A stretch of 64,000 bases of DNA from a virus (Duplodnaviria > Caudoviricetes), in the IMG/VR virus record IMGVR_UViG_3300037483_000648, positions 708 through 64,707 of that record. One strand, written 5' to 3'. This document shows, piece after piece, positions 1 through 64,000 of this stretch. The notes under the pieces are model-generated. The model saw nothing but the letters and a program-made list of their open reading frames with translations, did no database searches and was not told the origin of the DNA. Position numbers and translations under genes: made by a program. Position 1 is the first letter of the stretch. The number at the start of each line of letters is the position of its first letter.

Positions 1-1
1 C

Positions 2-112
2 CGCATGGATCCTCTTAACTCTGATCGAGTGGAAATTGATTGTGCATTTGACCAAAAGCTTGTTGCTGCTGACCTTGGTTACTTCTTCAATACCTGTGTT
101 GTGGCCGACTAA
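2..112 (+). CDS. Major capsid protein, C-terminal fragment (5' partial)
   Basis: Frame 2 reads RMDPLNSDRVEIDCAFDQKLVAADLGYFFNTCVVAD*, a capsid-type C-terminus matching the N-terminus that starts at 63691. Confidence 0.8.
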   Translation, partial: RMDPLNSDRVEIDCAFDQKLVAADLGYFFNTCVVAD

Positions 113-199
113 TCTGACAAACAGGAATAGTAGTGAAAATACAATAGTCCAGGGGTAATGCAACTTACCCCTGGCTGAAATTATAAAGAGGATAAAACA

Positions 200-619
200 A
201 TGGCAGGATTTGAATTTGGAGAAGAGTTGGTTGTACTGAAGAAACTTGATGTAGGATCAACTCGATATAAACCTGGCGATGACTTTGAATATGAAGGACT
301 GGATTTGGATTTTGTCGAAAAACTTTTATCTCAAAGGATACTGATTCGAAAGGCTTTAGTTTCTCAGAGGCTGATGAGCCAATTGAAGTCATCAAAAGTG
401 GCCAAAATAATCAAAAACGTCAAGGGAGTCAGAATGGCTATTTCCTGGCCCTCTGATGAAGATTTGCCTGAAGGAGTGCTAGACTATAGGTTTTCTAAAA
501 ACGACGCACTACAGGCTGATTTAAAAGAAGGAATCGAAGAACAAGAACCACCCGCCAAGAAAAAAGTTAAAACACCTCGTCGGCGGGCTAAAACTACACT
601 CAAAAAGGACTTTGAATAA
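200..619 (+). CDS. Hypothetical protein directly after capsid gene
   Basis: 139-aa ORF, AGAGGA RBS, TAATG coupling to next gene, basic C-terminus. Confidence 0.6.
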   Translation: MAGFEFGEELVVLKKLDVGSTRYKPGDDFEYEGLDLDFVEKLLSQRILIRKALVSQRLMSQLKSSKVAKIIKNVKGVRMAISWPSDEDLPEGVLDYRFSKNDALQADLKEGIEEQEPPAKKKVKTPRRRAKTTLKKDFE

Positions 620-1191
620 TGACACGAAAAGCAATTGAAACAGGTTCTCCGTGGAATGAGGCTAATATAGAAGCCAACTTCACAGAGATATATGCGGAAG
701 CTGTCCCTGTATCATCTATGGCCCCTGCTGCTGGATTTCTCGGTACTGGTACTGTATATAAAAACTCTGTTAAGCAAGATGGGGATTTTATTAAGACCCA
801 AATTTATATTGATCTGACAGGCGCTAAATCATCTACTACTGATCTGGATATTATCGGAAATACCGGCGCGGCCCATATAGGTCAAATTACCGCAGCAGTT
901 AATGGAGCTATTATCGGCGGCACAATGACTTGTCTTGAAGTTCCCGCCACAGGGGCTGATGATATTGATTTGTATTCGGCTACAGTAGGAACAGGTGCTT
1001 TTGATGCCGGTATAGAGGCATTGGTAGAAACCGCACTTGTTACTGCCGGAGAAGCATGGGCGCTTGGAGTAACTAAAGCACTTTCTGGCCTACCTGCTGC
1101 AAATAGTTATCTGTATCTTGTTGGTGGTGAAGGTGGGACAGCAGGAACTTATACAGCCGGTAAGTTTATGGTCGAGTTGATCGGCGTATAA
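619..1191 (+). CDS. Putative virion (head-associated) structural protein
   Basis: 190 aa, Gly/Ala/Thr-rich beta-type sequence (IKTQIYIDLTG...DIDLYSA...YLYL...YTAGKF), position after capsid gene. Confidence 0.55.
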   Translation: MTRKAIETGSPWNEANIEANFTEIYAEAVPVSSMAPAAGFLGTGTVYKNSVKQDGDFIKTQIYIDLTGAKSSTTDLDIIGNTGAAHIGQITAAVNGAIIGGTMTCLEVPATGADDIDLYSATVGTGAFDAGIEALVETALVTAGEAWALGVTKALSGLPAANSYLYLVGGEGGTAGTYTAGKFMVELIGV

Positions 1192-1227
1192 GTATCATTA
1201 TAAATAACTAAATAAAAGGAGTTTATA

Positions 1228-1482
1228 ATGATAGGAAATTACGCTGGAATGATTATGCCTGGGTTCGGATCAACAAAGGTTACTCCGAATGATAATATAG
1301 TTTTTGATCCACCGTCAAGGGGGTTGTGGATAGGAACTGCTGGAAATATCTCCGTGACTTTCCCTGATGGGACTGCTGCAGTTGATATGCCTGCACAGGC
1401 AGGATTTTTCCCTTACTTTGTAATCCAGGTCAATGAAGGATCAACTCCAACAGCAGCAGATAACATTTGGACAATCGTATGA
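1228..1482 (+). CDS. Head spike base protein (RcGTA Rcc01079-like)
   Basis: 84 aa; VTPND...RGLWIGTAGNISVTF...AG.FP..V..V pattern typical of this family; AAGGAG RBS. Confidence 0.7.
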   Translation: MIGNYAGMIMPGFGSTKVTPNDNIVFDPPSRGLWIGTAGNISVTFPDGTAAVDMPAQAGFFPYFVIQVNEGSTPTAADNIWTIV

Positions 1483-1627
1483 TGATTTCTTTGTCTATCA
1501 GCCAATGAGTGTTCTTGTTTCTGAAAACAGCGGGGAAAATATTGCAGCGGTGCCTAATCTCGACGACTTATTAATTTCTGAGGTCGACGAAATGACTATT
1601 GATGAAATTGATACAACTTTAATATGA
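1479..1627 (+). pseudogene. Short acidic ORF, apparently frameshifted (MMISLSIS / PMSVL...LDDLLISEVDEMTIDEIDTTLI)
   Basis: ATGA overlap at 1479 opens MMISLSISQ*; adding one C at AGCCA (1500-1504) joins it to the frame ending at 1627. Confidence 0.4.
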
Positions 1628-1634
1628 GGATGCT

Positions 1635-3470
1635 ATGAGACGCATTTGGTATGTATTTATTATCCTGTTATGTTCGCTGAATGCCTCATGGTCTTTGGCT
1701 GCTCAGGAAACACTTTTTGAATCTGTACAAGAGTTAGATGGGCAACCAGGAACATCTAAGGGAGCAGATTGGCGGCTTACTGATTTTGCCAACTTTGCCT
1801 TGCAGAATGATAATAATGATGAGTTATACGGCCATAAAGTAGTTTCCGGCTCGGTAACTGGGGATACTTTAACCCTTGTTTTGGCAGATGCCTCAACGAT
1901 TCTAGTGGATGTTGCTACTTTGCTCGATAACACAGATGCTCAAACCGTCACTGCATTTAATTTAAATTCTTCGACTAATATCCTCACATTAACATTATCT
2001 GGCGGGAATACATCGACCGTTGATTTGTCTGGCTTGGTCGGCACTGATGGCCTTATTGATGCTCCAAGTGATGGGGCTGTATATGGTAGGAAAGACGGCG
2101 CCTGGGTTGCTGTTGAGCCACTTAAAGGCGCGGATGATAATTATGTAACTGATGCCGAAAAAACTGTTCTGGGAAATACTTCTGGAACTAATACAGGAGA
2201 TCAGGATTTAAGCGGTAAGCAAGACACTTTGGTTAGTGGCACAAATATCAAGACAGTCAACAGCACCTCTATTCTTGGACCTGGTGACATTGCTGTAACA
2301 GGCAGTGGCATTACAGATGGTAACGCAGCAGGCGATTTAATAGAGTGGGACGGTGATTCCTGGGAGCCTGTTACCCCTGACGAAGTATCATTCGTAGAAC
2401 CATTATCTTACGATGACACGCTGAAAGAGGTGTCAATTGATACTACTGGATTGGGCGGAATCTCTCACGTTGCAAGCGGCAATCCTGATGATGGAGCTTG
2501 TAACTGGAACACTGCTGATTTTATATTAAGATGCCGAACAGGAGCTACGGTTTACGCCAGTGCTGCAATGACTCTTGAAGCTACGCTTGACATAACTGCT
2601 CCAACAGCAAGCTCATTCGCAACCGACTCAACTGGATTACAATACAGTTTCACCGCTTCTGAAACATCAACGGTCGATTGCACTAAACTCACAGCAACAT
2701 GGGCGAATGCCGGAACTGTCACCGATTTTACTGGTACAGATTCCCCCTGTATTAGTTCAACTCCTGTTTATTCTGACGACACTGGAACTATGGCAGGGGC
2801 ACAGGGTTTTCTTATTGACACTGCAACTAATGAGAGTATTGCGTTTAGTGGGTTGAGTATTGACAATAGCTTGAATGAGACTGTTGCCTCAACGATAGGG
2901 AGTATCGTTCCAGATTTTAGTTATGATTTTGAAGATGGTACTACAGGGGATTTGACTCTTAACACACCTACTGGTTCTACTATTACGGTTTCAGATGTTG
3001 AGCCTCTTTCGGGTGTCTACAGCGCTCAGATAGATATTAATGAGGCGGTAACGATTGTGCCATATATGAGTAAATCTTTTACAGGTACTACGGACTATGC
3101 AACTAATTTTAAATTTGCACTAAGCAGTAATTTTAGATCAGTCAATACAGGAGGTGTTGTTACACTGTCACGATTCTACAATGGCGCAGCAACTGTTAGC
3201 GGTTTGCAGCTTAAGTGGAACGGTGCCGACATGGTATTGGTCCTGGATGAATCTATTGTAATAACCCGTGGAGTTGAACATATGATCACACACAGGATAA
3301 CATCAACCAATATGTATGTATATCTAGACGGTGAGTTGGTTTATACATCCCCGGATACTACCCATAGTATTCCCAATAGTATACGAGTTGGGTTAGTATT
3401 GGGTCACAGCTTTAATACGGGTATTTCAGCTAAATTTGACGACTGGGGGATGGGATCATATGTTGAATAA
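1635..3470 (+). CDS. Signal-peptide-bearing fibre-like protein with C-terminal lectin/LamG-like domain
   Basis: MRRIWYVFIILLCSLNASWSLA signal peptide; fibre motifs DAPSDGAVYGRKDGAWV and KQDTLVSGTNIKTVN; beta-sandwich-like C-terminus. Confidence 0.65.
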   Translation: MRRIWYVFIILLCSLNASWSLAAQETLFESVQELDGQPGTSKGADWRLTDFANFALQNDNNDELYGHKVVSGSVTGDTLTLVLADASTILVDVATLLDNTDAQTVTAFNLNSSTNILTLTLSGGNTSTVDLSGLVGTDGLIDAPSDGAVYGRKDGAWVAVEPLKGADDNYVTDAEKTVLGNTSGTNTGDQDLSGKQDTLVSGTNIKTVNSTSILGPGDIAVTGSGITDGNAAGDLIEWDGDSWEPVTPDEVSFVEPLSYDDTLKEVSIDTTGLGGISHVASGNPDDGACNWNTADFILRCRTGATVYASAAMTLEATLDITAPTASSFATDSTGLQYSFTASETSTVDCTKLTATWANAGTVTDFTGTDSPCISSTPVYSDDTGTMAGAQGFLIDTATNESIAFSGLSIDNSLNETVASTIGSIVPDFSYDFEDGTTGDLTLNTPTGSTITVSDVEPLSGVYSAQIDINEAVTIVPYMSKSFTGTTDYATNFKFALSSNFRSVNTGGVVTLSRFYNGAATVSGLQLKWNGADMVLVLDESIVITRGVEHMITHRITSTNMYVYLDGELVYTSPDTTHSIPNSIRVGLVLGHSFNTGISAKFDDWGMGSYVE

Positions 3471-5094
3471 ATTACTTATTCTGCTGGCCCTTTTTACTGT
3501 CCCAAATATAACGTGGGGGGCAGCTTGCTCTACAATAATAAATCAAGGGTCTACTGAATCGTGCGACAGTATAACGCAGTACGGTATAACGTGGAGCCTT
3601 TCTCAAAACCATACTGTTGGACAATTTATCAACGGGGATTACTGGGCGGTTGACCCTGGAACTGGAGTTAATATTATAAATATAACGCCTGGATACCAGT
3701 ATACAACCGATCCATCGTACAATGCACAACCCCGTCATATAAATGGGTCGATGTTGAATACGAGCAGTAAACCTCAAGGATTTGATGGTCAGAGAAACTA
3801 CGATGGAACCAAAAACGTAGGGATCGGGATAAGCTCAGAGACACCTCTTGTATTGGCCAGTGGTGATTCTCTGTTGTCTTCTATCAGTAATCCGGATGCC
3901 GGATTATCAGTATATGAGAGTTATGTTGAAGTAGTGGCGATACTAACGGTTGTTGCCTCCCCTCCACCAGAGGGGACTTTTCGACCATCTTGGTATGGAG
4001 AAAAAGTTTTTTATAATTGGTCAACTGTTGATTTAAGTGGGCTTAAAAATATTGAGTACGCAGGTAAGCCTAATTCTACCAATTATATAGACAGGACCAC
4101 AGGGCCAATCACTTTTTTTGGTGGGTGGGAAACCAGGTTTATCACTCCCATGACGATAGAGGATAATTATTATTGGTCAAACTACACTGCTGTGCCAATG
4201 GCGTTAATGATGAATTTAAACTATCCACAAGCTGAGAAAGAACAGATGGCTGTTAATATAATCCAGATGGGTATAGACTTTTTTGGATTTATAAGGGCCG
4301 GGGGTGGGTTTGCTCCTGATGCGGGTGTAAACTTAGGTTACAAATTGCCTGTTGTTTATGCTGCCGTATTGCTTAATGCCACGGATATGCTAGACGCTTT
4401 AGCTAAAAGCGGTAAGCGCAGATTCGAGGATGGATACACAACTGGGACAAGCGCACCAAGCGATATGGTGTTTTTTTCCGAGGACTCTACTTTTTACGTA
4501 GACCAAGCTTTAGTTGACATGACTAATAACCCTACGTGGATAGGTTATTGCGAAAGAGCTAATAAATCTTGTACTGATCTACCTTATTCCCAAGACATGC
4601 TAGATATGCCAGAGTGGGCCAGTCAGGGTTTTTACGGATTTAGTTCTTCAACTTCTTCATGGACCGCTGCATATAGAACTATAAGTAACGGTGGAGGGGT
4701 CTTCCCTGGAATATCGATAGCTGTAAGGCTGTTAGAAGGGGGTGTGGCTGCTTGGAACAACCCATCGCTTCTTGACTATGCTGATCGGTATATGGCTATA
4801 ACCAATGGTGATCCCGATCCTTTTGGGTATGCAGTGCATGGTGAAGTGTCGGGATCACGTCCAGGAGGTTTGATAGGCTACATGTACGACACCTACCGCA
4901 TGGACTATCCATATCCGCCGTACGAAATCGCTGAGCCAACCTGCTCAGACCTCACCCAAAACGGCGATGAAACAGGAATAGACTGCGGGGGAAGTTGCCC
5001 TCCATGTGAAACACCCGTGCAAGGACTTCGTAAAGGAGCGTTCCGAGTGCCAGGGGCATCGAACCCAGTGAATTTCGTAGAAACAGTAGAGTGA
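3460..5094 (+). CDS. Secreted protein with Cys-rich C-terminal repeat
   Basis: Likely start MLNKLLILLALFTVPNITWG (signal peptide); SITQYGITW...GQFINGDYW domain; CSDLTQNGDETGIDCGGSCPPC at 4942-5007. Confidence 0.65.
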   Translation: MLNKLLILLALFTVPNITWGAACSTIINQGSTESCDSITQYGITWSLSQNHTVGQFINGDYWAVDPGTGVNIINITPGYQYTTDPSYNAQPRHINGSMLNTSSKPQGFDGQRNYDGTKNVGIGISSETPLVLASGDSLLSSISNPDAGLSVYESYVEVVAILTVVASPPPEGTFRPSWYGEKVFYNWSTVDLSGLKNIEYAGKPNSTNYIDRTTGPITFFGGWETRFITPMTIEDNYYWSNYTAVPMALMMNLNYPQAEKEQMAVNIIQMGIDFFGFIRAGGGFAPDAGVNLGYKLPVVYAAVLLNATDMLDALAKSGKRRFEDGYTTGTSAPSDMVFFSEDSTFYVDQALVDMTNNPTWIGYCERANKSCTDLPYSQDMLDMPEWASQGFYGFSSSTSSWTAAYRTISNGGGVFPGISIAVRLLEGGVAAWNNPSLLDYADRYMAITNGDPDPFGYAVHGEVSGSRPGGLIGYMYDTYRMDYPYPPYEIAEPTCSDLTQNGDETGIDCGGSCPPCETPVQGLRKGAFRVPGASNPVNFVETVE

Positions 5095-5246
5095 TGGATT
5101 AGAAAATACTATCTGTCATTTTATGTTAACTCAGATATTTTAGACTTCTCGGCATTACTTGATTTCAGTGGCTGGAGAATAAGGGCTTGAACCTTGATAA
5201 GCGGAGTCAGATAAAAAAAAGAAATGAATTTTAATAGAGAGAAGAA

Positions 5247-6626
5247 ATGAAGAAACCTTTAATAATTACCAGTCTAATCCTACTGACATCGCCTTACTCC
5301 TTTGCTGCGCCAGGACAAGGATTAACATCGTGGGATGCCCAAATAGAACCTGTAGCAAGTTCTGATTTAGTTGGTATTACGGATACATCTGATACCACTC
5401 AATCAGATAGTGGCTCATCAAAGAAAGCTACTATGACTCAGCTCGGGGCTTTTATGGCAACACTGTTTACTTCGAAAACGGGCAGCGAAACAATTGCAGG
5501 GGTTAAGACATTCTCTTCTTCCCCAATAGTGCCTACCCCTACAACAGATATGCAGGCGACTAACAGAAAATTTGTTCTCGATAATGTTGGAACTGGGACG
5601 GTAAATGTTGTCCAGACAGTTGAACCGACAGGATCAACCTCTTCTGCACCGTCTGAAGCCGCCGTTGGTGTTGGCTTGGCGAGTAAGCAGAATACTGCGG
5701 ATGTGCAGGACGTTTCTGTTGATGTTGAAGAATTACTTGGAGCTACGGATAAAACGGATATTCGAGATATTATACAAGTTCCACATTCCTCTGAAATAGC
5801 TGATTTACAAACTCAGATTAATACAATCGAGATAGGTACATCCGTAGTTAGTGTGCCTATCAACTCCAACTCCCCATGCACAACAGGGACAATAGCCTAC
5901 AGTTTAGTCCCATTGAGAAAATATGAGTGTTTTGCCAATGCCAACTGGAAGTACTTTGACTCTACTGGTTTAGTCGATTGGGATGACGAAACTGTAGAGC
6001 AAGGGCAATTATTTTATCTCGATTTTAACTTAACACAAGTTGAAGATTTGGCTGGTGGTTGGACAATCATTGCACCAACAGGTACAGTTACAACCGATAG
6101 TACCGTCTATGGAGTTCTTGAGGGCACTGAGTCGGCAAGGGTACATAATAATGCTGCGGAGATGAACGCTTTAGTCTCACCAGACTTTGCTGATGCCAGC
6201 GTGATCTACTACCGAGCTTTAATACAAGCATCTGCAACTAATACATCAGGCCCCTTCGGATTTAGGTTCTATAACGACACCGAGGGGACTTTGGAAAGCC
6301 AGGGATATACTCATATATCATCAGGCTTTAGGGCTACACATGGGTCAGCACCGACCTCCGACCCAACCCCATTTGCCGCAGGGGTACCGCATTATGTATG
6401 TGGGAAGTTTCAGATAGCATCAGGTGTAGGAGCTAATGACGGACAACATATTGTAAGTGTCAGCGATACATCCAATCCAGCTAATGGCAGTACTATCTCA
6501 GTAACTAATGGGACGGGCTATCTACCAGTAAATCGCATCTATCTTGCACAATACAGTAGCAACGCCATGTTAATAGACATAGCTGAAGCCTCAACAGAGG
6601 TAATACCAGAATGTGGAAACATGTAG
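5247..6626 (+). CDS. Signal-peptide-bearing fibre-like protein
   Basis: MKKPLIITSLILLTSPYSFA signal peptide; fibre motif TIAGVKTFSSSPIVPTPTTDMQAT; beta-rich C-terminal domain. Confidence 0.65.
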   Translation: MKKPLIITSLILLTSPYSFAAPGQGLTSWDAQIEPVASSDLVGITDTSDTTQSDSGSSKKATMTQLGAFMATLFTSKTGSETIAGVKTFSSSPIVPTPTTDMQATNRKFVLDNVGTGTVNVVQTVEPTGSTSSAPSEAAVGVGLASKQNTADVQDVSVDVEELLGATDKTDIRDIIQVPHSSEIADLQTQINTIEIGTSVVSVPINSNSPCTTGTIAYSLVPLRKYECFANANWKYFDSTGLVDWDDETVEQGQLFYLDFNLTQVEDLAGGWTIIAPTGTVTTDSTVYGVLEGTESARVHNNAAEMNALVSPDFADASVIYYRALIQASATNTSGPFGFRFYNDTEGTLESQGYTHISSGFRATHGSAPTSDPTPFAAGVPHYVCGKFQIASGVGANDGQHIVSVSDTSNPANGSTISVTNGTGYLPVNRIYLAQYSSNAMLIDIAEASTEVIPECGNM

Positions 6627-7678
6627 TAGCACTAATTTTACTACCTATAGCTGCTCAGGCGCAAACTGTTGTAAATCATGACTTCAATAATAGCAGCTTT
6701 GGCCCTCTTGGAGCACAAAGTTTCTGGTCAATTCAGACCACGGGAGGCATGAGCAATTCCCCGGCTGCAAGACTAACTGTTAGCGAGTCGGGAACCGCCG
6801 GAAAGGCCCTGACACTTAATGTCAGCTCATACGCCTCTAGTGTTTGGTGGGTTGAGTTTGATGTTAGAATACAAAATGAGCCAATAGGTGGTAGTAAGTT
6901 TATTAAGCTTTTCGCGGATACCATTCCTACGTCAAATAATATGACTGTTGGAATAAATCCTGACGCTAGTCCACAAACCAATGTTGGAGTCAGTTACTAT
7001 GGAGATACAAACTGTTCTGATCCATGGTCCGGCCCTAAGACATATAACGATTGTGGCTCGATATGGGAGAGAACAGGTGGGGTGATCGACCTGAGGGGCG
7101 ATGTATGGCGTCATTATGAGGTAATGGTGAAACGGGCCGACCCTGGTACGAGAAATGGGGAAACCAAGGTCTGGTTTGATGGAACTCTTCACTCCCATAT
7201 AACTAACCAAGATAGTAACCCCTCACCTATAGATCCCTCACCTGGCTTCCATAGCATAGAGCTTGGTGGATACGTCCGTGAATACCGACCTGACACAGGA
7301 GTTGGGTTTTTAACTGGTACTACTCCAACTTGGTATATGTGGCTTGATAATGTTTACATAGGAACAACAGAGAAGGGCACTCCAGAAGTCCTAACCTGCC
7401 ACCCCGATCTAGATAATGATCTCTATCCAGGGTCAGGGAGTCAATCCGTTGAAACCTGCCCAACAAATTATTATACCTACGATCATTTTGCTTCGATGAT
7501 TGCTGACTGCAACGACAATAATGTCTCTATCAATCCTGGAGTAACTGAAGTATGTGGTAATGGGATAGATGAAGACTGTTCCGGATCAGATACGGTGTGC
7601 GGTGCTGCTGCTGAAGTTGGTTCTTTTTGGCTCTATAAAAATTCTGAAGGTAAGGCATATGTTCCTGCTGCAAACTAA
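6611..7678 (+). CDS. Secreted lectin/polysaccharide-lyase-like protein with MopE-type putative metal-binding repeat
   Basis: MWKHVVALILLPIAAQA signal peptide; WRHYEV...GETKVWFDG jelly-roll pattern; DLDNDLY...DCNDNNVSINPGVTEVCGNGIDEDC repeat. Confidence 0.65.
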   Translation: MWKHVVALILLPIAAQAQTVVNHDFNNSSFGPLGAQSFWSIQTTGGMSNSPAARLTVSESGTAGKALTLNVSSYASSVWWVEFDVRIQNEPIGGSKFIKLFADTIPTSNNMTVGINPDASPQTNVGVSYYGDTNCSDPWSGPKTYNDCGSIWERTGGVIDLRGDVWRHYEVMVKRADPGTRNGETKVWFDGTLHSHITNQDSNPSPIDPSPGFHSIELGGYVREYRPDTGVGFLTGTTPTWYMWLDNVYIGTTEKGTPEVLTCHPDLDNDLYPGSGSQSVETCPTNYYTYDHFASMIADCNDNNVSINPGVTEVCGNGIDEDCSGSDTVCGAAAEVGSFWLYKNSEGKAYVPAAN

Positions 7679-7688
7679 GGGGTCAATC

Positions 7689-8078
7689 ATGATAAAAAAA
7701 ATAATATCGATACTTGTAATTACCTTTTTATTTGGCTGTTCTCCACAAAAACAATATATCTTGACCGAACAGCAAATTGACAGCCTGAACGGAAGTACAG
7801 CTATAGCCCTATGGAAAGCAAGTAAAGCTAAAACAGATGAGTGTTCAAGCCCAGCAGTTGTTAAAGCTATTGCCGGAATGTTTTTTGTCAGAAATTATTC
7901 TGATTGCTGCTGGCAACATGATTTCGATTATCACTATGGGTATATTTATGGAATAAGCAAAGAGCAAGCCGATTATAGTTTACATGAGTGTGTAGATGCA
8001 AGTAATAATCCAATTGTGGCAGATGTAATTTACAGTTTTGTTAAAGTTTTTGGTGATGAATTTTATAAAGGAGATTAA
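7689..8078 (+). CDS. Lipoprotein with prokaryotic phospholipase A2-like domain
   Basis: Lipobox LFG-C after hydrophobic stretch; TDECSSP and CCWQHDFDY (His-Asp) motifs, ADxxL, YSFVKVFG. Confidence 0.7.
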   Translation: MIKKIISILVITFLFGCSPQKQYILTEQQIDSLNGSTAIALWKASKAKTDECSSPAVVKAIAGMFFVRNYSDCCWQHDFDYHYGYIYGISKEQADYSLHECVDASNNPIVADVIYSFVKVFGDEFYKGD

Positions 8079-8080
8079 AA

Positions 8081-8263
8081 ATGCCAACAGTAAAACAACA
8101 AGTATCGTCGAAAACAAATCAGGTTATGGTTGTATGTGGTGCTGTTCTTTCTATCTTGCCGACTTTTGGCATTGAGATTGGAGCGGAGGCAGCTGCAGGA
8201 ATAATGGCACTTGTTGGCATTATTATGAGACAGGTCACTAAAGAACCTTTATCGGATAAATAA
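8081..8263 (+). CDS. Putative holin
   Basis: 60 aa, two hydrophobic segments, SKT...IIMRQVTKEPL pattern, lysis-module position. Confidence 0.6.
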   Translation: MPTVKQQVSSKTNQVMVVCGAVLSILPTFGIEIGAEAAAGIMALVGIIMRQVTKEPLSDK

Positions 8264-8640
8264 TGGAAAGTAAAATAATCTCTATTGTCGGAATGGTTGC
8301 AGGTTGGGTTTTGTCGGCAATAGCTCTTGCAGCATGGATTGGAAAACTAGGGAACAGAGTGGACAAGTGCGAAGAAGATATAAAAGGTCTTTCTAGTGCT
8401 GTCACACTCCCGCAATGCATAGAAAGAATGGATTCGATAAAATCAAACTCTAATTTGCAATTTAACCATGCTGCTGAACGACAAATAGAGATTAAAAAAC
8501 TAATCCAAGAACAAAATGAAGCAGTTTTGTTGCTTAATGAACAGAATGAAAGGAGATTGGCAAAAGTTCAGGAATTAGCTGAGGAGCGTTTTGATAGATT
8601 GGTTGGATTGTTGGTCAAGAACATAGAGAATAATAAATAA
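8263..8640 (+). CDS. Membrane-anchored coiled-coil protein (holin/antiholin-like)
   Basis: N-terminal TM helix followed by heptad-rich region; TAATG coupled to the holin-like gene. Confidence 0.5.
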   Translation: MESKIISIVGMVAGWVLSAIALAAWIGKLGNRVDKCEEDIKGLSSAVTLPQCIERMDSIKSNSNLQFNHAAERQIEIKKLIQEQNEAVLLLNEQNERRLAKVQELAEERFDRLVGLLVKNIENNK

Positions 8641-8658
8641 TTTAAATCGGGAGTAAGC

Positions 8659-8859
8659 ATGTACAAATTATCTGTAGATTTTAAAAAATGTAAAGATTGC
8701 TGGACATGTGAATCTCTCCTTCCTCGATTTCGTTCTGTATATGGTGGGTCGTTGTTAATTAGTGAAATAAGAATTGATGATGAGGAAATCAGGGCGGCAG
8801 CAAGAAGGGTACAAGATGGCTGCCCTAATGGCGCGATAAAACTTCAGAGGGTTGAATAA
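8659..8859 (+). CDS. Single-cluster Fe-S ferredoxin
   Basis: 66 aa, CKDCWTC (CxxCxxC) plus distal GCPNGAI; only four Cys; GGGAG RBS. Confidence 0.75.
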   Translation: MYKLSVDFKKCKDCWTCESLLPRFRSVYGGSLLISEIRIDDEEIRAAARRVQDGCPNGAIKLQRVE

Positions 8860-9317
8860 TGTTTAGGCCCGATCGTCTACGTGAAGTTATTCGGTTTTCC
8901 TTACGACCAATCAGTAAATGGTCTGTCGAAGCCGAGGAAATGATGATGATGATAGCCGCTCATGAATCTTATCTAGGTATGCACTTGAAACAAATCGGTG
9001 GCGGACCTGCTCGTGGAATTTATGGTATGGAGCTTGCCACGGAAAAAGATATATGGCAGTCATATCTTGGCTACAAGTCAGGGCTGGTTGGAAAAATAGA
9101 GGCGATGTGTGGGGTTGGTGGATCGAATGAATACCAGCTTACATATAACCCGATTTATAGCACAATAATGTGCCGGATTAAATTGTTGCAATGCCCTGGC
9201 TTATTGCCAAAAGGCACACAAGCAATGGCAAAATATGCAGACGATTTTTACAATGCCGGGGGCAAAGCTACTCCTGAAAAATATATAAATGATTATAAAC
9301 GGCTGGTTCTCGCATGA
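8859..9317 (+). CDS. Putative endolysin, lysozyme-like fold
   Basis: AAHES.LG..LKQIGGGPARGIYGME.AT motif with candidate catalytic Glu; lysis-module position. Confidence 0.6.
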   Translation: MFRPDRLREVIRFSLRPISKWSVEAEEMMMMIAAHESYLGMHLKQIGGGPARGIYGMELATEKDIWQSYLGYKSGLVGKIEAMCGVGGSNEYQLTYNPIYSTIMCRIKLLQCPGLLPKGTQAMAKYADDFYNAGGKATPEKYINDYKRLVLA

Positions 9318-9356
9318 TAAAAACAGTCAGTAACCACTCTTTTTATAGGTCTTAAA

Positions 9357-9776
9357 ATGGCAATACTAGATACAATACGAGTCTTGATTCAAGATACCAG
9401 TTTAACCCCAATAATGGCTGATGCTGATATCGAAGCTATTCTTTCGATAGAAGATAACATTTATAGGGCTGCATCAGCCTGTTGCAGGGCCATGGCGGCT
9501 TACTTTGCTAAAAAGGTATCTCTTACTATAGACGTTATTAAAATCGCCAACAATCAGAAATTTGAGCACTACACAGCATTAGCCAAATTTTATGACCAAA
9601 GAGCCAGGGAAGGTGGCGGATATATTGGTGGCGGATCGGTCGGCACAGGTATTCTTTTGACTGGTGTCTCTGCTTCTGAAATGGATGCTGTAATAGATAA
9701 TACTGACAGGGTTGATTCAGTTTTTTATGTAGGGTTAAATGATAACCCAAATAATCCTGATGAGGAATTAAGCTAA
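9357..9776 (+). CDS. Head-tail adaptor
   Basis: IRVLIQDT...DADIEAIL...NIYRAAS pattern; first gene of the neck block. Confidence 0.7.
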   Translation: MAILDTIRVLIQDTSLTPIMADADIEAILSIEDNIYRAASACCRAMAAYFAKKVSLTIDVIKIANNQKFEHYTALAKFYDQRAREGGGYIGGGSVGTGILLTGVSASEMDAVIDNTDRVDSVFYVGLNDNPNNPDEELS

Positions 9777-10126
9777 TGGCTGATTTAACTATTCCCGCTG
9801 ATATTATAGAGGGTTTTTTAGAAATCTTGGAAGAAGTCGGGGTTGAAGGGCAATTACAAATCAATACTGTATCCGGCACAGAATTTAATCCTATAATAAC
9901 TCCAACAACAGAAAACATTGATCTTGTTCCTGTTAATTACAAAGTAAAAGAGATAGATGGAACAGTAATTCAACAGGGCGATAGGAAGTTTTTATTTTTA
10001 TCAACCGCTGTTCCAGCAACAACCGGGAAAGTTATTTTAGATAGTGTTAATTACAATATTGTTGATGTTCAAATAGTGGCTGTATCAGGAATAACAGTTT
10101 TATATAAAGTTCAGGGTAGAAAATGA
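9776..10126 (+). CDS. Head closure / head-tail joining protein
   Basis: 116 aa, IDGTVIQQGDRKFL motif, synteny. Confidence 0.7.
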   Translation: MADLTIPADIIEGFLEILEEVGVEGQLQINTVSGTEFNPIITPTTENIDLVPVNYKVKEIDGTVIQQGDRKFLFLSTAVPATTGKVILDSVNYNIVDVQIVAVSGITVLYKVQGRK

Positions 10127-10548
10127 GTTTTGCTGACGACATTAAGAAGTTTGCCGAAAAGACCAATAACACGATAGATGAGGTTGTTATATCTTTTGTG
10201 CTTGATGTCTCTAGAAATGTAATAGTTGGAGACGGAGGAAGTTGCCCAGGAACACCAGTTGATACTGGCTGGGCCATAAATAATTGGGTAGCTACTGTTG
10301 GTACCCCAAATTCTTCTGTCCCAAATCAGGCTGATAAATTAGCTCAAACAGCATTGACAGGGGTGGCTTTTATGGCCCTTTCGGCTCCGGGGAAAGTATA
10401 TTATTTGTCTAATAACGTTGTTTATATAAACAGACTTGAATACGGATATTCAAAACAAGCACCAAGAGGAATGGCTAGACTAGGTGTTATGGCGGCCAAA
10501 AAGGAAATGATGAGAAAGGTCAGGAGGGGTTATGGTTCAGTTCGTTAA
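10123..10548 (+). CDS. HK97 gp10-like tail completion/neck protein
   Basis: TPVDTGWAINNW...YLSNNVVYINRLEYGYSKQAPRGM motif. Confidence 0.8.
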   Translation: MSFADDIKKFAEKTNNTIDEVVISFVLDVSRNVIVGDGGSCPGTPVDTGWAINNWVATVGTPNSSVPNQADKLAQTALTGVAFMALSAPGKVYYLSNNVVYINRLEYGYSKQAPRGMARLGVMAAKKEMMRKVRRGYGSVR

Positions 10549-10572
10549 CTCAAATAGAAAGGAGGTGATCTA

Positions 10573-10980
10573 GTGTCTACAGCCTTGGTTCATTTAGCTA
10601 TTCAGTCCGCCTTGGCTGCGTTGACCCCAGCTATTTCTAACAGTTGGGAGAATGTCAATTTTGTTCCTATTGCTGGTACACCGTATCAAGGGCTAGATAT
10701 CTTTCTTTCTGATCCTGATAATTTGGGTTATGGATCCGGGCCATATAGAGACGAAGGCTTTTTCCAGGTTTCTTTAAATTATCCAAAGTATGCCGGAACA
10801 GCAACTGTACAAGCAAGGGCTGATCTAATTCGTTCAACATTTTACCGAGGGAGGACATTAACATCCGGCTCTCAAAAAGTAGTAATTAATAGGACACCAA
10901 CTATTTCTAAAGGCCGGGTTAACGGCGACTTTTGGTTGGTCCCAGTCACCGTTTATTTCTTTTCTAACACAGGAGTATAA
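10573..10980 (+). CDS. Tail terminator
   Basis: GTG start with GGAGG RBS; WENVNF.P...G.FQVSLNYP..AG...ADLIRSTF.RG pattern. Confidence 0.75.
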   Translation: MSTALVHLAIQSALAALTPAISNSWENVNFVPIAGTPYQGLDIFLSDPDNLGYGSGPYRDEGFFQVSLNYPKYAGTATVQARADLIRSTFYRGRTLTSGSQKVVINRTPTISKGRVNGDFWLVPVTVYFFSNTGV

Positions 10981-10986
10981 AAACAA

Positions 10987-12198
10987 ATGACAATTGCATC
11001 TGGTATTTTTAAAGTTTTATCAATCAAAAAGCAGACTGGCCTCGGAGTTGCTGCTTCTGGGGCTGACGGCACAGCCCTCCCAAGAACTTCTTCGAATATT
11101 GCTTTGAAGAAAGCCTCTTATGGTTCTGCCACTATTAAGTTAAGTCAACAGCGTTCTGACTTTCGGCATGGTATCCGCTCTGTTGACGGCACAATCTCAG
11201 GAGAGTTGAATGTTGGTGTATATCAGCTTTTTGAGGCTTCTATGCTCAGGCAGGCTTGGCAGACAGCTTCAACCACTACAGAGATTTCTGATGTGACCGC
11301 ATCCGCTTCTGGTCCTCAATATGTTCGTGGCTCTGGATCCTTCTTGACTAATGGGTTCAAGACTGGTGATGTTATCCGCTGGGCTGGTTTTACAGCTACT
11401 CAAAATAATGCCAACAACTTTCTGATTACTGCCCTCACAGCTACTCAAATGACAGGTATTCACCTTAATGGTGATGCTGTTGTTGCTGAGGCAGCTGGAT
11501 CGGCCGTAACTGCCACAGTAGTTGGCAAAAAGACTTGGATTCCTCAAACCAGTCACACTCGGGACTACTACAGTATCGAGCATTTTCATTCTGATATCAA
11601 CCAATCTGAGCTTTTTACTGATTGTATGTTAGGTCAAATGGCCGTTAAACTTCCTGCAACCGGTATGGCAACAGTAGATTATTCGGTTATGGGACTGAAT
11701 ATGACAGCTGGGACTTCTCAAGTCTTAACTACCCCTGTAGCTGCTACCGAGGGTGGTAATATCGCTGCCGTAAACGGTGCTCTGTATATTAACGGTACCG
11801 CTGTTGGTTTAATTACCGGCTTGGATTTTACGGTTAATGGCAACGTAACCGCCCCTGGTGGTGTAGTAGGTTCTAACGTGGATCCTGACCTATTCCCTGG
11901 CGCGTTTGATGTCAAGGGCAACGCTACTGTATATTTTCAGGACGCGGTTATGAGGGATATGTTCATCGATGAGGATGAGGTATCTATTATTGCCGCATTT
12001 ACAACCGGCTCTGATAAAGATGCCGAGTTTAAGGTTTATGTCTTCCCCAGGGTTAAGTTTGATGCCGCTTCTAAAGATGATGGCGAGAAAGGCTTGATCG
12101 CAACTATGGGCTGGACCGCCTTGGAAAATATTGCTGGTGGAGCAGCTGTTGATTCTGTTGCATCTACCATGTCGATTCAAGACAGTAAAGTAGCATAA
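10987..12198 (+). CDS. Major tail tube protein
   Basis: 403 aa; QRSDFRHGIRSVDGTISGEL, YSIEHFHSDI, FTDC motifs; position. Confidence 0.85.
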   Translation: MTIASGIFKVLSIKKQTGLGVAASGADGTALPRTSSNIALKKASYGSATIKLSQQRSDFRHGIRSVDGTISGELNVGVYQLFEASMLRQAWQTASTTTEISDVTASASGPQYVRGSGSFLTNGFKTGDVIRWAGFTATQNNANNFLITALTATQMTGIHLNGDAVVAEAAGSAVTATVVGKKTWIPQTSHTRDYYSIEHFHSDINQSELFTDCMLGQMAVKLPATGMATVDYSVMGLNMTAGTSQVLTTPVAATEGGNIAAVNGALYINGTAVGLITGLDFTVNGNVTAPGGVVGSNVDPDLFPGAFDVKGNATVYFQDAVMRDMFIDEDEVSIIAAFTTGSDKDAEFKVYVFPRVKFDAASKDDGEKGLIATMGWTALENIAGGAAVDSVASTMSIQDSKVA

Positions 12199-12220
12199 TA
12201 GTACGATTTATTTTATAAGA

Positions 12221-12242
12221 GCCTGGCTGTAAAAGGCCAGGC
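12221..12242 (+). other. GC-rich hairpin after tail tube gene
   Basis: GCCTGGC-N8-GCCAGGC; no U-tract, so stabiliser or weak attenuator rather than clear terminator. Confidence 0.35.
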
Positions 12243-12274
12243 GTAATTACAACCAAATTCCAATTATTGGAGAA

Positions 12275-12709
12275 ATGAAAACCATGGAAAATCAATCTTT
12301 TAGCCTCTCAATGTTTGATACAGTTTCTGCTTGTAATAATGGCGCCAAAATAGAATTACTGAAACCAAATGGTGATGGTTCAGGCATCTTTATTTTTATT
12401 CTCGGCCGTGACTCTGATGTTTATAAAACTTTTGAAAGAGAACAACGTGACTCTATGAACAGGAAGATCATGTTGGCCAGAAAGAGGGGGCAGGATATCC
12501 GCCTTGATTCCGCTGAAATGACAGAAGAAAAGGAAATTGAATTACTGGCTAGACTGACTACTGGTTGGGAAAATGTCCCCGCTTTTGATGGTCAAGGACT
12601 GCTTCCTTTTAGTAAGGACAACGCCATTGCATTATATACTAAATACCCGTCTATTCGGAGGCAGATGGATGACGCTTCTGGAGATATGCAAAATTTTATA
12701 AAGAGCTGA
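12275..12709 (+). CDS. Tail assembly chaperone (G-like)
   Basis: Between tube and tape measure genes; ILGRDSD, LLARLTTGWENV motifs. Confidence 0.8.
   Translation: MKTMENQSFSLSMFDTVSACNNGAKIELLKPNGDGSGIFIFILGRDSDVYKTFEREQRDSMNRKIMLARKRGQDIRLDSAEMTEEKEIELLARLTTGWENVPAFDGQGLLPFSKDNAIALYTKYPSIRRQMDDASGDMQNFIKS
12691..12697 (+). other. Programmed -1 frameshift site A-AAT-TTT
   Basis: XXXYYYZ heptamer in correct phase; the -1 frame is open (KFYKELIQDL) into the 12721 ORF. Confidence 0.7.
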
Positions 12710-12720
12710 TTCAAGATTTA

Positions 12721-13056
12721 GTGGCATTTGCCAAGTCCTTCTTCGAGTTTGATATAAAAGGGGAAGACGGGAGCACAAAGCGTGATCATCTAATGGTTGC
12801 TGCAAATGCCACTAAAAAGGTTCCGGTTGAACTTCAGGACCAACCGGAACTACCTGAATCAGCTGCTCATGTGTGGGATTGGTTTTTGGAATTAAACTCT
12901 GAGAGAACAGCGTCAATGGCTGGCTTAAACACAATCAGTTACTCAGAAATAAGAGCTTGGGCAGAATTGGAAAACGAGAAATTAGCAGTTTGGGAAGTCA
13001 AAGCAATAAAAGCCCTAGACAGGGCCTTCTTGAGTCGAAAGGATAAAAATGGATGA
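12721..13056 (+). CDS. Tail assembly chaperone frameshift partner (T-like)
   Basis: HVWDWFLEL...ISYSEIRAW...WEVKAIKALDRAFL motif. Confidence 0.8.
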   Translation: MAFAKSFFEFDIKGEDGSTKRDHLMVAANATKKVPVELQDQPELPESAAHVWDWFLELNSERTASMAGLNTISYSEIRAWAELENEKLAVWEVKAIKALDRAFLSRKDKNG

Positions 13057-16000
13057 TATTACCTCTCTTCAGATAAAAGTCGATTCTACACAAGTAAAAA
13101 CGTCTACATCAGCGTTGAATGATCTAGGCAAGGCTGGAGAAAACGCAGAGAAAGGGGTTAAGAAGGTTGATTCTGCTTCTGGAGCAATGGCAAAATCTCT
13201 TCATGCTGCTAAAATAGCTGCCGTAGGTATAGCAGCCGGTATAACTGCTATCAGTGCCGCTATACTTACAATGAGTGTCAAGGCAGTAAAGGATTTTGCT
13301 GCTTACGAGAAAGGATTAATTGGGGTTCAAAAGACCACTGATTTTACAGCTAAAGAGATGGTGAAATTTCAATCCGCTATTCAGGCAATATCAAGAGAGC
13401 TTCCTATTGCTACTGTAGAGCTTTTAGGGATAGCTCAGGCGGCTGGTCAACTCGGTGTAAAAGGGGTTGAAAACGTTTCTAGATTTACTGAGGTCATGGC
13501 CAAACTCCAATTAGCAACTGATGTGGTCGGAGAAGAAGGGGCAAAACAAATAGCTCGGCTCCTAACTATTACAGGAGAAGGTATTGGGGTAATTGACAAC
13601 TTTGGGGCTGTATTAGTTGCTCTTGGTAATAACGCTGCTGCAAGCGAGTCAGAGATTCTTTGGCTTGGTTCTGAGATAGGGCAAGCCACTTCCACTTTTA
13701 GATTATCGGCCAATGAGGTAATTGGTCTTGCTGCTGGCATGAGAGAGCTTGGTGTCAGGGCTGAATTAGGTGGCTCTGTAGTTGCAAGAGCAATGAGGGA
13801 AATAGAAGGAGCAATTAATACTGGCGGTGAGTCAATGCGACTACTCTCTACCATGACAGGGATAGCCGGAAATGATTTAAAGAAGACTTTCCAAGATGAT
13901 GCTGTTGGAGTATTTCAAGCTTGGCTAAAAGGTATGGGAGGAATGATCAAGTCTGGGGCAACCGCAGTAGAGGTTCTGGACGAGTTCGGTTTAAAAGGGG
14001 AAGAAGTTCTGAAGGTTCTCCCGACTATGGCAATGAATTATGATACTATTGCTAAAAGTATGAATTTAATGTCAGAGGAGCAGGAGAAAGGAACAGCCCT
14101 TAACATAGAAGCGGCCAAGGCAGCAGCAGGACTTGACGCTCAATTTGGTATTTTTAAAAATCTTGTTAATGAGATTTCTATTTCTATTGGTGCGTCCCTT
14201 GCTCCAAGAATCAAAGAGGTACTTGGTCAACTTCGTGATTGGTGGGATGCTAATAGTGAGATAGTAAAACAGGATATGGCTGTTGTTTTTAGCGCGGTTG
14301 CTGATGCTATTGGGGCTATAGGTACAGCTCTACATTCTGTTATTTTAGGAATGAATCAACTTACCCTAACCAGGGAAAAGAATTTAAACAAACATAAAGT
14401 CCTTGAACTCAGGGAAGAGATGGGCGGCTTGAACGAGGATTTATATAGATTAAAAGAGGGATGGTTTGGAGTAGGGAAAGGAAGTGCGGAAGAGATAGCC
14501 AAAACGGAAACGGCCATCAAAGAATTAATGACTCAAATAGAGGCCCTTGAAAACGGAACAAAAAAGACAGAAGGAGCAATTGCTAGTACTGGTGAAGCAG
14601 CTACCGGGACATATACAAAAATGGAAAAAGCTGCACAAGAAGCTTTAATAGCCCAAGAAAAAGAAAGGCTGGCTATGGAGCAAAACCTTTTGATTCAGTT
14701 AAGAAAGCAACAAGAGGAAGAGGAGTCTGCTATTATTGCTGAAAAAGCCGCAGAGGAATATGCCAACTTTTACCAATCCACTCTTGATAGACTTCTCCCT
14801 TTAGTAAAAGAGCAAAAGGATTATAATGCCGCTCTAGCTGTCCTTAAAGATATGGACCCAACCCAGTCTACCGAAGCATATAGGACAGCGCTGGATAATC
14901 TTGAAAAATCTCTGACTGTAAACATCGAGAAAGCAAAAGAATTGGCAATTGAGAGAGAAAGGTTGGCAGAGAATATCCAACTTGGTTCCACCGGTCCTGA
15001 TGAATTAAGAAATGCTGCTGCCCCTGAGCAAGTTCAACAACAAAACGAATTGCTCAGATTACAAAATGAATATAACGAAGCAGTAGATAAGCAAGTCTCT
15101 ATTCAAAAAGAGTTGGGAACTGCTTATGGCCTGTCTGCGCAAGAAGCTGAAAAGTTAAAAAAGGCTTTTGCTTCTGAGCAAATAATGAAAGAGGTAGATT
15201 CCTTACAATATCTAACCACTTTCTCTGGCCAATCTTTTGGAAATGAAATAGCTGATGGGGTAAATCGTGCCGCCCTTTCTGTTTCTAAAATGAATACCAT
15301 GTTTGAGGAACAGCTCAAATTACAAGACGAAATTAAAAAGAAAAGGGAAGCAATAACCAAAAGTACCGAACTCGATGCTAATCAAAGAAAGAAAGGTCTC
15401 AAAGAATTAGATGATCTTGAATCATCAATGCTCTCTGATCAATTATCCGGGTATAGCAATTTATTCGGAACTATTGGCCAACTCTTTGATGAGAATAGCA
15501 AAGAAAGAAAGACCATGCATACCTTAGAAATGGCCTTTGCTGCAGCTGAAATAGCTATAAACGTCCAGAAAGCCTTAACTAATGCTGTGGTGGCTATAAC
15601 TAATCAAGGTTCTGGTGATCCCTATACCGCTTTTGCCAGGATTGCTGCTATGGTCGCTATAATGGGCGGGATAGTCGGCATGATAGGCGGTTCTCTTTCT
15701 GGTGGGGGTTCTTCCGGCAAACAGAGTTCTTCTGCTACTACAGGAACGGTATTTGGTGATCCTTCTGCTTCTTCTGAGTCTCTTAAAAATGCCACCGATA
15801 TACTAAGCGAGTTTGAAGAAAAGCAGTACTCCGAGTTAAGGGCTATTCACCGAGAAATGACCGCTTTAAATTCTAATATCACCGGATTAGTAACAGGGTT
15901 AATCAGAAGTGTCGGCGGAGAATTTAATGGAATGACATTGTCTAACACTGTCAATGAAACTGTAAAAAAATTCAGCATGATGCTTGACCCTCTCACCACT

Positions 16001-18310
16001 TGGCTTCTCGGGGACAGCTCCGTTGCTAAATGGCTGTGGGGAAGCAAAAAAGTATCTGTAACAGGAACAGGAATAGATGTCGCGCCAACAACAGTAGGAT
16101 CATTGCTTAACGGCGGTGACGCAAGTGTTAGGATGTATCAAGATATAGAAACAAAAAAGAAAGGGATGTTCGGGGGTTTATTTGGCGGAAACAGCACCAA
16201 AAACTCAACTCAATATTCCGCTGCAGATGAAGATGTAACCAGACTTTTTACTCAAGTATTTTCTGGGATGAGTAAAACACTTGTTGAACTTACTGAAGGG
16301 TTAGGGGCAAATTTATCAACAGCATTATCATACGCCTTTACTATCCCTAAACTCAATTTAATGGGCAAAAATGGGGAAGAAATTACAGAAGCTATACAAG
16401 CAGCTATTTCAACATCTTTTGACAATGCCGTCTCTGCCGTATTAGGCAATTTGGTTGAGAAATACCAGCAAGTATCTGAAGGAATGTTTGAAACAGCAGT
16501 CAGGGTTTACACCAATCAAGTTGTTGTAATGGATGCGTTAGGCAGAACAGGTAACGCTACATATGGCAATATACTTGATTTAACTCAAGCAATTGTTGGG
16601 TTAGCTGGGGGCACAAATGAATTTGTTGCTACTTTCGAAAACTACATAGAATTGTTTACTACAGAAAATGAGAAGTTAGCAAAGTCTTTAGATTTTACCG
16701 TAAAGTCAATTGCTGATTTGGGCCTGGTCTTCCCGACTACTAGGGAGGGTTTTTCTGATTTAGTTTCCTCTCTTAATGTAACTACAGAGTCAGGCCAAAG
16801 GGCGTATGTTACATTATTAAGTTTAGCCGATAGTGCCGATCATCTTTATTCTGCTATTGAAGAAATAATGGAATCGATAAATGATACATTAGCCAAACTA
16901 GGAATGTCTGATGCAGAAAAGAGCCTCTACAATTTAACCAAACAATATGATGAATATATTGAGACCCTAAAAGCCTCTGGTGCCGCCCTATCTGATATCA
17001 GTAAGGTGGAGAGGGCCAGGACCGGTCTTTTAAAAGAAGCCGCTGGCGATTTACTGGCCACCATAAAAAACCAGGTAGAAGAATATGCCAATGCAGTCAA
17101 AATTGCTGAGGATAATATTCAAAGTGCGTATTCCAATGCCGTTTCTAAAAGAGATGCTGCTCAAGAAAAGGTTAACAGTTTACTCGAAAGGTCTTCTGTT
17201 AATTTAGAAAGTTTCTCTAAATCGATTGATAGTTTTTTAAATTCTTTAGATCTTCAAACTTTAGAATCCAACTTTGATAATTTAAAAGCGCAATTCATGA
17301 TAACTGCCAGTGCGGCCGCAGGTGGTGATTCTACAGCTCAGAATAATCTTTTGGCGCAAGCTAATTCTGTACTTGCTGCTGCTGAGTCAAACAGCGCTGA
17401 TAGACTTGAATATGACAAGATAGTGGCTTTGGTTAGATCACAAGTGTCAATGGTTCAAGGCTCTATTTCTCCTGGGATAAATACCGATATAGCTGATGCA
17501 CAATTAGAATTAGCAGAAGCAACAAGTGAGCTGGCTCAATTTGAAGTCCTGGCTATCAAGGCCGGGGTTACTTTAGAAACCTCAGCTGATAAAACCGCTA
17601 AACTTTTAGCTGAATTAGATGATGTTTATCAAGAGGCGTTTTTAAATAATGTAGATGCTCAAAGACAATATCAAATAGCGTTGTCATTAACTAATGGATT
17701 GACCTTTGAAACAGCAACAGCTCTTTCTGAATTGATATCAAATGTAAACGCTCTTCGTTCTACAATGAGCGCATATGCTAATTCATTTGGTAATGCAAAC
17801 AATTCTTATTCATCAACGAGTTTTGACCCCGCAAATATAATGTACCTGACTGCTCAGTTGGGTTCTATGTTTGATATAATGGCTGAGATAGAGAGATACA
17901 AAAGCCAAATAAACAATCAAATATCAGGGAGTTTTGCTGTAGGAACAGATTATGTTCCTTATGACATGACCGCAAATATTCATCAGGGTGAAAGAATAGT
18001 TCCTGCTGCTTACAACCGAAGCGATAAAACTAATGCTGAATTGGTTACTGAAATACAGGCACTCAGGAAAGAAATGAACGCTGTCATGTATCAAGTAGCA
18101 AAGAATACCTTAAAAACTGCTGACTATGCGGAAAGACAAGACGGAACAGTCATGAAAGTGGCTGTAGTAGAGGAAATACCAACTTATCAGCGTGAAGCTC
18201 AGGTAGTTGGAAATACTATAGGCAGTGAAACCGGTGACTCTACAATATTGCTGGAAGATGGTACAGTTGCAACACAAGAAGATGGATCTTATTGGGGTCA
18301 AGAAGGTTGA
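13049..18310 (+). CDS. Tail tape measure protein (TP901-type N-terminus)
   Basis: 1753 aa, helical/Ala-rich; C-terminal FAVGTDYVPYDMTANIHQGERIVPA motif. Confidence 0.95.
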   Translation: MDDITSLQIKVDSTQVKTSTSALNDLGKAGENAEKGVKKVDSASGAMAKSLHAAKIAAVGIAAGITAISAAILTMSVKAVKDFAAYEKGLIGVQKTTDFTAKEMVKFQSAIQAISRELPIATVELLGIAQAAGQLGVKGVENVSRFTEVMAKLQLATDVVGEEGAKQIARLLTITGEGIGVIDNFGAVLVALGNNAAASESEILWLGSEIGQATSTFRLSANEVIGLAAGMRELGVRAELGGSVVARAMREIEGAINTGGESMRLLSTMTGIAGNDLKKTFQDDAVGVFQAWLKGMGGMIKSGATAVEVLDEFGLKGEEVLKVLPTMAMNYDTIAKSMNLMSEEQEKGTALNIEAAKAAAGLDAQFGIFKNLVNEISISIGASLAPRIKEVLGQLRDWWDANSEIVKQDMAVVFSAVADAIGAIGTALHSVILGMNQLTLTREKNLNKHKVLELREEMGGLNEDLYRLKEGWFGVGKGSAEEIAKTETAIKELMTQIEALENGTKKTEGAIASTGEAATGTYTKMEKAAQEALIAQEKERLAMEQNLLIQLRKQQEEEESAIIAEKAAEEYANFYQSTLDRLLPLVKEQKDYNAALAVLKDMDPTQSTEAYRTALDNLEKSLTVNIEKAKELAIERERLAENIQLGSTGPDELRNAAAPEQVQQQNELLRLQNEYNEAVDKQVSIQKELGTAYGLSAQEAEKLKKAFASEQIMKEVDSLQYLTTFSGQSFGNEIADGVNRAALSVSKMNTMFEEQLKLQDEIKKKREAITKSTELDANQRKKGLKELDDLESSMLSDQLSGYSNLFGTIGQLFDENSKERKTMHTLEMAFAAAEIAINVQKALTNAVVAITNQGSGDPYTAFARIAAMVAIMGGIVGMIGGSLSGGGSSGKQSSSATTGTVFGDPSASSESLKNATDILSEFEEKQYSELRAIHREMTALNSNITGLVTGLIRSVGGEFNGMTLSNTVNETVKKFSMMLDPLTTWLLGDSSVAKWLWGSKKVSVTGTGIDVAPTTVGSLLNGGDASVRMYQDIETKKKGMFGGLFGGNSTKNSTQYSAADEDVTRLFTQVFSGMSKTLVELTEGLGANLSTALSYAFTIPKLNLMGKNGEEITEAIQAAISTSFDNAVSAVLGNLVEKYQQVSEGMFETAVRVYTNQVVVMDALGRTGNATYGNILDLTQAIVGLAGGTNEFVATFENYIELFTTENEKLAKSLDFTVKSIADLGLVFPTTREGFSDLVSSLNVTTESGQRAYVTLLSLADSADHLYSAIEEIMESINDTLAKLGMSDAEKSLYNLTKQYDEYIETLKASGAALSDISKVERARTGLLKEAAGDLLATIKNQVEEYANAVKIAEDNIQSAYSNAVSKRDAAQEKVNSLLERSSVNLESFSKSIDSFLNSLDLQTLESNFDNLKAQFMITASAAAGGDSTAQNNLLAQANSVLAAAESNSADRLEYDKIVALVRSQVSMVQGSISPGINTDIADAQLELAEATSELAQFEVLAIKAGVTLETSADKTAKLLAELDDVYQEAFLNNVDAQRQYQIALSLTNGLTFETATALSELISNVNALRSTMSAYANSFGNANNSYSSTSFDPANIMYLTAQLGSMFDIMAEIERYKSQINNQISGSFAVGTDYVPYDMTANIHQGERIVPAAYNRSDKTNAELVTEIQALRKEMNAVMYQVAKNTLKTADYAERQDGTVMKVAVVEEIPTYQREAQVVGNTIGSETGDSTILLEDGTVATQEDGSYWGQEG

Positions 18311-18330
18311 TATTTAAATAAGGAACGTAA

Positions 18331-19947
18331 ATGGAAATAATTGTGCCATTAACAATAACAGAGGAAATGATCACGTCGTCCAATGTTGCTGAAGATGATT
18401 ATGAAGAGTGGACGGATGTTGGTACAGAAATGTATTCTTTTAACGCCTCCCCCTTAGAGTGGTCGGGTATATCTATCGATTCATTAACGGCCGATGTATA
18501 TGCCTGTTCGGCTACAGAGATTAAATGGTCAGGCATTACTATTGATCAGAATACTAAAACTGTTTACTCCTGTGTAAAAGGTGGAGATATTTATTTCAGG
18601 GCGTTAGGGGATTCTTATTTTAATGCCCTTGGTCAAACTGTTAGGGATTGGTCAGGGATAGCCGTAAATTCTTCTAATGGTGATCTATACGCCTGTGTTT
18701 ATGGTGGTGGCATTTATAAAAGAGTGGGTGCAGACGATTTTATAGAGGTAGATGCGTCGATTAGGAATTGGGCAGGGGTAACTATAGACTCGGCTACAAA
18801 CGATGTGTGGGCATGTGTTTTTGGCGGTTTTATCTATAAACAGACTGCCGGGGCTGGAGCATTTAACGCTATAACAGCAACCGCCCGTAATTGGTCAGGG
18901 ATAACCATTGATCCTATAACTAAAGATATTTACGCCTGTGTCAATGGCGGGGATATTTATAAACAGACAGGTGGTTTAGGAAGTTTTATCGCTATGGGGC
19001 AAACCTCAAGGGCGTGGGCGGGAGTTTCTGTCAATTCTGATACAGGGGACATATATGCTTGTGTAGCTCGGGTTGGTTTATTTATCTATGGGACGACTGT
19101 TTATAATACTGGTAACCGGGTTATTTCCACTGCAGATCACAGCATCTATGAATCGTTAGTTGATTCTAATGTAAGAAAAAATCCTATAACAGATTCTGCT
19201 TCATCAAATCCTTCCTGGGCAAGAGTAGGTACGACAAATAAATGGAAGATGTTTGACTATAAAGTAAGTAGTCAAACTGTTGTTGCAAGAAATATTACAA
19301 ACGTGATAACCCCGGGGATAAAAATATCTGCCATAGGCTTAATAGAAGTTGAGGCCACTCAGGTAATTGTTACAACAGAGAACCCTACAACAACTAGGGT
19401 CGTTGATATTACTGATGAAATAACAGACTTAGTGATAAAAGATCTTGCTGCTGATGATATAATCATAGATAATTCTCTGATTTCTGATCTCGATGATATG
19501 CTTATATCAGAACTTGATGAAACTGTAATTGGAGATACAGTAGCTTGGAATGAATCAACAGTGTTTACAATAACCATAATTAACTCTTCATCACCAGCTA
19601 AATGTGGAGAATTGATTATGGGAGCACCCCAAGACTTAGGTTTTACTCAATATGGGGTTGACCTTGGCATTTTAGATTATTCTGTTAAAGAAACTGATTC
19701 TTTCGGCACTCCTAAATTAATAGTCAGAGAGTTTGCTAAAAAGGGTAATTTTGATGTATTGGTAGATCAAGTCAACCTCAATTCTGTTTACAGAAAACTG
19801 GCCAAATATAGAGCAACTAATGTTTTATGGATCGGTGATGATAATATAGCGCCAACTATTATTTTTGGGTGGTGCCGTAAATTTAATATTGTTTTGCCGC
19901 AATTAAATGTAAATATCTGCTCACTTGAAATAGAGGGGATGACATGA
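18331..19947 (+). CDS. Distal-tail-type protein with inserted six-repeat beta-propeller
   Basis: Follows TMP; six WSG(I/V)xxD...YAC repeats; C-terminal GILDYSVKETDSFG...LWIG motif. Confidence 0.7.
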   Translation: MEIIVPLTITEEMITSSNVAEDDYEEWTDVGTEMYSFNASPLEWSGISIDSLTADVYACSATEIKWSGITIDQNTKTVYSCVKGGDIYFRALGDSYFNALGQTVRDWSGIAVNSSNGDLYACVYGGGIYKRVGADDFIEVDASIRNWAGVTIDSATNDVWACVFGGFIYKQTAGAGAFNAITATARNWSGITIDPITKDIYACVNGGDIYKQTGGLGSFIAMGQTSRAWAGVSVNSDTGDIYACVARVGLFIYGTTVYNTGNRVISTADHSIYESLVDSNVRKNPITDSASSNPSWARVGTTNKWKMFDYKVSSQTVVARNITNVITPGIKISAIGLIEVEATQVIVTTENPTTTRVVDITDEITDLVIKDLAADDIIIDNSLISDLDDMLISELDETVIGDTVAWNESTVFTITIINSSSPAKCGELIMGAPQDLGFTQYGVDLGILDYSVKETDSFGTPKLIVREFAKKGNFDVLVDQVNLNSVYRKLAKYRATNVLWIGDDNIAPTIIFGWCRKFNIVLPQLNVNICSLEIEGMT

Positions 19948-21098
19948 CAACCATTACCAGCCCTACTATATTTGCTCCTTCAGCAGATACTGTTGTTAAA
20001 AAGGGCGGGATATTTAAAATAAGCTCGTTAGGGCATTTAGAATATATATCTAAACAGAAACCTAGAGTAGAAACTACAACGTTATCCGGATTAATTGAGC
20101 TAGCCCAATTAGGGACAACAATTATAGATGGTGGTTATATTAAGACCAATTTAGTAGATTCTGATACTTTATTGGCTGATGTTTTATTTATAGGGGATAT
20201 GTTAGAGGGTGGTTATTTAAAAGAATCACTCATAAATGTATCGTCTTTAATGATTAATATGGGCCTTGGTGCATTGGCTTATGAAGATGTCGTTGAGGCT
20301 GCTCAGTTAGGATCCACTTTAATTTCCGGCGGGTTTATACGAACAAGCTTAATAGACACTGATGCTATATTAGCAGATATTATTGTTTCTGGTGATTTAG
20401 GCGATTTGGCGGTTCTTGATGCAGTTGAACTTAGTAACCTTGGCTCAACTATAATATCAGGGGGGTATATAAAAACATCTATTCTACAGACTGATGTTTT
20501 ACGAGTTGGGCAAGCTGATCTTACAGCCAACAATACTTCTTATAATACCTCATTTGTCGGGTCTTATTTGGCAACTGATGTTGCTTATTGGGCTGGCCAC
20601 CCTGCAGAGGTAATAAATGCGAATACAACCACTATATCTGGTGGAAAAATAACCACTGGTTCTATCGCTGCTGATAAAATTATAGCAAACTCCCTTACGG
20701 CTAATCAAATTGCTGCTAACGCTATTACAGCAATTCAATTAGCCTCTAATTCTGTCACTGCAGCTAAAATAATGGCTGGGCAAGTAATTGGCGGTCACAT
20801 AGCAACGAGAACATTAACTGCTGATAAGATAGCAGCTAACTCTTTAACAGTTACTGAGATATGGGGGTTGGCTCGTATAAATGGCAATCGGCTGAATGTT
20901 GTAGCTGCGGGAGGAATAGGAATAGGGTTTGGACAGTATGCAACTATTACGCACAATTTAGGTAGATACGTGGTCATTCATTTTTTTGACAAAGCGACAG
21001 ATTCTTTTGCTGTAAGGCTTACAGACCAGACAGTTAATTCTTTCACCTTTAAGGAATATGGGGGGTCAAACGGGACATTATATTATGCCTACATATAA
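19944..21098 (+). CDS. Tail tip/fibre protein
   Basis: Three LG(T/S)T(I/L)IxGG(Y/F)I(K/R)T repeats and SITADKI-like beta-helix repeats. Confidence 0.7.
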   Translation: MTTITSPTIFAPSADTVVKKGGIFKISSLGHLEYISKQKPRVETTTLSGLIELAQLGTTIIDGGYIKTNLVDSDTLLADVLFIGDMLEGGYLKESLINVSSLMINMGLGALAYEDVVEAAQLGSTLISGGFIRTSLIDTDAILADIIVSGDLGDLAVLDAVELSNLGSTIISGGYIKTSILQTDVLRVGQADLTANNTSYNTSFVGSYLATDVAYWAGHPAEVINANTTTISGGKITTGSIAADKIIANSLTANQIAANAITAIQLASNSVTAAKIMAGQVIGGHIATRTLTADKIAANSLTVTEIWGLARINGNRLNVVAAGGIGIGFGQYATITHNLGRYVVIHFFDKATDSFAVRLTDQTVNSFTFKEYGGSNGTLYYAYI

Positions 21099-21531
21099 AA
21101 TACAAATAAAAGAAAACGGTCAAATTGAGGGGTATCAACAAATAGAAGCAATTGACGATGCCTTTTGGGTTGATGGCATAGAAGTCGAACAGGAGTTTTA
21201 TGACCTTGTTGTGGTTGATTTCTGGCTTGCCATAAACACATACTATTTCGACTTCGTTACTGAAACCTTTATTGCTCGTCCAGAGATGGAAACTGATCAC
21301 AGTCAGTCAGAAATTTCCGAATATCCAAGTATTGAGGCCGATGGTATCGATTCAGTTACGTTCGAGCCTTTGCCGATTCCTTGTGTAGTTAAGATTGATA
21401 GTCAGGAATTTATTCTCGATGATCCAACTGACCCTGTTTTTGAATTTTCTACACCAGTAGCAGGGACATATATCATTACAGCCGAGCAATTCCCATATAA
21501 GCCAAAGTCCTGGACAGTGGAGGCCGCATGA
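21085..21531 (+). CDS. Tail fibre assembly-like protein
   Basis: Start likely MPTYKIQ; ADGIDSVTF..LP...FSTPVAGTY..FPY pattern; position. Confidence 0.55.
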   Translation: MPTYKIQIKENGQIEGYQQIEAIDDAFWVDGIEVEQEFYDLVVVDFWLAINTYYFDFVTETFIARPEMETDHSQSEISEYPSIEADGIDSVTFEPLPIPCVVKIDSQEFILDDPTDPVFEFSTPVAGTYIITAEQFPYKPKSWTVEAA

Positions 21532-21875
21532 AGGTTGTATTTAATGGTTCATTGAAGAAAGAAAAATACGCTGAAGATGCCAAAAAACTGCGAGATACCC
21601 TTGAGATAGCGGATATTGAGGTATTTGACGTCATGTGGCAGGTGCGAGATAAGGACCGAGCTAGGATCCAAGAGACTATTAATGCATCTGTTATTCTCAA
21701 TGCTCCTCCGGAAACAACTGTGGATTGGATACTTGCCGATAACAGTGAACGACCAACAACAGCGGACGACCTGCAACAGGTATTATTGACCTATGCTCTT
21801 CGGATGCAAGAATTGTTTTATAAATACAGAACATGGCGATCTAGCGGCAGAAATAAGCCGTTTACAGCAGAATAG
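21528..21875 (+). CDS. DUF4376-like tail fibre chaperone
   Basis: WQVRDKDRARI...WILADNS...DL motif. Confidence 0.7.
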   Translation: MKVVFNGSLKKEKYAEDAKKLRDTLEIADIEVFDVMWQVRDKDRARIQETINASVILNAPPETTVDWILADNSERPTTADDLQQVLLTYALRMQELFYKYRTWRSSGRNKPFTAE

Positions 21876-21919
21876 ATTTATCAACAGGTAAAATATGAAA
21901 TCAACAATAAGGCCTTATT

Positions 21920-22288
21920 ATGGGTGATCTTTCCAAAGACTTTTCCAGAAGTGAATATGCTTGCAGATGTGGTTGTGGATTTGATACTGTTGATGTTGAG
22001 CTGAATAGAGTTATGCAGGATTTGAGAGACCACTATGGAAGAAGGATCACTATAACAGGTCCGAATAGATGCTTTACTCATAACCTTCGGACTCCTGGGG
22101 CAGCAAGGGATTCTCAACACCAGTTTGGCAAGGCAAATGACTTTATTGTCGATGGGGTTTCTGCAGAAGATGTGTTTGACTATTTGAATTTGAAATACCC
22201 GAGCAGGTACGGCATAGGGTTATATACTGATCCTGCTCGGGTGCATCTGGACATCAGGCCTTACCGGGCACGATGGCGGATGCCTTAA
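21920..22288 (+). CDS. Peptidase M15A-family endolysin
   Basis: FSRSEYACRCGCG, RC..HN, SQHQFGKAND, VHLDIR zinc-peptidase motifs. Confidence 0.85.
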   Translation: MGDLSKDFSRSEYACRCGCGFDTVDVELNRVMQDLRDHYGRRITITGPNRCFTHNLRTPGAARDSQHQFGKANDFIVDGVSAEDVFDYLNLKYPSRYGIGLYTDPARVHLDIRPYRARWRMP

Positions 22289-22574
22289 ATTCTGGGATTG
22301 ATATTTTGGCTCTTAATACAGTTTCATGCTTTTCTTTATCATAAAAACATTCGAGTTCCTGATTATTTTCTGTTCTCATAAAGACATCATCAGGGATTCT
22401 TACTTCACCGCCATTTACATGAATAGCCGTCCAAAGAAGTCTTTTGGCGGCTTCCAGTTCTTTAGCCAGATCATTTATCATTTTGTTTGATTCAACTACT
22501 CTTTCTAAAACTCTTTTGAGTTTTTGTTCAGCATATTCAGCAGTTAATTCTTCCATCTTGTCCCTCTCAATCAA
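22254..22574 (-). CDS. Hypothetical protein
   Basis: Up to 106 aa (likely start MEELTAE); converges on and overlaps the M15 gene end. Confidence 0.55.
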   Translation of the reverse strand: MIERDKMEELTAEYAEQKLKRVLERVVESNKMINDLAKELEAAKRLLWTAIHVNGGEVRIPDDVFMRTENNQELECFYDKEKHETVLRAKISIPEFKASAIVPGKA

Positions 22575-22577
22575 TTT

Positions 22578-22617
22578 AAAAAAAGCCGGAAGAATTGCAA
22601 ACTCCCGGCTTTTATTT
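22578..22617. terminator. Bidirectional rho-independent terminator near the arm junction
   Basis: AAAAAAGCCGG...CCGGCTTTT with A/T tracts on both sides. Confidence 0.65.
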
Positions 22618-22746
22618 CTAGCATACGTTTATGTTGTTTTATTCTGAATTATTTTGTTATGTTAATTATCAGCCACTCTCTATGATTCGTCAGCCACCGC
22701 TAACTATGGCACCATATTTGCCTCCTTTATTTTTCATGTTTTGTTA

Positions 22747-23397
22747 CTAAATAATTTGAGTGACAACAGTTTGTCGACCGCGTATAGTAAATTCAAATAC
22801 ACGATCAGCAACTTCTATAATTTCTTCGCGCGTTGCTCTTTCATCAGCAATCATTACAATTTGTAATCCTGGCCAATGTCTTTCTGGAATCGGTTTACAA
22901 AGTTCTTTTAACATTGCTAATGCCCTTCTGTTTGGCTCTTTAGCTTTTAAATGTTTGAACGGCTCATCCAACCAGATACTTGCCCTGCTACGAGGATTCT
23001 GTAAAGACCACAGGGCAGGTCGTAAAGCCATCCCCGCTATATCTACAGGGCCAAGCCCGGTATTATCTTTCGGGGAAATAGGCTGCCCATCTCTGACGAA
23101 CCAGAAATCCACCTCAACACTTCCTCTTCTCTGCTCAAACTTTACGTCAAAATCATAAGGATCATCAAATACAGAAGACAGAGCCAATTTGGGAAGCTCA
23201 CAGAGTTGGTATCTTAATTGCTCTTGAGTTTGCTGTGCGCATAATTGAACGAGGGCTGAGGCTTCTTCAGCGTCATTTAATTCCTGCTTCAGTTCTCTTC
23301 GTTTATTTTTGGCAGCCTTCAACTTTTCCCGAATCTTATCCCTGGCTCCGGAAAGTTTGTTGTATCTGGTTTTTAAATCAATTAGGCTCATTATCAA
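22747..23397 (-). CDS. SbcC/Rad50 (gp46-like) C-terminal half
   Basis: Coiled coil, signature-like TGLGPVDIAGMALR, Walker B IWLDEPF, terminal ADRVF. Confidence 0.85.
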   Translation of the reverse strand: MIMSLIDLKTRYNKLSGARDKIREKLKAAKNKRRELKQELNDAEEASALVQLCAQQTQEQLRYQLCELPKLALSSVFDDPYDFDVKFEQRRGSVEVDFWFVRDGQPISPKDNTGLGPVDIAGMALRPALWSLQNPRSRASIWLDEPFKHLKAKEPNRRALAMLKELCKPIPERHWPGLQIVMIADERATREEIIEVADRVFEFTIRGRQTVVTQII

Positions 23398-23647
23398 TTC
23401 CCTCTATCTTATCAAGCAGAACCTGAATTTGGTCAAGAAGGTCTTCCAGCGTCTCTTTGATTCCTTGGGTTTTGGTCTCCAGCTCTTTCAGATAAGAGTC
23501 AATATCAGTATCTTCTTCAAGACCAAAAGATTTGATTTGGTTGTTAACCTGTTTCAGTTCACCCTCAAGTCCCGCCTGCTGCTTTTGGAATTTCTTGAGG
23601 GATTCCTGATTGGCTTTTATTTCTTTTTCAATTTCGTTTATTTGCAT
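23378..23647 (-). CDS. Coiled-coil hypothetical protein
   Basis: 89 aa, heptad pattern. Confidence 0.6.
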   Translation of the reverse strand: MQINEIEKEIKANQESLKKFQKQQAGLEGELKQVNNQIKSFGLEEDTDIDSYLKELETKTQGIKETLEDLLDQIQVLLDKIEGIDNEPN

Positions 23648-23704
23648 ATGTTTTACCTTTTGTTTCAGAAAATAGTTAATTAGTATTAGTCGTTGGCCTG
23701 ATAA

Positions 23705-23968
23705 TTATCCACTAATACCATCGATATTTACAGAGCTATATATTTCCCCTAAATAAATCCCCTGTGCTTCTTGTAAACCATCTTGCAGCTCTAAATCATA
23801 CTTTTCAGCAACAGATCTGTCATATACAGAAAGTTGTGCGTCACCAATAGTAGACAACCCAAGTCGTGGAGGACAGGACATAAGAGCTTTTTCTAACCTC
23901 TTCATCCATGCCTCCTCTTTTTTACTTAGTGGTTTAACCTCGTCTTTGTAATTCTTTATGTTTCTCAT
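23705..23968 (-). CDS. Hypothetical protein
   Basis: 87-aa ORF in operon. Confidence 0.55.
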   Translation of the reverse strand: MRNIKNYKDEVKPLSKKEEAWMKRLEKALMSCPPRLGLSTIGDAQLSVYDRSVAEKYDLELQDGLQEAQGIYLGEIYSSVNIDGISG

Positions 23969-23986
23969 TTATCAACCCACAATCTT

Positions 23987-24922
23987 TCATATCCCTTCAT
24001 AATAAGACCAGACCTTATCAATTATACGCCTGTCTATATCTTTCGTTAAGAGTGCTTGAAGATTTTGTTCAAAATTAATTCCTGTAACAACCTGTTCCCC
24101 CAGTTTCTCGACGAACGCACTCAGCCTCTCTTCCTTTTCTTTTACCTCTTCCAGATGAAATCTGCTTACCACGCCAGATTCTATAGGCAAAAATACCTGC
24201 TCCACGCGATTTTCGGCAGCAAACCATAGAAAGATACTCGGCTTAAAGTTTTCCTGATCTGCATCATTTCTTATTAAAGAACCGGGATTAACTAAAAGGG
24301 TGTTAGTCCTCTTATTAAATCCTGTAAAAGTAGCATGATGGTGGCCGGATACAATTAAATCGAAGTTAGAAAACATTCTGAGTAACTGTCCTTTCTCCCA
24401 TCCTTCACATCCGGGAAAAGGCATGTTGTCGTCATATACCATTGTGTGGATCAAAAGGACGTTATAATCAAAATCGTTTCCTTCTATCGCCACAGGTTCT
24501 ACAGGTTCACCCCATGGTATTCTATGGATTTGTACTTTGCGTTCATTCCTTAAAGCAAAGAATCGTTTGTTGGAGATAACCCCGGCACTCTCTAAAACCT
24601 TCATAGCTGATCTATCATAATTAGCCATAGATTTGCCTGGCAAGTCATGGTTTCCCGGAACGGTAAAGAGTGGCCGAGGAAGATTTCTAATTGCCCAAGA
24701 AACAAGAAAGTAATTGGGGTTTTGTTTATACTTCTTGTCAAACAGATCGCCACCATCAAGGATAGGGCAATTGTATTTATTGGCTAGATCGGAAATGAAC
24801 TTGATTTTCCTCTCCTGCGCAGTCCAATGGTCATCAAGTCGACAGAGTGGGGTATGCGCCCTAAGTTCTATATCCCCTGTGATTATAGCATCAGGGATTT
24901 GGGTTTGTTTGGTTCGTTTCAT
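23987..24922 (-). CDS. SbcD/Mre11-like metallophosphoesterase nuclease
   Basis: GD, GGDLFD, PGNHD, SGHHH, NPGSL motifs. Confidence 0.85.
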   Translation of the reverse strand: MKRTKQTQIPDAIITGDIELRAHTPLCRLDDHWTAQERKIKFISDLANKYNCPILDGGDLFDKKYKQNPNYFLVSWAIRNLPRPLFTVPGNHDLPGKSMANYDRSAMKVLESAGVISNKRFFALRNERKVQIHRIPWGEPVEPVAIEGNDFDYNVLLIHTMVYDDNMPFPGCEGWEKGQLLRMFSNFDLIVSGHHHATFTGFNKRTNTLLVNPGSLIRNDADQENFKPSIFLWFAAENRVEQVFLPIESGVVSRFHLEEVKEKEERLSAFVEKLGEQVVTGINFEQNLQALLTKDIDRRIIDKVWSYYEGI

Positions 24923-24923
24923 T

Positions 24924-25139
24924 TTATTGAATGCGGTTAATTGAATTTGCTTCTGCCGTAGTAATTAATGAAGTTTCTGGGTGAAGACCTTGATGCGCTC
25001 CTTCAAGTGAATACCAGTTCATCTTTCCTCCTGATGCAAATTCCATTTGGCCACGACCAGTTACTACAGACACGCCAGTCCTACCAAGAATAAATATTCT
25101 TTGGCCTATTTCAAATTTAAATCGTATGTTCTTTTTCAT
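24924..25139 (-). CDS. Hypothetical protein
   Basis: 71-aa ORF tightly packed in operon. Confidence 0.5.
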   Translation of the reverse strand: MKKNIRFKFEIGQRIFILGRTGVSVVTGRGQMEFASGGKMNWYSLEGAHQGLHPETSLITTAEANSINRIQ

Positions 25140-25140
25140 T

Positions 25141-25590
25141 TTACTTCTCCATATAATTAAAAATAGTCATCTGGCCTGCTTCTTCCTGGATCCTTTTAAT
25201 ATCTCGCAACCTTCTTCTCTGAATAGCAAGATAGTTTTCAACAGGAGTTGCCTGGATTAAATGACCCGGATTAACACAAATTCGATTCCTACATTTATGG
25301 TCAATATGCATTTGCTCTTTTATTGGTCCATTAAATAATGCGTAAGAAACTCGATGCCCCCATTTTGTTCCTTCTGGGGTATAGCAACAAGCATATCCAT
25401 TATGAATCCTGCCGTGCCATTTCCAACACCCGCAAATAGATAACCTTACATTCATTAAAAATTCTTGCAGAATACGTTCTCTATACTCGTCTTTAATTTC
25501 GTAAGGCTTAATTACCATTTTCCCACAGCGACCAAACTTTCCAGCTGCTATTCCTTCTTCCTGTCTTTGAACTGCTGTTAGCCAAGGCAT
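25141..25590 (-). CDS. HNH endonuclease
   Basis: CWKW.G...GY...HRVSY...HIDHKCRNRICVNPGHL; likely start MPWL. Confidence 0.85.
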   Translation of the reverse strand: MPWLTAVQRQEEGIAAGKFGRCGKMVIKPYEIKDEYRERILQEFLMNVRLSICGCWKWHGRIHNGYACCYTPEGTKWGHRVSYALFNGPIKEQMHIDHKCRNRICVNPGHLIQATPVENYLAIQRRRLRDIKRIQEEAGQMTIFNYMEK

Positions 25591-25591
25591 T

Positions 25592-25981
25592 TTAAAATTG
25601 ATTGTCAAAAGGTTCAGGAAAAGTTCCAAATTCATTAAAGAAAGCCATGTCGTCATTGCTCATATTCAATTCTTTTCCTAAAGTTTCATTAATGTCTTCG
25701 AGGTATGGTAGATACTTCGATTCAGTAATTTTTCCGTCTTTAAGTCTGCTCAAAAGCTCTAAAATATTTTTGCGCTTAATTATTGATTTCTTTCTCTTAT
25801 CTAAAAACAAACCACAGAAGTCTTGATACCAGACAGAGTTGCTGGTTGCCACCTGTCTACTACAACAACCGTTGCTAGCCCTGCCTGGATTTATAGAAGG
25901 GATTAGATAAACTTCTAATTTATTACTGAGCAAATCATAATACATAAACTCATAGATTTGCCGCTTGCTTAAACTACTCAC
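25592..25981 (-). CDS. Hypothetical protein
   Basis: 129-aa ORF, ATGA-type coupling. Confidence 0.55.
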   Translation of the reverse strand: MSSLSKRQIYEFMYYDLLSNKLEVYLIPSINPGRASNGCCSRQVATSNSVWYQDFCGLFLDKRKKSIIKRKNILELLSRLKDGKITESKYLPYLEDINETLGKELNMSNDDMAFFNEFGTFPEPFDNQF

Positions 25982-26190
25982 TTGATCAACAACAATTCAA
26001 CTTCTCTGGCTCTTTCAAGATACCCTGCGGCCAAAGCTATTCCTACTTTATCTTTCCCCAAACCATTTTTAGTCATAGAGGAAATAAAAGAGCCTATAGC
26101 AACACGTATAGTCATGGCTTGAGATGAAGTTAATAATTGGCCATTTATAATTATTGTTGGTTCTGGTGGAAATTGAGTTGGCTTATTCAT
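25978..26190 (-). CDS. Hypothetical protein
   Basis: 70-aa ORF. Confidence 0.55.
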   Translation of the reverse strand: MNKPTQFPPEPTIIINGQLLTSSQAMTIRVAIGSFISSMTKNGLGKDKVGIALAAGYLERAREVELLLIK

Positions 26191-26193
26191 TTG

Positions 26194-26364
26194 TTAGTAT
26201 CCAAAAGAAATAAGCGTGTTATCTATTGCCCAAATAATCACTGGTAAAACCGAGAAAAACATTACTGCAAAACCCAGGAAAGCTCCGATGAATTTCAAAT
26301 CCTCTATCCTCTTCTTGGGCAGCCTGGATAAAAACGGGGTTGATTGATTTCGTATGTCTCTCAT
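26194..26364 (-). CDS. Small membrane protein
   Basis: GGAGG RBS before MRDIRN; one hydrophobic helix. Confidence 0.5.
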   Translation of the reverse strand: MRDIRNQSTPFLSRLPKKRIEDLKFIGAFLGFAVMFFSVLPVIIWAIDNTLISFGY

Positions 26365-26464
26365 TTTTCCCTCCAAATTCAATAATGATGTTTTTTAAAT
26401 CTGCTATTTCACTTTCCAGTTGCTTGATTCGGTTTTTGGCAAAATCAACAACTACGGCGTTCAT
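26219..26464 (-). CDS. Hypothetical protein (overlaps previous ORF)
   Basis: ATGA coupling at 26461-26464, coiled-coil start; overlap of about 146 nt lowers confidence. Confidence 0.3.
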   Translation of the reverse strand: MNAVVVDFAKNRIKQLESEIADLKNIIIEFGGKNERHTKSINPVFIQAAQEEDRGFEIHRSFPGFCSNVFLGFTSDYLGNR

Positions 26465-26661
26465 GTCTCGAAATCTCCACATCGACCAATCGCTTCAAGA
26501 ATCTGTAATCCAATCGTGCTTTTGGCCAAACAAACTCTATCGAGTTCAATTTTTGCCGCTGCCACACATCGTAGTGTTTGGGCCTTTAATATTTCTTTAA
26601 TTTCATTGTCCAGATAATTTGTTGTTGAGTTTGTTTCATCCATTTTCCAGTGTCCCCTCAT
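26461..26661 (-). CDS. Hypothetical protein
   Basis: Up to 66 aa, likely start MDETNS. Confidence 0.45.
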   Translation of the reverse strand: MRGHWKMDETNSTTNYLDNEIKEILKAQTLRCVAAAKIELDRVCLAKSTIGLQILEAIGRCGDFET

Positions 26662-27697
26662 TTTTGATTATTGAACCACATGTTGGGCATTGCTCAGGAA
26701 TTATTCTTTCTAAATCAGCAATCTTTTTATTCAGAATTTTTATTTCCTGGACATAGCCCTGTTGACTTTCAATTAATCCCTTTACACTATTATAGCGTTG
26801 TTTTGTGGTTTTATACTCAAAAAATGTTTGTTCACTGGAAAAAATTAATTTTGAGACAGCAGAAAGCTGTTTTGGATCTATCTTGGAGGATTCTAATCGG
26901 ATTTTGTTAGCAAATGTGTGTTTGATTTTATTATATAAAATTTCGTTTTGGTCTATCTCGGCAAGAAGTTCTTGAGATTTGGCCACAAGTTTTTCAAGGT
27001 CAGGAAGACTTTTCAGCTTCTCAACAGACTTCAGCAATTCTTGTTTTCTTTCCCAATTTAATCTGATTGAATAGATAGCTTGATTATTTTCACGAATCTG
27101 CTGGTCAAACCCTTCTGCTTGAGTAAGTAGCTCTTGGGCAGTAGGTAGCTCTTTGTAATTGATCAAGTCGTCTTGGTATTCTTTTACTAAAGCAGTTTGA
27201 ATCTTCCTGTTTGACTTGATCTTGTTGACATCTGATTTAGCATTGGAAATGGTGCTATCTATTTTATCAAGGCCAGCCAGCTTATTAAGTATCCGGCCTC
27301 TTTCCCCGGCTGTCTCGAACATCAAGAAGGATCTGTCTATTTGGGTTTGGCAATTTATTTCCTGCATATTAAAAATGGCTTTTACTTCTTCAGGAACACT
27401 GGTACCCGCGTTCATTAAATCTGAATCGTTTACTTGATAGAAGTTGCCGGATTTCTTTTGGTGCCAGGAAACAGATTGACCTTCCTCAAAAGTTACTTTG
27501 ACAAGTCCATCCCCTTCCCAATACAAGGGTCGCATTCCACTTCCCAAAGGGGCATTTGTTCGGCACTTATTGAAAGCCCTGAAAAAGCCCGATTTACCCT
27601 TATCGGATTCCCCCACGATTATATTGAGGCCGGGGTGGAGGTTGATAATGGTGTTTTTGTGGGATTCGTAGTTTTTAATTTCTAATTGAGTTATCAT
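26636..27697 (-). CDS. SbcC/Rad50 (gp46-like) N-terminal half ending at the zinc hook
   Basis: LEIKNYESH, Walker A GESDKGKS, Q-loop QTQ, coiled coil, CPTCG near the C-terminus. Confidence 0.9.
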   Translation of the reverse strand: MITQLEIKNYESHKNTIINLHPGLNIIVGESDKGKSGFFRAFNKCRTNAPLGSGMRPLYWEGDGLVKVTFEEGQSVSWHQKKSGNFYQVNDSDLMNAGTSVPEEVKAIFNMQEINCQTQIDRSFLMFETAGERGRILNKLAGLDKIDSTISNAKSDVNKIKSNRKIQTALVKEYQDDLINYKELPTAQELLTQAEGFDQQIRENNQAIYSIRLNWERKQELLKSVEKLKSLPDLEKLVAKSQELLAEIDQNEILYNKIKHTFANKIRLESSKIDPKQLSAVSKLIFSSEQTFFEYKTTKQRYNSVKGLIESQQGYVQEIKILNKKIADLERIIPEQCPTCGSIIKNEGTLENG

Positions 27698-27954
27698 AGA
27701 GTGATATCCATAAACATAAAATCTATTCCATTTGTTTTAACATCGTATCGGACAGGTCCACATCCTTCAGCAACTAAATCAAAATGCTCCGAATAGGCAT
27801 AATATCGGACAGAATCTGTATAATAATCGGCTGATGCTTTAACTATAATAACGTTACTCATAAGCCTCATTACCATTTTTGGATACTCTTGAATCATTTT
27901 TCTAGAAATAGAAAATGTTCCGTATCTTTTAAATAAGTTGTCTGTGTCTATCAT
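27694..27954 (-). CDS. Hypothetical protein
   Basis: 86-aa ORF, ATGA coupled. Confidence 0.55.
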   Translation of the reverse strand: MIDTDNLFKRYGTFSISRKMIQEYPKMVMRLMSNVIIVKASADYYTDSVRYYAYSEHFDLVAEGCGPVRYDVKTNGIDFMFMDITL

Positions 27955-28112
27955 AATTTATCCTTTTTATTATTTGAGGTAGAAACAGGGATCATCAATA
28001 AACAAATCCCGACAAAGACAAACCACAACCAACTTGATATATTATTATGTTCAAGATATATACAACCGGACAGTGCTGCTATTGCAACAATACCTTTAAT
28101 TAAGGTTTTCAT
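27951..28112 (-). CDS. Small membrane protein (53 aa, not in ORF track)
   Basis: MKTLIKGIVAIAALSGCIYL...WLWFVFVGICLLMIP; ATGA overlap with next gene. Confidence 0.5.
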   Translation of the reverse strand: MKTLIKGIVAIAALSGCIYLEHNNISSWLWFVFVGICLLMIPVSTSNNKKDKL

Positions 28113-28131
28113 GATCCTGCCCCCCTGTAAT

Positions 28132-28638
28132 TTATTTATAAAAAGTAGGTTCTATTCCATATTTTTTAAATAAAGCGGCTAATTTTGTCGTTAACGAACA
28201 AGTCTTTTTATTATATTCAGGGAACTTTGCTTTGCCCCTATAAACTCTTTTTAATTTTAAATACGATGCCTTTTGAAGCCTCGGTCTTTTTGGTCTTTCT
28301 GATGGGTGGATATAGGGGAGGTGTTGCTGCTCCAAATAAACTGCACATGATCTGAGGATTTCCGGCAATTCACTTTGTTTAATCCCATATCTTCCAGCAT
28401 TGTTTTCGGACTTGGCAATAAAGACGTTGCAAGTCCTGCACAAAACTCCTCGTACAAGCCCTGTTCCTTTAATGCGTTTAACATGTGAGTGGTCAAGGCA
28501 GGCATCTTTTATTTCCCTTTTGCAAATTGGGCATATCCAATTTTGTTCTTCAAGGAGTTGATTTCTTAAAACAGAAACTTCAGTAGTTTTTAGTTGTTTT
28601 GGTTCGTTACTTATTATAGGCGGTTTCGTTCGTTTCAT
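28132..28638 (-). CDS. Recombination endonuclease VII-like Holliday junction resolvase
   Basis: CPIC...LDHSH...VRGVLCRTCN motif. Confidence 0.9.
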   Translation of the reverse strand: MKRTKPPIISNEPKQLKTTEVSVLRNQLLEEQNWICPICKREIKDACLDHSHVKRIKGTGLVRGVLCRTCNVFIAKSENNAGRYGIKQSELPEILRSCAVYLEQQHLPYIHPSERPKRPRLQKASYLKLKRVYRGKAKFPEYNKKTCSLTTKLAALFKKYGIEPTFYK

Positions 28639-28877
28639 TAATACAACCGCATCCAGTGGGTAGCAAAATATTTCGTACATGGATATTTATGTGGTTCATA
28701 GTCCTTGTAAAATTCCTTACTCAACCGCTTTTGAAGGGCAAGAAAATCAGGAATAGTACTGATTGAATATTGACCATTTTCCATCTTTAATAACACTTGT
28801 CCTTCCTGATAAGGAGGAAGGCGGGTTGAGACAGGAATCAGCAAAAACTCGAACATGGCTTGCTTTGACTTCTTCAT
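28638..28877 (-). CDS. Hypothetical protein
   Basis: 79-aa ORF, TAATG coupled. Confidence 0.5.
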   Translation of the reverse strand: MKKSKQAMFEFLLIPVSTRLPPYQEGQVLLKMENGQYSISTIPDFLALQKRLSKEFYKDYEPHKYPCTKYFATHWMRLY

Positions 28878-28880
28878 ACT

Positions 28881-29027
28881 TTAGTTTACCCACTTGGAGT
28901 AGATTTTCAGATACACCTGCTTTTTCTTGTTACAGTAGCGGCATCTTCGATAAGCCCTGCCATTAAATCCGCTGTAGTCATATTTGTGGATACCGAAAAA
29001 GCAGAGTATATTATTTATTATTGTCAT
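28881..29027 (-). CDS. Small Zn-binding-like phage protein (48 aa, not in ORF track)
   Basis: MTIINNILCFFGIHKY...CRYC. Confidence 0.5.
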   Translation of the reverse strand: MTIINNILCFFGIHKYDYSGFNGRAYRRCRYCNKKKQVYLKIYSKWVN

Positions 29028-29079
29028 AGGATTTTATTTCAGAAGGTTATTGGTTGGTGTCTTGCGTGCTGCTTTAGCA

Positions 29080-29355
29080 TTATTTAAAACAAGTACACGC
29101 ACCAAATTCAGGGTCATACTCGTTTATTTCAAGACCATCCCATTCATGACAAAAATGGTTAAATTTTGGAGGGTGGATTTTCGACACTCTCTTTATTATC
29201 CCCTGTAACATCTCAACCTCTTCATTTTCAGTTTTCCACTTATTCACTATCTTTTGGGCTTCTCTTGTTTTTACTTTTTTAGTGTCAAAATAATCTTCTA
29301 TCTCTCGATCTTTTTTCTCATCAACAGTGATAACTGGGATTGTAATATACTCCAT
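29080..29355 (-). CDS. Hypothetical protein
   Basis: 91-aa ORF with GGAGG RBS. Confidence 0.55.
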   Translation of the reverse strand: MEYITIPVITVDEKKDREIEDYFDTKKVKTREAQKIVNKWKTENEEVEMLQGIIKRVSKIHPPKFNHFCHEWDGLEINEYDPEFGACTCFK

Positions 29356-29394
29356 TTTATTAACCCTCCAAAATTGATACCGCTTTCTAATCTT

Positions 29395-30540
29395 TCAATA
29401 CCTTGATTTTCGGCCAAGTTGCAATTTGTCTTCTCTTTTGTTCCAGATAACCTGAACTATTCTCTTCAACTTCTGCTCCAACCCCATATCCTCAATGGCT
29501 CTAATTAACTTATCTTTTCCATTCTCTCTCATACCTAAATCGTTAGCATCTATCCACGACCCTGACTTCCAGTGCTTCTGCTCCAATAGAAAACTGACCA
29601 TCGAACCGATATCATCAATACCCATATCATAATAAATATCAAATTCTATATCCCTTAACTTTCCGGTTACAGAGTTTTTATCCATAGAGCATCTGGTGTT
29701 TACCCCTGTCTTACAGCCTAAATCTTTTATTGAACCAATCTTTGATAAATAAGGCCGGACGTGAGAATAAAAATAAGGAGCTTCACCGCCAGAAGTTACC
29801 CACTTAGCCTGCCCAAACATTGGGTTCATTCTCTGCCGTAACTGCTGAGTCAAAATAAAAACAGAATTAGTATTAGCCACCAGGTCATTTATCATCCTTA
29901 AAATCTGGCCAGTTATTTTAGCCTTTTCCGCATTAAACGATCCTGCTATCTTATTCGCTGCCTCCGGGCTTTTTGCTGCGGCTAGTGCTCTCTTAAGCTC
30001 TTTATCCAATTCTTCATCAGAGCTAAAGGAATCGAGCGAATCAGCGATATAAATAAACGGTTTGCCCTCCTTCTTCAACAGCAGCATTCTGTTTCTTAAA
30101 TCTTGAATAGTTGTTGATATTCCTGATTCATCTAAATGATTTTGTAAATCTTTATAAAGTAATCCGGATGGAGTCATCAACCGATCAGTAAGAGGCGGAA
30201 AGAGTTTATTAAAGTGAAAGTCACAGCGCCTTTCTACGTCATCATAAAATAAGTTATATTCATTAAACCTGGAATCTAAACAAGCCTCACAAAAGGAACT
30301 TAAAACCACTACTGTTTTCCCAGCAGAAGATTGTCCAGGTAATGTCGAGATCCTCCCTAAAGGCCACCCGCCATTAACACTATCAGACATAGCAAGATTC
30401 AACATTGTCGAGCCGGTAGAAAGAAAAGAGTTGGTTTTCTTTTCCCTTTCAACTCTCCTGATTCTTCTTTTCATTTGCTCATCAAGAGGTATATCTTTTT
30501 TAGTGGCTTCTGGGGCTTTCGTTCTTCGTGATCGTTCCAT
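29395..30540 (-). CDS. recA: RecA/UvsX-like recombinase
   Basis: STGS..LNLAM..GGWPLGRI, Walker A GQSSAGKT, IADSLD, TSGGEAPYFY. Confidence 0.9.
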   Translation of the reverse strand: MERSRRTKAPEATKKDIPLDEQMKRRIRRVEREKKTNSFLSTGSTMLNLAMSDSVNGGWPLGRISTLPGQSSAGKTVVVLSSFCEACLDSRFNEYNLFYDDVERRCDFHFNKLFPPLTDRLMTPSGLLYKDLQNHLDESGISTTIQDLRNRMLLLKKEGKPFIYIADSLDSFSSDEELDKELKRALAAAKSPEAANKIAGSFNAEKAKITGQILRMINDLVANTNSVFILTQQLRQRMNPMFGQAKWVTSGGEAPYFYSHVRPYLSKIGSIKDLGCKTGVNTRCSMDKNSVTGKLRDIEFDIYYDMGIDDIGSMVSFLLEQKHWKSGSWIDANDLGMRENGKDKLIRAIEDMGLEQKLKRIVQVIWNKREDKLQLGRKSRY

Positions 30541-30551
30541 AAATAACCTTT

Positions 30552-30773
30552 TTAATTTGTTTCGTGCGTTATTTTTCCGCTGTGGATATAATCCATAAAT
30601 TTATTCGGAGTAACATACCATTTCCCACCTTTACCACCAAGTTGGAGCCCGAGATTATATTGCCCACACCATTTAATTAATGTTGGCAAACTTACCTCGA
30701 CCCCAATCTCAGCGGCCTTTTCAATAGCAACCGCTGTGGTCCAGTATTCTTTTTTCTTTGGCATAAATTTCAC
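30552..30773 (-). CDS. Small helix-turn-helix DNA-binding protein
   Basis: TAVAIEKAAEIGVEVSLPTLIKWC...GGKWYV, excisionase/MerR-like pattern. Confidence 0.6.
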   Translation of the reverse strand: MKFMPKKKEYWTTAVAIEKAAEIGVEVSLPTLIKWCGQYNLGLQLGGKGGKWYVTPNKFMDYIHSGKITHETN

Positions 30774-30780
30774 GCTATTT

Positions 30781-30805
30781 AAAAGGCGGGGATTTTCACC
30801 CCGCC
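30781..30805 (-). terminator. Rho-independent terminator after SSB gene
   Basis: GGCGGGG-N7-CCCCGCC followed by TTTT on the - strand. Confidence 0.7.
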
Positions 30806-30813
30806 CATATTAT

Positions 30814-31980
30814 TTAAAAGGGCAACTCTCCTGTAGAGTAGTCTATTTTTTTTTTACCCTTCTTTCCTTCCGCTTCGATTTCTTCTTGGCGGTCTTTGCA
30901 ATCCTCCCATACATCACAGTCGTCACAAACTTCATCGGTATCACAATCAGTGCCGAACATCAGGCCGTGGGGGCAGCCATTACTATCCGGGCCTTGTTCA
31001 TCTTCTTCCGGCTCAGGCTCTGGTTCTTTTCGGGATTTCCTTTCACGCTTTTTTGGTTGCTCAGGTTCTGGTTCTTCTTCCTTCTCTTCAGCCTTTGTTC
31101 TTCTGGTTCGTTCTCTGCCTTTTGGTTTTTCTTCCGGCTCATCTTCCTCTTTGGTTCTGGATGATCTGGAAGGGCGGCGTGGCTTTTCTTCTTCCGGCTC
31201 ATCTTCTTCAGCGCCGATAAAGCCATGAAACTTTTTGTACAGCTCGTCATAAGTAAGAATGCGCAGACAGGCGTCGAAGTCCACCGCTTCATCAATCAAC
31301 TCATCCGGTAAATCATCACGCTCTTCAAAGTCAATTCTGGCAATCTCAGGGAACTTATTACCGGCAAAAGAACCTTGATCAAAACGGGCAATAATAGAAA
31401 GGCCATCCTGAACATCAGCATAGAACTTCCCATCAAAATTACGCTCACTCTGGACCACTTCTTCATCATCCAGCATAAAGCCGAACATATGAGGCGACAT
31501 CTCAAAGATTTGAATACCTTTATCCTCATCATCGTGATCCAGGATATTAAAGAGTTGCCGTTGTTTTGGTTTTAACTGGTCTGCCAATTCAGGATCGTTA
31601 CCGCTTTTAATTAATGCAGCCCTGTACTCGCAGATAGGGCAACGTTTTTCCGTACTTTGAGCGGTAGAAGCCAGGCAGATAAAACTTTTTCTGTCTTGCC
31701 CTTCCCCTACGGTATGCCGCCAGTAGGTACATTCATGCCACAACTCACCCGGGGTTTGAAAAGGGTGATTATCAATACTTACTTCGTAAGGGATAATTGA
31801 GAAGAAGTTTTCACCTTTAACCCCTTTGCCCATCTTCGGCTTGAAAAACTCAATTTTATCCGGCAGGTCTTTCAGGGTGTCTAACCCTCCACTCGATCTT
31901 TCTTTGCTTTCTGCAGCCTGCCGAGCTTTATCCCGGATAGATGCCCTTTGCTTTCCTGCTACTTTTCCACGTCTTGCCAT
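30814..31980 (-). CDS. Single-stranded DNA-binding protein (gp32-like) with long acidic tail
   Basis: CPICEY, QLFNILD, IQIF core; Glu/Lys/Pro tail; ends ELPF. Confidence 0.75.
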   Translation of the reverse strand: MARRGKVAGKQRASIRDKARQAAESKERSSGGLDTLKDLPDKIEFFKPKMGKGVKGENFFSIIPYEVSIDNHPFQTPGELWHECTYWRHTVGEGQDRKSFICLASTAQSTEKRCPICEYRAALIKSGNDPELADQLKPKQRQLFNILDHDDEDKGIQIFEMSPHMFGFMLDDEEVVQSERNFDGKFYADVQDGLSIIARFDQGSFAGNKFPEIARIDFEERDDLPDELIDEAVDFDACLRILTYDELYKKFHGFIGAEEDEPEEEKPRRPSRSSRTKEEDEPEEKPKGRERTRRTKAEEKEEEPEPEQPKKRERKSRKEPEPEPEEDEQGPDSNGCPHGLMFGTDCDTDEVCDDCDVWEDCKDRQEEIEAEGKKGKKKIDYSTGELPF

Positions 31981-32016
31981 GTTGTTTTCTCCATGTTTGA
32001 ATTAGAATTTTAATAC

Positions 32017-32145
32017 TGCAAGAGGCAGGATTCGAACCTGCATACACCAGTGCGCTACCGGTCGGGATACGCGCAGCTACCGTGTTAATCTATCTAGAAT
32101 TTTACACGGGCCTAACCCCTAGCTTTTCCATTTTGCCACTCTTGC
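32017..32145 (-). ncRNA. tRNA-like RNA 1 (129 nt), tRNA-Leu-like ends with expanded middle
   Basis: Acceptor GCAAGAG/CTCTTGC + A; T-arm GCAGG-TTCGAAT-CCTGC; no canonical anticodon arm. Confidence 0.7.
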
Positions 32146-32160
32146 ATTGTACTTTTACCC

Positions 32161-32192
32161 AAAAGGCCCGATTGGAATTAACCATATCGGGC
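32161..32192 (-). terminator. Terminator-like hairpin upstream of tRNA-like RNA 1
   Basis: GCCCGAT...ATCGGGC followed by CTTTT on the - strand. Confidence 0.5.
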
Positions 32193-32294
32193 TGTCCATA
32201 CTCTGAGCACTGCTGCAGACTTACTGGACTAAACAAACACATTGTTTAAAATGTCTTTTGAGTGGCTATTGCCAATATCGATGCTTTCGAATCT

Positions 32295-32780
32295 CTATTT
32301 CCTTCTTCGCCTCCCTTCAAGTTTTGAGCCAGCTCTTTCTCTGACTCGCTCGGTTTGTTCTTCCCTCTTCTTGTTTGACTCACCAGCAAGATCCCGTGGT
32401 TCGGATGGCCTGGCAAAGTAATCAGCCATAGCAAGTCTGGTCAGGTTCTCAATCATGTCTTTTCTTTGGCGCATTGCAAAACAGGCAGCGGTCGCTATAT
32501 TTTGTTCGTATTCTGCTTGAATCAATTCCTCCTTCGCCTTTTTATGTTTGGGGTGGTTTCGATAATACGCTTCAACAGCTTGAGCATTTTTTAAGGCTTT
32601 GTCTTCTGCTGCCTGCAATATAAGTTCTGACCGGATTACCTTTATTTTCTCCCAGGCCAGTTGGTATTTATTTTTTGCCTCTGCTTCAGCCTTTGAGTAC
32701 TGGTAAAACAGAGATGCTTGCCTGAGGGATTCTACATCAAGCGCCGATGGATCAATTTCAATGTCTTCTTCGTAGTTCAT
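32295..32780 (-). CDS. UvsY-like recombination mediator
   Basis: IEID..ALDVE..RQASLFY.Y...AY...F.MRQRKDMIENL helical pattern; near recA and SSB. Confidence 0.65.
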   Translation of the reverse strand: MNYEEDIEIDPSALDVESLRQASLFYQYSKAEAEAKNKYQLAWEKIKVIRSELILQAAEDKALKNAQAVEAYYRNHPKHKKAKEELIQAEYEQNIATAACFAMRQRKDMIENLTRLAMADYFARPSEPRDLAGESNKKREEQTERVRERAGSKLEGRRRRK

Positions 32781-33040
32781 TTTGTTCTCCTTTTTCTAAA
32801 TCTAAATTCTGGCCACTCTGCTTTGATTGCTTTGGCCAGTTCTGAGTTATAATCACATTTCCATCGAGAACACCACACCTCAAAAGTGAATCTGGCCAGA
32901 GCCGCCTCAAGAGATTCTTTATAATATCCCAGGTGAATTTTCTTGCCGTTAACTTTTATATAACTGTTAAACTTTTGATGAAATCCATTATATGTTACAC
33001 CAGGGAAGCCAGAAGTATTATATTTATTAATTTTCGGCAT
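32777..33040 (-). CDS. Stand-alone AP2-type DNA-binding protein
   Basis: NTSGFPGV...IHLGYY...EAALARF; paralogous to the C-terminus of 51846-52418. Confidence 0.75.
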   Translation of the reverse strand: MPKINKYNTSGFPGVTYNGFHQKFNSYIKVNGKKIHLGYYKESLEAALARFTFEVWCSRWKCDYNSELAKAIKAEWPEFRFRKRRTK

Positions 33041-33081
33041 TATTCTCCAGCCTCCAAAGACCTTTTTTATTTAATTATTAG

Positions 33082-33153
33082 TGGGCGCGGAAGGGATCGA
33101 ACCTTCGACTAGTCGGTTATGAGCCGACTGCTCTACCACTGAACTACACGCCC
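33082..33153 (-). tRNA. tRNA with CAT anticodon (elongator Met or Ile2)
   Basis: 72-nt cloverleaf: GGGCGTG/CGCGCCC, GTCGG-CTCATAA-CCGAC, GAAGG-TTCGATC-CCTTC; CCA not encoded. Confidence 0.9.
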
Positions 33154-33165
33154 TTAATTTTAAAT

Positions 33166-33374
33166 TGATGAGAGGCAGGATTCGAACCTGCAAAATCTTT
33201 AGGCATTAAACATTCTCTTGACTCATCAAGCATGTTGTCTTGAAATAATTGTCGAGTTACTAATTTAATTTAGGCTTGGACCATCCCATACGCCTTACGT
33301 CTACCAATAAGCGGTGGTAACAATTAACGGACTGATTACCGTCTTCCGCACAGCTTAATTCCGCCACTCTCACC
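33166..33374 (-). ncRNA. tRNA-like RNA 2 (209 nt) with insertions in the D-loop and anticodon arm
   Basis: Acceptor GGTGAGAG/CTCTCATC; same T-arm as RNA 1; GCGGAATT and GGTAGACG separated by 51 nt. Confidence 0.7.
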
Positions 33375-33378
33375 AAAC

Positions 33379-34311
33379 TTATTCTCCAGCCTCCAAAGAT
33401 TCGTAGCAAGCTAATGTCAAACCAGCTCGGCCGCTATTATAAAACGGTTCTCGGAAAGAATCCAAAACTAGATACGCCTGAGGATCACCATCATTCAATA
33501 AAACAGTAGAGGCCCACCCCAAAACACTTCTCCTGATAGATTCTTCCGGCTCTTTCTCCAACCCTTTTAAAATTAAACTTACTTCTTTCCATGACTTGCC
33601 TGCAATTAAGGCCCGACATAATTCAATACTTTGACTTTCTACTTGAGCAGATTGCTTGGCGGCCCTCAGCATTTGTCTTTCCGGCAGATCAATTATCTTT
33701 TCTAAAATAGTCAATGCTTCTCGTGGCCGCCCCAAACTGTCTTTGGCAATCTGCTCAAGCACCTCTTGAGGAATTTCTTTTCCTGCTACTTTACTCAATA
33801 ACTCTGTAATCTGCTTGGTTGATAATGGCCTGACTTCGTAAGTAGAACATCTGCTTTTGATGGTGGTTAAGATGTTCTGCGGATCAGTTGAACAGATAAA
33901 AAAGTATACGTGTGAAGGCGGTTCTTCTAAGATTTTTAATAGAGCATTCTGTGGCTTATTTTTAGGGCTGTTGCCGCCCTCCCCGAATAGATGAAACTCG
34001 TCTAAAATCCAACCCTTATTGCCACCGTTACCCAAAAGGGATGCCGTTCTGGCTTTCCTGATAATTTCCCGAGCATCTTCCAAGGTTCTTTTATCTGAGC
34101 AGTTGATTTCCTTTAAATCAAATCCGGTAATACCTAAATTGGATGCAGCTATTCTGGCTAATGTTGTTTTCCCGCAGCCAGAATCACCCGTAAATAGATA
34201 ACTGTGTGGCCTGGACTCTTTAGCCAGGGTATTCTTTAAGGCCTGTACCGTAGAGCGGTTGCCAATAAAGTTTTCAAGTGAGTCAGGACGGTAATCGAGA
34301 TGTAAAGGCAT
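33379..34311 (-). CDS. dnaX: Clamp loader (DNA Pol III gamma/tau-like AAA+)
   Basis: LHLDYRP, GDSGCGKTT, ILDEFH, NALLKILEEPP, TIKSRC. Confidence 0.9.
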   Translation of the reverse strand: MPLHLDYRPDSLENFIGNRSTVQALKNTLAKESRPHSYLFTGDSGCGKTTLARIAASNLGITGFDLKEINCSDKRTLEDAREIIRKARTASLLGNGGNKGWILDEFHLFGEGGNSPKNKPQNALLKILEEPPSHVYFFICSTDPQNILTTIKSRCSTYEVRPLSTKQITELLSKVAGKEIPQEVLEQIAKDSLGRPREALTILEKIIDLPERQMLRAAKQSAQVESQSIELCRALIAGKSWKEVSLILKGLEKEPEESIRRSVLGWASTVLLNDGDPQAYLVLDSFREPFYNSGRAGLTLACYESLEAGE

Positions 34312-34626
34312 TTACTTTTCTCCAAACAATACATTTTTCAATTCAGCAAGTTTAATTAATTCCTCTTTTAATCTCCTGCGTAAGCAGTCTTCAAGTAATT
34401 CTATCGGCTCATCATCATCAAGCAATCTTGTTTCCTCTTCCGATGACCAAAGCTCAATATCTTGAAAAGTCACGATAAATATACTTCCATCTGTTTTTAA
34501 TACCAAACAATATTGACCATCATCATAACCAATATTTTCTTGAATATTATCAGTAATGTTTTCTACGGCTTCCAACAAGTTTGTTATGTTTTCCATCTTT
34601 TCCCCAGTTGTTTCTAAAATGATCAT
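34312..34626 (-). CDS. Hypothetical acidic protein
   Basis: Up to 104 aa. Confidence 0.55.
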   Translation of the reverse strand: MIILETTGEKMENITNLLEAVENITDNIQENIGYDDGQYCLVLKTDGSIFIVTFQDIELWSSEEETRLLDDDEPIELLEDCLRRRLKEELIKLAELKNVLFGEK

Positions 34627-34938
34627 TTAATATTTGCTTTTACCATCTTTTGTTATTCCGGAAACACTTAAAAAACAATCTATACAAAAGATATTTGAAT
34701 AAACCCTAACATTTCCGGAATCGATTGAAATTGGAATTTTACCACGCTCAATTCTGCATCTTTCTACTTTTCCAGAACCATCATAATTATTACTATCCTG
34801 TTGCTCCTGAGTAGTAAAAATATTATTACCAACAAGTCCTCCGCCATCTACCCCAGGAATAATTATGTTTCCAACCACTTCTCTGAAATCAATATTAGAA
34901 TTACTAGATTTTCCACAATGATCGCATCTATATTTCAT
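34627..34938 (-). CDS. Hypothetical Zn-binding protein
   Basis: CDHC near N-terminus, CIDC near C-terminus. Confidence 0.55.
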   Translation of the reverse strand: MKYRCDHCGKSSNSNIDFREVVGNIIIPGVDGGGLVGNNIFTTQEQQDSNNYDGSGKVERCRIERGKIPISIDSGNVRVYSNIFCIDCFLSVSGITKDGKSKY

Positions 34939-35036
34939 TTTTTATACCTCAATATTAAAGTTAATCTATTTAATAGATTATATACACTTAATGCCGTTTC
35001 ATTAAGGCAAAATCTTAAAATATACTTAAATAAATA

Positions 35037-36689
35037 TTAAAACATGAAAAATTTCTTATACTTCCTCAAATCCTCATCCGTAGTCACATAGTCAGGATCA
35101 AACGCCTTCACGCAATTCAATATGTTCATGGTCTTTTCATCAATCCCATTTATCTTCGTGCTCTCATCAGGCAAGGTGAAAAAGCTCTTTACCCGCTTCT
35201 TTTTCTCCTTGAACTTGGCAATCTTCTCTGCTGTCACATCACCAACACCTTTAATGGATATAAACGGGGCAAACAGATTCTTCTTGTTATCACAATTCCA
35301 TTTTGTAGGATGGGAGATACCAATTTTAGGTAGGTTGATCTTCAAACCTAGTCTCCTGGCCTCTCGGATATATTCAACGTTCTTGTCCTTGTTTCCGAGC
35401 GTCAGGCAGGCCGTTATAAACTCTGCAGGGTAGTATGTTTTGCTAAACATATCATAATATGTGATCATGGAGTATGTCACAGAGTGGGACTTATTAAAAG
35501 AATAGGATCCAGACTCAGACATCATATTCCAAATCTGCAAGGCTTTCTCATCTGATACAGTTTTATTGTTTTTACAACCATTCAAAAAGTCTTCTTTATA
35601 TTTATCAAAAGCAGCATGGCCCATGCTCTTTCCCATGACTTTTCTTATTTTGTTACAAACGGCCATAGGGATTCCGGCAAGCTGATTAACTGCCTTCATC
35701 ACCTGCTCTTGATAGACGATTACACCAAATGTTTCTGCAGTAATTTTATCAAAAATCGGATGAATCTTTTCAACCTTTTCCTTTCCTCTTTTCCTTTTGG
35801 AATATGATTCGGTCATTCCTGATTGCATTGGGCCGGGCCGCCACAGAGCAGTTACAGCATATATCATGGCAAAGTTTTCCACACCAAGCTCTATACAATA
35901 ATTAGTCATTCCATGGGTGCTTATCTGAAAAGCCCCTGTGGTATGACCTGCGGTAATCTCGGCAAATACTTTAGGATCATCAAAAATCAACTTCTTGTAA
36001 TCAATATCAACACCATGATTTTGTTTGATAAGCCTTTTGGTCTCGTTCAGGATAGTAAGGGCCGACAGACCCAGCACATCTAATTTCATCAGGCCACAAT
36101 ACTCCGCATTACGCATGTCCCAGTTAGCCACGATATTTCCTGATCTGGAAACCAGATTACAATTATACCCTTCCCTTAAATCATTTTTAGAAATACAAAT
36201 GCCAGCTGCATGTTGCCCATAACCTCGTATCTGCCCCTCGATTGATTGAGAAACATCTATCACATCAGGATATTTCTTCTGAAATCTCTGTAGCGGGACT
36301 GAGCATTTTAAATTCCCTTCAATTTCCTTTTCAAAATCGCCTACAAGCATCGATTTAGCTGCAGTGTTTACTTCCACTAGGGGAACGTCGAAAACTCTGC
36401 TGACATCCCTTAAAACGCCTTTTCCTTTCATAGTTAAAAAATTAGATAAGCCGGACACATTAAACTCGCCATATTTATCACAAAGATACTTTCTGACCTC
36501 GCCTCTTTTAATATCCTCGAAATCCATATCGATGTCCGGAAGATCACAATTTTTGGTTATAATTTTACCTTCTAAGCAATAAGATGGGTCATTTTTTATC
36601 TTTATAGAATAAACAAATCCTTCAAAATCAATTTCCTCTATCTTCTCTATTTTAATAGATTCATTAATATTTATTGATTTCATACCCAA
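35037..36689 (-). CDS. dnaE: C-intein fused to DNA polymerase III alpha C-terminal part
   Basis: 47-aa IntC ending ITKN then CDLPDIDMDF; QHAAG, KLDVLGL, YQEQVM, YSFNKSH motifs. Confidence 0.95.
   Translation of the reverse strand: MGMKSININESIKIEKIEEIDFEGFVYSIKIKNDPSYCLEGKIITKNCDLPDIDMDFEDIKRGEVRKYLCDKYGEFNVSGLSNFLTMKGKGVLRDVSRVFDVPLVEVNTAAKSMLVGDFEKEIEGNLKCSVPLQRFQKKYPDVIDVSQSIEGQIRGYGQHAAGICISKNDLREGYNCNLVSRSGNIVANWDMRNAEYCGLMKLDVLGLSALTILNETKRLIKQNHGVDIDYKKLIFDDPKVFAEITAGHTTGAFQISTHGMTNYCIELGVENFAMIYAVTALWRPGPMQSGMTESYSKRKRGKEKVEKIHPIFDKITAETFGVIVYQEQVMKAVNQLAGIPMAVCNKIRKVMGKSMGHAAFDKYKEDFLNGCKNNKTVSDEKALQIWNMMSESGSYSFNKSHSVTYSMITYYDMFSKTYYPAEFITACLTLGNKDKNVEYIREARRLGLKINLPKIGISHPTKWNCDNKKNLFAPFISIKGVGDVTAEKIAKFKEKKKRVKSFFTLPDESTKINGIDEKTMNILNCVKAFDPDYVTTDEDLRKYKKFFMF
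36549..36689 (-). mobile_element. Split intein, C-terminal half
   Basis: IEKIEEIDFEGFVYSIKI...KN|C: block F/G pattern, terminal Asn, +1 Cys. Confidence 0.9.
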
Positions 36690-37503
36690 CCTTTTTTAAA
36701 ATATTATTTATAGTTGCTGTGCATACTCCGTATTGTTTGGCTAAAAATGATATTTCTTCAGGGCCATTTGTATCAATTCTTTTTATAATTTCTGGGTATT
36801 GGTGACTTTTTATTTTTACATTCGGATTATTGTCACCGACCATTCGTCCATCAGAAGTTCTAAGACTTGCCATTTTTCTTTTTTCTTCTGGCCACTTTCT
36901 TCCAAAATTAGGATTCCTTTCCCCTTTATAACCTCCTCTCTGTTTTAATTTTTGATATATTATAGTTTTAGCCTCTTCGGTATGAGTTTTACCATACATT
37001 CCATTATTTTCGCCTTTTGTTACTTTAGACATTGTTTCTTTAAATCCTTCAGGCATCTTTAAACCTGTATGGAATCTGGAAAGTCTCCTCCTTACTTCTT
37101 CGGTATGAGTTTTACCATACATTCCATTATTTTTACCACTCTGTGCCTTAGACAATTTGATTAATGTTTCCTTAGACGGTCTTACTCCTAAAGTATTACC
37201 GGCTTTAGGGCAGATATTATAACCAAATTTTCTTTTAGCAGATTGATAAAAATCAATCCAGTATTGCTCTCTTTCAATAAGCTGTTCATTTATTACTCTT
37301 TCCAAAACAGTAAACATAAAAGACTCTTCTTTATATTTACTCCAAGCTTTTTGTAAATAATTGTTATAGTGTCCATCTCTTTTTAATAATCGTTCGTGCC
37401 CTTTAATTCTATTCTTTATATTTACTGAGCTTCCAATATAAACCTTATTTGTTATAATATTTTTTATACAATAGATGCCGGATTTTAAACGCCTTTTTCT
37501 CAT
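36664..37503 (-). CDS. GIY-YIG homing endonuclease with NUMOD3 repeats
   Basis: SGIYCIKN...VYIGSS..R; GENNGMYGKTHTEE repeats. Confidence 0.95.
   Translation of the reverse strand: MRKRRLKSGIYCIKNIITNKVYIGSSVNIKNRIKGHERLLKRDGHYNNYLQKAWSKYKEESFMFTVLERVINEQLIEREQYWIDFYQSAKRKFGYNICPKAGNTLGVRPSKETLIKLSKAQSGKNNGMYGKTHTEEVRRRLSRFHTGLKMPEGFKETMSKVTKGENNGMYGKTHTEEAKTIIYQKLKQRGGYKGERNPNFGRKWPEEKRKMASLRTSDGRMVGDNNPNVKIKSHQYPEIIKRIDTNGPEEISFLAKQYGVCTATINNILKKVGYEINKY
36974..37133. repeat. 37-bp intragenic duplication (NUMOD3 units)
   Basis: TCTTCGGTATGAGTTTTACCATACATTCCATTATTTT at 36974-37010 and 37097-37133. Confidence 0.85.
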
Positions 37504-38973
37504 TTACTTTATCCTTATCAAGTTATCATTTTTAACGTCTAAGTCTTTTGCCATTTTTTCTATTATATTATTATGCTTGTCCATGACTATCCACTTATGA
37601 TCTTGAGTACAAACAATAAAGTTGTCCTCAAAATAAATTTTTAGAACTTTTTCCTTTATATTAAATTTTCTGATATTCTTAACAACATCTTTTTCTCCAT
37701 ATTTATTTATTACTGTATCACCAACTTTGACTTTAGAAATATTTTTAACTTCATTATTAATCAATACTTTTGTTTCTCCGGTAAAACACCTGCTCTCATC
37801 TACGAATCGAAAAAACTCTGTTCCATAAACAAGAGGATCACAGTCAGTAATAAACAGCAAATAGGCGATTAAACTTCCACCTACGCTGCCCCTTCCTGGC
37901 CCAGTCATTATTCCTTCTTTCTCACACCATTTGATCAGATCCCAGACAATCAAAAAATACCGAGTAAACTTCTTAGCAATAATCAGCTTCATTTCCATAT
38001 CAATTCTTTCTCTGTATGGAACAAGCTCATCAAAAGTTTTATCTTTTAACCGCAACCTCAACCCCCTGTGGATCCTATTTTCCAAAAAAGTTATTTCGTC
38101 TTGCTCAGAAGGAAAGTTTTTGATGCTCGGCAAATATACCTCTTGCTTTTCTATTCTAAAATTCTCGCACAGCTTAGCTACAGTCACGGTTCTTCTGATG
38201 GCCCTTTTAATCTGCTGATCGGTCAAACAGCCCTGCTCCTGAAAAGCCTCAAACATCTGCTGTTCTGATTTTAAAAACAGCCCGCCACAGTTAAATTTCC
38301 ATCTATCTTTATCTAGCCACTTCTTTTTAGTTTGAATCGCCAAGAGCACTTCCTGGTGCTTTGTAGCTTCTGAGGTAGGATAGTGAATGTCGTTGGTGGC
38401 TACTATTTGAAGACCAAGTTTTTTAGAAAGAGAAAGGACCAGTTTATTTGTTTCTATTTGCTCAGGTATTTGGTGTGGCATTACCTCGAGGAAAGCACGA
38501 TCTTTGCCGATAGCCTCGATATAATCTCTGAGCATATCTGCACCATTATCTTTCTTGATAAAAGACATGGAGCATGCAGAAAGGACAACAAGCCCTTCAA
38601 TGTGATTTAATAAAGTTTGATGGTCTATCCTGGGGCGATAATAAAACCCGTCTATATTGGCAATGGTCAGGAGTTTTAAAAGATTTCTCCATCCTGTTTG
38701 ATTTTCTACCAGTAGGGTGATGTGATATCTGGTTTCTCCTTTGTTTTTTACATAAAGGTCATCAACTAAATACATCTCTGCGCCAATGATCGGCTTGATT
38801 CCGGTATCAAGACATTGCTTTTGATGTTCAATCGCTCCGTCAATATTGCTGTGGTTTGATAAACATAGCCACTCCTGACCTAGCTCTTTAGCCATGGCAG
38901 CATATTGTTTAGAGGTACCGACGCCATCAAGAACAGAATATTCGTTATGGACATGTAGATGTGCGAAGATCAT
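37504..38973 (-). CDS. dnaE: DNA polymerase III alpha N-terminal part (PHP) fused to N-intein
   Basis: HLHVHNEYSVLDG, GFYYRPRID, NDIHY, GPGRGSVGGS; ends FVDESR|CFTGET...TQDH. Confidence 0.95.
   Translation of the reverse strand: MIFAHLHVHNEYSVLDGVGTSKQYAAMAKELGQEWLCLSNHSNIDGAIEHQKQCLDTGIKPIIGAEMYLVDDLYVKNKGETRYHITLLVENQTGWRNLLKLLTIANIDGFYYRPRIDHQTLLNHIEGLVVLSACSMSFIKKDNGADMLRDYIEAIGKDRAFLEVMPHQIPEQIETNKLVLSLSKKLGLQIVATNDIHYPTSEATKHQEVLLAIQTKKKWLDKDRWKFNCGGLFLKSEQQMFEAFQEQGCLTDQQIKRAIRRTVTVAKLCENFRIEKQEVYLPSIKNFPSEQDEITFLENRIHRGLRLRLKDKTFDELVPYRERIDMEMKLIIAKKFTRYFLIVWDLIKWCEKEGIMTGPGRGSVGGSLIAYLLFITDCDPLVYGTEFFRFVDESRCFTGETKVLINNEVKNISKVKVGDTVINKYGEKDVVKNIRKFNIKEKVLKIYFEDNFIVCTQDHKWIVMDKHNNIIEKMAKDLDVKNDNLIRIK
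37507..37788 (-). mobile_element. Split intein, N-terminal half (94 aa)
   Basis: Block A CFTGETKV, block B CTQDHKW, then stop. Confidence 0.9.
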
Positions 38974-39791
38974 AGTTTATCCAGATCAAGTTTTAAATTA
39001 TTTTTAGCCTTTGACTTTGGTTTCCATTCCCCTTTCTCTCCGAGCCAGAACCAAAATTCTTCGAATGTAGGATATACTAAGTGAAATCTATATTTTTCTA
39101 CATCTCCGGTCTCATGCAATTTTATAACATGTTCGTTAGATAACCTTTCCCAAAATCTAAATAAAGCCCTTTTATATGCTTTCCAGTATCCAGGCCATCT
39201 TATTTGACTAAATTTTCTTTCCTGCCCAGACTGAAAAGGGCAAATACAACATCCGATTCTATGTATCATTGGGATATCATATAATTCACAGTAGGGTAAG
39301 TTTTGCTTTTCTATAAATTCCCAAACCTCCCATTCTTTCCAATCAAATATAGGATGATGGTCAATAAATTTTTTAAAATTATGTATTTTACCCCTTTTTG
39401 CCCTCTTTGAGCTTTCTTCTGCCCTTATTCCCATTACCCTATATTTACTTCCAATTTCTTTTTGCGGTTGTTTTTTTTGAGTATCACAACACCATCTTCT
39501 CATTATAGTCGGTGGCCCTTTCTTTATTACGTTTTTCATAAAAGAAGGGGACGGGATTATTTGGATATCTGAGTGATATTCTTTTATATATTTTACTATT
39601 TCAGGAGGATCAATACATGGAAATGCATATCCGCCGACCCATTTAACCCCTGATAATATCATTAATTGTTTACAAACAATACTATCTTTACCACCGGAAA
39701 AACAAAGGTAATATCCTTCTTCAGGCTCATTCTTTTTTAAGAAATCAATTGCCTCTTCAACAATATCATCTTTTTCAAAAAGGCTCATCAT
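38970..39791 (-). CDS. PAPS/APS-reductase-family PP-loop protein
   Basis: FSGGKDS, RWCC, GIRAEES..R, RIGCCICP; no C-terminal ECGLH. Confidence 0.85.
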   Translation of the reverse strand: MMSLFEKDDIVEEAIDFLKKNEPEEGYYLCFSGGKDSIVCKQLMILSGVKWVGGYAFPCIDPPEIVKYIKEYHSDIQIIPSPSFMKNVIKKGPPTIMRRWCCDTQKKQPQKEIGSKYRVMGIRAEESSKRAKRGKIHNFKKFIDHHPIFDWKEWEVWEFIEKQNLPYCELYDIPMIHRIGCCICPFQSGQERKFSQIRWPGYWKAYKRALFRFWERLSNEHVIKLHETGDVEKYRFHLVYPTFEEFWFWLGEKGEWKPKSKAKNNLKLDLDKL

Positions 39792-40141
39792 TTCACCCCA
39801 TGTCTTTCAATCCAATTACTCTTAACTAAATATTCAGACAAAGCATTTTTCCCAACCCACAAAGCAGGATTTATTGCATCCTCTTGTTTCATATCGAGCA
39901 GGTTAAAATCAATGTCTGCCTGAACGTTAACAATGGTCTTATTGATTATATTGAGCAACTCCCGGTTGGTGATACTCTTTTTCCATACAACAGCTCTTTT
40001 GTTCTGCCAACACATGGCTAAAAATGGCACTTTGTGGATTCTGGTAAAAGTCAGAAGTAACGGCTTGAACTTTAAGACCTCCTCAAAGTATGCCGTCACC
40101 TCTTCTTTTGTTTCCAGGATCAGGATAAGATCAGTATTCAT
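39788..40141 (-). CDS. Hypothetical protein
   Basis: Likely start MNTDLIL; overlaps the dUTPase end. Confidence 0.55.
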   Translation of the reverse strand: MNTDLILILETKEEVTAYFEEVLKFKPLLLTFTRIHKVPFLAMCWQNKRAVVWKKSITNRELLNIINKTIVNVQADIDFNLLDMKQEDAINPALWVGKNALSEYLVKSNWIERHGVK

Positions 40142-40601
40142 TTGATGATACCAACCATATCCCATCAAATCCAGTATCCGCAGTATCTAACTCAATACCA
40201 GTAGAGCCAAAACCATTAGCACCACGCTCCGTCTCATCCAAGGAATCAACCAATTCAAATACAGGGGATTCATGCTTTAAAATAATAATTTGAGCTATCC
40301 GATTGCCAGGCTTAAACTGAACAGGGAAATCACCAAAGTTGTGAAGATGAATTTTTATTTCACCACGATAGCCGGAATCAATAATACCTGCACCCACCTC
40401 AATTCCATGTTTAAAAGATAAGCCAGAACGAGAAACTACTTTGCCGACATATCCTTTTGGAATGGCCATCGATAACCCAGTGCTGAATTGGGCTGATGTA
40501 TGGCCATAAATAACTTTTTCTTCGTTGGTGGCTATATCATAGCCTGCATCACCATCTTTAGCAGGAGCAAGCTGATATGGGCCTTTATATTTTATTTTTA
40601 T
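40131..40601 (-). CDS. dut: Trimeric dUTPase, apparent ATA start
   Basis: Five motifs AGYDI, SRSG, GIIDSGYRG, RIAQI, RGANGFGSTG; frame extends upstream of the ORF-track start to an ATA. Confidence 0.9.
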   Translation of the reverse strand: MKIKYKGPYQLAPAKDGDAGYDIATNEEKVIYGHTSAQFSTGLSMAIPKGYVGKVVSRSGLSFKHGIEVGAGIIDSGYRGEIKIHLHNFGDFPVQFKPGNRIAQIIILKHESPVFELVDSLDETERGANGFGSTGIELDTADTGFDGIWLVSSNEY

Positions 40602-41620
40602 TATTCCACAACCTCCAAAGCTACTACATGCCGGAAAGAATCGGACTCAAATAAAATCCGATTATCACTTACCACCCCTTTATCAACAGTAGAGAGAATT
40701 TGAATAAGATACTGAGGATTGATATTGAACTGGATAGCAGATCCAGAATGTTTAACCCGCATACTTTCTTCCAACCAACCACTATCCCCTTCTGCCCTTA
40801 CTTTCAAAACTCCTTTATCACTAATAGAGATTTCCACCAATTTCTCTTGGTCAAAGTCAGCCTCAATAAATATTCCCGCCCGATCCATCATATCTTTTAT
40901 CTCAGCAGGAAAAACTAATTCCTGGCCATCAACCACAAATAGCTCGTCCAATTCAGGGAATTTACCTGCCATGGTTCGGCAAGAGAATATAGAGGTACCA
41001 TCAAGATTAAAGTGAAGCCAACCACCATTTACAGCATAAGCAATGATTTTCCCATAACTGATAAGCGGCTTGGCTGCTTCTGCAGGGATCAAGATTGGTG
41101 GATCAAAATAATCTTTATCAAGATCGCACTGGGTAGCTCTTTCCGAATCAGTACTTTCCACGATAGCTTGGTCACAGTTGATAACAGTTAATATTTCCCG
41201 ACTCATATCTTTGGAAGTAGAGAAGACAACCGAGCGGAGGATCTTGTCAAACTTTTCGGGCAGTTTGATAAATAGTTTGGGTATTTTGATTTCCTCAGTC
41301 GGCATATGGATTTCTGCTTCCAGGCGGATACCAGCTTTGATCTTGCCATTCTTGATTAACAGCTCATTGTCGGTAAATTCCACATCACACTCATCCCCTT
41401 TTAACTTACTGATTAAGGCTTGCAGTTCTTTGGCGCTTACCGCCCCTTTGACTTTCTTGAGTGGGAATGGAGTACGGACAGAGATATCATCGTTGTAAGT
41501 GAAAGCCATGCCATCCTGAAAGGCAAACATATTGGATTGGTCGGTGGTTTCTTTTCCACCAGACAAACCGGGTTTTAGGATACTGAGTACCTTTTTCAGA
41601 TCTTCAATTTTTACTTTCAT
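40601..41620 (-). CDS. dnaN: DNA polymerase III beta sliding clamp
   Basis: 339 aa; three-domain clamp pattern (MAGKFP, FNINPQYL..IL). Confidence 0.8.
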   Translation of the reverse strand: MKVKIEDLKKVLSILKPGLSGGKETTDQSNMFAFQDGMAFTYNDDISVRTPFPLKKVKGAVSAKELQALISKLKGDECDVEFTDNELLIKNGKIKAGIRLEAEIHMPTEEIKIPKLFIKLPEKFDKILRSVVFSTSKDMSREILTVINCDQAIVESTDSERATQCDLDKDYFDPPILIPAEAAKPLISYGKIIAYAVNGGWLHFNLDGTSIFSCRTMAGKFPELDELFVVDGQELVFPAEIKDMMDRAGIFIEADFDQEKLVEISISDKGVLKVRAEGDSGWLEESMRVKHSGSAIQFNINPQYLIQILSTVDKGVVSDNRILFESDSFRHVVALEVVE

Positions 41621-41631
41621 TTTCTCTCCGC

Positions 41632-42579
41632 TTAAATAAACTTTTTAAAGTACTGAATAGTCATCAACAACCCTTCTTCAAGTTGTATTCTTGGCAGCCA
41701 CCCTAATATGTCACTGGCCAAAGAAATATCTGGGCATCTTTGTGTAGGGTCGTCTGAAGGAAGGTTGAGGAAATTAATCTCAGAACTGGATCCTGTTAAC
41801 TCAACAACTTTTAATGCTAACTCTTCAATAGTAAATTCTATAGGATTCCCAAGATTAATCGGCCCAGTAAATGATTTGTCAGTATTCTCCATCAGTCTTA
41901 CAAAACCCTCAATTAAGTCATCAACGTAGCAAAAAGATCTGCTCTGTAAACCGTCACCATAAATAGTAATAGGTTTATCCTGAAGAGCCTGAATAATAAA
42001 ATTAGAAACAACACGGCCATCGTTAGGACTCATTCGAGGGCCATATGTATTGAATATTCTGGCCACCTTAATTTCCATATTGTGTTGCCTTTTATAATCA
42101 AAGAAGAGAGACTCAGCACATCTTTTCCCCTCATCATAGCAAGACCTGATTCCGATAGGGTTAACATTTCCCCAATAGTATTCGACCTGAGGATGAATAT
42201 CAGGGTCACCATAAACCTCACTAGTGGATGCCTGAAATATTTTGGCCTTAGTTCTTTTGGCAAGACCAAGCATATTAATAGCCCCGAGCACTGCTGTTTT
42301 AGTGGTCTGGACGGGGTCAAATTGGTAGTGAATAGGGGAAGCCGGACAGGCAAGGTTATATATCTCGTCGACTTCTACATATAAAGGAAAGGTGATGTCG
42401 TGCCTGAGTACCTCAAAATAAGGATTAGGGAGCAGGTGAGCAATATTTGCTTTGCCTCCGGTGAAGAAATTGTCGCAGCATAAAACTTCGTTTCCATCAT
42501 TTAAAAGCCTCTTGCAGAGATGAGAGCCGAGAAAACCTGCCCCGCCAGTTACTAAAATTCGTTTTCCGTATGATTTCAT
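41632..42579 (-). CDS. UDP-glucuronate decarboxylase (UDP-xylose synthase-like SDR)
   Basis: [46 protein letters not shown]. Confidence 0.9.
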
Positions 42580-42589
42580 TCTTAATTCC

Positions 42590-43789
42590 TTATTTTGATT
42601 TAACCAAGGTCATGCCATATTCATTTTTAGTTTTAGTAGGCACTACGCCTTCTTTCAAAATCAATCTGTTCCTTTTAAATTTTGAGTAATCGACGTTATG
42701 ATGCCAGTGACCAAACTTCCAGGTTACAGTAACCTCTTCAGGATGCTGTTTTTGAAGAGATTTGGCAAAAGAAAGCCGGTGGTCACCAGTATTATACACG
42801 TTATCTGTATTTCCACCCTTCATCGCACCTTTCTTGTCGCCAGCACCTTTATATGTCTGTAATTTATTCATTAATAAGGCTCTAAATAATACAGTACAAT
42901 ATCCATCTTTTAATAACCGTAGGCTGAGGTCAGTATCCTCATTGTAACGACCCCTCCATCTATGAGGAAGATTTGTATCAAGAAGAATGCAAGAATATAT
43001 TCGGCTGTTCAAGAGGAATGGAGTTGATTTAGGCATCCTGTCTGGCATAAAGGCTTGATCATGTGGACCAGCCATAGCAATATTTTCATATCTGTCAACA
43101 AAATCTTCCATGGCCCTAAAGAATCCGCCACCACGAACTTGAAGTCTTCGATTATTATTACACCTAACAAAATTACCAATATTATCATCTACAGTCCAGT
43201 GTCTTTTAAATTCTCTTTCTTTGGCCCACTCCCAAATATAATTTCTTGCAGGAACAGACCCTTTACCAAGATCGTGAAAAGGCATAACTACGACGTTTTC
43301 TTCCCCAAGGTGATCTATATACTCATCACCTTCCGTTTCCTCTACAAAGAACCTATACGAGATTCCAAGGGCATCTAATACCTTCCCTGTAGTTTGAACA
43401 TCAGCCCTGCCTTTACTCGGAATACAAATAGGGTATCGGCTATCTGTTGGTTCACCGATATACTCAAATTGAGCACTTTTTAACCTTTCCTGAGGAGGCC
43501 ACCAAGTAGAATCAGATTTATGAGTAACCCTAATTCCAAGTTTCTTTGCAAAGTCCTGAACATCTTCCTTGGTCATAAAATTCATGGTTATCTGATATTT
43601 CGGGGTAGCGTCTTTCATCTCAAATTCCGGCATACCCCACCAAATATTTTTCCAATCCGGTTCTACATCAAATAAGTTTACACACTTGATTTCTCTGGTG
43701 GGTCTGTTCTTGTTTAAGTCTTCCATCTGATATTTATCCAAGAAGGTATTGTTTATAGAAAAATAGGGATGCCAGAAAAGATCCAACAT
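42590..43789 (-). CDS. GREB1/TAGT-like glycosyltransferase with N-terminal accessory domain
   Basis: [46 protein letters not shown]; N-terminal WWGMPEF domain. Confidence 0.8.
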
Positions 43790-43833
43790 CCCTATTTTGT
43801 TTTCGAAACAGAGTTAACCAGAATTACTTAGAA

Positions 43834-44550
43834 CTACTTTACAAACTTGCGGTTGTATGCATAGAGGGCATTGCCGATTACTCGGTATGGCTTTTCCGGG
43901 AACTTTTCTTTGGCCTGCAGAACAATTACATCTTCATGTTGGGTGCCGAGACCGGTTGGGATAACTGATGTAAAAAAATCATTAATACCGACAGATGATT
44001 CTTTCGGTTGCTTGGCAGGTTTATCAGCCTTTCCTTTTTTACCAGAAGGCTTTTCCGGGGCAGGAGCCGACCCATCCAATTTTCCGATCAAATATTCTTT
44101 GAGTTTGGCAGTATCCTTATAGAACGGCGGCGGAATCCGAATTGACCAGGCTTTGGCGATATTCTTCAGCTTCTCAACATCTTTGGTCTTTTTGACCAGG
44201 GCGATATCAGCAGCTTTGGCGGCTTTATCTTCATCATCGCCATTTTCTTCTTCCTGGCCGTTTTCTTCTGGTTCTTCGCCAGGCTCATCAAAATCTGCAA
44301 TACCGGCAACAGTTTCAATATTAAGAGCATTAAGGGTTTCAGCGGTTTCTTTCTGGATGGTATCGGTTGCTTCAAGCTCTTCGGCTGTTTCTGTTACTTC
44401 GGCCAGCAAGTCATCATATTCCAGTTCCAAATCAATACCTTCTGTTGGATCAGCAAACATGAAAGAGTTGAAATCTTCGGCTACAGCAATAAGCTGTTCC
44501 AGTGTTACTTCGGGTTTCGGGGCTTCTTTTTTTGATTTTTTCGGGGCCAT
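43834..44550 (-). CDS. Acidic/Lys-rich hypothetical protein
   Basis: 238 aa, strong GGAG RBS, low-complexity segments. Confidence 0.65.
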   Translation of the reverse strand: MAPKKSKKEAPKPEVTLEQLIAVAEDFNSFMFADPTEGIDLELEYDDLLAEVTETAEELEATDTIQKETAETLNALNIETVAGIADFDEPGEEPEENGQEEENGDDEDKAAKAADIALVKKTKDVEKLKNIAKAWSIRIPPPFYKDTAKLKEYLIGKLDGSAPAPEKPSGKKGKADKPAKQPKESSVGINDFFTSVIPTGLGTQHEDVIVLQAKEKFPEKPYRVIGNALYAYNRKFVK

Positions 44551-44625
44551 GGTATTTCTCCTGTTTTAGGAATTTTCGGTTTAGTTGATATTCGGGAACA
44601 ACTTTAAAGTCATCCTCATTTGTCT

Positions 44626-44631
44626 ATTATA
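44626..44631 (-). promoter_or_regulatory. TATAAT -10 element upstream of 43834-44550
   Basis: Perfect TATAAT in intergenic gap; no good -35 at 17 bp; similar box at 49402-49407. Confidence 0.35.
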
Positions 44632-44685
44632 GACTTGAAATTCTGTTTCATTAAGCAATATTTCCAATTTTTTAAAAATAAATTG

Positions 44686-46221
44686 TTAAAAGCTATCTAC
44701 TATGGCCCTCCCTTGTGCTAAAGACTGCAATATTGTTACGTAATTCTTCTGATCACTATCATCCTCCCTGACTGCCAACATACCTAATCTCATAACCCTT
44801 CGCAGCTTTTCTTCAGGTAGTTGGTTTAATGTTATAGTACCTGTTACATGGGAAAACTTGCGCTTATCCTCAGAGAAGTTTTTATACCCCAGCCATTTGA
44901 GATACTGGCTCTCTGCATCAGATTGACTGGCAGAGATAACCAAACAATGCTTTTCCTGAGATAACCCACGCATACTAGCCCACGCCTGATTGATAGCATT
45001 CCTGTCATGATTCGGCACAATCAGATCCATATAGTCGGTTATAATTACATCCGGGACAAAACCATCTTCATCTTGCCATAAATTTAACTGGTGTCTTATC
45101 TCCTCTATAGTCAGAGTATTATTGGCATATGAGGATAGTCTCATTTTAGATTTCTTCCCCCACCTTCTATTTAACTTCTCCCCTGCTTTAATAGCATCAG
45201 TCCATACAAGTGGTGTAACCGGTGACCTAAGAACAAACCAGGACGACCCTTTAAAAATATATCCCTCCTCTTTATTTTTTAAGCAATGAGTGCAAACAAC
45301 GTGGTCCTTGGCCTCCTCATAAGTTAATAGTTCACCCTTTTCCTTATCCTTGACTATTCCCCAAATCCCTGCTCTATGGGAACAATCACAGGAATCATCT
45401 TGATTATGCCAGCAATCCAAAATAGGAACTTTCAACTCACCACAATATCGAGGTTTGTGACTTCTTCCTGTAAACCTAATTCCATATCTTAATTGAAGCT
45501 GAGGAGTAGTCATATCGCCAGCAGAAAAGAAAGCTACATTCAAACCTGCTTTTCTGGCCCACATAGATAGCTCAATTAGTAAAAATGTTTTTCCCCTCTT
45601 TTCAGGCCCTAATAAAGTGACAAACCCATCCCTTACAAAAAGATCATTAAGAAATTTACCTACAGCCCCAGGGAGTCTAAAGAGCGGCTCACCTGCTGAC
45701 TCAAAGGCTTTCTGCATCCCATCTCTATCAGTAAAAGGATCAATACCATTTGACTGAGGAAGGGATATTCGTTTGTACTCAAGGATTTCTTTTTGGGCGG
45801 CTGCTACATCACCCCTGCTCAATCCTTGTTTTATCCCAGCTACTTTATTAGCCAGGTTTCTACTCTCGAAGTGCTTCTCTGCTTGATCAAGAGTATAGGC
45901 ACTATTGAACTGCTCTGCTCTTTCGTATTCAGTATTGAGGCTTAGAAGCAGGTCAGAAATAAGTTTTTCCTGATCGTCATCTAAATTGCCGTTTCTGACT
46001 TGTTTCTTGTAGATATCCTCAATGTGAATACCTGGGGCAGACTCAAATTGTTTATAGTATTCCTGGCACCACCCAATTACGGTTAAGATGAATGGGGTTT
46101 CGATCAAGTCTGTTTTTAGAATAGGTTGCACATCTCTAATAAACTTATCACTGACGATCATCCCCAGGAGTATTTGCCTTTCCGGATTTTCAGATACTTT
46201 TCTTCTCCTGTATGTCGTCAT
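44686..46221 (-). CDS. dnaB: DnaB-like replicative helicase
   Basis: Walker A GPEKRGKT, IITDYMD, SASQ, EDKRK. Confidence 0.85.
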   Translation of the reverse strand: MTTYRRRKVSENPERQILLGMIVSDKFIRDVQPILKTDLIETPFILTVIGWCQEYYKQFESAPGIHIEDIYKKQVRNGNLDDDQEKLISDLLLSLNTEYERAEQFNSAYTLDQAEKHFESRNLANKVAGIKQGLSRGDVAAAQKEILEYKRISLPQSNGIDPFTDRDGMQKAFESAGEPLFRLPGAVGKFLNDLFVRDGFVTLLGPEKRGKTFLLIELSMWARKAGLNVAFFSAGDMTTPQLQLRYGIRFTGRSHKPRYCGELKVPILDCWHNQDDSCDCSHRAGIWGIVKDKEKGELLTYEEAKDHVVCTHCLKNKEEGYIFKGSSWFVLRSPVTPLVWTDAIKAGEKLNRRWGKKSKMRLSSYANNTLTIEEIRHQLNLWQDEDGFVPDVIITDYMDLIVPNHDRNAINQAWASMRGLSQEKHCLVISASQSDAESQYLKWLGYKNFSEDKRKFSHVTGTITLNQLPEEKLRRVMRLGMLAVREDDSDQKNYVTILQSLAQGRAIVDSF

Positions 46222-46913
46222 GGTCTATGATTTCGATCAAACTTCTTTTCACATTCTCTACAACGAAAGACATCATCGGTGGCTAAATATATTTGTACTA
46301 CTCCGGGGCAGGTACAATATTCTTTCTTAGCAACAATTAATTTACATTCATCAGAAGAGGAGGATTCATCATCATCATCATCATCCTCCTCAATAACTCC
46401 TTTACAATATTGGCAACGATAAATCCGTTGTTTATAGTCATAATATATGCCTTTTGATTCAGAACACCCACAATAGCCTGATGAAACAACTACTGATGCT
46501 ATTTTTCTATCGTTAGGTATTTCAACATCATCGGTATTTACTGGATGCTTCAGAAGGATATCCCTATCCAAAATCACTTCTTTTAAACTTTTATTTCCTT
46601 TTGCAATTACTTGACAGACAGGACAATCACAAAGAAGATTATCAAAATGACTTGGCTTCTTCTTCTGTTCTTTAACTGTTTCTTTGTAATCCTTCTCAAA
46701 GAGAGCTTGACGTAAATACACCACCAAATCAAGTGCTTCCTGATAAGCATCAACCAAGACATCCCTGCCATTAAAAGGTTGAAGCCTTGTCCCATATTTT
46801 TCTTTTCCTTTCTTATCCCGCTCTATTATATCCGCATACACTAAATCCCAGACAGCAGGGAATCTGTTTTTAATCGGTGCTGGTTCATGTTCATTTAATT
46901 TCTTAGAAATCAT
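46218..46913 (-). CDS. All-alpha NTP pyrophosphohydrolase-like domain fused to Cys-rich Zn ribbons
   Basis: G.EKYG..L.P.NGRD.LVDAYQEALD..VYL; CDCPVC, CGC..CQYC, CTC..CREC. Confidence 0.6.
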   Translation of the reverse strand: MISKKLNEHEPAPIKNRFPAVWDLVYADIIERDKKGKEKYGTRLQPFNGRDVLVDAYQEALDLVVYLRQALFEKDYKETVKEQKKKPSHFDNLLCDCPVCQVIAKGNKSLKEVILDRDILLKHPVNTDDVEIPNDRKIASVVVSSGYCGCSESKGIYYDYKQRIYRCQYCKGVIEEDDDDDDESSSSDECKLIVAKKEYCTCPGVVQIYLATDDVFRCRECEKKFDRNHRP

Positions 46914-47233
46914 TTCACTTTATCTCCCAAGTCAAGTTCTTCTCCAAGAACTATTGATTTGTGATCATCGATTATCGGAGCATGTCTGATGTCTGCCCGT
47001 TGCCTTGAACTAAAAGTTCTTTTCAAATATTCTTTTGCTGCTATCAAGCCTTCACCTGGCTTAATACCGATTTTCTTTTTTAAACCGGTGGTAAAAAGAT
47101 TGCCAAAATAGAATTCATTTGTTTTCTTTTCAGGAGCTGGTTTTGGTTTAGGAGGTTTGTCGACAATAACAACGTTGACATTCACTCCACGAAATGTTCT
47201 CATTACCGTTCTCTTATTGCCATTGTCTTCCAT
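46910..47233 (-). CDS. Hypothetical protein
   Basis: 107-aa ORF, ATGA coupled. Confidence 0.5.
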   Translation of the reverse strand: MEDNGNKRTVMRTFRGVNVNVVIVDKPPKPKPAPEKKTNEFYFGNLFTTGLKKKIGIKPGEGLIAAKEYLKRTFSSRQRADIRHAPIIDDHKSIVLGEELDLGDKVK

Positions 47234-47249
47234 TTATTTCCTTTCCCTC

Positions 47250-47882
47250 CTATCTTTTTTTGGTTCGTCTATCCGCCCCATCTAGCAATATAGTCTCGCA
47301 CATTCCTGCTATTCTGCTGGTTATTCTATTTCCGCCAAAGTTCTCTGTTAATTCTTCTAAAGAAAAGTTTGAGGTTATAATCGTCGCCCTCATATTTTCA
47401 TATCGCTGATTAAGAATCAGATAGAAAGTTACAAGTGACCATTCGGACGTTTTCTCGACTCCAAGGTCGTCCAAACAGAGCCAAGGTATAGTAGAGTACC
47501 TTTCTACTAAAAAACGCTCGTCCTGGGCCTGTTCCGGGCTATTGTACGACTGTCTAATATTAAAGAGCAGCAGCGAGGCGTTTACCCAGGCAAATCTATC
47601 AAAGTGGGTTGGTGTAGCCTTGAGCATTTCTACATACATTATCTCTGCTGCCAGATGACTTTTTCCTGTTCCATTAGGACCATAAAGGAACAGGCTTTTA
47701 TCAAGAAGATTTTCGTCAACAACAGGCTGGGCAATAACACTTTTTCTTATTACCAGCGGCACTTCTTTTGGTAATACCTTTTCAGGAGAAAGTGCAGATA
47801 ACGCTCTTTTCTTTCGGCATTGGAGACAGAGTGGAAAAGCATCACCTTTCATTTTGGTTTGGCAATCTTTACATTTAGTCAT
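47250..47882 (-). CDS. DnaC/IstB-like helicase loader ATPase
   Basis: GPNGTGKSH, CLDDLG.E, ITSN, RITSRI. Confidence 0.9.
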   Translation of the reverse strand: MTKCKDCQTKMKGDAFPLCLQCRKKRALSALSPEKVLPKEVPLVIRKSVIAQPVVDENLLDKSLFLYGPNGTGKSHLAAEIMYVEMLKATPTHFDRFAWVNASLLLFNIRQSYNSPEQAQDERFLVERYSTIPWLCLDDLGVEKTSEWSLVTFYLILNQRYENMRATIITSNFSLEELTENFGGNRITSRIAGMCETILLDGADRRTKKR

Positions 47883-48886
47883 GGCTTTTCTCCTTCTGTT
47901 TTAATTCCATTATTAATGACCTTGTCCGGTCCACCGAAATCTGTATTGAAAATTTTGTCGTTTTTGATTCTAGTTCTTTTCTTTTTTGGTTCATTTCTAG
48001 TCATTGCCGATTCGAGCTTATTGAATTTGGTACGGAAAGATTCGGCAGAGAAGCATTCAGGAACAAATTCTTCACCAATATGATTCTCATACCAGCGTAA
48101 TACTTCCCAAATACGCGGAATCGGAACTTGGTCAATTTCATTTAGTTTACGGAAATGGGTGGGCCATTGATGGGTACGGGTGCCCAGGGTTATTTTATTT
48201 ACAGAGGAAACAGTTTCTTTTAGATTTTCAGAAAGGCGGCTATATATTCTTTTTACAGAACCACCAGCTTTTTTAGTTTCAGAGGTTTGATTATCTCCTG
48301 AATCAAAAGAAGTAGTATTTTTTTCTTTCAGAGAGATATCTTTTAAGTTTTTTACTGTATTTTTACTATTTACTGTCCTTTTATATTGGGCTATAGATTT
48401 TTGGTCTACTCCGGACTGTATATTTTTTATATACTCGGGAGAGGCTACTTTTCTAAATATACCCCCCTCTGGATTATAGAATTGATCATTGAAATGATTC
48501 TCATCTGATAGTGGTGCTGGATAGTCTTTTTCTTTTATGATTATATCATCAATACTGTTAAGTATGTACTTATATGGCTGATGAGAAAGGCGGGCTTGCC
48601 CTTTTGGAGCTATAACCTGAATGAAGTTATATTTTTTGAGGATACGTAAATGAGCCTTAAATGTCTGAAGAGATATCCCAATATATTCCGCCCAATCATC
48701 TTGTTTCATATTGGTGAACACTTGTTCCTCTCTTCCTGCACAATACCGTTTGAATGTGCTAAGGATAGTAAATGCGGTTGGTCCTATTACCCTAATGTAC
48801 CTGTCGATGATTGCATTTTTTGTTTCAAAATAGCCTTCTCTGGCATCTTTGTCTTGGAGGATCATTGTCATATCGATTTCCTCCAT
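47879..48886 (-). CDS. Replication initiator (HTH + DnaD-like)
   Basis: IGPTAF.I...F, winged-helix pattern, C-terminal SAESFRTKF.KL; directly upstream of the loader. Confidence 0.65.
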   Translation of the reverse strand: MEEIDMTMILQDKDAREGYFETKNAIIDRYIRVIGPTAFTILSTFKRYCAGREEQVFTNMKQDDWAEYIGISLQTFKAHLRILKKYNFIQVIAPKGQARLSHQPYKYILNSIDDIIIKEKDYPAPLSDENHFNDQFYNPEGGIFRKVASPEYIKNIQSGVDQKSIAQYKRTVNSKNTVKNLKDISLKEKNTTSFDSGDNQTSETKKAGGSVKRIYSRLSENLKETVSSVNKITLGTRTHQWPTHFRKLNEIDQVPIPRIWEVLRWYENHIGEEFVPECFSAESFRTKFNKLESAMTRNEPKKKRTRIKNDKIFNTDFGGPDKVINNGIKTEGEKP

Positions 48887-49221
48887 TGGCGATTTATTTC
48901 ATAATATTCTATTGAATCTGACCCCATTATACGTGTGTTTATTAAGCCAAGTTTTTTTAGCCTTTTTTTGCAATAAGAGATTCTACTGTCGGAGAAACCA
49001 AGAGAATCTTTAATATATTCGTTAGAAACGGCTAAAAGGAATGGATCAAGAATTTTATTCTTGTTATATTTTAGACAATGATTCCATTCTTCCAAAAGAA
49101 ACATATAAAACATAGCAACACACAAACCGTCACTTTTAATAATCTTTTTGGAGATTATTATTTCTGTTTTAGTATCTTCATGATTTGAAAAACAAAACTG
49201 GATATACTTCGGTTTATTCAT
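48868..49221 (-). CDS. Winged-helix replication-associated protein
   Basis: Likely start MNKPK; SLGFS..RI..CKKRLKKLGLI pattern. Confidence 0.55.
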   Translation of the reverse strand: MNKPKYIQFCFSNHEDTKTEIIISKKIIKSDGLCVAMFYMFLLEEWNHCLKYNKNKILDPFLLAVSNEYIKDSLGFSDSRISYCKKRLKKLGLINTRIMGSDSIEYYEINRQWRKSI

Positions 49222-49260
49222 TTCGATCTCCCAATTACGCAAGAGTTATAAGGTTTGACA

Positions 49261-49326
49261 GGGGAGGAAGCGTAATTGTTTACTTGAGGTCAGAGGACAA
49301 GTCTGAATAAGTAAACCTTCCTCCCC
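49261..49326. promoter_or_regulatory. Long imperfect inverted repeat upstream of the replication genes
   Basis: GGGGAGGAAG/CTTCCTCCCC, GTTTACTT/AAGTAAAC and TCAGA/TCTGA nested stems. Confidence 0.6.
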
Positions 49327-49483
49327 CTAGTCTTCTTCAGACTTCAGCGGGGATCAGCCGCCTATCAGGGGGTGTTCTAAAATTTAGTCCATAAGATATT
49401 TATTATAGCCCATTTTTCTTAAAACTAAGTAATTTATTTTTAAGATAGGCAAAATAAATCTAAAACTACTACAAAGTAATATA

Positions 49484-49678
49484 CTACCCAAAGACCTCAT
49501 CCTGGCACTTCTGGCAAAATCCGCTTATCCGGTATTCGTTCCTGCTGGCAGCATCTTTGAAGTCGGTAACCGGCTGCTTGCACCACGTACAGACACCTTG
49601 TTTCTCTGCTTTTTTTCTGGATATTCCGGCCAGGTTGGTCAAGACATTTTCTATTTGCTCTGATTTTTCTGTTGGCAT
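49484..49678 (-). CDS. Small Zn-binding hypothetical protein
   Basis: CTWC...SGFCQKCQD; strong RBS. Confidence 0.6.
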   Translation of the reverse strand: MPTEKSEQIENVLTNLAGISRKKAEKQGVCTWCKQPVTDFKDAASRNEYRISGFCQKCQDEVFG

Positions 49679-49910
49679 TTTATTCTCCTTTAATTACATT
49701 AATTTCCACAGCCAATTCTGTTACCATCCCATTTCCACCATTTCTAAGTGAATTTTTTCTTGCAGCCTCTTCTGTTTTGAATACCGCTATAATCCCAGCG
49801 CAGTTTTCTGATAGAGATGTTGTGTCAATTGACAAACCAATATTTGTGTTTAATTCTTTAAAAATAATATCGTTTATCCATCTTTTTTCTGGCATTTTAT
49901 TCTCCTTTAA
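49673..49910. repeat. 21-bp direct repeat containing RBS and start codon
   Basis: TGGCATTTTATTCTCCTTTAA at 49673-49693 and 49890-49910. Confidence 0.85.
49680..49895 (-). CDS. Hypothetical protein
   Basis: 71 aa; strong RBS. Confidence 0.55.
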   Translation of the reverse strand: MPEKRWINDIIFKELNTNIGLSIDTTSLSENCAGIIAVFKTEEAARKNSLRNGGNGMVTELAVEINVIKGE

Positions 49911-50089
49911 ATTTTATAATATATTGTTGTATTACTTACCATATTCATCATACCTAAAAGAACAGCGCGAGCAGCAACTTCCTGAGCCTTTGTTTTCTTA
50001 GGTTCAGTTTTCCATTTCCCTGAACGCGAAGTGCTCATGGTAAGCCTGATAAAGTATATCAGGAATTTTATTGAGTATTTCTTTTTCAT
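49907..50089 (-). CDS. Hypothetical protein
   Basis: 60 aa; AAGGAG RBS. Confidence 0.45.
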   Translation of the reverse strand: MKKKYSIKFLIYFIRLTMSTSRSGKWKTEPKKTKAQEVAARAVLLGMMNMVSNTTIYYKI

Positions 50090-50109
50090 ATTTCTCCTTT
50101 TAATAAAGA

Positions 50110-50286
50110 TTAAAATACTGCAATATCGTCAAGTTCTTTTATTAAATTTTTTATTTTCTTTTCGCGCTTATGGTTATTAGAATATTCTTCACAAGCTGCT
50201 ATAAGCAGGGAAAGTTCTTTATTATCTAAAATAAGGATGGCCTTTTTCAATTCTTTTTCACATTTGTTTAATGAACCATATATCAT
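50110..50286 (-). CDS. Hypothetical protein (58 aa, not in ORF track)
   Basis: AAGGAG RBS, MIYGSLNKCEKEL...DIAVF*. Confidence 0.5.
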   Translation of the reverse strand: MIYGSLNKCEKELKKAILILDNKELSLLIAACEEYSNNHKREKKIKNLIKELDDIAVF

Positions 50287-50298
50287 AATATTCTCCTT

Positions 50299-51216
50299 TT
50301 AATTTAAAAGTTCCTTCATCAATCCATCAGCATCTTCCTGTTTCATCTCTCCAGGATCACCTTTCGACAATTCCACTATCTCAACATGACGATCCTCGCT
50401 ATACAGAGCAATCGCCAATATCCTCGCCTGCTCCTGTGCCTGCTCTTCCCCATCAAACAAAATAAATATCCTCTTAAACCTCAACAACAACGCTACCTGC
50501 TCCTGAGTATATTTAATTCCAAACGTTGCAACAGAACCATCCCCCAAACGCCACACATCTGTAACTCCCTCAACCACTACTACACTATCACCAACAACAT
50601 TATCATACCCATACAAACAGTACTTATGGTGCCTGACTTCGTCTTCTTCCCGGCAGGCCTTATATTTTAACTCTGATCTGCCGGTTATATCCCTCCCTTG
50701 GTACGACACTAATTTGCTTTCAAATTCGATCGGAATGATAATCCTATGGTTATACCCTCCCGCTGGCCCTGTGGCCTGTAGTGAGTACTTTGCAGCGATT
50801 TTTGAAGGAAGAAAGCCTCTTTCCCTCAGATACTTCTTATGGATGGCCTTCAATTCTCCTGTTCCTGGTGGGAATTTGCAAACCGTTACTCCTGAAGACG
50901 GCCCTTTTTTAATTCCTGGGGAATAAAAAGCCATATTGCTGCCCTCTAAAGAGTACCGCTTGATGATCAGATAGGCTTCTCTTTCATCGACAGACAGGAT
51001 GGTTGAGATTACTTTGGTGGCTTTTTTTCCTCCACACCGCCAACAGGAGAAGGCGCCAAAGAACTTTGATTTTGGGTCAACACAATAACCCAGATGATTA
51101 CCTGTGTGGCCAGTGCAGAACGGGCAGGGAATTCCCACCCATCCTTTGGCAATGCCGGGACCACTTTCTTGAAAAGTAATCCCGAACTTTTGATAGAGTT
51201 TGATTATGTCAATCAT
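50299..51216 (-). CDS. DNA primase (Zn finger + TOPRIM)
   Basis: CPFC...CWRCG; YQGR; VVVEGVTD; LFDG. Confidence 0.9.
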   Translation of the reverse strand: MIDIIKLYQKFGITFQESGPGIAKGWVGIPCPFCTGHTGNHLGYCVDPKSKFFGAFSCWRCGGKKATKVISTILSVDEREAYLIIKRYSLEGSNMAFYSPGIKKGPSSGVTVCKFPPGTGELKAIHKKYLRERGFLPSKIAAKYSLQATGPAGGYNHRIIIPIEFESKLVSYQGRDITGRSELKYKACREEDEVRHHKYCLYGYDNVVGDSVVVVEGVTDVWRLGDGSVATFGIKYTQEQVALLLRFKRIFILFDGEEQAQEQARILAIALYSEDRHVEIVELSKGDPGEMKQEDADGLMKELLN

Positions 51217-51593
51217 TACTGGTACTCGATTGAAAAAATATCACCTGAAGAAGCCTCGGCAAGTGCAACTACTTTATTTGTAATAACTCCGCCAAAAGCA
51301 TTCTTTCCACGAAAGAGCATTGTCAAAAGCAGATATCCATCTTTGTCAATATATCTTGTTTCAACGTGCTTAAAACTTTCTGGATCATTCATATTAGACT
51401 TTATTACTTTAACTAATTTTTTGTGTGATCCATCCCATAGATCAAATTGGTTTTCAATCAATTGTTGTTCTGATGCCGCTGGCGCTATAACTTTTGTTTC
51501 GGTTGGTTTTACGGTTACGTCATTTTTGAGATTTCTTCCAACCATAACAAGTGATATAAAAACAAGGAAAAGTGTTATTAAAGTTCTCATCAC
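51216..51593 (-). CDS. Membrane-anchored hypothetical protein
   Basis: N-terminal TM; MNDPESF...FRGKNAFGG motif. Confidence 0.6.
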   Translation of the reverse strand: MMRTLITLFLVFISLVMVGRNLKNDVTVKPTETKVIAPAASEQQLIENQFDLWDGSHKKLVKVIKSNMNDPESFKHVETRYIDKDGYLLLTMLFRGKNAFGGVITNKVVALAEASSGDIFSIEYQ

Positions 51594-51820
51594 ACCACCT
51601 CATTACATACACAGTTTTTTAGGTTGATTACCGAGCAGAAGTCCTGGCCACAATTAAGTCTCTCGTGCGGCTCTCGGTGTGGGCATTGTCCGCGAAACCA
51701 ACAACTATTTGCCGCACCACAAATATATTTTTTGCTTGGTTCTGGTTTTAATGTTCTTTTTCTTCTTTTCGGCTTAATTTTTTCTTCAATAACTTGTGAT
51801 GATTTTTTAGTTCGTCTCAT
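51590..51820 (-). CDS. Basic, Cys-rich hypothetical protein
   Basis: 76 aa; C..C..CPH..H..C...C...C. Confidence 0.55.
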   Translation of the reverse strand: MRRTKKSSQVIEEKIKPKRRKRTLKPEPSKKYICGAANSCWFRGQCPHREPHERLNCGQDFCSVINLKNCVCNEVV

Positions 51821-51845
51821 AATTTTGTCCTCATACTATTGGTTA

Positions 51846-52418
51846 TTAAAAATTAAATTCTGGCCAAACTCTTTTTATTGCTTTTACTAATCTGCCGCTA
51901 TAATTACATTTCCATAAAGGACATTGATCCTCAAAAGTAAACCTTGCTAGTGCTGCCTCAAGAGGGTCATCATATAAACCTAGATAAATAAGTTTATTGT
52001 TTATGGTTATATTACTAAACCATTTTTTGCGTTGTTTGCGCCATGTTACCCCTGGAAATCCAGATGTGTTATGTCTATAAATTTTTGCATTTTGTGCGTT
52101 ACATGTTGGTGTTACATGTTGTAATTCAGACCATTTATTATCATCTTTAATTCCGAACTTATGATCTACCATGTATTCCGGGAAATAACCTTCCATATAT
52201 AAAAAGGCTAAACGATGTGCTTGATATGATTTTTTATTAACTTTAATACGAATATACCCATTACAATTTGTTCCCGCTATTTCTCCAACTTTTGTTTTAC
52301 CATTGTTACTAATTAGCCTAGTAAATATTCCCGTTTTAGGATCATAGTGAAGATGCCTTTTCAATTCTGCCTGAGTAAGCATATTTTTTATTTTTTTACT
52401 TCTTCTGGTTCGTCTCAT
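51846..52418 (-). CDS. HNH-AP2 homing endonuclease
   Basis: YDPKTGIF, GY, AHRLAF, VDH...DDN, N..N, then NTSGFPGV AP2 domain. Confidence 0.9.
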   Translation of the reverse strand: MRRTRRSKKIKNMLTQAELKRHLHYDPKTGIFTRLISNNGKTKVGEIAGTNCNGYIRIKVNKKSYQAHRLAFLYMEGYFPEYMVDHKFGIKDDNKWSELQHVTPTCNAQNAKIYRHNTSGFPGVTWRKQRKKWFSNITINNKLIYLGLYDDPLEAALARFTFEDQCPLWKCNYSGRLVKAIKRVWPEFNF

Positions 52419-53767
52419 AACTCACCCCACATTTCTTTATACATCTTTTGTCTTGACAACCCCTGCTTCCTCAACATTGGTACAAATCGATCAAAATAGT
52501 CATATACGTTCGGCTCTTTTCCTTCTGACGGTCTTAATATCCGCCCTATTATCTGAGTCAATTTTCCTTCATACTTTATTGGCATTGTGATAAACAGATT
52601 GGTTAAACCTGGGCAATCAAACCCTTCCCCAATTAATTGAGTGGTACTAAATAATATTTTAACTTCACCTTGAGCAAGTTTCTCAATTATCTCTTTTCTT
52701 ATTTCCGGCCTTGTACCACCAGTTAGCATTTCACTTTTTACTTTTAGTTTCTCTACCAAGGTAAAAAGATGTCCTATCCTATCAGAGACAATAAGAGAGA
52801 TATTACCAATTTTCGCTTCGCTCCTTACATCGGCAATTATCATATCATTTCTTTCTTTGTTATTGATAAGGTCAAACAATACCGCTTGATAGTCACTATT
52901 CTTATTCCTGTATCCAAAACTAGTTTCTCTGATAATGATATTTGGAACAAGAACAGCGCCACACTCTCTCAATTCTTCCTGATCTACTACCACCTTATGA
53001 TGACCAACATACCATCCTATTATATCTCCAAGGCCATCATTTCGATAAGGGGTGGCAGACAAACCGAGCATAAAACCGCAAGGAAAGTTACTCACAACAT
53101 TTTTAAAGAGGGTTGAAGGAACTCTGTGGCACTCGTCAATTATTAAGTGACCAAAGTTTTTAACAAGCTCCTCTATATGATTTTTAGCAGAATTTACAAT
53201 AGCAACGGTAATCGGTTTTATTGTTAAATTACCATCCCCGATCAACCCACAATCAACATCTAAAAAACTTTTTATGCGTTCTTTCCATTGGTAAAGCAGT
53301 TCTTTGGTGTGGACTATGATTAATGTTGGTTGTTTTCTCTTGGCGATAATAGCAAGAGCTGCAACTGTTTTTCCTGCGCCAGTTCCGGCCTCAAGTACGC
53401 CAAACCTTTTTGATAGAATATCCTTAACTGCTACTTCCTGATATGGCCTTAATGTTTTCTGGAAGGTAAAGTCAATTTCAGGAAGAAAAAATGTATGGTC
53501 AACAACTTCTAACTTTTCTTTCTGTTGAATAGTTTCTTGGATAAGGCCAGCAGCCCCACGGGGAAACGCGCAAGAGTCTTTGAATTTCTTGAAAAAGTAG
53601 AGTTTCTTTGGAATCCCGAATACCTTTCGCCTGCTTTTTTGGCGCATTAATCTTTCTTTAGCAGCTAGGTATTCGGGATTATCTAAGGTAAAAAGTTCGG
53701 TCAAGGCGGATATCCAATAAGGCGACATCTCTTTGACTACAACCTTATTGGATATTATCATTTTCAT
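52415..53767 (-). CDS. SF2 DEAH helicase (UvsW/XPB-like)
   Basis: LRPYQ, GTGAGKT, IIDECH, GLSATP, GEGFD, QIIGRILR. Confidence 0.9.
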   Translation of the reverse strand: MKMIISNKVVVKEMSPYWISALTELFTLDNPEYLAAKERLMRQKSRRKVFGIPKKLYFFKKFKDSCAFPRGAAGLIQETIQQKEKLEVVDHTFFLPEIDFTFQKTLRPYQEVAVKDILSKRFGVLEAGTGAGKTVAALAIIAKRKQPTLIIVHTKELLYQWKERIKSFLDVDCGLIGDGNLTIKPITVAIVNSAKNHIEELVKNFGHLIIDECHRVPSTLFKNVVSNFPCGFMLGLSATPYRNDGLGDIIGWYVGHHKVVVDQEELRECGAVLVPNIIIRETSFGYRNKNSDYQAVLFDLINNKERNDMIIADVRSEAKIGNISLIVSDRIGHLFTLVEKLKVKSEMLTGGTRPEIRKEIIEKLAQGEVKILFSTTQLIGEGFDCPGLTNLFITMPIKYEGKLTQIIGRILRPSEGKEPNVYDYFDRFVPMLRKQGLSRQKMYKEMWGEL

Positions 53768-53937
53768 TCGGTTTCTCCTTTTTGTTTATTGAAAGAAGAA
53801 CACATTGCTAATAACTCTTTTACAGTTGTTTCTTTGGTAATTTGTTCTTCTTTCAACAATACGGTTAATCCGTTACTTAAATTGTTCCAGAATCTCTCTA
53901 TTGCTTTAGAGGATTCATGTTCTATATAAGATTTCAT
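53764..53937 (-). CDS. Hypothetical protein (57 aa, not in ORF track)
   Basis: AAGGAG RBS, MKSYIEHES..., ATGA overlap with helicase. Confidence 0.5.
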   Translation of the reverse strand: MKSYIEHESSKAIERFWNNLSNGLTVLLKEEQITKETTVKELLAMCSSFNKQKGETE

Positions 53938-54012
53938 TATCTTTCTCCTTTTGTTTATTGATTATATGGCGGATTGCTGTAAACTGTTAAGAATTAATAA
54001 AGAATAAAAGCC

Positions 54013-54156
54013 TCAATCCTCTTCTGATTCTTCGCCTAAACCGATTGTCAAAATTAACCCCTTATCTTGAATTAACTCTTCTAAGTCAACAAGAAATTGC
54101 TCATACTCATCTTCCGGTATTCCAAATATTTTTACATTAACATCCCATTTTTTCAT
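54013..54156 (-). CDS. Hypothetical acidic protein (47 aa, not in ORF track)
   Basis: AAGGAGG RBS, MKKWDVNVKIFG...EESEED*. Confidence 0.5.
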   Translation of the reverse strand: MKKWDVNVKIFGIPEDEYEQFLVDLEELIQDKGLILTIGLGEESEED

Positions 54157-54166
54157 CACACCCTCC

Positions 54167-54703
54167 TTATCTTAACATATTTTTAATTTCGTCAACAGCC
54201 TTCCAGTATCTTGGCCAGCTCCACATTAAAGTCTCTCGGCAATGTTCTTTTAACTGCTTCCTGACTTCCCGAGCTGTTCCCATGCTACTGTCGGCCCACT
54301 TGGTTCGCCTGGTAGTTCTATTCGTCTCACATAACAAGCAATTTACCAAAGCCTTGGCATCGTCACCCAAATGCCTTAACTCATCTCTGAACTCTGCAAT
54401 TTGCTCGGGCTGGGTACCACCACTCAATTCGGCCAATTCACTTTCCGGAACAAACTCAACCTTCTTCTTTTTCTTGCCAAACCTTTTCTTTTGTTGCAGG
54501 TTGTGCCACAGCCAGGTGGAGAATTGCCCTTGCTCCGGGTCGTGGGTCTTAACCGCTTTCAGGAAAGGCTCAACCGCTTCTCCTTCATTGACAACTTCGT
54601 CGTATCCTAATATCTTAATCATCATTCCTGTGTGGTCTTGGTAGGCTGGTTGCAGGTTCATTTTCTTTTTCTCCATGGTGGTGGAATGATTAAGACTATC
54701 CAA
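54167..54703 (-). CDS. Sigma-70-like transcription factor
   Basis: FLKAVKTHDPEQGQFSTWLW resembles sigma region 2; true start probably downstream of the ORF-track start. Confidence 0.55.
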   Translation of the reverse strand: MDSLNHSTTMEKKKMNLQPAYQDHTGMMIKILGYDEVVNEGEAVEPFLKAVKTHDPEQGQFSTWLWHNLQQKKRFGKKKKKVEFVPESELAELSGGTQPEQIAEFRDELRHLGDDAKALVNCLLCETNRTTRRTKWADSSMGTAREVRKQLKEHCRETLMWSWPRYWKAVDEIKNMLR

Positions 54704-54941
54704 TTAATTTAAATTCGTTATTCCAAATATCACTAACCCCTAAACCCTCACAACAACTGTAGGAATTGTAGGAATTATTGTATTTATTATTTTGCGCAGC
54801 CTTATAGTCATCAATATTGATCCAGGTAATCATAAACTCTGTTCCAACGGGTATTGTTTCAATTGCCGAACCACTAATTTCTTTGGTGGTTATTGCCTTA
54901 ATTCTTACTGGTATACGGGTTCCTCCCATGATATCCTCCAA
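54696..54941 (-). CDS. Hypothetical protein
   Basis: Up to 81 aa; GGAGG RBS before MGGTRIP. Confidence 0.5.
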   Translation of the reverse strand: MEDIMGGTRIPVRIKAITTKEISGSAIETIPVGTEFMITWINIDDYKAAQNNKYNNSYNSYSCCEGLGVSDIWNNEFKLIG

Positions 54942-55121
54942 TCAAATAAGTTCAAAAAGATAATCAGGCTCAAGCCCAAACCACTCTTCGCAGATGTCGT
55001 ATGTATCTTCACCCCGGATCAATCTCTCATCCATATCATCTTTGGCTTGCAAGATAAGTTCGTCTGCTGCTTCTGCCGACATTCCATCCCGGCGCATTAG
55101 GATTTGCTTGATTGTTTCCAT
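54942..55121 (-). CDS. Phage hypothetical protein (59 aa, not in ORF track)
   Basis: AAGGAG RBS; METIKQILMRRDGM...FGLEPDYL. Confidence 0.6.
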   Translation of the reverse strand: METIKQILMRRDGMSAEAADELILQAKDDMDERLIRGEDTYDICEEWFGLEPDYLFELI

Positions 55122-55140
55122 TATAATTTCTCCTTTTTAA

Positions 55141-55353
55141 TTAAAAAAATTCAACACCGTATCTACCGCTATTACATTTGGTAAGTGTTGGTAATTTAGG
55201 AAACAATAATTTTATCGCTTTTATTGCAGTCTTTTTGTTATCGAATGTAATCGCAGTATAATGGAAGACAGAGAATCCATATTCAATTTCATATTCAATG
55301 TTGTTTTGTTTTAATATTAAATATGCTTTTTGTAAGTTCATAATATTCTCCAA
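55141..55353 (-). CDS. Hypothetical early protein
   Basis: 70-aa ORF. Confidence 0.45.
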   Translation of the reverse strand: MENIMNLQKAYLILKQNNIEYEIEYGFSVFHYTAITFDNKKTAIKAIKLLFPKLPTLTKCNSGRYGVEFF

Positions 55354-55420
55354 GGTTTAATTGATCTAAACATCCACACCAACCCACCGATATTTTGATG
55401 GGCTGAGATTGAGGTTTAGA

Positions 55421-55603
55421 TTATTTACAATCCAAATCTTTCCTTCTGATAACGGTAATATTATTTCCAGAGAAAGGAGCCAATAAACTTTTTTTCGTTT
55501 TGTGCATTCCAGTGGTGAAGTTTTTACCATCATCAAAAGTTACTTTTGCTCTCCAAGTAAGTGATTTATTTATCCACGCATCTTTGAATATTTCTACTTT
55601 CAT
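55421..55603 (-). CDS. Hypothetical early protein
   Basis: 60 aa; AAGGAG RBS preceded by hairpin 55618-55637. Confidence 0.55.
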   Translation of the reverse strand: MKVEIFKDAWINKSLTWRAKVTFDDGKNFTTGMHKTKKSLLAPFSGNNITVIRRKDLDCK

Positions 55604-55644
55604 GGTTTATTCTCCTTGCCCGGCTGTTACACCGGGCTGGTTGG

Positions 55645-55959
55645 TTAATTGTAGTAGCGGATGTATTCTGGGCCAGCTTGGACCGTTCCGATATTTCCGT
55701 CAAAATCAAGTCTATCATCCCCATAAATATCTTTTCCTGTGACAACATTGATATCTTTCAACTCTTGCATATAAGGGTTGATAATCCAGCAGTAATTATC
55801 AGTAATTCCCATTCCAAACATTCTGTAATATTTACCTTCATATTTATACAGATTTCGGCCGACTTGATTATTATTGATATCATTGATTGAGATAATTTTC
55901 ATTTTGTTCTCCTCATTTAGTGTTTCGACCTTGCATTGGTCATCTTCAGTATGTTGCAT
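55645..55959 (-). CDS. Hypothetical early protein
   Basis: Up to 104 aa, likely start MKIISIND. Confidence 0.5.
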   Translation of the reverse strand: MQHTEDDQCKVETLNEENKMKIISINDINNNQVGRNLYKYEGKYYRMFGMGITDNYCWIINPYMQELKDINVVTGKDIYGDDRLDFDGNIGTVQAGPEYIRYYN

Positions 55960-56109
55960 TTACATAGACACTCGGATTCATTTCTTGAGGTTTCGCATTT
56001 GGCGCCTTATATCTCAATAGGCTTCTTTTCGGCTGGCCTTTCCTTTTTTGTTTTTTTGTCTGTTTTGTTGCTCTCCTTGGTTGGTGTCAATCTCTTTACT
56101 CTTAATTGA

Positions 56110-56138
56110 ATAGTAATCCATTACATAAAATATGTAAA
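56110..56138 (-). promoter_or_regulatory. Sigma-70 promoter for the - arm overlapped by a palindrome
   Basis: TTTACA-N17-TACTAT; TTACAT-AAAAT-ATGTAA inverted repeat at 56121-56137. Confidence 0.6.
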
Positions 56139-56259
56139 GCCTTTTTATTAAATAAATTAAAAAAAAGATTTAAAGTTGAATTTATTTATAACTATTTAAA
56201 ATAATACAACAAAACACCACCAAAAATTACCCAAATTTACCCCTATCTCAAAAAAAATA

Positions 56260-56288
56260 TTACAGAGCCTTAAAATTTTGTGTATAAT
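56260..56288 (+). promoter_or_regulatory. Candidate promoter for the late (+) arm
   Basis: TTACAG-N17-TATAAT in the AT-rich divergent gap upstream of terS. Confidence 0.4.
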
Positions 56289-56348
56289 AGATAAAAAATT
56301 TATATAAATTTTTCTGGTCAACTCAAACTAAATAGGAAACAATCAAGT

Positions 56349-57068
56349 GTGAAGAGAACTAAACCACCTACCCCACCTAAACCGCTCCCTAAACAAAAAA
56401 TGCCCTGGAAATCTTCAGCTAAGGGCAAAAAACTCACTACCGCCAAGCAGCGCACCAAGAGGATGAATAAGCTTACTGGCGCTAAAGACAATCCTCAATA
56501 CGCTGACCTGCTTAACTCTCAACGATTCTGGGAGGCCAAATCAACATTCGGAAGAAATCCAACATTCGAGACTCCGGAAGATTTAGCTAAGGCATGTACT
56601 CAATATTTTATATGGGTAGAGGAACACCCCTTCTATGAGTTTAAAGTAGTAGGAACACACTTTGGTGAGGCTATAATAGAGAATATCCCCAAGAAGAGGC
56701 CAATGACTCAAGTCTCCCTCTGCTTATTCCTTGATATCTCTCAGGTTTCTTGGTTAAACTATAGGAAAAAGTCACCAGATTTTCTTAGAGTCGTAGATAT
56801 GGCAATGGATGTTATCAAGGAACAGAAGTTTAGCGGAGCTGCTGCAGGCTTCTTTAATACCAATATCATATGCAGAGACTTAGGGTTAATAGATAAGAAG
56901 GATGTAACCTCTGATGGTAAAGCTATCCAGGGTAATACTACCGTGATAAATAAAATAGACTTGTCCGGTCTTACTACGGTGGAGTTAAAGAGCCTGGAAG
57001 GGCTGGCAACTAAACTGTTTGAGAGTAATAAGGAAGTGACTGAGTTTGAAGAGGAGCACAGAAACTAA
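56349..57068 (+). CDS. terS: Terminase small subunit (P22 gp3-like)
   Basis: GRNPTFETPEDL..AC..YF.W, KRPMT, GAAAGFFN.NII.RDLGL. Confidence 0.85.
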   Translation: MKRTKPPTPPKPLPKQKMPWKSSAKGKKLTTAKQRTKRMNKLTGAKDNPQYADLLNSQRFWEAKSTFGRNPTFETPEDLAKACTQYFIWVEEHPFYEFKVVGTHFGEAIIENIPKKRPMTQVSLCLFLDISQVSWLNYRKKSPDFLRVVDMAMDVIKEQKFSGAAAGFFNTNIICRDLGLIDKKDVTSDGKAIQGNTTVINKIDLSGLTTVELKSLEGLATKLFESNKEVTEFEEEHRN

Positions 57069-57274
57069 TGCTTGATACTGATCTTATAGACTACGAGACA
57101 GCAGCATTCAATATATTCCTGATTGGTGAGCTATTAGGCATTGACCTACCTACTACTCCTATACAGACAGAAAGATACCTGATCAATATAAAAGAACGGA
57201 TAAAGCGTCAGCAAAAGCAAATAACCGCTGTCAAGAAACTTAAAGAAGCGCTGGATGGATTAAACATCATATAA
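57068..57274 (+). CDS. Hypothetical protein
   Basis: 68 aa, TAATG coupled. Confidence 0.5.
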   Translation: MLDTDLIDYETAAFNIFLIGELLGIDLPTTPIQTERYLINIKERIKRQQKQITAVKKLKEALDGLNII

Positions 57275-57275
57275 A

Positions 57276-57476
57276 TTGGAGAATGGCATGATAGTTTGTG
57301 GGTGCAACAGAGCAGGGAAAGTAAATTGTAATGATGATCTCTGTTCTAAGCATAAAGAAATAAAACCATCAAAAACTTATTATACTCCATGGCGGGTTAA
57401 TGCTGTATGTACTGGCTCATTAAGAGCAGCAATAGATTATGCCAACTCCCTTAATTGGGGAGATGAAGATAAATAA
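57276..57476 (+). CDS. Hypothetical protein
   Basis: Up to 66 aa, Cys-containing. Confidence 0.45.
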   Translation: MENGMIVCGCNRAGKVNCNDDLCSKHKEIKPSKTYYTPWRVNAVCTGSLRAAIDYANSLNWGDEDK

Positions 57477-59042
57477 ATGAAACAACCTCTTGACAACCAT
57501 CCAGCGCTTAGAACTATAGTAAGCAATCCCGAGTTACTCCGTGCTGAGTTGTGTCGTCGAGACTTCTACTATTTTGTTCAAGAGTTTTGGGATACCATCA
57601 TCCCTGAAGAACCAGTTTGGAATTGGCATATGCAATACATCTGCCAAGAGATGGAAAAGACATTTGTTACTGTAATAAACCGTCAAGAAAAAGAATACGA
57701 CTTAGTTATTAATATATCCCCAGGAACAAGTAAATCAACTATCTGTACTGTAATGTTCAACGCCTGGGTGTGGATAGCCAGAAACCCTCTTCAACACAAG
57801 AGGAAGCAAAAGGATGGTTCATATATAGACTGGCTCGGTGCTGATCTAAGGTTTATGACCGGATCTTATAACCAAGCCCTCTCCTTAGAACATGCGGAAT
57901 TGACCAGGGATCTTATTTGGTCCGATAAATACAAAAGATACTTCCCTGAATTAGAGATACGACCAGACAAGAGCATGAAGTCCAATTTCAAAAATACCAA
58001 CAACGGCACCCGCTTCTCCACGGCTGTCGGCGCAACTGGTACTGGACTTCATGCTCATTTTATTATTATTGATGATCCGGTCAACCCTAAACAGTCTTTA
58101 TCTGATACAGAAAGGGATAGTGCTAATAGGTGGATGGATCAAACCTTATCAACCAGGAAAGTAGATAAGAAGGTTACTGTAACCATTCTGATTATGCAGA
58201 GACTTCATAAAGACGATCCTACAGGAAATGTAGTTCAGAAGAGTACCAAACTTAAACATATAGTACTTCCTGCATCCACAGAGTACGAGATTAAGCCACC
58301 TTCCCTCAAGAAGTTCTATAAGAATGGTTTGATGGATCCAGTTCGATTAGATCACTCTGTATTAAAAGAGAACAAGACCAAACTTGGTTCATACGGGTTT
58401 GCCGGGCAGTTCGGCCAATCCCCTAAGCCAAGAGAAGGGGCAATGTTTGACGAGAATTACTTTGAGATAGTAAATGCTGTGCCAGAAGGTGGTACTGTAT
58501 GGGTAAGAGGATGGGATCTTGCTGCTACCACTGCTCAAGAAGCAAAGTCAAGTAATGGCCCTGCTTATACAGCTGGTGTATTGATGAAGCAAGGACCAGA
58601 CGGACTTTACTATATAGGACACGCCAAGCATTTTAGGAAGACACCAGAAGGGGTAAGGCGCTCTATCAGGAATACAGCCAGCCAAGACCCCATAGGAACG
58701 ATAATTGACTTACCTCAAGACCCAGGCCAGGCAGGAAAGAGCCAGGTTAAATCATTTGTTACTTATCTCCCTGAATATAACGTTAAGTATTCCACTGAGT
58801 CAGGTGATAAGGTGTTGAGGGCTGAACCACTATCTGCTCAATGTGAGGCCGGGAATGTAAAAATATTGAAAGGGAATTGGAATACTGAGTTTTTGGATGA
58901 AATAGGTTTCTTCCCTAATGGCTTTAAAGATTTTGTTGATGCAATGAGTCGGGCATATAGTCGGGTTATTAAAGTGGCCAAGATGGGTCAAGGAACTGTG
59001 GGCGGTTGCGCTGGAGTTCCAAATTCTAGACAAGACCAATAG
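57477..59042 (+). CDS. terL: Terminase large subunit
   Basis: INISPGTSKS, IIIDDP, IMQRLH, WDLA, FPNG.KD.VDA. Confidence 0.95.
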   Translation: MKQPLDNHPALRTIVSNPELLRAELCRRDFYYFVQEFWDTIIPEEPVWNWHMQYICQEMEKTFVTVINRQEKEYDLVINISPGTSKSTICTVMFNAWVWIARNPLQHKRKQKDGSYIDWLGADLRFMTGSYNQALSLEHAELTRDLIWSDKYKRYFPELEIRPDKSMKSNFKNTNNGTRFSTAVGATGTGLHAHFIIIDDPVNPKQSLSDTERDSANRWMDQTLSTRKVDKKVTVTILIMQRLHKDDPTGNVVQKSTKLKHIVLPASTEYEIKPPSLKKFYKNGLMDPVRLDHSVLKENKTKLGSYGFAGQFGQSPKPREGAMFDENYFEIVNAVPEGGTVWVRGWDLAATTAQEAKSSNGPAYTAGVLMKQGPDGLYYIGHAKHFRKTPEGVRRSIRNTASQDPIGTIIDLPQDPGQAGKSQVKSFVTYLPEYNVKYSTESGDKVLRAEPLSAQCEAGNVKILKGNWNTEFLDEIGFFPNGFKDFVDAMSRAYSRVIKVAKMGQGTVGGCAGVPNSRQDQ

Positions 59043-59048
59043 AGAATA

Positions 59049-59240
59049 ATGATGAAAAAACAATATGTTTCCTTTTTGGGGTTGAATATTGATTCAACAA
59101 TAAATACTGAAGATATTGCAGAGACTAAAAAAATATTAGAACTTAACTCAAAGAAACCTAATACAATGACTGTTTTTTGCGAAGAAACTTTTAATGTGCT
59201 GGTTAATCATCCAAAATTAAAAGAATATAATGCTAGCTAA
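59049..59240 (+). CDS. Hypothetical protein
   Basis: 63 aa between terL and portal. Confidence 0.45.
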   Translation: MMKKQYVSFLGLNIDSTINTEDIAETKKILELNSKKPNTMTVFCEETFNVLVNHPKLKEYNAS

Positions 59241-60729
59241 CAACTTTATAGAAGATTCAAACCGACAACCGCCTATAGACAACGTCAAGCAAGACCATAT
59301 GGCCATTGCTGGTGTTGCTGGTGTCAAGATATCTACAGGCTTTGTTCACGACGAATTCATTATTAAACTGGTTGGGGAAAGGGGCAGGCGAATCTACAGA
59401 GAGATGCGGGATAATGACGCTACTGTAGGAGCTATCCTGTTTGCCGTAGAGATGTTACTAAGAGCTGCTAAGTGGAGAGTAGAGCCAAAAGAAGATGCCG
59501 AGATAGAAGATGCAGACACTAGTAATGAAGAGAAAGTGGTTGATGTATCTGCTGGTATAAAAGATCACGATTCGGCTGTAGCATTTGTTGAGGGCGTTCT
59601 ATTTAATGATATGTGCCATACCTGGGATGACTTTGTGGCTAATATCCTGACCATGCTCCCTTATGGCTGGCAATGGACAGAGGTATGTTACAAGAGACGA
59701 AACGGTATAACAAATGATCAAAAGACCACCTCTTTATTTGATGATGGGCTAATAGGCATATACAAGTTAGCTGACCGCTCCCAAGAAACACTTGATAGAT
59801 GGGATATGGATGAATCCGGCTGTATCTTCGGAATGTGGCAAGAAGGGCCGAATGGTGGTAATCTTCGCTATATCCCAATGGAAAAGAGCCTACACTTCAG
59901 ACCACACCCTTTTAAAGATTCTCCTGAAGGCCGCTCTGTTCTGCGTGCTGCTTATCGCTCTTGGTACTTCCTGAAGAACATCCAGGAAATTGAGGCGATT
60001 GCTATAGAAAGAGAGTTGAACGGTCTTCCTGTAGTTTATATCCCCTCTGCTATTCTTAATGGTACTTCTACAGAAGCCAAGGCAGCTGTTGAGACATATA
60101 AGAAGATGGTCAGAGATGTTAAATTCAATGAACAGGGTGGGATTGTCCTGCCCTCTGACCCTTTCTATAATAGTGAGGGTGATCCCGGAACTATAAGACA
60201 AGTTGAGTTTGCCCTAGTAAATGCCAATGGTACAAGAGCTGTTGATACAGATAAGGTTATTAAGCGGTACCAGGGTGATATAGCCAGAACAATACTTGCT
60301 CAGTTTATCTTGATGAGCCAGTCTGGCAGTAAAGGCGGGTATGCTCAATCTGAGAATGAAACAGATATATTCCTGAGAGCAGCAGAAGGGTGGCTTGAGT
60401 CAATAGCGGCTACAATTAACAGACAACTTATCCCTAAACTCTGGCAGTTGAATGGGCTGGATCAAGAGTATATGCCCCATGTAGTTCCCGGTCAGCTCAA
60501 ACCTGAAAACATTGGTGTACTTGGTGACTTTATCCAAAAGCTGAGTGGTGCTGGTATGATGTTTACTGATATTGATACAGAGAATCATCTGAGAGAGCTG
60601 GCTGGGCTACCTGCTGTAAGCGAAGAAACAAGGGATGAAATAAACTTTGATAATGAGCCGATTAATCCTGACCCGACTAAACCAGTTAATGCTAAACCAA
60701 ATACCGAATTGATTGAGGAAGAGGATTAA
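59230..60729 (+). CDS. Portal protein (DUF935/Mu gp29-like)
   Basis: YREMRDND, PEGRSVLRAAYRSW, ERELNGLP, TILAQF. Confidence 0.9.
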   Translation: MLANNFIEDSNRQPPIDNVKQDHMAIAGVAGVKISTGFVHDEFIIKLVGERGRRIYREMRDNDATVGAILFAVEMLLRAAKWRVEPKEDAEIEDADTSNEEKVVDVSAGIKDHDSAVAFVEGVLFNDMCHTWDDFVANILTMLPYGWQWTEVCYKRRNGITNDQKTTSLFDDGLIGIYKLADRSQETLDRWDMDESGCIFGMWQEGPNGGNLRYIPMEKSLHFRPHPFKDSPEGRSVLRAAYRSWYFLKNIQEIEAIAIERELNGLPVVYIPSAILNGTSTEAKAAVETYKKMVRDVKFNEQGGIVLPSDPFYNSEGDPGTIRQVEFALVNANGTRAVDTDKVIKRYQGDIARTILAQFILMSQSGSKGGYAQSENETDIFLRAAEGWLESIAATINRQLIPKLWQLNGLDQEYMPHVVPGQLKPENIGVLGDFIQKLSGAGMMFTDIDTENHLRELAGLPAVSEETRDEINFDNEPINPDPTKPVNAKPNTELIEEED

Positions 60730-60866
60730 TGACTACAAAACTGCTCAAACTCCTGCTCGGTATATTAATATTGGCTGGTGAACTTGATTCAGGAAAGAGT
60801 TATATGAGTCGGGATATTGTAGAAGCGGCAGAAAGTTATTGTAAAGAATTTCTTGAGAAAGAGTAA
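60729..60866 (+). CDS. Small hypothetical protein (45 aa, not in ORF track)
   Basis: TAATG coupled; MTTKLLKLLLGILILAG... Confidence 0.4.
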   Translation: MTTKLLKLLLGILILAGELDSGKSYMSRDIVEAAESYCKEFLEKE

Positions 60867-60869
60867 ATA

Positions 60870-61844
60870 ATGGCCATTTCCCCCTTTATCTTAGAAGCAA
60901 ACAAATATGAGCCAAAGATGCGCTCTGCTTTGATAAAGGCATTTAATGAATTGCGTACTCAGGAATCAAGGGCAGCTATTGTAAGGGCCCTACAGGAAGG
61001 CGGGATTGATGCTGTAATGAGAATGTATGAGAATATTGAGCCAAAGATTGCCGCTCAACTCTCTCCCGTAATTGATCAGGCATTAGGTGCTGGGGCTTCT
61101 CTTCCGGCAACCATGATACCTGCAGGTGCTTTCTTGAATAAAGATGTGATGGTGAGTTTATATAATCAGGCCACAGTTGCTTTTCTGGAAAGGTACAAAC
61201 TGGATTTGATTCAACAGATAGGAAGGAACACGAGAGAGGCTGTACGAACATCTTTGATAGCTGACCAGATAGCTGGTATTAATCCTGTAGAGACTGCAAG
61301 GAATTTCCGCAATACTTTAGGCCTCACAGTAAAACAGGAGCAAAGTGTAAGGAACTATAAGTCATACCTCGAACAGCTTGACAAGCAAGCATTACAGCGA
61401 CAATTAAGGGATAAGAGGCACGATTCTATCATCAGTAGGGCTATTGCTGATCAAAAACCCCTTTCTCCTGAGCAGATAGAGAAGATGACCAACCGTTACA
61501 GGGAAAGATATATCAAGCACCGGGCTGAGACTATTGCCAGGACAGAAGCACTAAGGGCTGTGTCAATAGGTAATAGGGCCGCACTTGATCAGATGATTAA
61601 TAATGCTGATGTAGATACAGAGAAGCTGAGACGGTTTTGGCATTATACCGGAGATAGTCGGACCAGGCAGGCACACAGAGAGATTCCTGGTATGAATCCC
61701 GATGGAAGGAAACTGGATGAGCCTTTTCAAACACCGCTTGGCCCGTTGATGTTTCCGCGTGATCCTAATGGGACTGCTGAGAATACCATTAAGTGCAGAT
61801 GTGTTGAGTTTTATAGATTGATATTAGATAAACCAAAAAGGTAA
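60870..61844 (+). CDS. Head morphogenesis protein (Mu F/SPP1 gp7-like)
   Basis: RAETIARTE, W....D.RTR..H, FPRDP.G.AE.TIKCRC. Confidence 0.9.
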   Translation: MAISPFILEANKYEPKMRSALIKAFNELRTQESRAAIVRALQEGGIDAVMRMYENIEPKIAAQLSPVIDQALGAGASLPATMIPAGAFLNKDVMVSLYNQATVAFLERYKLDLIQQIGRNTREAVRTSLIADQIAGINPVETARNFRNTLGLTVKQEQSVRNYKSYLEQLDKQALQRQLRDKRHDSIISRAIADQKPLSPEQIEKMTNRYRERYIKHRAETIARTEALRAVSIGNRAALDQMINNADVDTEKLRRFWHYTGDSRTRQAHREIPGMNPDGRKLDEPFQTPLGPLMFPRDPNGTAENTIKCRCVEFYRLILDKPKR

Positions 61845-61846
61845 TA

Positions 61847-62284
61847 ATGAATATACAAAAACAAGGCAAGCTCCAGATAACCAAAGTTGATACCGAGAAC
61901 CGGATGGTGTTTGGCTTCTTCAACGTCAACAAGATTGGTGATGAATTGGTTGAGGATCTCCAACAGGACACCATCGAGACAGAAGAGCTGGAGAAAGCCG
62001 CCTATGACTTCGTGCTCAATGCCAGGATAGCAGGAGAGAGCCATTTACGCAAGGGTGTAGGTAATCTGGTTGAGTCAATGATGTTCACTTACGAGAAAGA
62101 GCAAGCTATCCTGAAGACGCTTGAGCAGATCGGCATTAAAGATGCTCAATTCTCTCTTGGTGTAGAAGGGTGGTGGGGTGGCTTCCAGATTACTGACGAG
62201 GAAGTATTGGCAAAGATTGACAAAGGCGATTACCCTATGTTTTCTGTTGGTGGAAAAGCGGAACAACGGATTGAGGAAGAATAA
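61847..62284 (+). CDS. XkdF-like putative prohead serine protease
   Basis: VFGF...D.Q.D.I..EELEKAAYDF...H...VES...WW.GF...FSVGG. Confidence 0.8.
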   Translation: MNIQKQGKLQITKVDTENRMVFGFFNVNKIGDELVEDLQQDTIETEELEKAAYDFVLNARIAGESHLRKGVGNLVESMMFTYEKEQAILKTLEQIGIKDAQFSLGVEGWWGGFQITDEEVLAKIDKGDYPMFSVGGKAEQRIEEE

Positions 62285-63213
62285 TGGTAAAGAGAACAAG
62301 AAAGAAGGGAACGTTAAAAGGTTTGTCATTTGACGAAGTTTCCTTTGTTGGTCAAGGGGCAAACCAGAATGCACATATCTCCATTATCAAGATGGCAGAT
62401 GAAAATAGTCAAGAAGAATTTGTCCAAGTCGATACCTCCAAGGTAAAAGGCACGGACGCAATAAAGTCGGATAAAGACATCGTGTCTGTTTCCGTCGAAT
62501 CAAAAACAAATACGGAGGTAAACGAAGTGGAAAAAGGAATTTTGTTTTACAAGGCAATGGCCGGGATTACTGACGAGCAGAAAGCAATTTATACTGCCCT
62601 GAAAGAAGCAGATCAAGAAGTAATCCTGAAATCAGCAACCAAAGACGACGAAATTGACGTTGAATTGTTTGCCAAATCAATCGATGCCAAGAAAGTAACC
62701 AAGAAGCGTACCCAAAGCGCCGACGAGTCTTTCGAAATGGACGGTGAGACGATTTCTAAATCAGTAGTAGGTGAAGCTGCCTACAAACTATTAAAAGCGC
62801 AGGGCGCTAAGATGGAAGCTCTTGAGAAGCAGGCCGCAGATGACCGGGCTATTGCTAAAGAAGAGCGTGATGCACGTATTCTCAAAGAGTTGTCTGAGGA
62901 AGCTGTCAAACTCTGGCCGAATCTCCCTGGTACTGCTGTAGAGAAAGGAGAAACTCTCCGTGCTATTCGCGCTCTCCCTGAGAATCTTCAAAAGGCTCAA
63001 ATGGCGATGCTGGCTGCTGGTAATGTATCCTCCTCCAAGCTGTTCAAGGAAGCTGGTCACGGTGGGCAAGGCGATGATCTGGATGCAAACGGTAAATTGA
63101 CCAAACTGGCTAAAGAGCACGCCGAGAAAACAGGAGTGGATTTTCATAAAGCATATACGGAAATCCTTGATACTCCGGTCGGCAAACAACTGTACGAAGA
63201 AAGCCTGAATTAA
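62284..63213 (+). CDS. Scaffold-like head protein
   Basis: N-terminal L..LSFDEVSFV.QGAN..A.I.I.K, helical body, position before cement and capsid genes. Confidence 0.65.
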   Translation: MVKRTRKKGTLKGLSFDEVSFVGQGANQNAHISIIKMADENSQEEFVQVDTSKVKGTDAIKSDKDIVSVSVESKTNTEVNEVEKGILFYKAMAGITDEQKAIYTALKEADQEVILKSATKDDEIDVELFAKSIDAKKVTKKRTQSADESFEMDGETISKSVVGEAAYKLLKAQGAKMEALEKQAADDRAIAKEERDARILKELSEEAVKLWPNLPGTAVEKGETLRAIRALPENLQKAQMAMLAAGNVSSSKLFKEAGHGGQGDDLDANGKLTKLAKEHAEKTGVDFHKAYTEILDTPVGKQLYEESLN

Positions 63214-63272
63214 TACTCCGGCTGAACTGTAACAATAAATTGTAAGTAAATAATTCAAAAGGAGTACAAATA

Positions 63273-63647
63273 ATGTCTGAAAGAAACAAAAAGTGTTTGT
63301 CTTTTCCTGTTCTCGGTGATCAGAAAGGCAATATGTACAAGTTCATGAAAGGGAATACCGATGGCCAAGTTCTGCTTAACGATGTTGCCGGTGGTGCTTG
63401 TGTTGGTGTACTTGATACCGTAGATGGTGATGCAACCGGAAAAGTTGTCCCTGTAGCCTATGAAGGAGTTGTCCGTGTTCTTTTAGGGGCAACTGTTGCA
63501 AAAATGGCATTAGTTGCTTCCACTAATACTGGCCTGGCTACAACTGCTACTGGTGGCGACTATGTACAGGGTTTGTGTATTGTCGGCGGGGATAGCGGTG
63601 ATCTTGGTGAAGTATTGCTTTATCAGAACGCTCAGTTAAACGCATAA
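63273..63647 (+). CDS. Capsid cement/decoration protein (DUF2190-like)
   Basis: 124 aa, Gly/Ala/Val-rich; GVL...V...GVVRV.LG pattern. Confidence 0.75.
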   Translation: MSERNKKCLSFPVLGDQKGNMYKFMKGNTDGQVLLNDVAGGACVGVLDTVDGDATGKVVPVAYEGVVRVLLGATVAKMALVASTNTGLATTATGGDYVQGLCIVGGDSGDLGEVLLYQNAQLNA

Positions 63648-63690
63648 TCAATTTTCAATAATTTTTAACAATATATAAGGAGTACAAACA

Positions 63691-64000
63691 ATGAGTAGAC
63701 CTACCCCCGGCGATGTCCATGTAAATACGCCGTTGACCAACATCTCGATTGCCTATATGCAGTCGGCAGCTGGTTTTATTTCCAATCAAGTTTTCCCTAA
63801 TATCCCAGTCACCAAACAGTCTGATCGGTATTATGTCTATGACCGTGGTGAGTTCAACCGTGATGAGATGGCAGAAAGAGCACCGGGCACCGAATCTGCA
63901 GGCGGATCTTACAAGTTGGACAATACACCAACATATTTCAGTAAGGTGTATGCATTCCACAAAGATATCCCCGATGAGCTTCGGGCTAACTCTGATTCTG
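63691..64000 (+). CDS. Major capsid protein, N-terminal part (3' partial)
   Basis: AAGGAG RBS; VHVNTPLTNISIAY...QVFP.IPV.KQSDRYY. Confidence 0.9.
   Translation, partial: MSRPTPGDVHVNTPLTNISIAYMQSAAGFISNQVFPNIPVTKQSDRYYVYDRGEFNRDEMAERAPGTESAGGSYKLDNTPTYFSKVYAFHKDIPDELRANSDS

What the first reader, a model, noticed from the sequence alone, without database searches (positions are those of the whole stretch)
1635..7678. Four tandem virion-fibre-like genes that all carry Sec signal peptides
Seen: four consecutive large ORFs between the head and lysis genes each start with a classic signal peptide (basic n-region, hydrophobic core, small-residue cleavage site). Two also contain motifs typical of trimeric phage fibres (DAPSDGAVYGRKDGAWV and KQDTLVSGTNIKTVN at ~2058-2262; TIAGVKTFSSSPIVPTPTTD at ~5490-5560), and three have lectin-like beta domains. 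Established: tailed-phage capsids and fibres normally assemble in the cytoplasm without signal peptides. Inference: these may be exported adhesins that mature in the periplasm and dock on virions at lysis, or that remodel the infected cell surface. Either would be an unusual assembly or host-manipulation system.
Basis: partly seen in the sequence, partly recalled or inferred. Interest (0 to 1): 0.82.

Follow-up and report, generated by a model that had tools for sequence, protein, structure and literature searches.

The report
Phage fibre and enzyme genes with export signals
A complete 64.6-kb long-tailed phage genome puts bacterial secretion signals on four fast-evolving fibre-like and sugar-cutting proteins next to its lysis genes, so this sugar-targeting gear probably folds outside the cytoplasm, where phage particles are normally built.

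Summary
Window 1635-7678 encodes four large proteins (611, 544, 459 and 355 aa). Each starts with a short basic/hydrophobic/small-x-small leader. A fifth gene (7689-8078) has a lipoprotein leader. No other credible gene in the genome has one.

Four related phage contigs keep a leader on every one of these genes they contain, even where the leader sequence or the whole protein body has been replaced. All 21 closest homologues of p4 have one, and conservation begins exactly at the predicted cleavage site. The mature proteins carry 4, 8, 4 and 8 cysteines in close pairs, whereas the other virion proteins have 0-1.

p1 and p3 are built from phage tail-fibre modules. p4 has a polysaccharide-lyase-like jelly roll, and two of its bacterial relatives sit beside polysaccharide-synthesis genes. 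p2 belongs to a large, mostly secreted family absent from Pfam and PDB.

The genes form two overlapping fibre-enzyme pairs. They are mosaic between phages whose flanking genes are 92-100% identical.

Export is well supported; the proteins' fate is not. I favour free or envelope-acting sugar-targeting complexes (0.42) over docking on virions after lysis (0.30).

No trained signal-peptide predictor and no experiment was available. This scan has noted the same theme on many other phage genomes.

The parts
1228..1482 (+). 84-aa small beta protein, a candidate head-spike base, directly upstream of the cluster
   Evidence: phrog_12296 'tail fiber protein', 1.5e-7. Weak match to PDB 8cjz_h 'Spike Base Protein', E 0.07 over residues 18-81. 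93-98% identical in relatives.
1479..1627 (+). 9-codon micro-ORF (MMISLSISQ, 1479-1508), whose stop overlaps the start of a 41-aa acidic ORF (1505-1627)
   Evidence: Split in the window, L001 and L024; fused into one 48-aa ORF in L020. An analogous 48-aa acidic ORF precedes the p1-like gene in the rearranged relative L025.
1635..3470 (+). p1, 611 aa: leader (about 23 aa, SLA-A / AA-Q), fibre modules including a foldon-like motif, a Cys-paired knob, and a variable C-terminal beta domain
   Evidence: 94% identity over residues 1-419 then an unrelated C-terminus in L001; only residues 1-303 shared with L024.
3460..5094 (+). p2, 544 aa: leader (WGA-A), an N-terminal beta domain plus an alpha-rich domain of a large uncharacterised secreted family, and a C-terminal 4-Cys module with a conserved tail. 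Overlaps p1 by 11 nt.
   Evidence: phrog_34846, 1.5e-25. 3305 family representatives. No Pfam or PDB sequence match. Model pLDDT 85 with no clear fold match. The slot holds an unrelated 679-aa protein in L024 that keeps only the shared C-terminal 58 aa.
5247..6626 (+). p3, 459 aa: leader (SFA-A), a tail-fibre-type N-terminal domain and BppL_N-like motif, a Cys-paired knob, and a variable C-terminal domain
   Evidence: 95%, 52% and 69% (residues 1-196 only) identity in relatives.
6611..7678 (+). p4, 355 aa: leader (AQA-Q), a polysaccharide-lyase-like jelly roll (residues 19-255), and a Cys-rich MopE-type module with a conserved C-terminal tail. Overlaps p3 by 16 nt.
   Evidence: Pfam MopE motif 2e-10 and weak PF14099. 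Family alignment A1. Model and Foldseek hits to PL36, PL14 and PL20 lyases, 2e-9. Bacterial homologues lie beside polysaccharide-synthesis loci.
7689..8078 (+). 129-aa lipoprotein (LFG-C) with a CCWQHDFDY motif; the fifth exported protein and the first gene of the lysis-like block
   Evidence: phrog_6098, 5.7e-11. Conserved in all relatives including L025.
8081..9317 (+). Lysis-like block: a 60-aa two-hydrophobic-segment protein, a 125-aa membrane plus coiled-coil protein, a 66-aa Cys protein, and a 152-aa probable wall hydrolase
   Evidence: Sequences. phrog_3108 for the 152-aa protein. The same slot holds a PF07486 Hydrolase_2 protein in L024 and a near-identical 126-aa protein in L020. The functions are inferred.

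Best explanation
The block is a late-expressed, Sec-exported set of sugar-targeting proteins arranged as two translationally coupled pairs: p1 fibre with p2 enzyme, and p3 fibre with p4 lyase-like enzyme.

Each protein is made with a cleavable leader and crosses the inner membrane. It folds and forms its disulfides in the periplasm, or outside the membrane if the host has a single membrane.

The adjacent lysis genes then release the proteins with the progeny. Free or bound to envelope debris, the fibre parts bind the host's variable surface polysaccharide and the enzyme parts cut it. That would loosen the capsule or slime around the burst, stop progeny sticking to debris, and open the way to neighbouring cells.

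Shown here: the leaders and their conservation, the paired cysteines, the fold of p4, the gene pairing, and the mosaic variability.

Inferred: actual export and cleavage, enzyme activity, complex formation, and the fate after lysis.
For: Leaders:
- Five consecutive genes carry leader-type N-termini, and no other credible gene in the genome does.
- Leaders persist in L001, L020, L024 and L025. This holds even where the leader sequence differs or the protein body is replaced by an unrelated one.
- In the p4 family all 21 closest homologues have a leader. Conservation starts at the predicted cleavage site, so a downstream start would remove conserved residues.

Cysteines and domains:
- Mature p1-p4 have 4, 8, 4 and 8 cysteines in close pairs. 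The tape measure (1753 aa) and the tail fibre (384 aa) have none.
- Domains here and in the swapped variants are of extracellular type: MopE motif, PKD, InlB B-repeat, beta-helix, Laminin_G_3.

Enzyme parts:
- The p4 model matches alginate and glucuronan lyases.
- Two bacterial homologues lie beside loci with glycosyltransferases and a polysaccharide deacetylase; L026 also has Wzy_C.
- 86 of the top 150 p2-family hits have leader-like N-termini.
- One p3-like homologue carries a lipoprotein-type leader, which would tether it to a membrane rather than a virion.

Context:
- The phage has its own leaderless, cysteine-free tail fibre.
- The block abuts the lysis genes. Runs of two or three leader-bearing large proteins next to lysis genes recur in unrelated phage backbones: L022, L023 and L039. 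L038 has three such proteins but no recognised lysis gene on its short contig.
- The p1-p2 and p3-p4 overlaps of 11 and 16 nt, and both pairs staying adjacent in the rearranged L025, argue for fibre-enzyme pairing.
Against: - p1 and p3 keep N-terminal modules that begin the leaderless tail fibres of other phages. Those N-termini stay conserved while the C-termini are swapped, which is the classic pattern of a virion-anchored receptor-binding protein.
- The block follows a candidate head-spike base gene.
- In the cultured Cellulophaga phage phi18:3, three consecutive leader-bearing proteins just upstream of the lysis genes are annotated as structural from virion mass spectrometry.
- No enzyme activity, catalytic residue or complex was tested.
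- No trained signal-peptide predictor was available.
- The host, and so the compartment reached, is unknown.
Confidence: 0.42

Rival explanations
1. Periplasm-matured virion appendages. The proteins are exported and cleaved as above. The fibre-enzyme complexes are nevertheless true parts of the particle. They dock on heads (at the spike base, perhaps through the acidic mini-protein) or on tails once the holin and wall hydrolase have breached the inner membrane and wall, or after the burst. They would then set host range.
For: - The fibre N-termini are conserved and the C-termini swapped, as in virion receptor-binding proteins. The four genes are the most variable in otherwise 92-100% identical phages, while the tail fibre varies only to 78-85% identity.
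- p2-slot and p4 proteins keep a conserved C-terminal tail even when the catalytic body is replaced. This looks like a docking handle.
- The block sits directly after the candidate spike base and the mini-ORFs, and a small protein plus acidic mini-ORF again precedes the p1-like gene in the rearranged L025.
- The p2 domain is part of a leaderless 'minor tail protein' just upstream of the lysis genes in cluster J mycobacteriophages.
- phi18:3 gp085-087 have leaders and are annotated as structural from virion MS/MS.
Against: - I know of no described mechanism for adding exported proteins to tailed-phage particles, and my searches found none.
- Dilution at lysis works against efficient docking.
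- After cleavage, the mature N-termini of p1-p4 lack the alternating hydrophobic peptide that plugs the RcGTA spike base (PMC7296036). The micro-ORF has that pattern instead.
- A p3-like homologue carries a lipoprotein leader.
- In L023 the leader-bearing fibre cassette sits before the lysis and head genes, away from any recognised tail gene in the fetched stretch.
- The phi18:3 proteins are not homologous to p1-p4, and detection by MS does not prove built-in parts.
Confidence: 0.3
2. Envelope remodelling in the still-living infected cell. The exported lectin-like fibres and enzymes bind or cut the receptor polysaccharide as it passes through the periplasm. This would block superinfection and stop progeny being lost on debris. 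It is functionally akin to the receptor-masking lipoproteins Llp and Cor and to phage O-antigen modification (own knowledge).
For: - Export signals and a periplasm-type lyase fold.
- Bacterial p4 homologues sit beside polysaccharide-synthesis loci, where periplasmic trimming enzymes are commonly encoded.
- The variability is consistent with tracking variable glycans.
Against: - The genes are packed on the late strand with structural and lysis genes, and there is no excess of promoter-like or terminator-like sites. Exclusion functions are usually expressed early or from a prophage.
- No integrase was seen in what I examined.
- Long trimeric fibres are an odd form for a periplasmic trimming enzyme.
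Confidence: 0.13
3. Not exported. The hydrophobic N-termini are structural: either membrane tethers or plugs for the pentameric head-spike base, as with the RcGTA head fibre N-terminus. The proteins would then assemble on particles in the cytoplasm.
For: - The RcGTA head fibre binds its base pentamer through a hydrophobic N-terminal peptide (PMC7296036).
- The 84-aa gene weakly resembles a spike base protein and sits just upstream.
Against: - The N-termini have a basic start, a contiguous 10-13-residue hydrophobic core and small residues at -3/-1. They do not have the alternating pattern of the RcGTA peptide, and the core is too short for a stable membrane anchor.
- The same kind of leader is on all 21 closest p4-family members, including the two bacterial ones (L026, L027) that lie beside polysaccharide loci with no phage genes in view.
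- Paired cysteines and Cys-rich modules fit an oxidising compartment.
- The alternating peptide is supplied by the separate micro-ORF.
Confidence: 0.1
4. Passenger genes. These would be recently captured bacterial secreted proteins with no role in the phage cycle, or lysogenic-conversion cargo.
For: The p2 and p4 families are mostly bacterial.
Against: - Synteny, leaders and pairing are conserved in at least four related phage contigs.
- There is heavy domain shuffling rather than decay.
- p1 and p3 are built of phage fibre modules.
- There are no own promoters or terminators above chance.
Confidence: 0.05

Closest known systems
Cellulophaga phage phi18:3 gp085-gp087 (NC_021794)
   Same: Three consecutive large proteins with leader-type N-termini lie directly upstream of the lysis genes of a cultured tailed phage. 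The leaders would expose glutamine after cleavage. gp086 ends in a fibre-knob-like tail.
   Different: No detectable sequence similarity to p1-p4. The record labels them structural from virion MS/MS but does not mention the leaders. They are not placed between head and neck genes.
Bdellovibrio bacteriovorus mosaic adhesive trimer (MAT) fibres (PMC10769870)
   Same: Phage-tail-fibre-like trimers with a signal peptide, a conserved N-terminal part and swappable C-terminal tips, working outside the cytoplasm.
   Different: MATs are chromosomal genes of a predatory bacterium and are displayed on its own surface. Here the genes are in a phage late operon, paired with enzymes and next to lysis genes. 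Homology to the MAT N-domain was not tested.
Conventional phage tail fibres, tailspikes and depolymerases
   Same: Fibre modules (foldon-like and BppL_N-like motifs), a conserved anchor end with a variable distal end, glycan-cutting domains, and mosaic evolution between near-identical phages.
   Different: These normally lack leaders and assemble in the cytoplasm. Most proteins sharing the p1 and p3 motifs lack a leader: 104 of 120 and 113 of 120.
Exported phage proteins: signal-peptide endolysins, T4 antiholin RI (PMC8385771), receptor-masking lipoproteins Llp and Cor, lambda Lom and Bor (own knowledge); leader-bearing unknown genes of Porphyromonas phages (PMC10367356)
   Same: Phage genes that use the host Sec pathway, some of them placed among structural genes.
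   Different: Those are small lysis, exclusion or outer-membrane proteins. None is a large fibre-like or depolymerase-like protein arranged in pairs.
RcGTA head spike (Rcc01079 base pentamer plus Rcc01080 fibre; PMC7296036)
   Same: A small base-like gene next to the capsid genes is followed by fibre genes. A hydrophobic N-terminal peptide acts as the plug.
   Different: The similarity of the base is weak (E 0.07). The alternating plug pattern is on a separate 9-codon micro-ORF, not on p1-p4, whose N-termini look like cleavable leaders.

Membership tests
Cleavable Sec (type I) signal peptide | Basic n-region, a 7-15-residue uncharged hydrophobic core, and small residues at -3/-1 | tested here: met
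   A rule-based screen finds all four proteins, with the strongest cores in the genome; the candidate sites are SLA-A/AA-Q, WGA-A, SFA-A and AQA-Q. No trained predictor was available.
Cleavable Sec (type I) signal peptide | Leader conserved in kind, not in sequence, among orthologues; the mature domain starts at the cleavage site | tested here: met
   Leaders are present in L001, L020, L024 and L025 despite different sequences and swapped bodies. All 21 closest p4-family members have one, and conservation starts at T(I/V)VNHDFN.
Cleavable Sec (type I) signal peptide | Actual translocation and cleavage by signal peptidase I | not testable with these tools
   Needs reporter fusions or N-terminal mass spectrometry.
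Trimeric phage tail fibre or fibritin-like protein (p1, p3) | Recognised fibre domains above family threshold | tested here: inconclusive
   Fibritin_C scores 14 bits against a cut-off of 21. BppL_N scores 17.5 against 25.8. The leader-bearing homologue P0022 passes Fibritin_C with 28.5 bits.
Trimeric phage tail fibre or fibritin-like protein (p1, p3) | Homology to annotated phage fibre proteins | tested here: met
   Short modules only. p1 residues 192-237 are 56% identical to the 'tail fiber protein' of Pseudomonas phage Rollin. There are hundreds of motif-sharing proteins on phage-sized contigs.
Trimeric phage tail fibre or fibritin-like protein (p1, p3) | Trimer formation | not tested
   The complex-prediction tool could not be reached.
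Beta-jelly-roll polysaccharide lyase (PF14099; PL14, PL20 and PL36-like) (p4) | Fold | tested here: met
   The model of residues 19-255 has most 10-residue blocks at pLDDT 80-94. Foldseek finds Aly36B (2e-9, TM 0.57-0.61 by target), a PL14 lyase, PL20 glucuronan lyase and the Chlorella virus lyase vAL-1. Plain lectins of the same fold follow lower in the list.
Beta-jelly-roll polysaccharide lyase (PF14099; PL14, PL20 and PL36-like) (p4) | Sequence membership and catalytic residues | tested here: inconclusive
   PF14099 scores 16.3 bits against a cut-off of 29.9. Some homologues carry a precomputed PF14099 hit. Catalytic residues were not mapped.
RcGTA-type head fibre (Rcc01080-like) | Alternating hydrophobic N-terminal peptide that plugs the base pentamer | tested here: not met
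   p1-p4 have contiguous cores with a basic n-region. The alternating pattern is on the micro-ORF MMISLSISQ.
Moron (self-contained cargo gene such as lambda lom or bor) | Own promoter and terminator; compositional difference | tested here: not met
   Promoter-like and terminator-like sites are no more frequent than in shuffles. GC is 0.43-0.44 against 0.39-0.43 in neighbouring windows. The genes overlap or abut.
Bdellovibrio MAT family | Signal peptide followed by the conserved ~130-aa MAT N-domain | not tested
   Only the architecture was compared, from the paper.

The most novel reading that the evidence does not exclude
The fibre-enzyme pairs are genuine virion appendages that must pass through the Sec pathway to form their disulfides. 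They are added to finished particles only when the lysis machinery merges cytoplasm and periplasm. That would be a two-compartment assembly route for a tailed phage, with the exported parts setting host range.
Probability: 0.28. Interest if true: 0.9.

Novelty: new variant of a known kind. Interest (0 to 1): 0.6.

Why it matters
Textbook tailed-phage assembly is wholly cytoplasmic, and depolymerases are thought to ride on the particle or leak out at lysis. A conserved, fast-evolving set of Sec-routed fibre-enzyme pairs would mean some phages fold their sugar-targeting gear in the oxidising compartment.

If the proteins act free, they are a class of phage-released capsule- or biofilm-clearing complexes with swappable specificities. 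That would be useful for enzyme discovery: p2 is a family of more than 3000 representatives with no Pfam entry and no solved structure. If they join particles, host-range prediction and phage engineering would have to account for an export step.

The case is directly testable in a cultured system with the same layout, Cellulophaga phage phi18:3.

Tried and rejected
- Nucleotide search of the block against 50,697 phage records: no match.
- Host inference failed. The large terminase is nearest to Croceibacter and Cellulophaga phages at 40-43%. The tail tube is nearest to Limnohabitans, Curvibacter and Caulobacter phages at about 40%. The genome scan with the p4 family found only Parcubacteria and Desulfopila genome bins.
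- p2 fold: no Foldseek match in PDB at E 0.001 or better. The independent VIA search gave a best Z of 4.5, with scattered weak rows for alpha/alpha-barrel glycosidases and lyases. I do not call it an enzyme of any known family. The viral structure library returned only two unnamed relatives. The protein-atlas look-up gave no usable lead.
- Profile comparison of the p1 and p3 C-terminal domains with the p4 jelly roll, and with each other: no significant similarity.
- Contexts of two close p2 homologues were on contigs too short to be informative.
- Complex prediction was unreachable on five tries, for a p3 trimer and for a p1 trimer with the p2 tail. No result, so no evidence either way.
- The moron reading is rejected: no own promoters or terminators.
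- Downstream start codons are rejected: they would delete conserved mature residues of p4, and ribosome-binding sites precede the chosen ATGs.

Full report
GENOME AND SETTING

The window is bases 708-64707 of a single 64,707-bp contig with a 127-bp direct terminal repeat, so this is a complete phage genome. The layout is that of a long-tailed, non-contractile phage:
- small and large terminase, portal, head-morphogenesis protein and scaffold-like genes at 56-64 kb;
- a lambda-E-type major capsid gene that wraps the contig ends;
- connector, tail terminator, tail tube, chaperone and a 1753-aa tape measure at 9.4-18.3 kb;
- a short tail-tip module at 18.3-21.5 kb.

Between the capsid gene and the connector genes lies a block of about 9 kb. 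A distant relative with a similar tail tube, Curvibacter phage P26059A, has only an HNH endonuclease gene there.

The block holds, in order:
- a 139-aa and a 190-aa protein;
- an 84-aa small beta protein;
- two tiny coupled ORFs;
- the four genes of the finding;
- a lipoprotein;
- a lysis-like set: a 60-aa membrane protein, a 125-aa membrane plus coiled-coil protein, a 66-aa Cys protein, and a 152-aa protein. In relatives L020 and L024 that last slot holds a different small protein, which carries Pfam Hydrolase_2 in L024.

The ORFs are p1 1635-3470, p2 3460-5094, p3 5247-6626 and p4 6611-7678. For p2 the ATG at 3460 with a GGGGGA ribosome site is the likely start.

Each begins with one or two basic residues, an uncharged hydrophobic core of 10-13 residues, and a small-x-small site (SLA-A or AA-Q, WGA-A, SFA-A, AQA-Q). 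In a rule-based screen of all 133 ATG-ORFs of 60 aa or more, these four have the strongest leader-like N-termini. The remaining hits are antisense ORFs and the 125-aa membrane protein. The next gene has a lipobox, LFG-C. So five consecutive genes are marked for export and no other credible gene in the genome is. I had no trained predictor, so this rests on rules plus comparative evidence.

COMPARATIVE EVIDENCE FOR EXPORT

Four related metagenomic phage contigs carry the block (L001, L020, L024, L025). Every p1-p4-slot protein with an intact 5' end has a leader. (The p3-like gene of L025 is cut by the contig end.) This holds where the leader sequence is quite different, and also where the whole protein body has been replaced by an unrelated one.

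In the p4 family all 21 closest homologues have leaders. The conserved domain starts exactly after the predicted cleavage site, so a downstream start would delete conserved residues.

Of the top 150 p2-family hits, 86 have leader-like N-termini.

After removal of the leaders, p1-p4 carry 4, 8, 4 and 8 cysteines in close pairs. The capsid-proximal proteins, tail tube, tape measure and tail fibre have 0 or 1.

The domains present here and in swapped variants are typical of extracellular proteins: MopE-type Cys motif, PKD, InlB B-repeat, right-handed beta-helix, and Laminin_G_3 (weak).

WHAT THE PROTEINS ARE

p1 and p3 are assembled from phage fibre modules. p1 has a foldon-like motif (Fibritin_C, below threshold). 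p3 has a BppL_N-like motif (below threshold). Both have N-terminal stretches that in other phages begin leaderless fibre proteins. Most proteins that share these motifs lack a leader: 104 of 120 for p1 and 113 of 120 for p3. A minority have one, and one leader-bearing homologue passes the Fibritin_C threshold.

p4 has a well-modelled jelly roll (residues 19-255). Its best structural matches are alginate lyase Aly36B, a PL14 lyase, PL20 glucuronan lyase and the Chlorella virus lyase vAL-1. Plain lectins of the same fold rank lower. Two bacterial homologues lie next to polysaccharide-synthesis loci with glycosyltransferases and a polysaccharide deacetylase; one of them also has Wzy_C.

p2 has a confident model (pLDDT 85) of a beta domain plus an alpha-rich domain. 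It belongs to a family of 3305 representatives that has no Pfam model, no PDB relative by sequence and no clear structural match. Its only matches among cultured phage records are a Microcystis phage and a leaderless 706-aa 'minor tail protein' that sits just before the lysis genes of cluster J mycobacteriophages.

ORGANISATION AND EVOLUTION

p1 and p2 overlap by 11 nt and p3 and p4 by 16 nt, while 152 nt separate the pairs. In L025 the block is rearranged: the lysis genes lie between the pairs, but p3-like stays next to p4-like and p1-like next to p2-like. This points to two fibre-enzyme units.

Among phages whose flanking genes are 92-100% identical, the four genes are mosaic:
- p1 is 94% identical over residues 1-419 and then unrelated (L001), or shares only residues 1-303 (L024).
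- The p2 slot is 99% identical (L020), 42% identical (L001), or holds an unrelated 679-aa protein that keeps only the C-terminal 58 residues (L024).
- p3 is 95% or 52% identical, or 69% over residues 1-196 only.
- p4 is 100%, 51% or 47% identical.

The tail-tip proteins are 96% identical, and the leaderless tail fibre is 78-85% identical over its aligned length. Such shuffling is the signature of proteins that meet variable host surface structures.

THE PATTERN IS NOT UNIQUE TO THIS LINEAGE

Leader-bearing fibre-like proteins, followed by further leader-bearing proteins, occur next to lysis genes:
- at the end of a prophage (L022);
- in a Mu-like phage between Mor and the lysis gene (L023);
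- in another phage contig, L039.
A fourth short contig, L038, has three consecutive leader-bearing proteins but no recognised lysis gene.

In the cultured Cellulophaga phage phi18:3, gp085-087 are three consecutive leader-bearing proteins just upstream of the lysis genes. The record annotates them as structural on the basis of virion MS/MS.

In print I found three relevant items. Leader-bearing unknown genes are reported in Porphyromonas phages (PMC10367356). The exported, fibre-like MAT adhesins of Bdellovibrio are described (PMC10769870). RcGTA has a head spike whose fibre plugs a base pentamer with an alternating hydrophobic N-terminus (PMC7296036). In the papers I read and searched I found no description of exported tail-fibre-like proteins of tailed phages.

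This scan's own notes show that the same theme has been flagged on many other phage genomes, with later checks keeping the observation and pricing the virion-docking reading low. I did not use those odds as evidence.

INTERPRETATION

Export and folding outside the cytoplasm is the part I trust, at roughly 0.85 summed over the readings that include it. The fate afterwards is open.

I rank free or debris-bound fibre-enzyme complexes released by the adjacent lysis genes first (0.42). The reasons are these:
- The enzyme families are mainly bacterial secreted proteins.
- One p3-like homologue is a lipoprotein.
- The phage has its own conventional tail fibre.
- In another backbone the cassette sits away from any recognised tail gene.

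Docking on particles after the membrane is breached comes second (0.30). It is supported by four things: the conserved-anchor and variable-tip pattern, the conserved C-terminal tails of the enzyme slots, the position after a candidate head-spike base, and the phi18:3 annotation.

The remaining readings are less likely:
- Action in the living infected cell's envelope: 0.13.
- A non-export reading, in which the N-termini are structural plugs or tethers: 0.10.
- Passenger genes: 0.05.

LIMITS

No signal-peptide predictor, no expression or proteomic data for this phage, no host, no enzyme assay and no complex prediction were available. The complex-prediction tool could not be reached.

Noticed in passing
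window 1479-1627; L020 462-608; L025 5169-5315: A 9-codon micro-ORF (MMISLSISQ) overlaps the stop of the 84-aa gene (ATGA). Its own stop overlaps the start of a 41-aa very acidic ORF. This split form is found in the window, L001 and L024. One extra base in L020 fuses the two into a 48-aa ORF. The rearranged relative L025 has an analogous 48-aa ORF with an alternating hydrophobic start and an acidic tail, just before its p1-like gene.
   Followed up: partly
window 3460-5094: The p2 core is a family with 3305 representatives at E 0.001 or better. It has no Pfam model, no PDB relative by sequence and no clear structural match despite a confident model. Invariant residues include D60, R175, Q269, D273, E385 and R406.
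   Followed up: partly
window 7689-8078: A 129-aa lipoprotein with a CCWQHDFDY motif and five cysteines heads the lysis-like block and is conserved even in the rearranged relative L025. Its only matches among cultured phages are hypothetical proteins of Mannheimia phages (41% over 59 aa).
   Followed up: partly
window 8859-9317; L020 7840-8220; L024 12256-12633: The last slot of the lysis-like block holds a 152-aa phrog_3108 protein in the window. In L020 and L024 it holds a different 125-126-aa protein, which carries Pfam Hydrolase_2 in L024. This is a non-homologous replacement at one position. A further endolysin-like gene (phrog_894) lies at 21920-22288.
   Followed up: no
window 619-1191: The leaderless 190-aa protein next to the capsid gene starts with the fibre-type motif NIEANFTEIY. 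That motif also follows the leaders of the fibre-like proteins P0035 and P0036. It may be a head fibre or decoration protein.
   Followed up: no
window 1700-1706 and 6659-6664; NC_021794 gp085-087: Cleavage of p1 (AA-Q) and p4 (AQA-Q) could expose an N-terminal glutamine. phi18:3 gp085-087 do the same, as in the Bacteroidota 'Q rule' cited in PMC10367356. Together with the terminase similarity to Flavobacteriia phages this hints at a Bacteroidota host, but the tail tube points to proteobacterial phages instead.
   Followed up: partly
L022 10001-14310; L023 10001-14368: A recurring cassette in two unrelated phage backbones: a leader-bearing fibre of about 600 aa, a leader-bearing protein of about 357 aa, a leaderless Cys-rich protein of about 360 aa, and a small leader-bearing protein. 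It lies beside the endolysin gene in both.
   Followed up: partly
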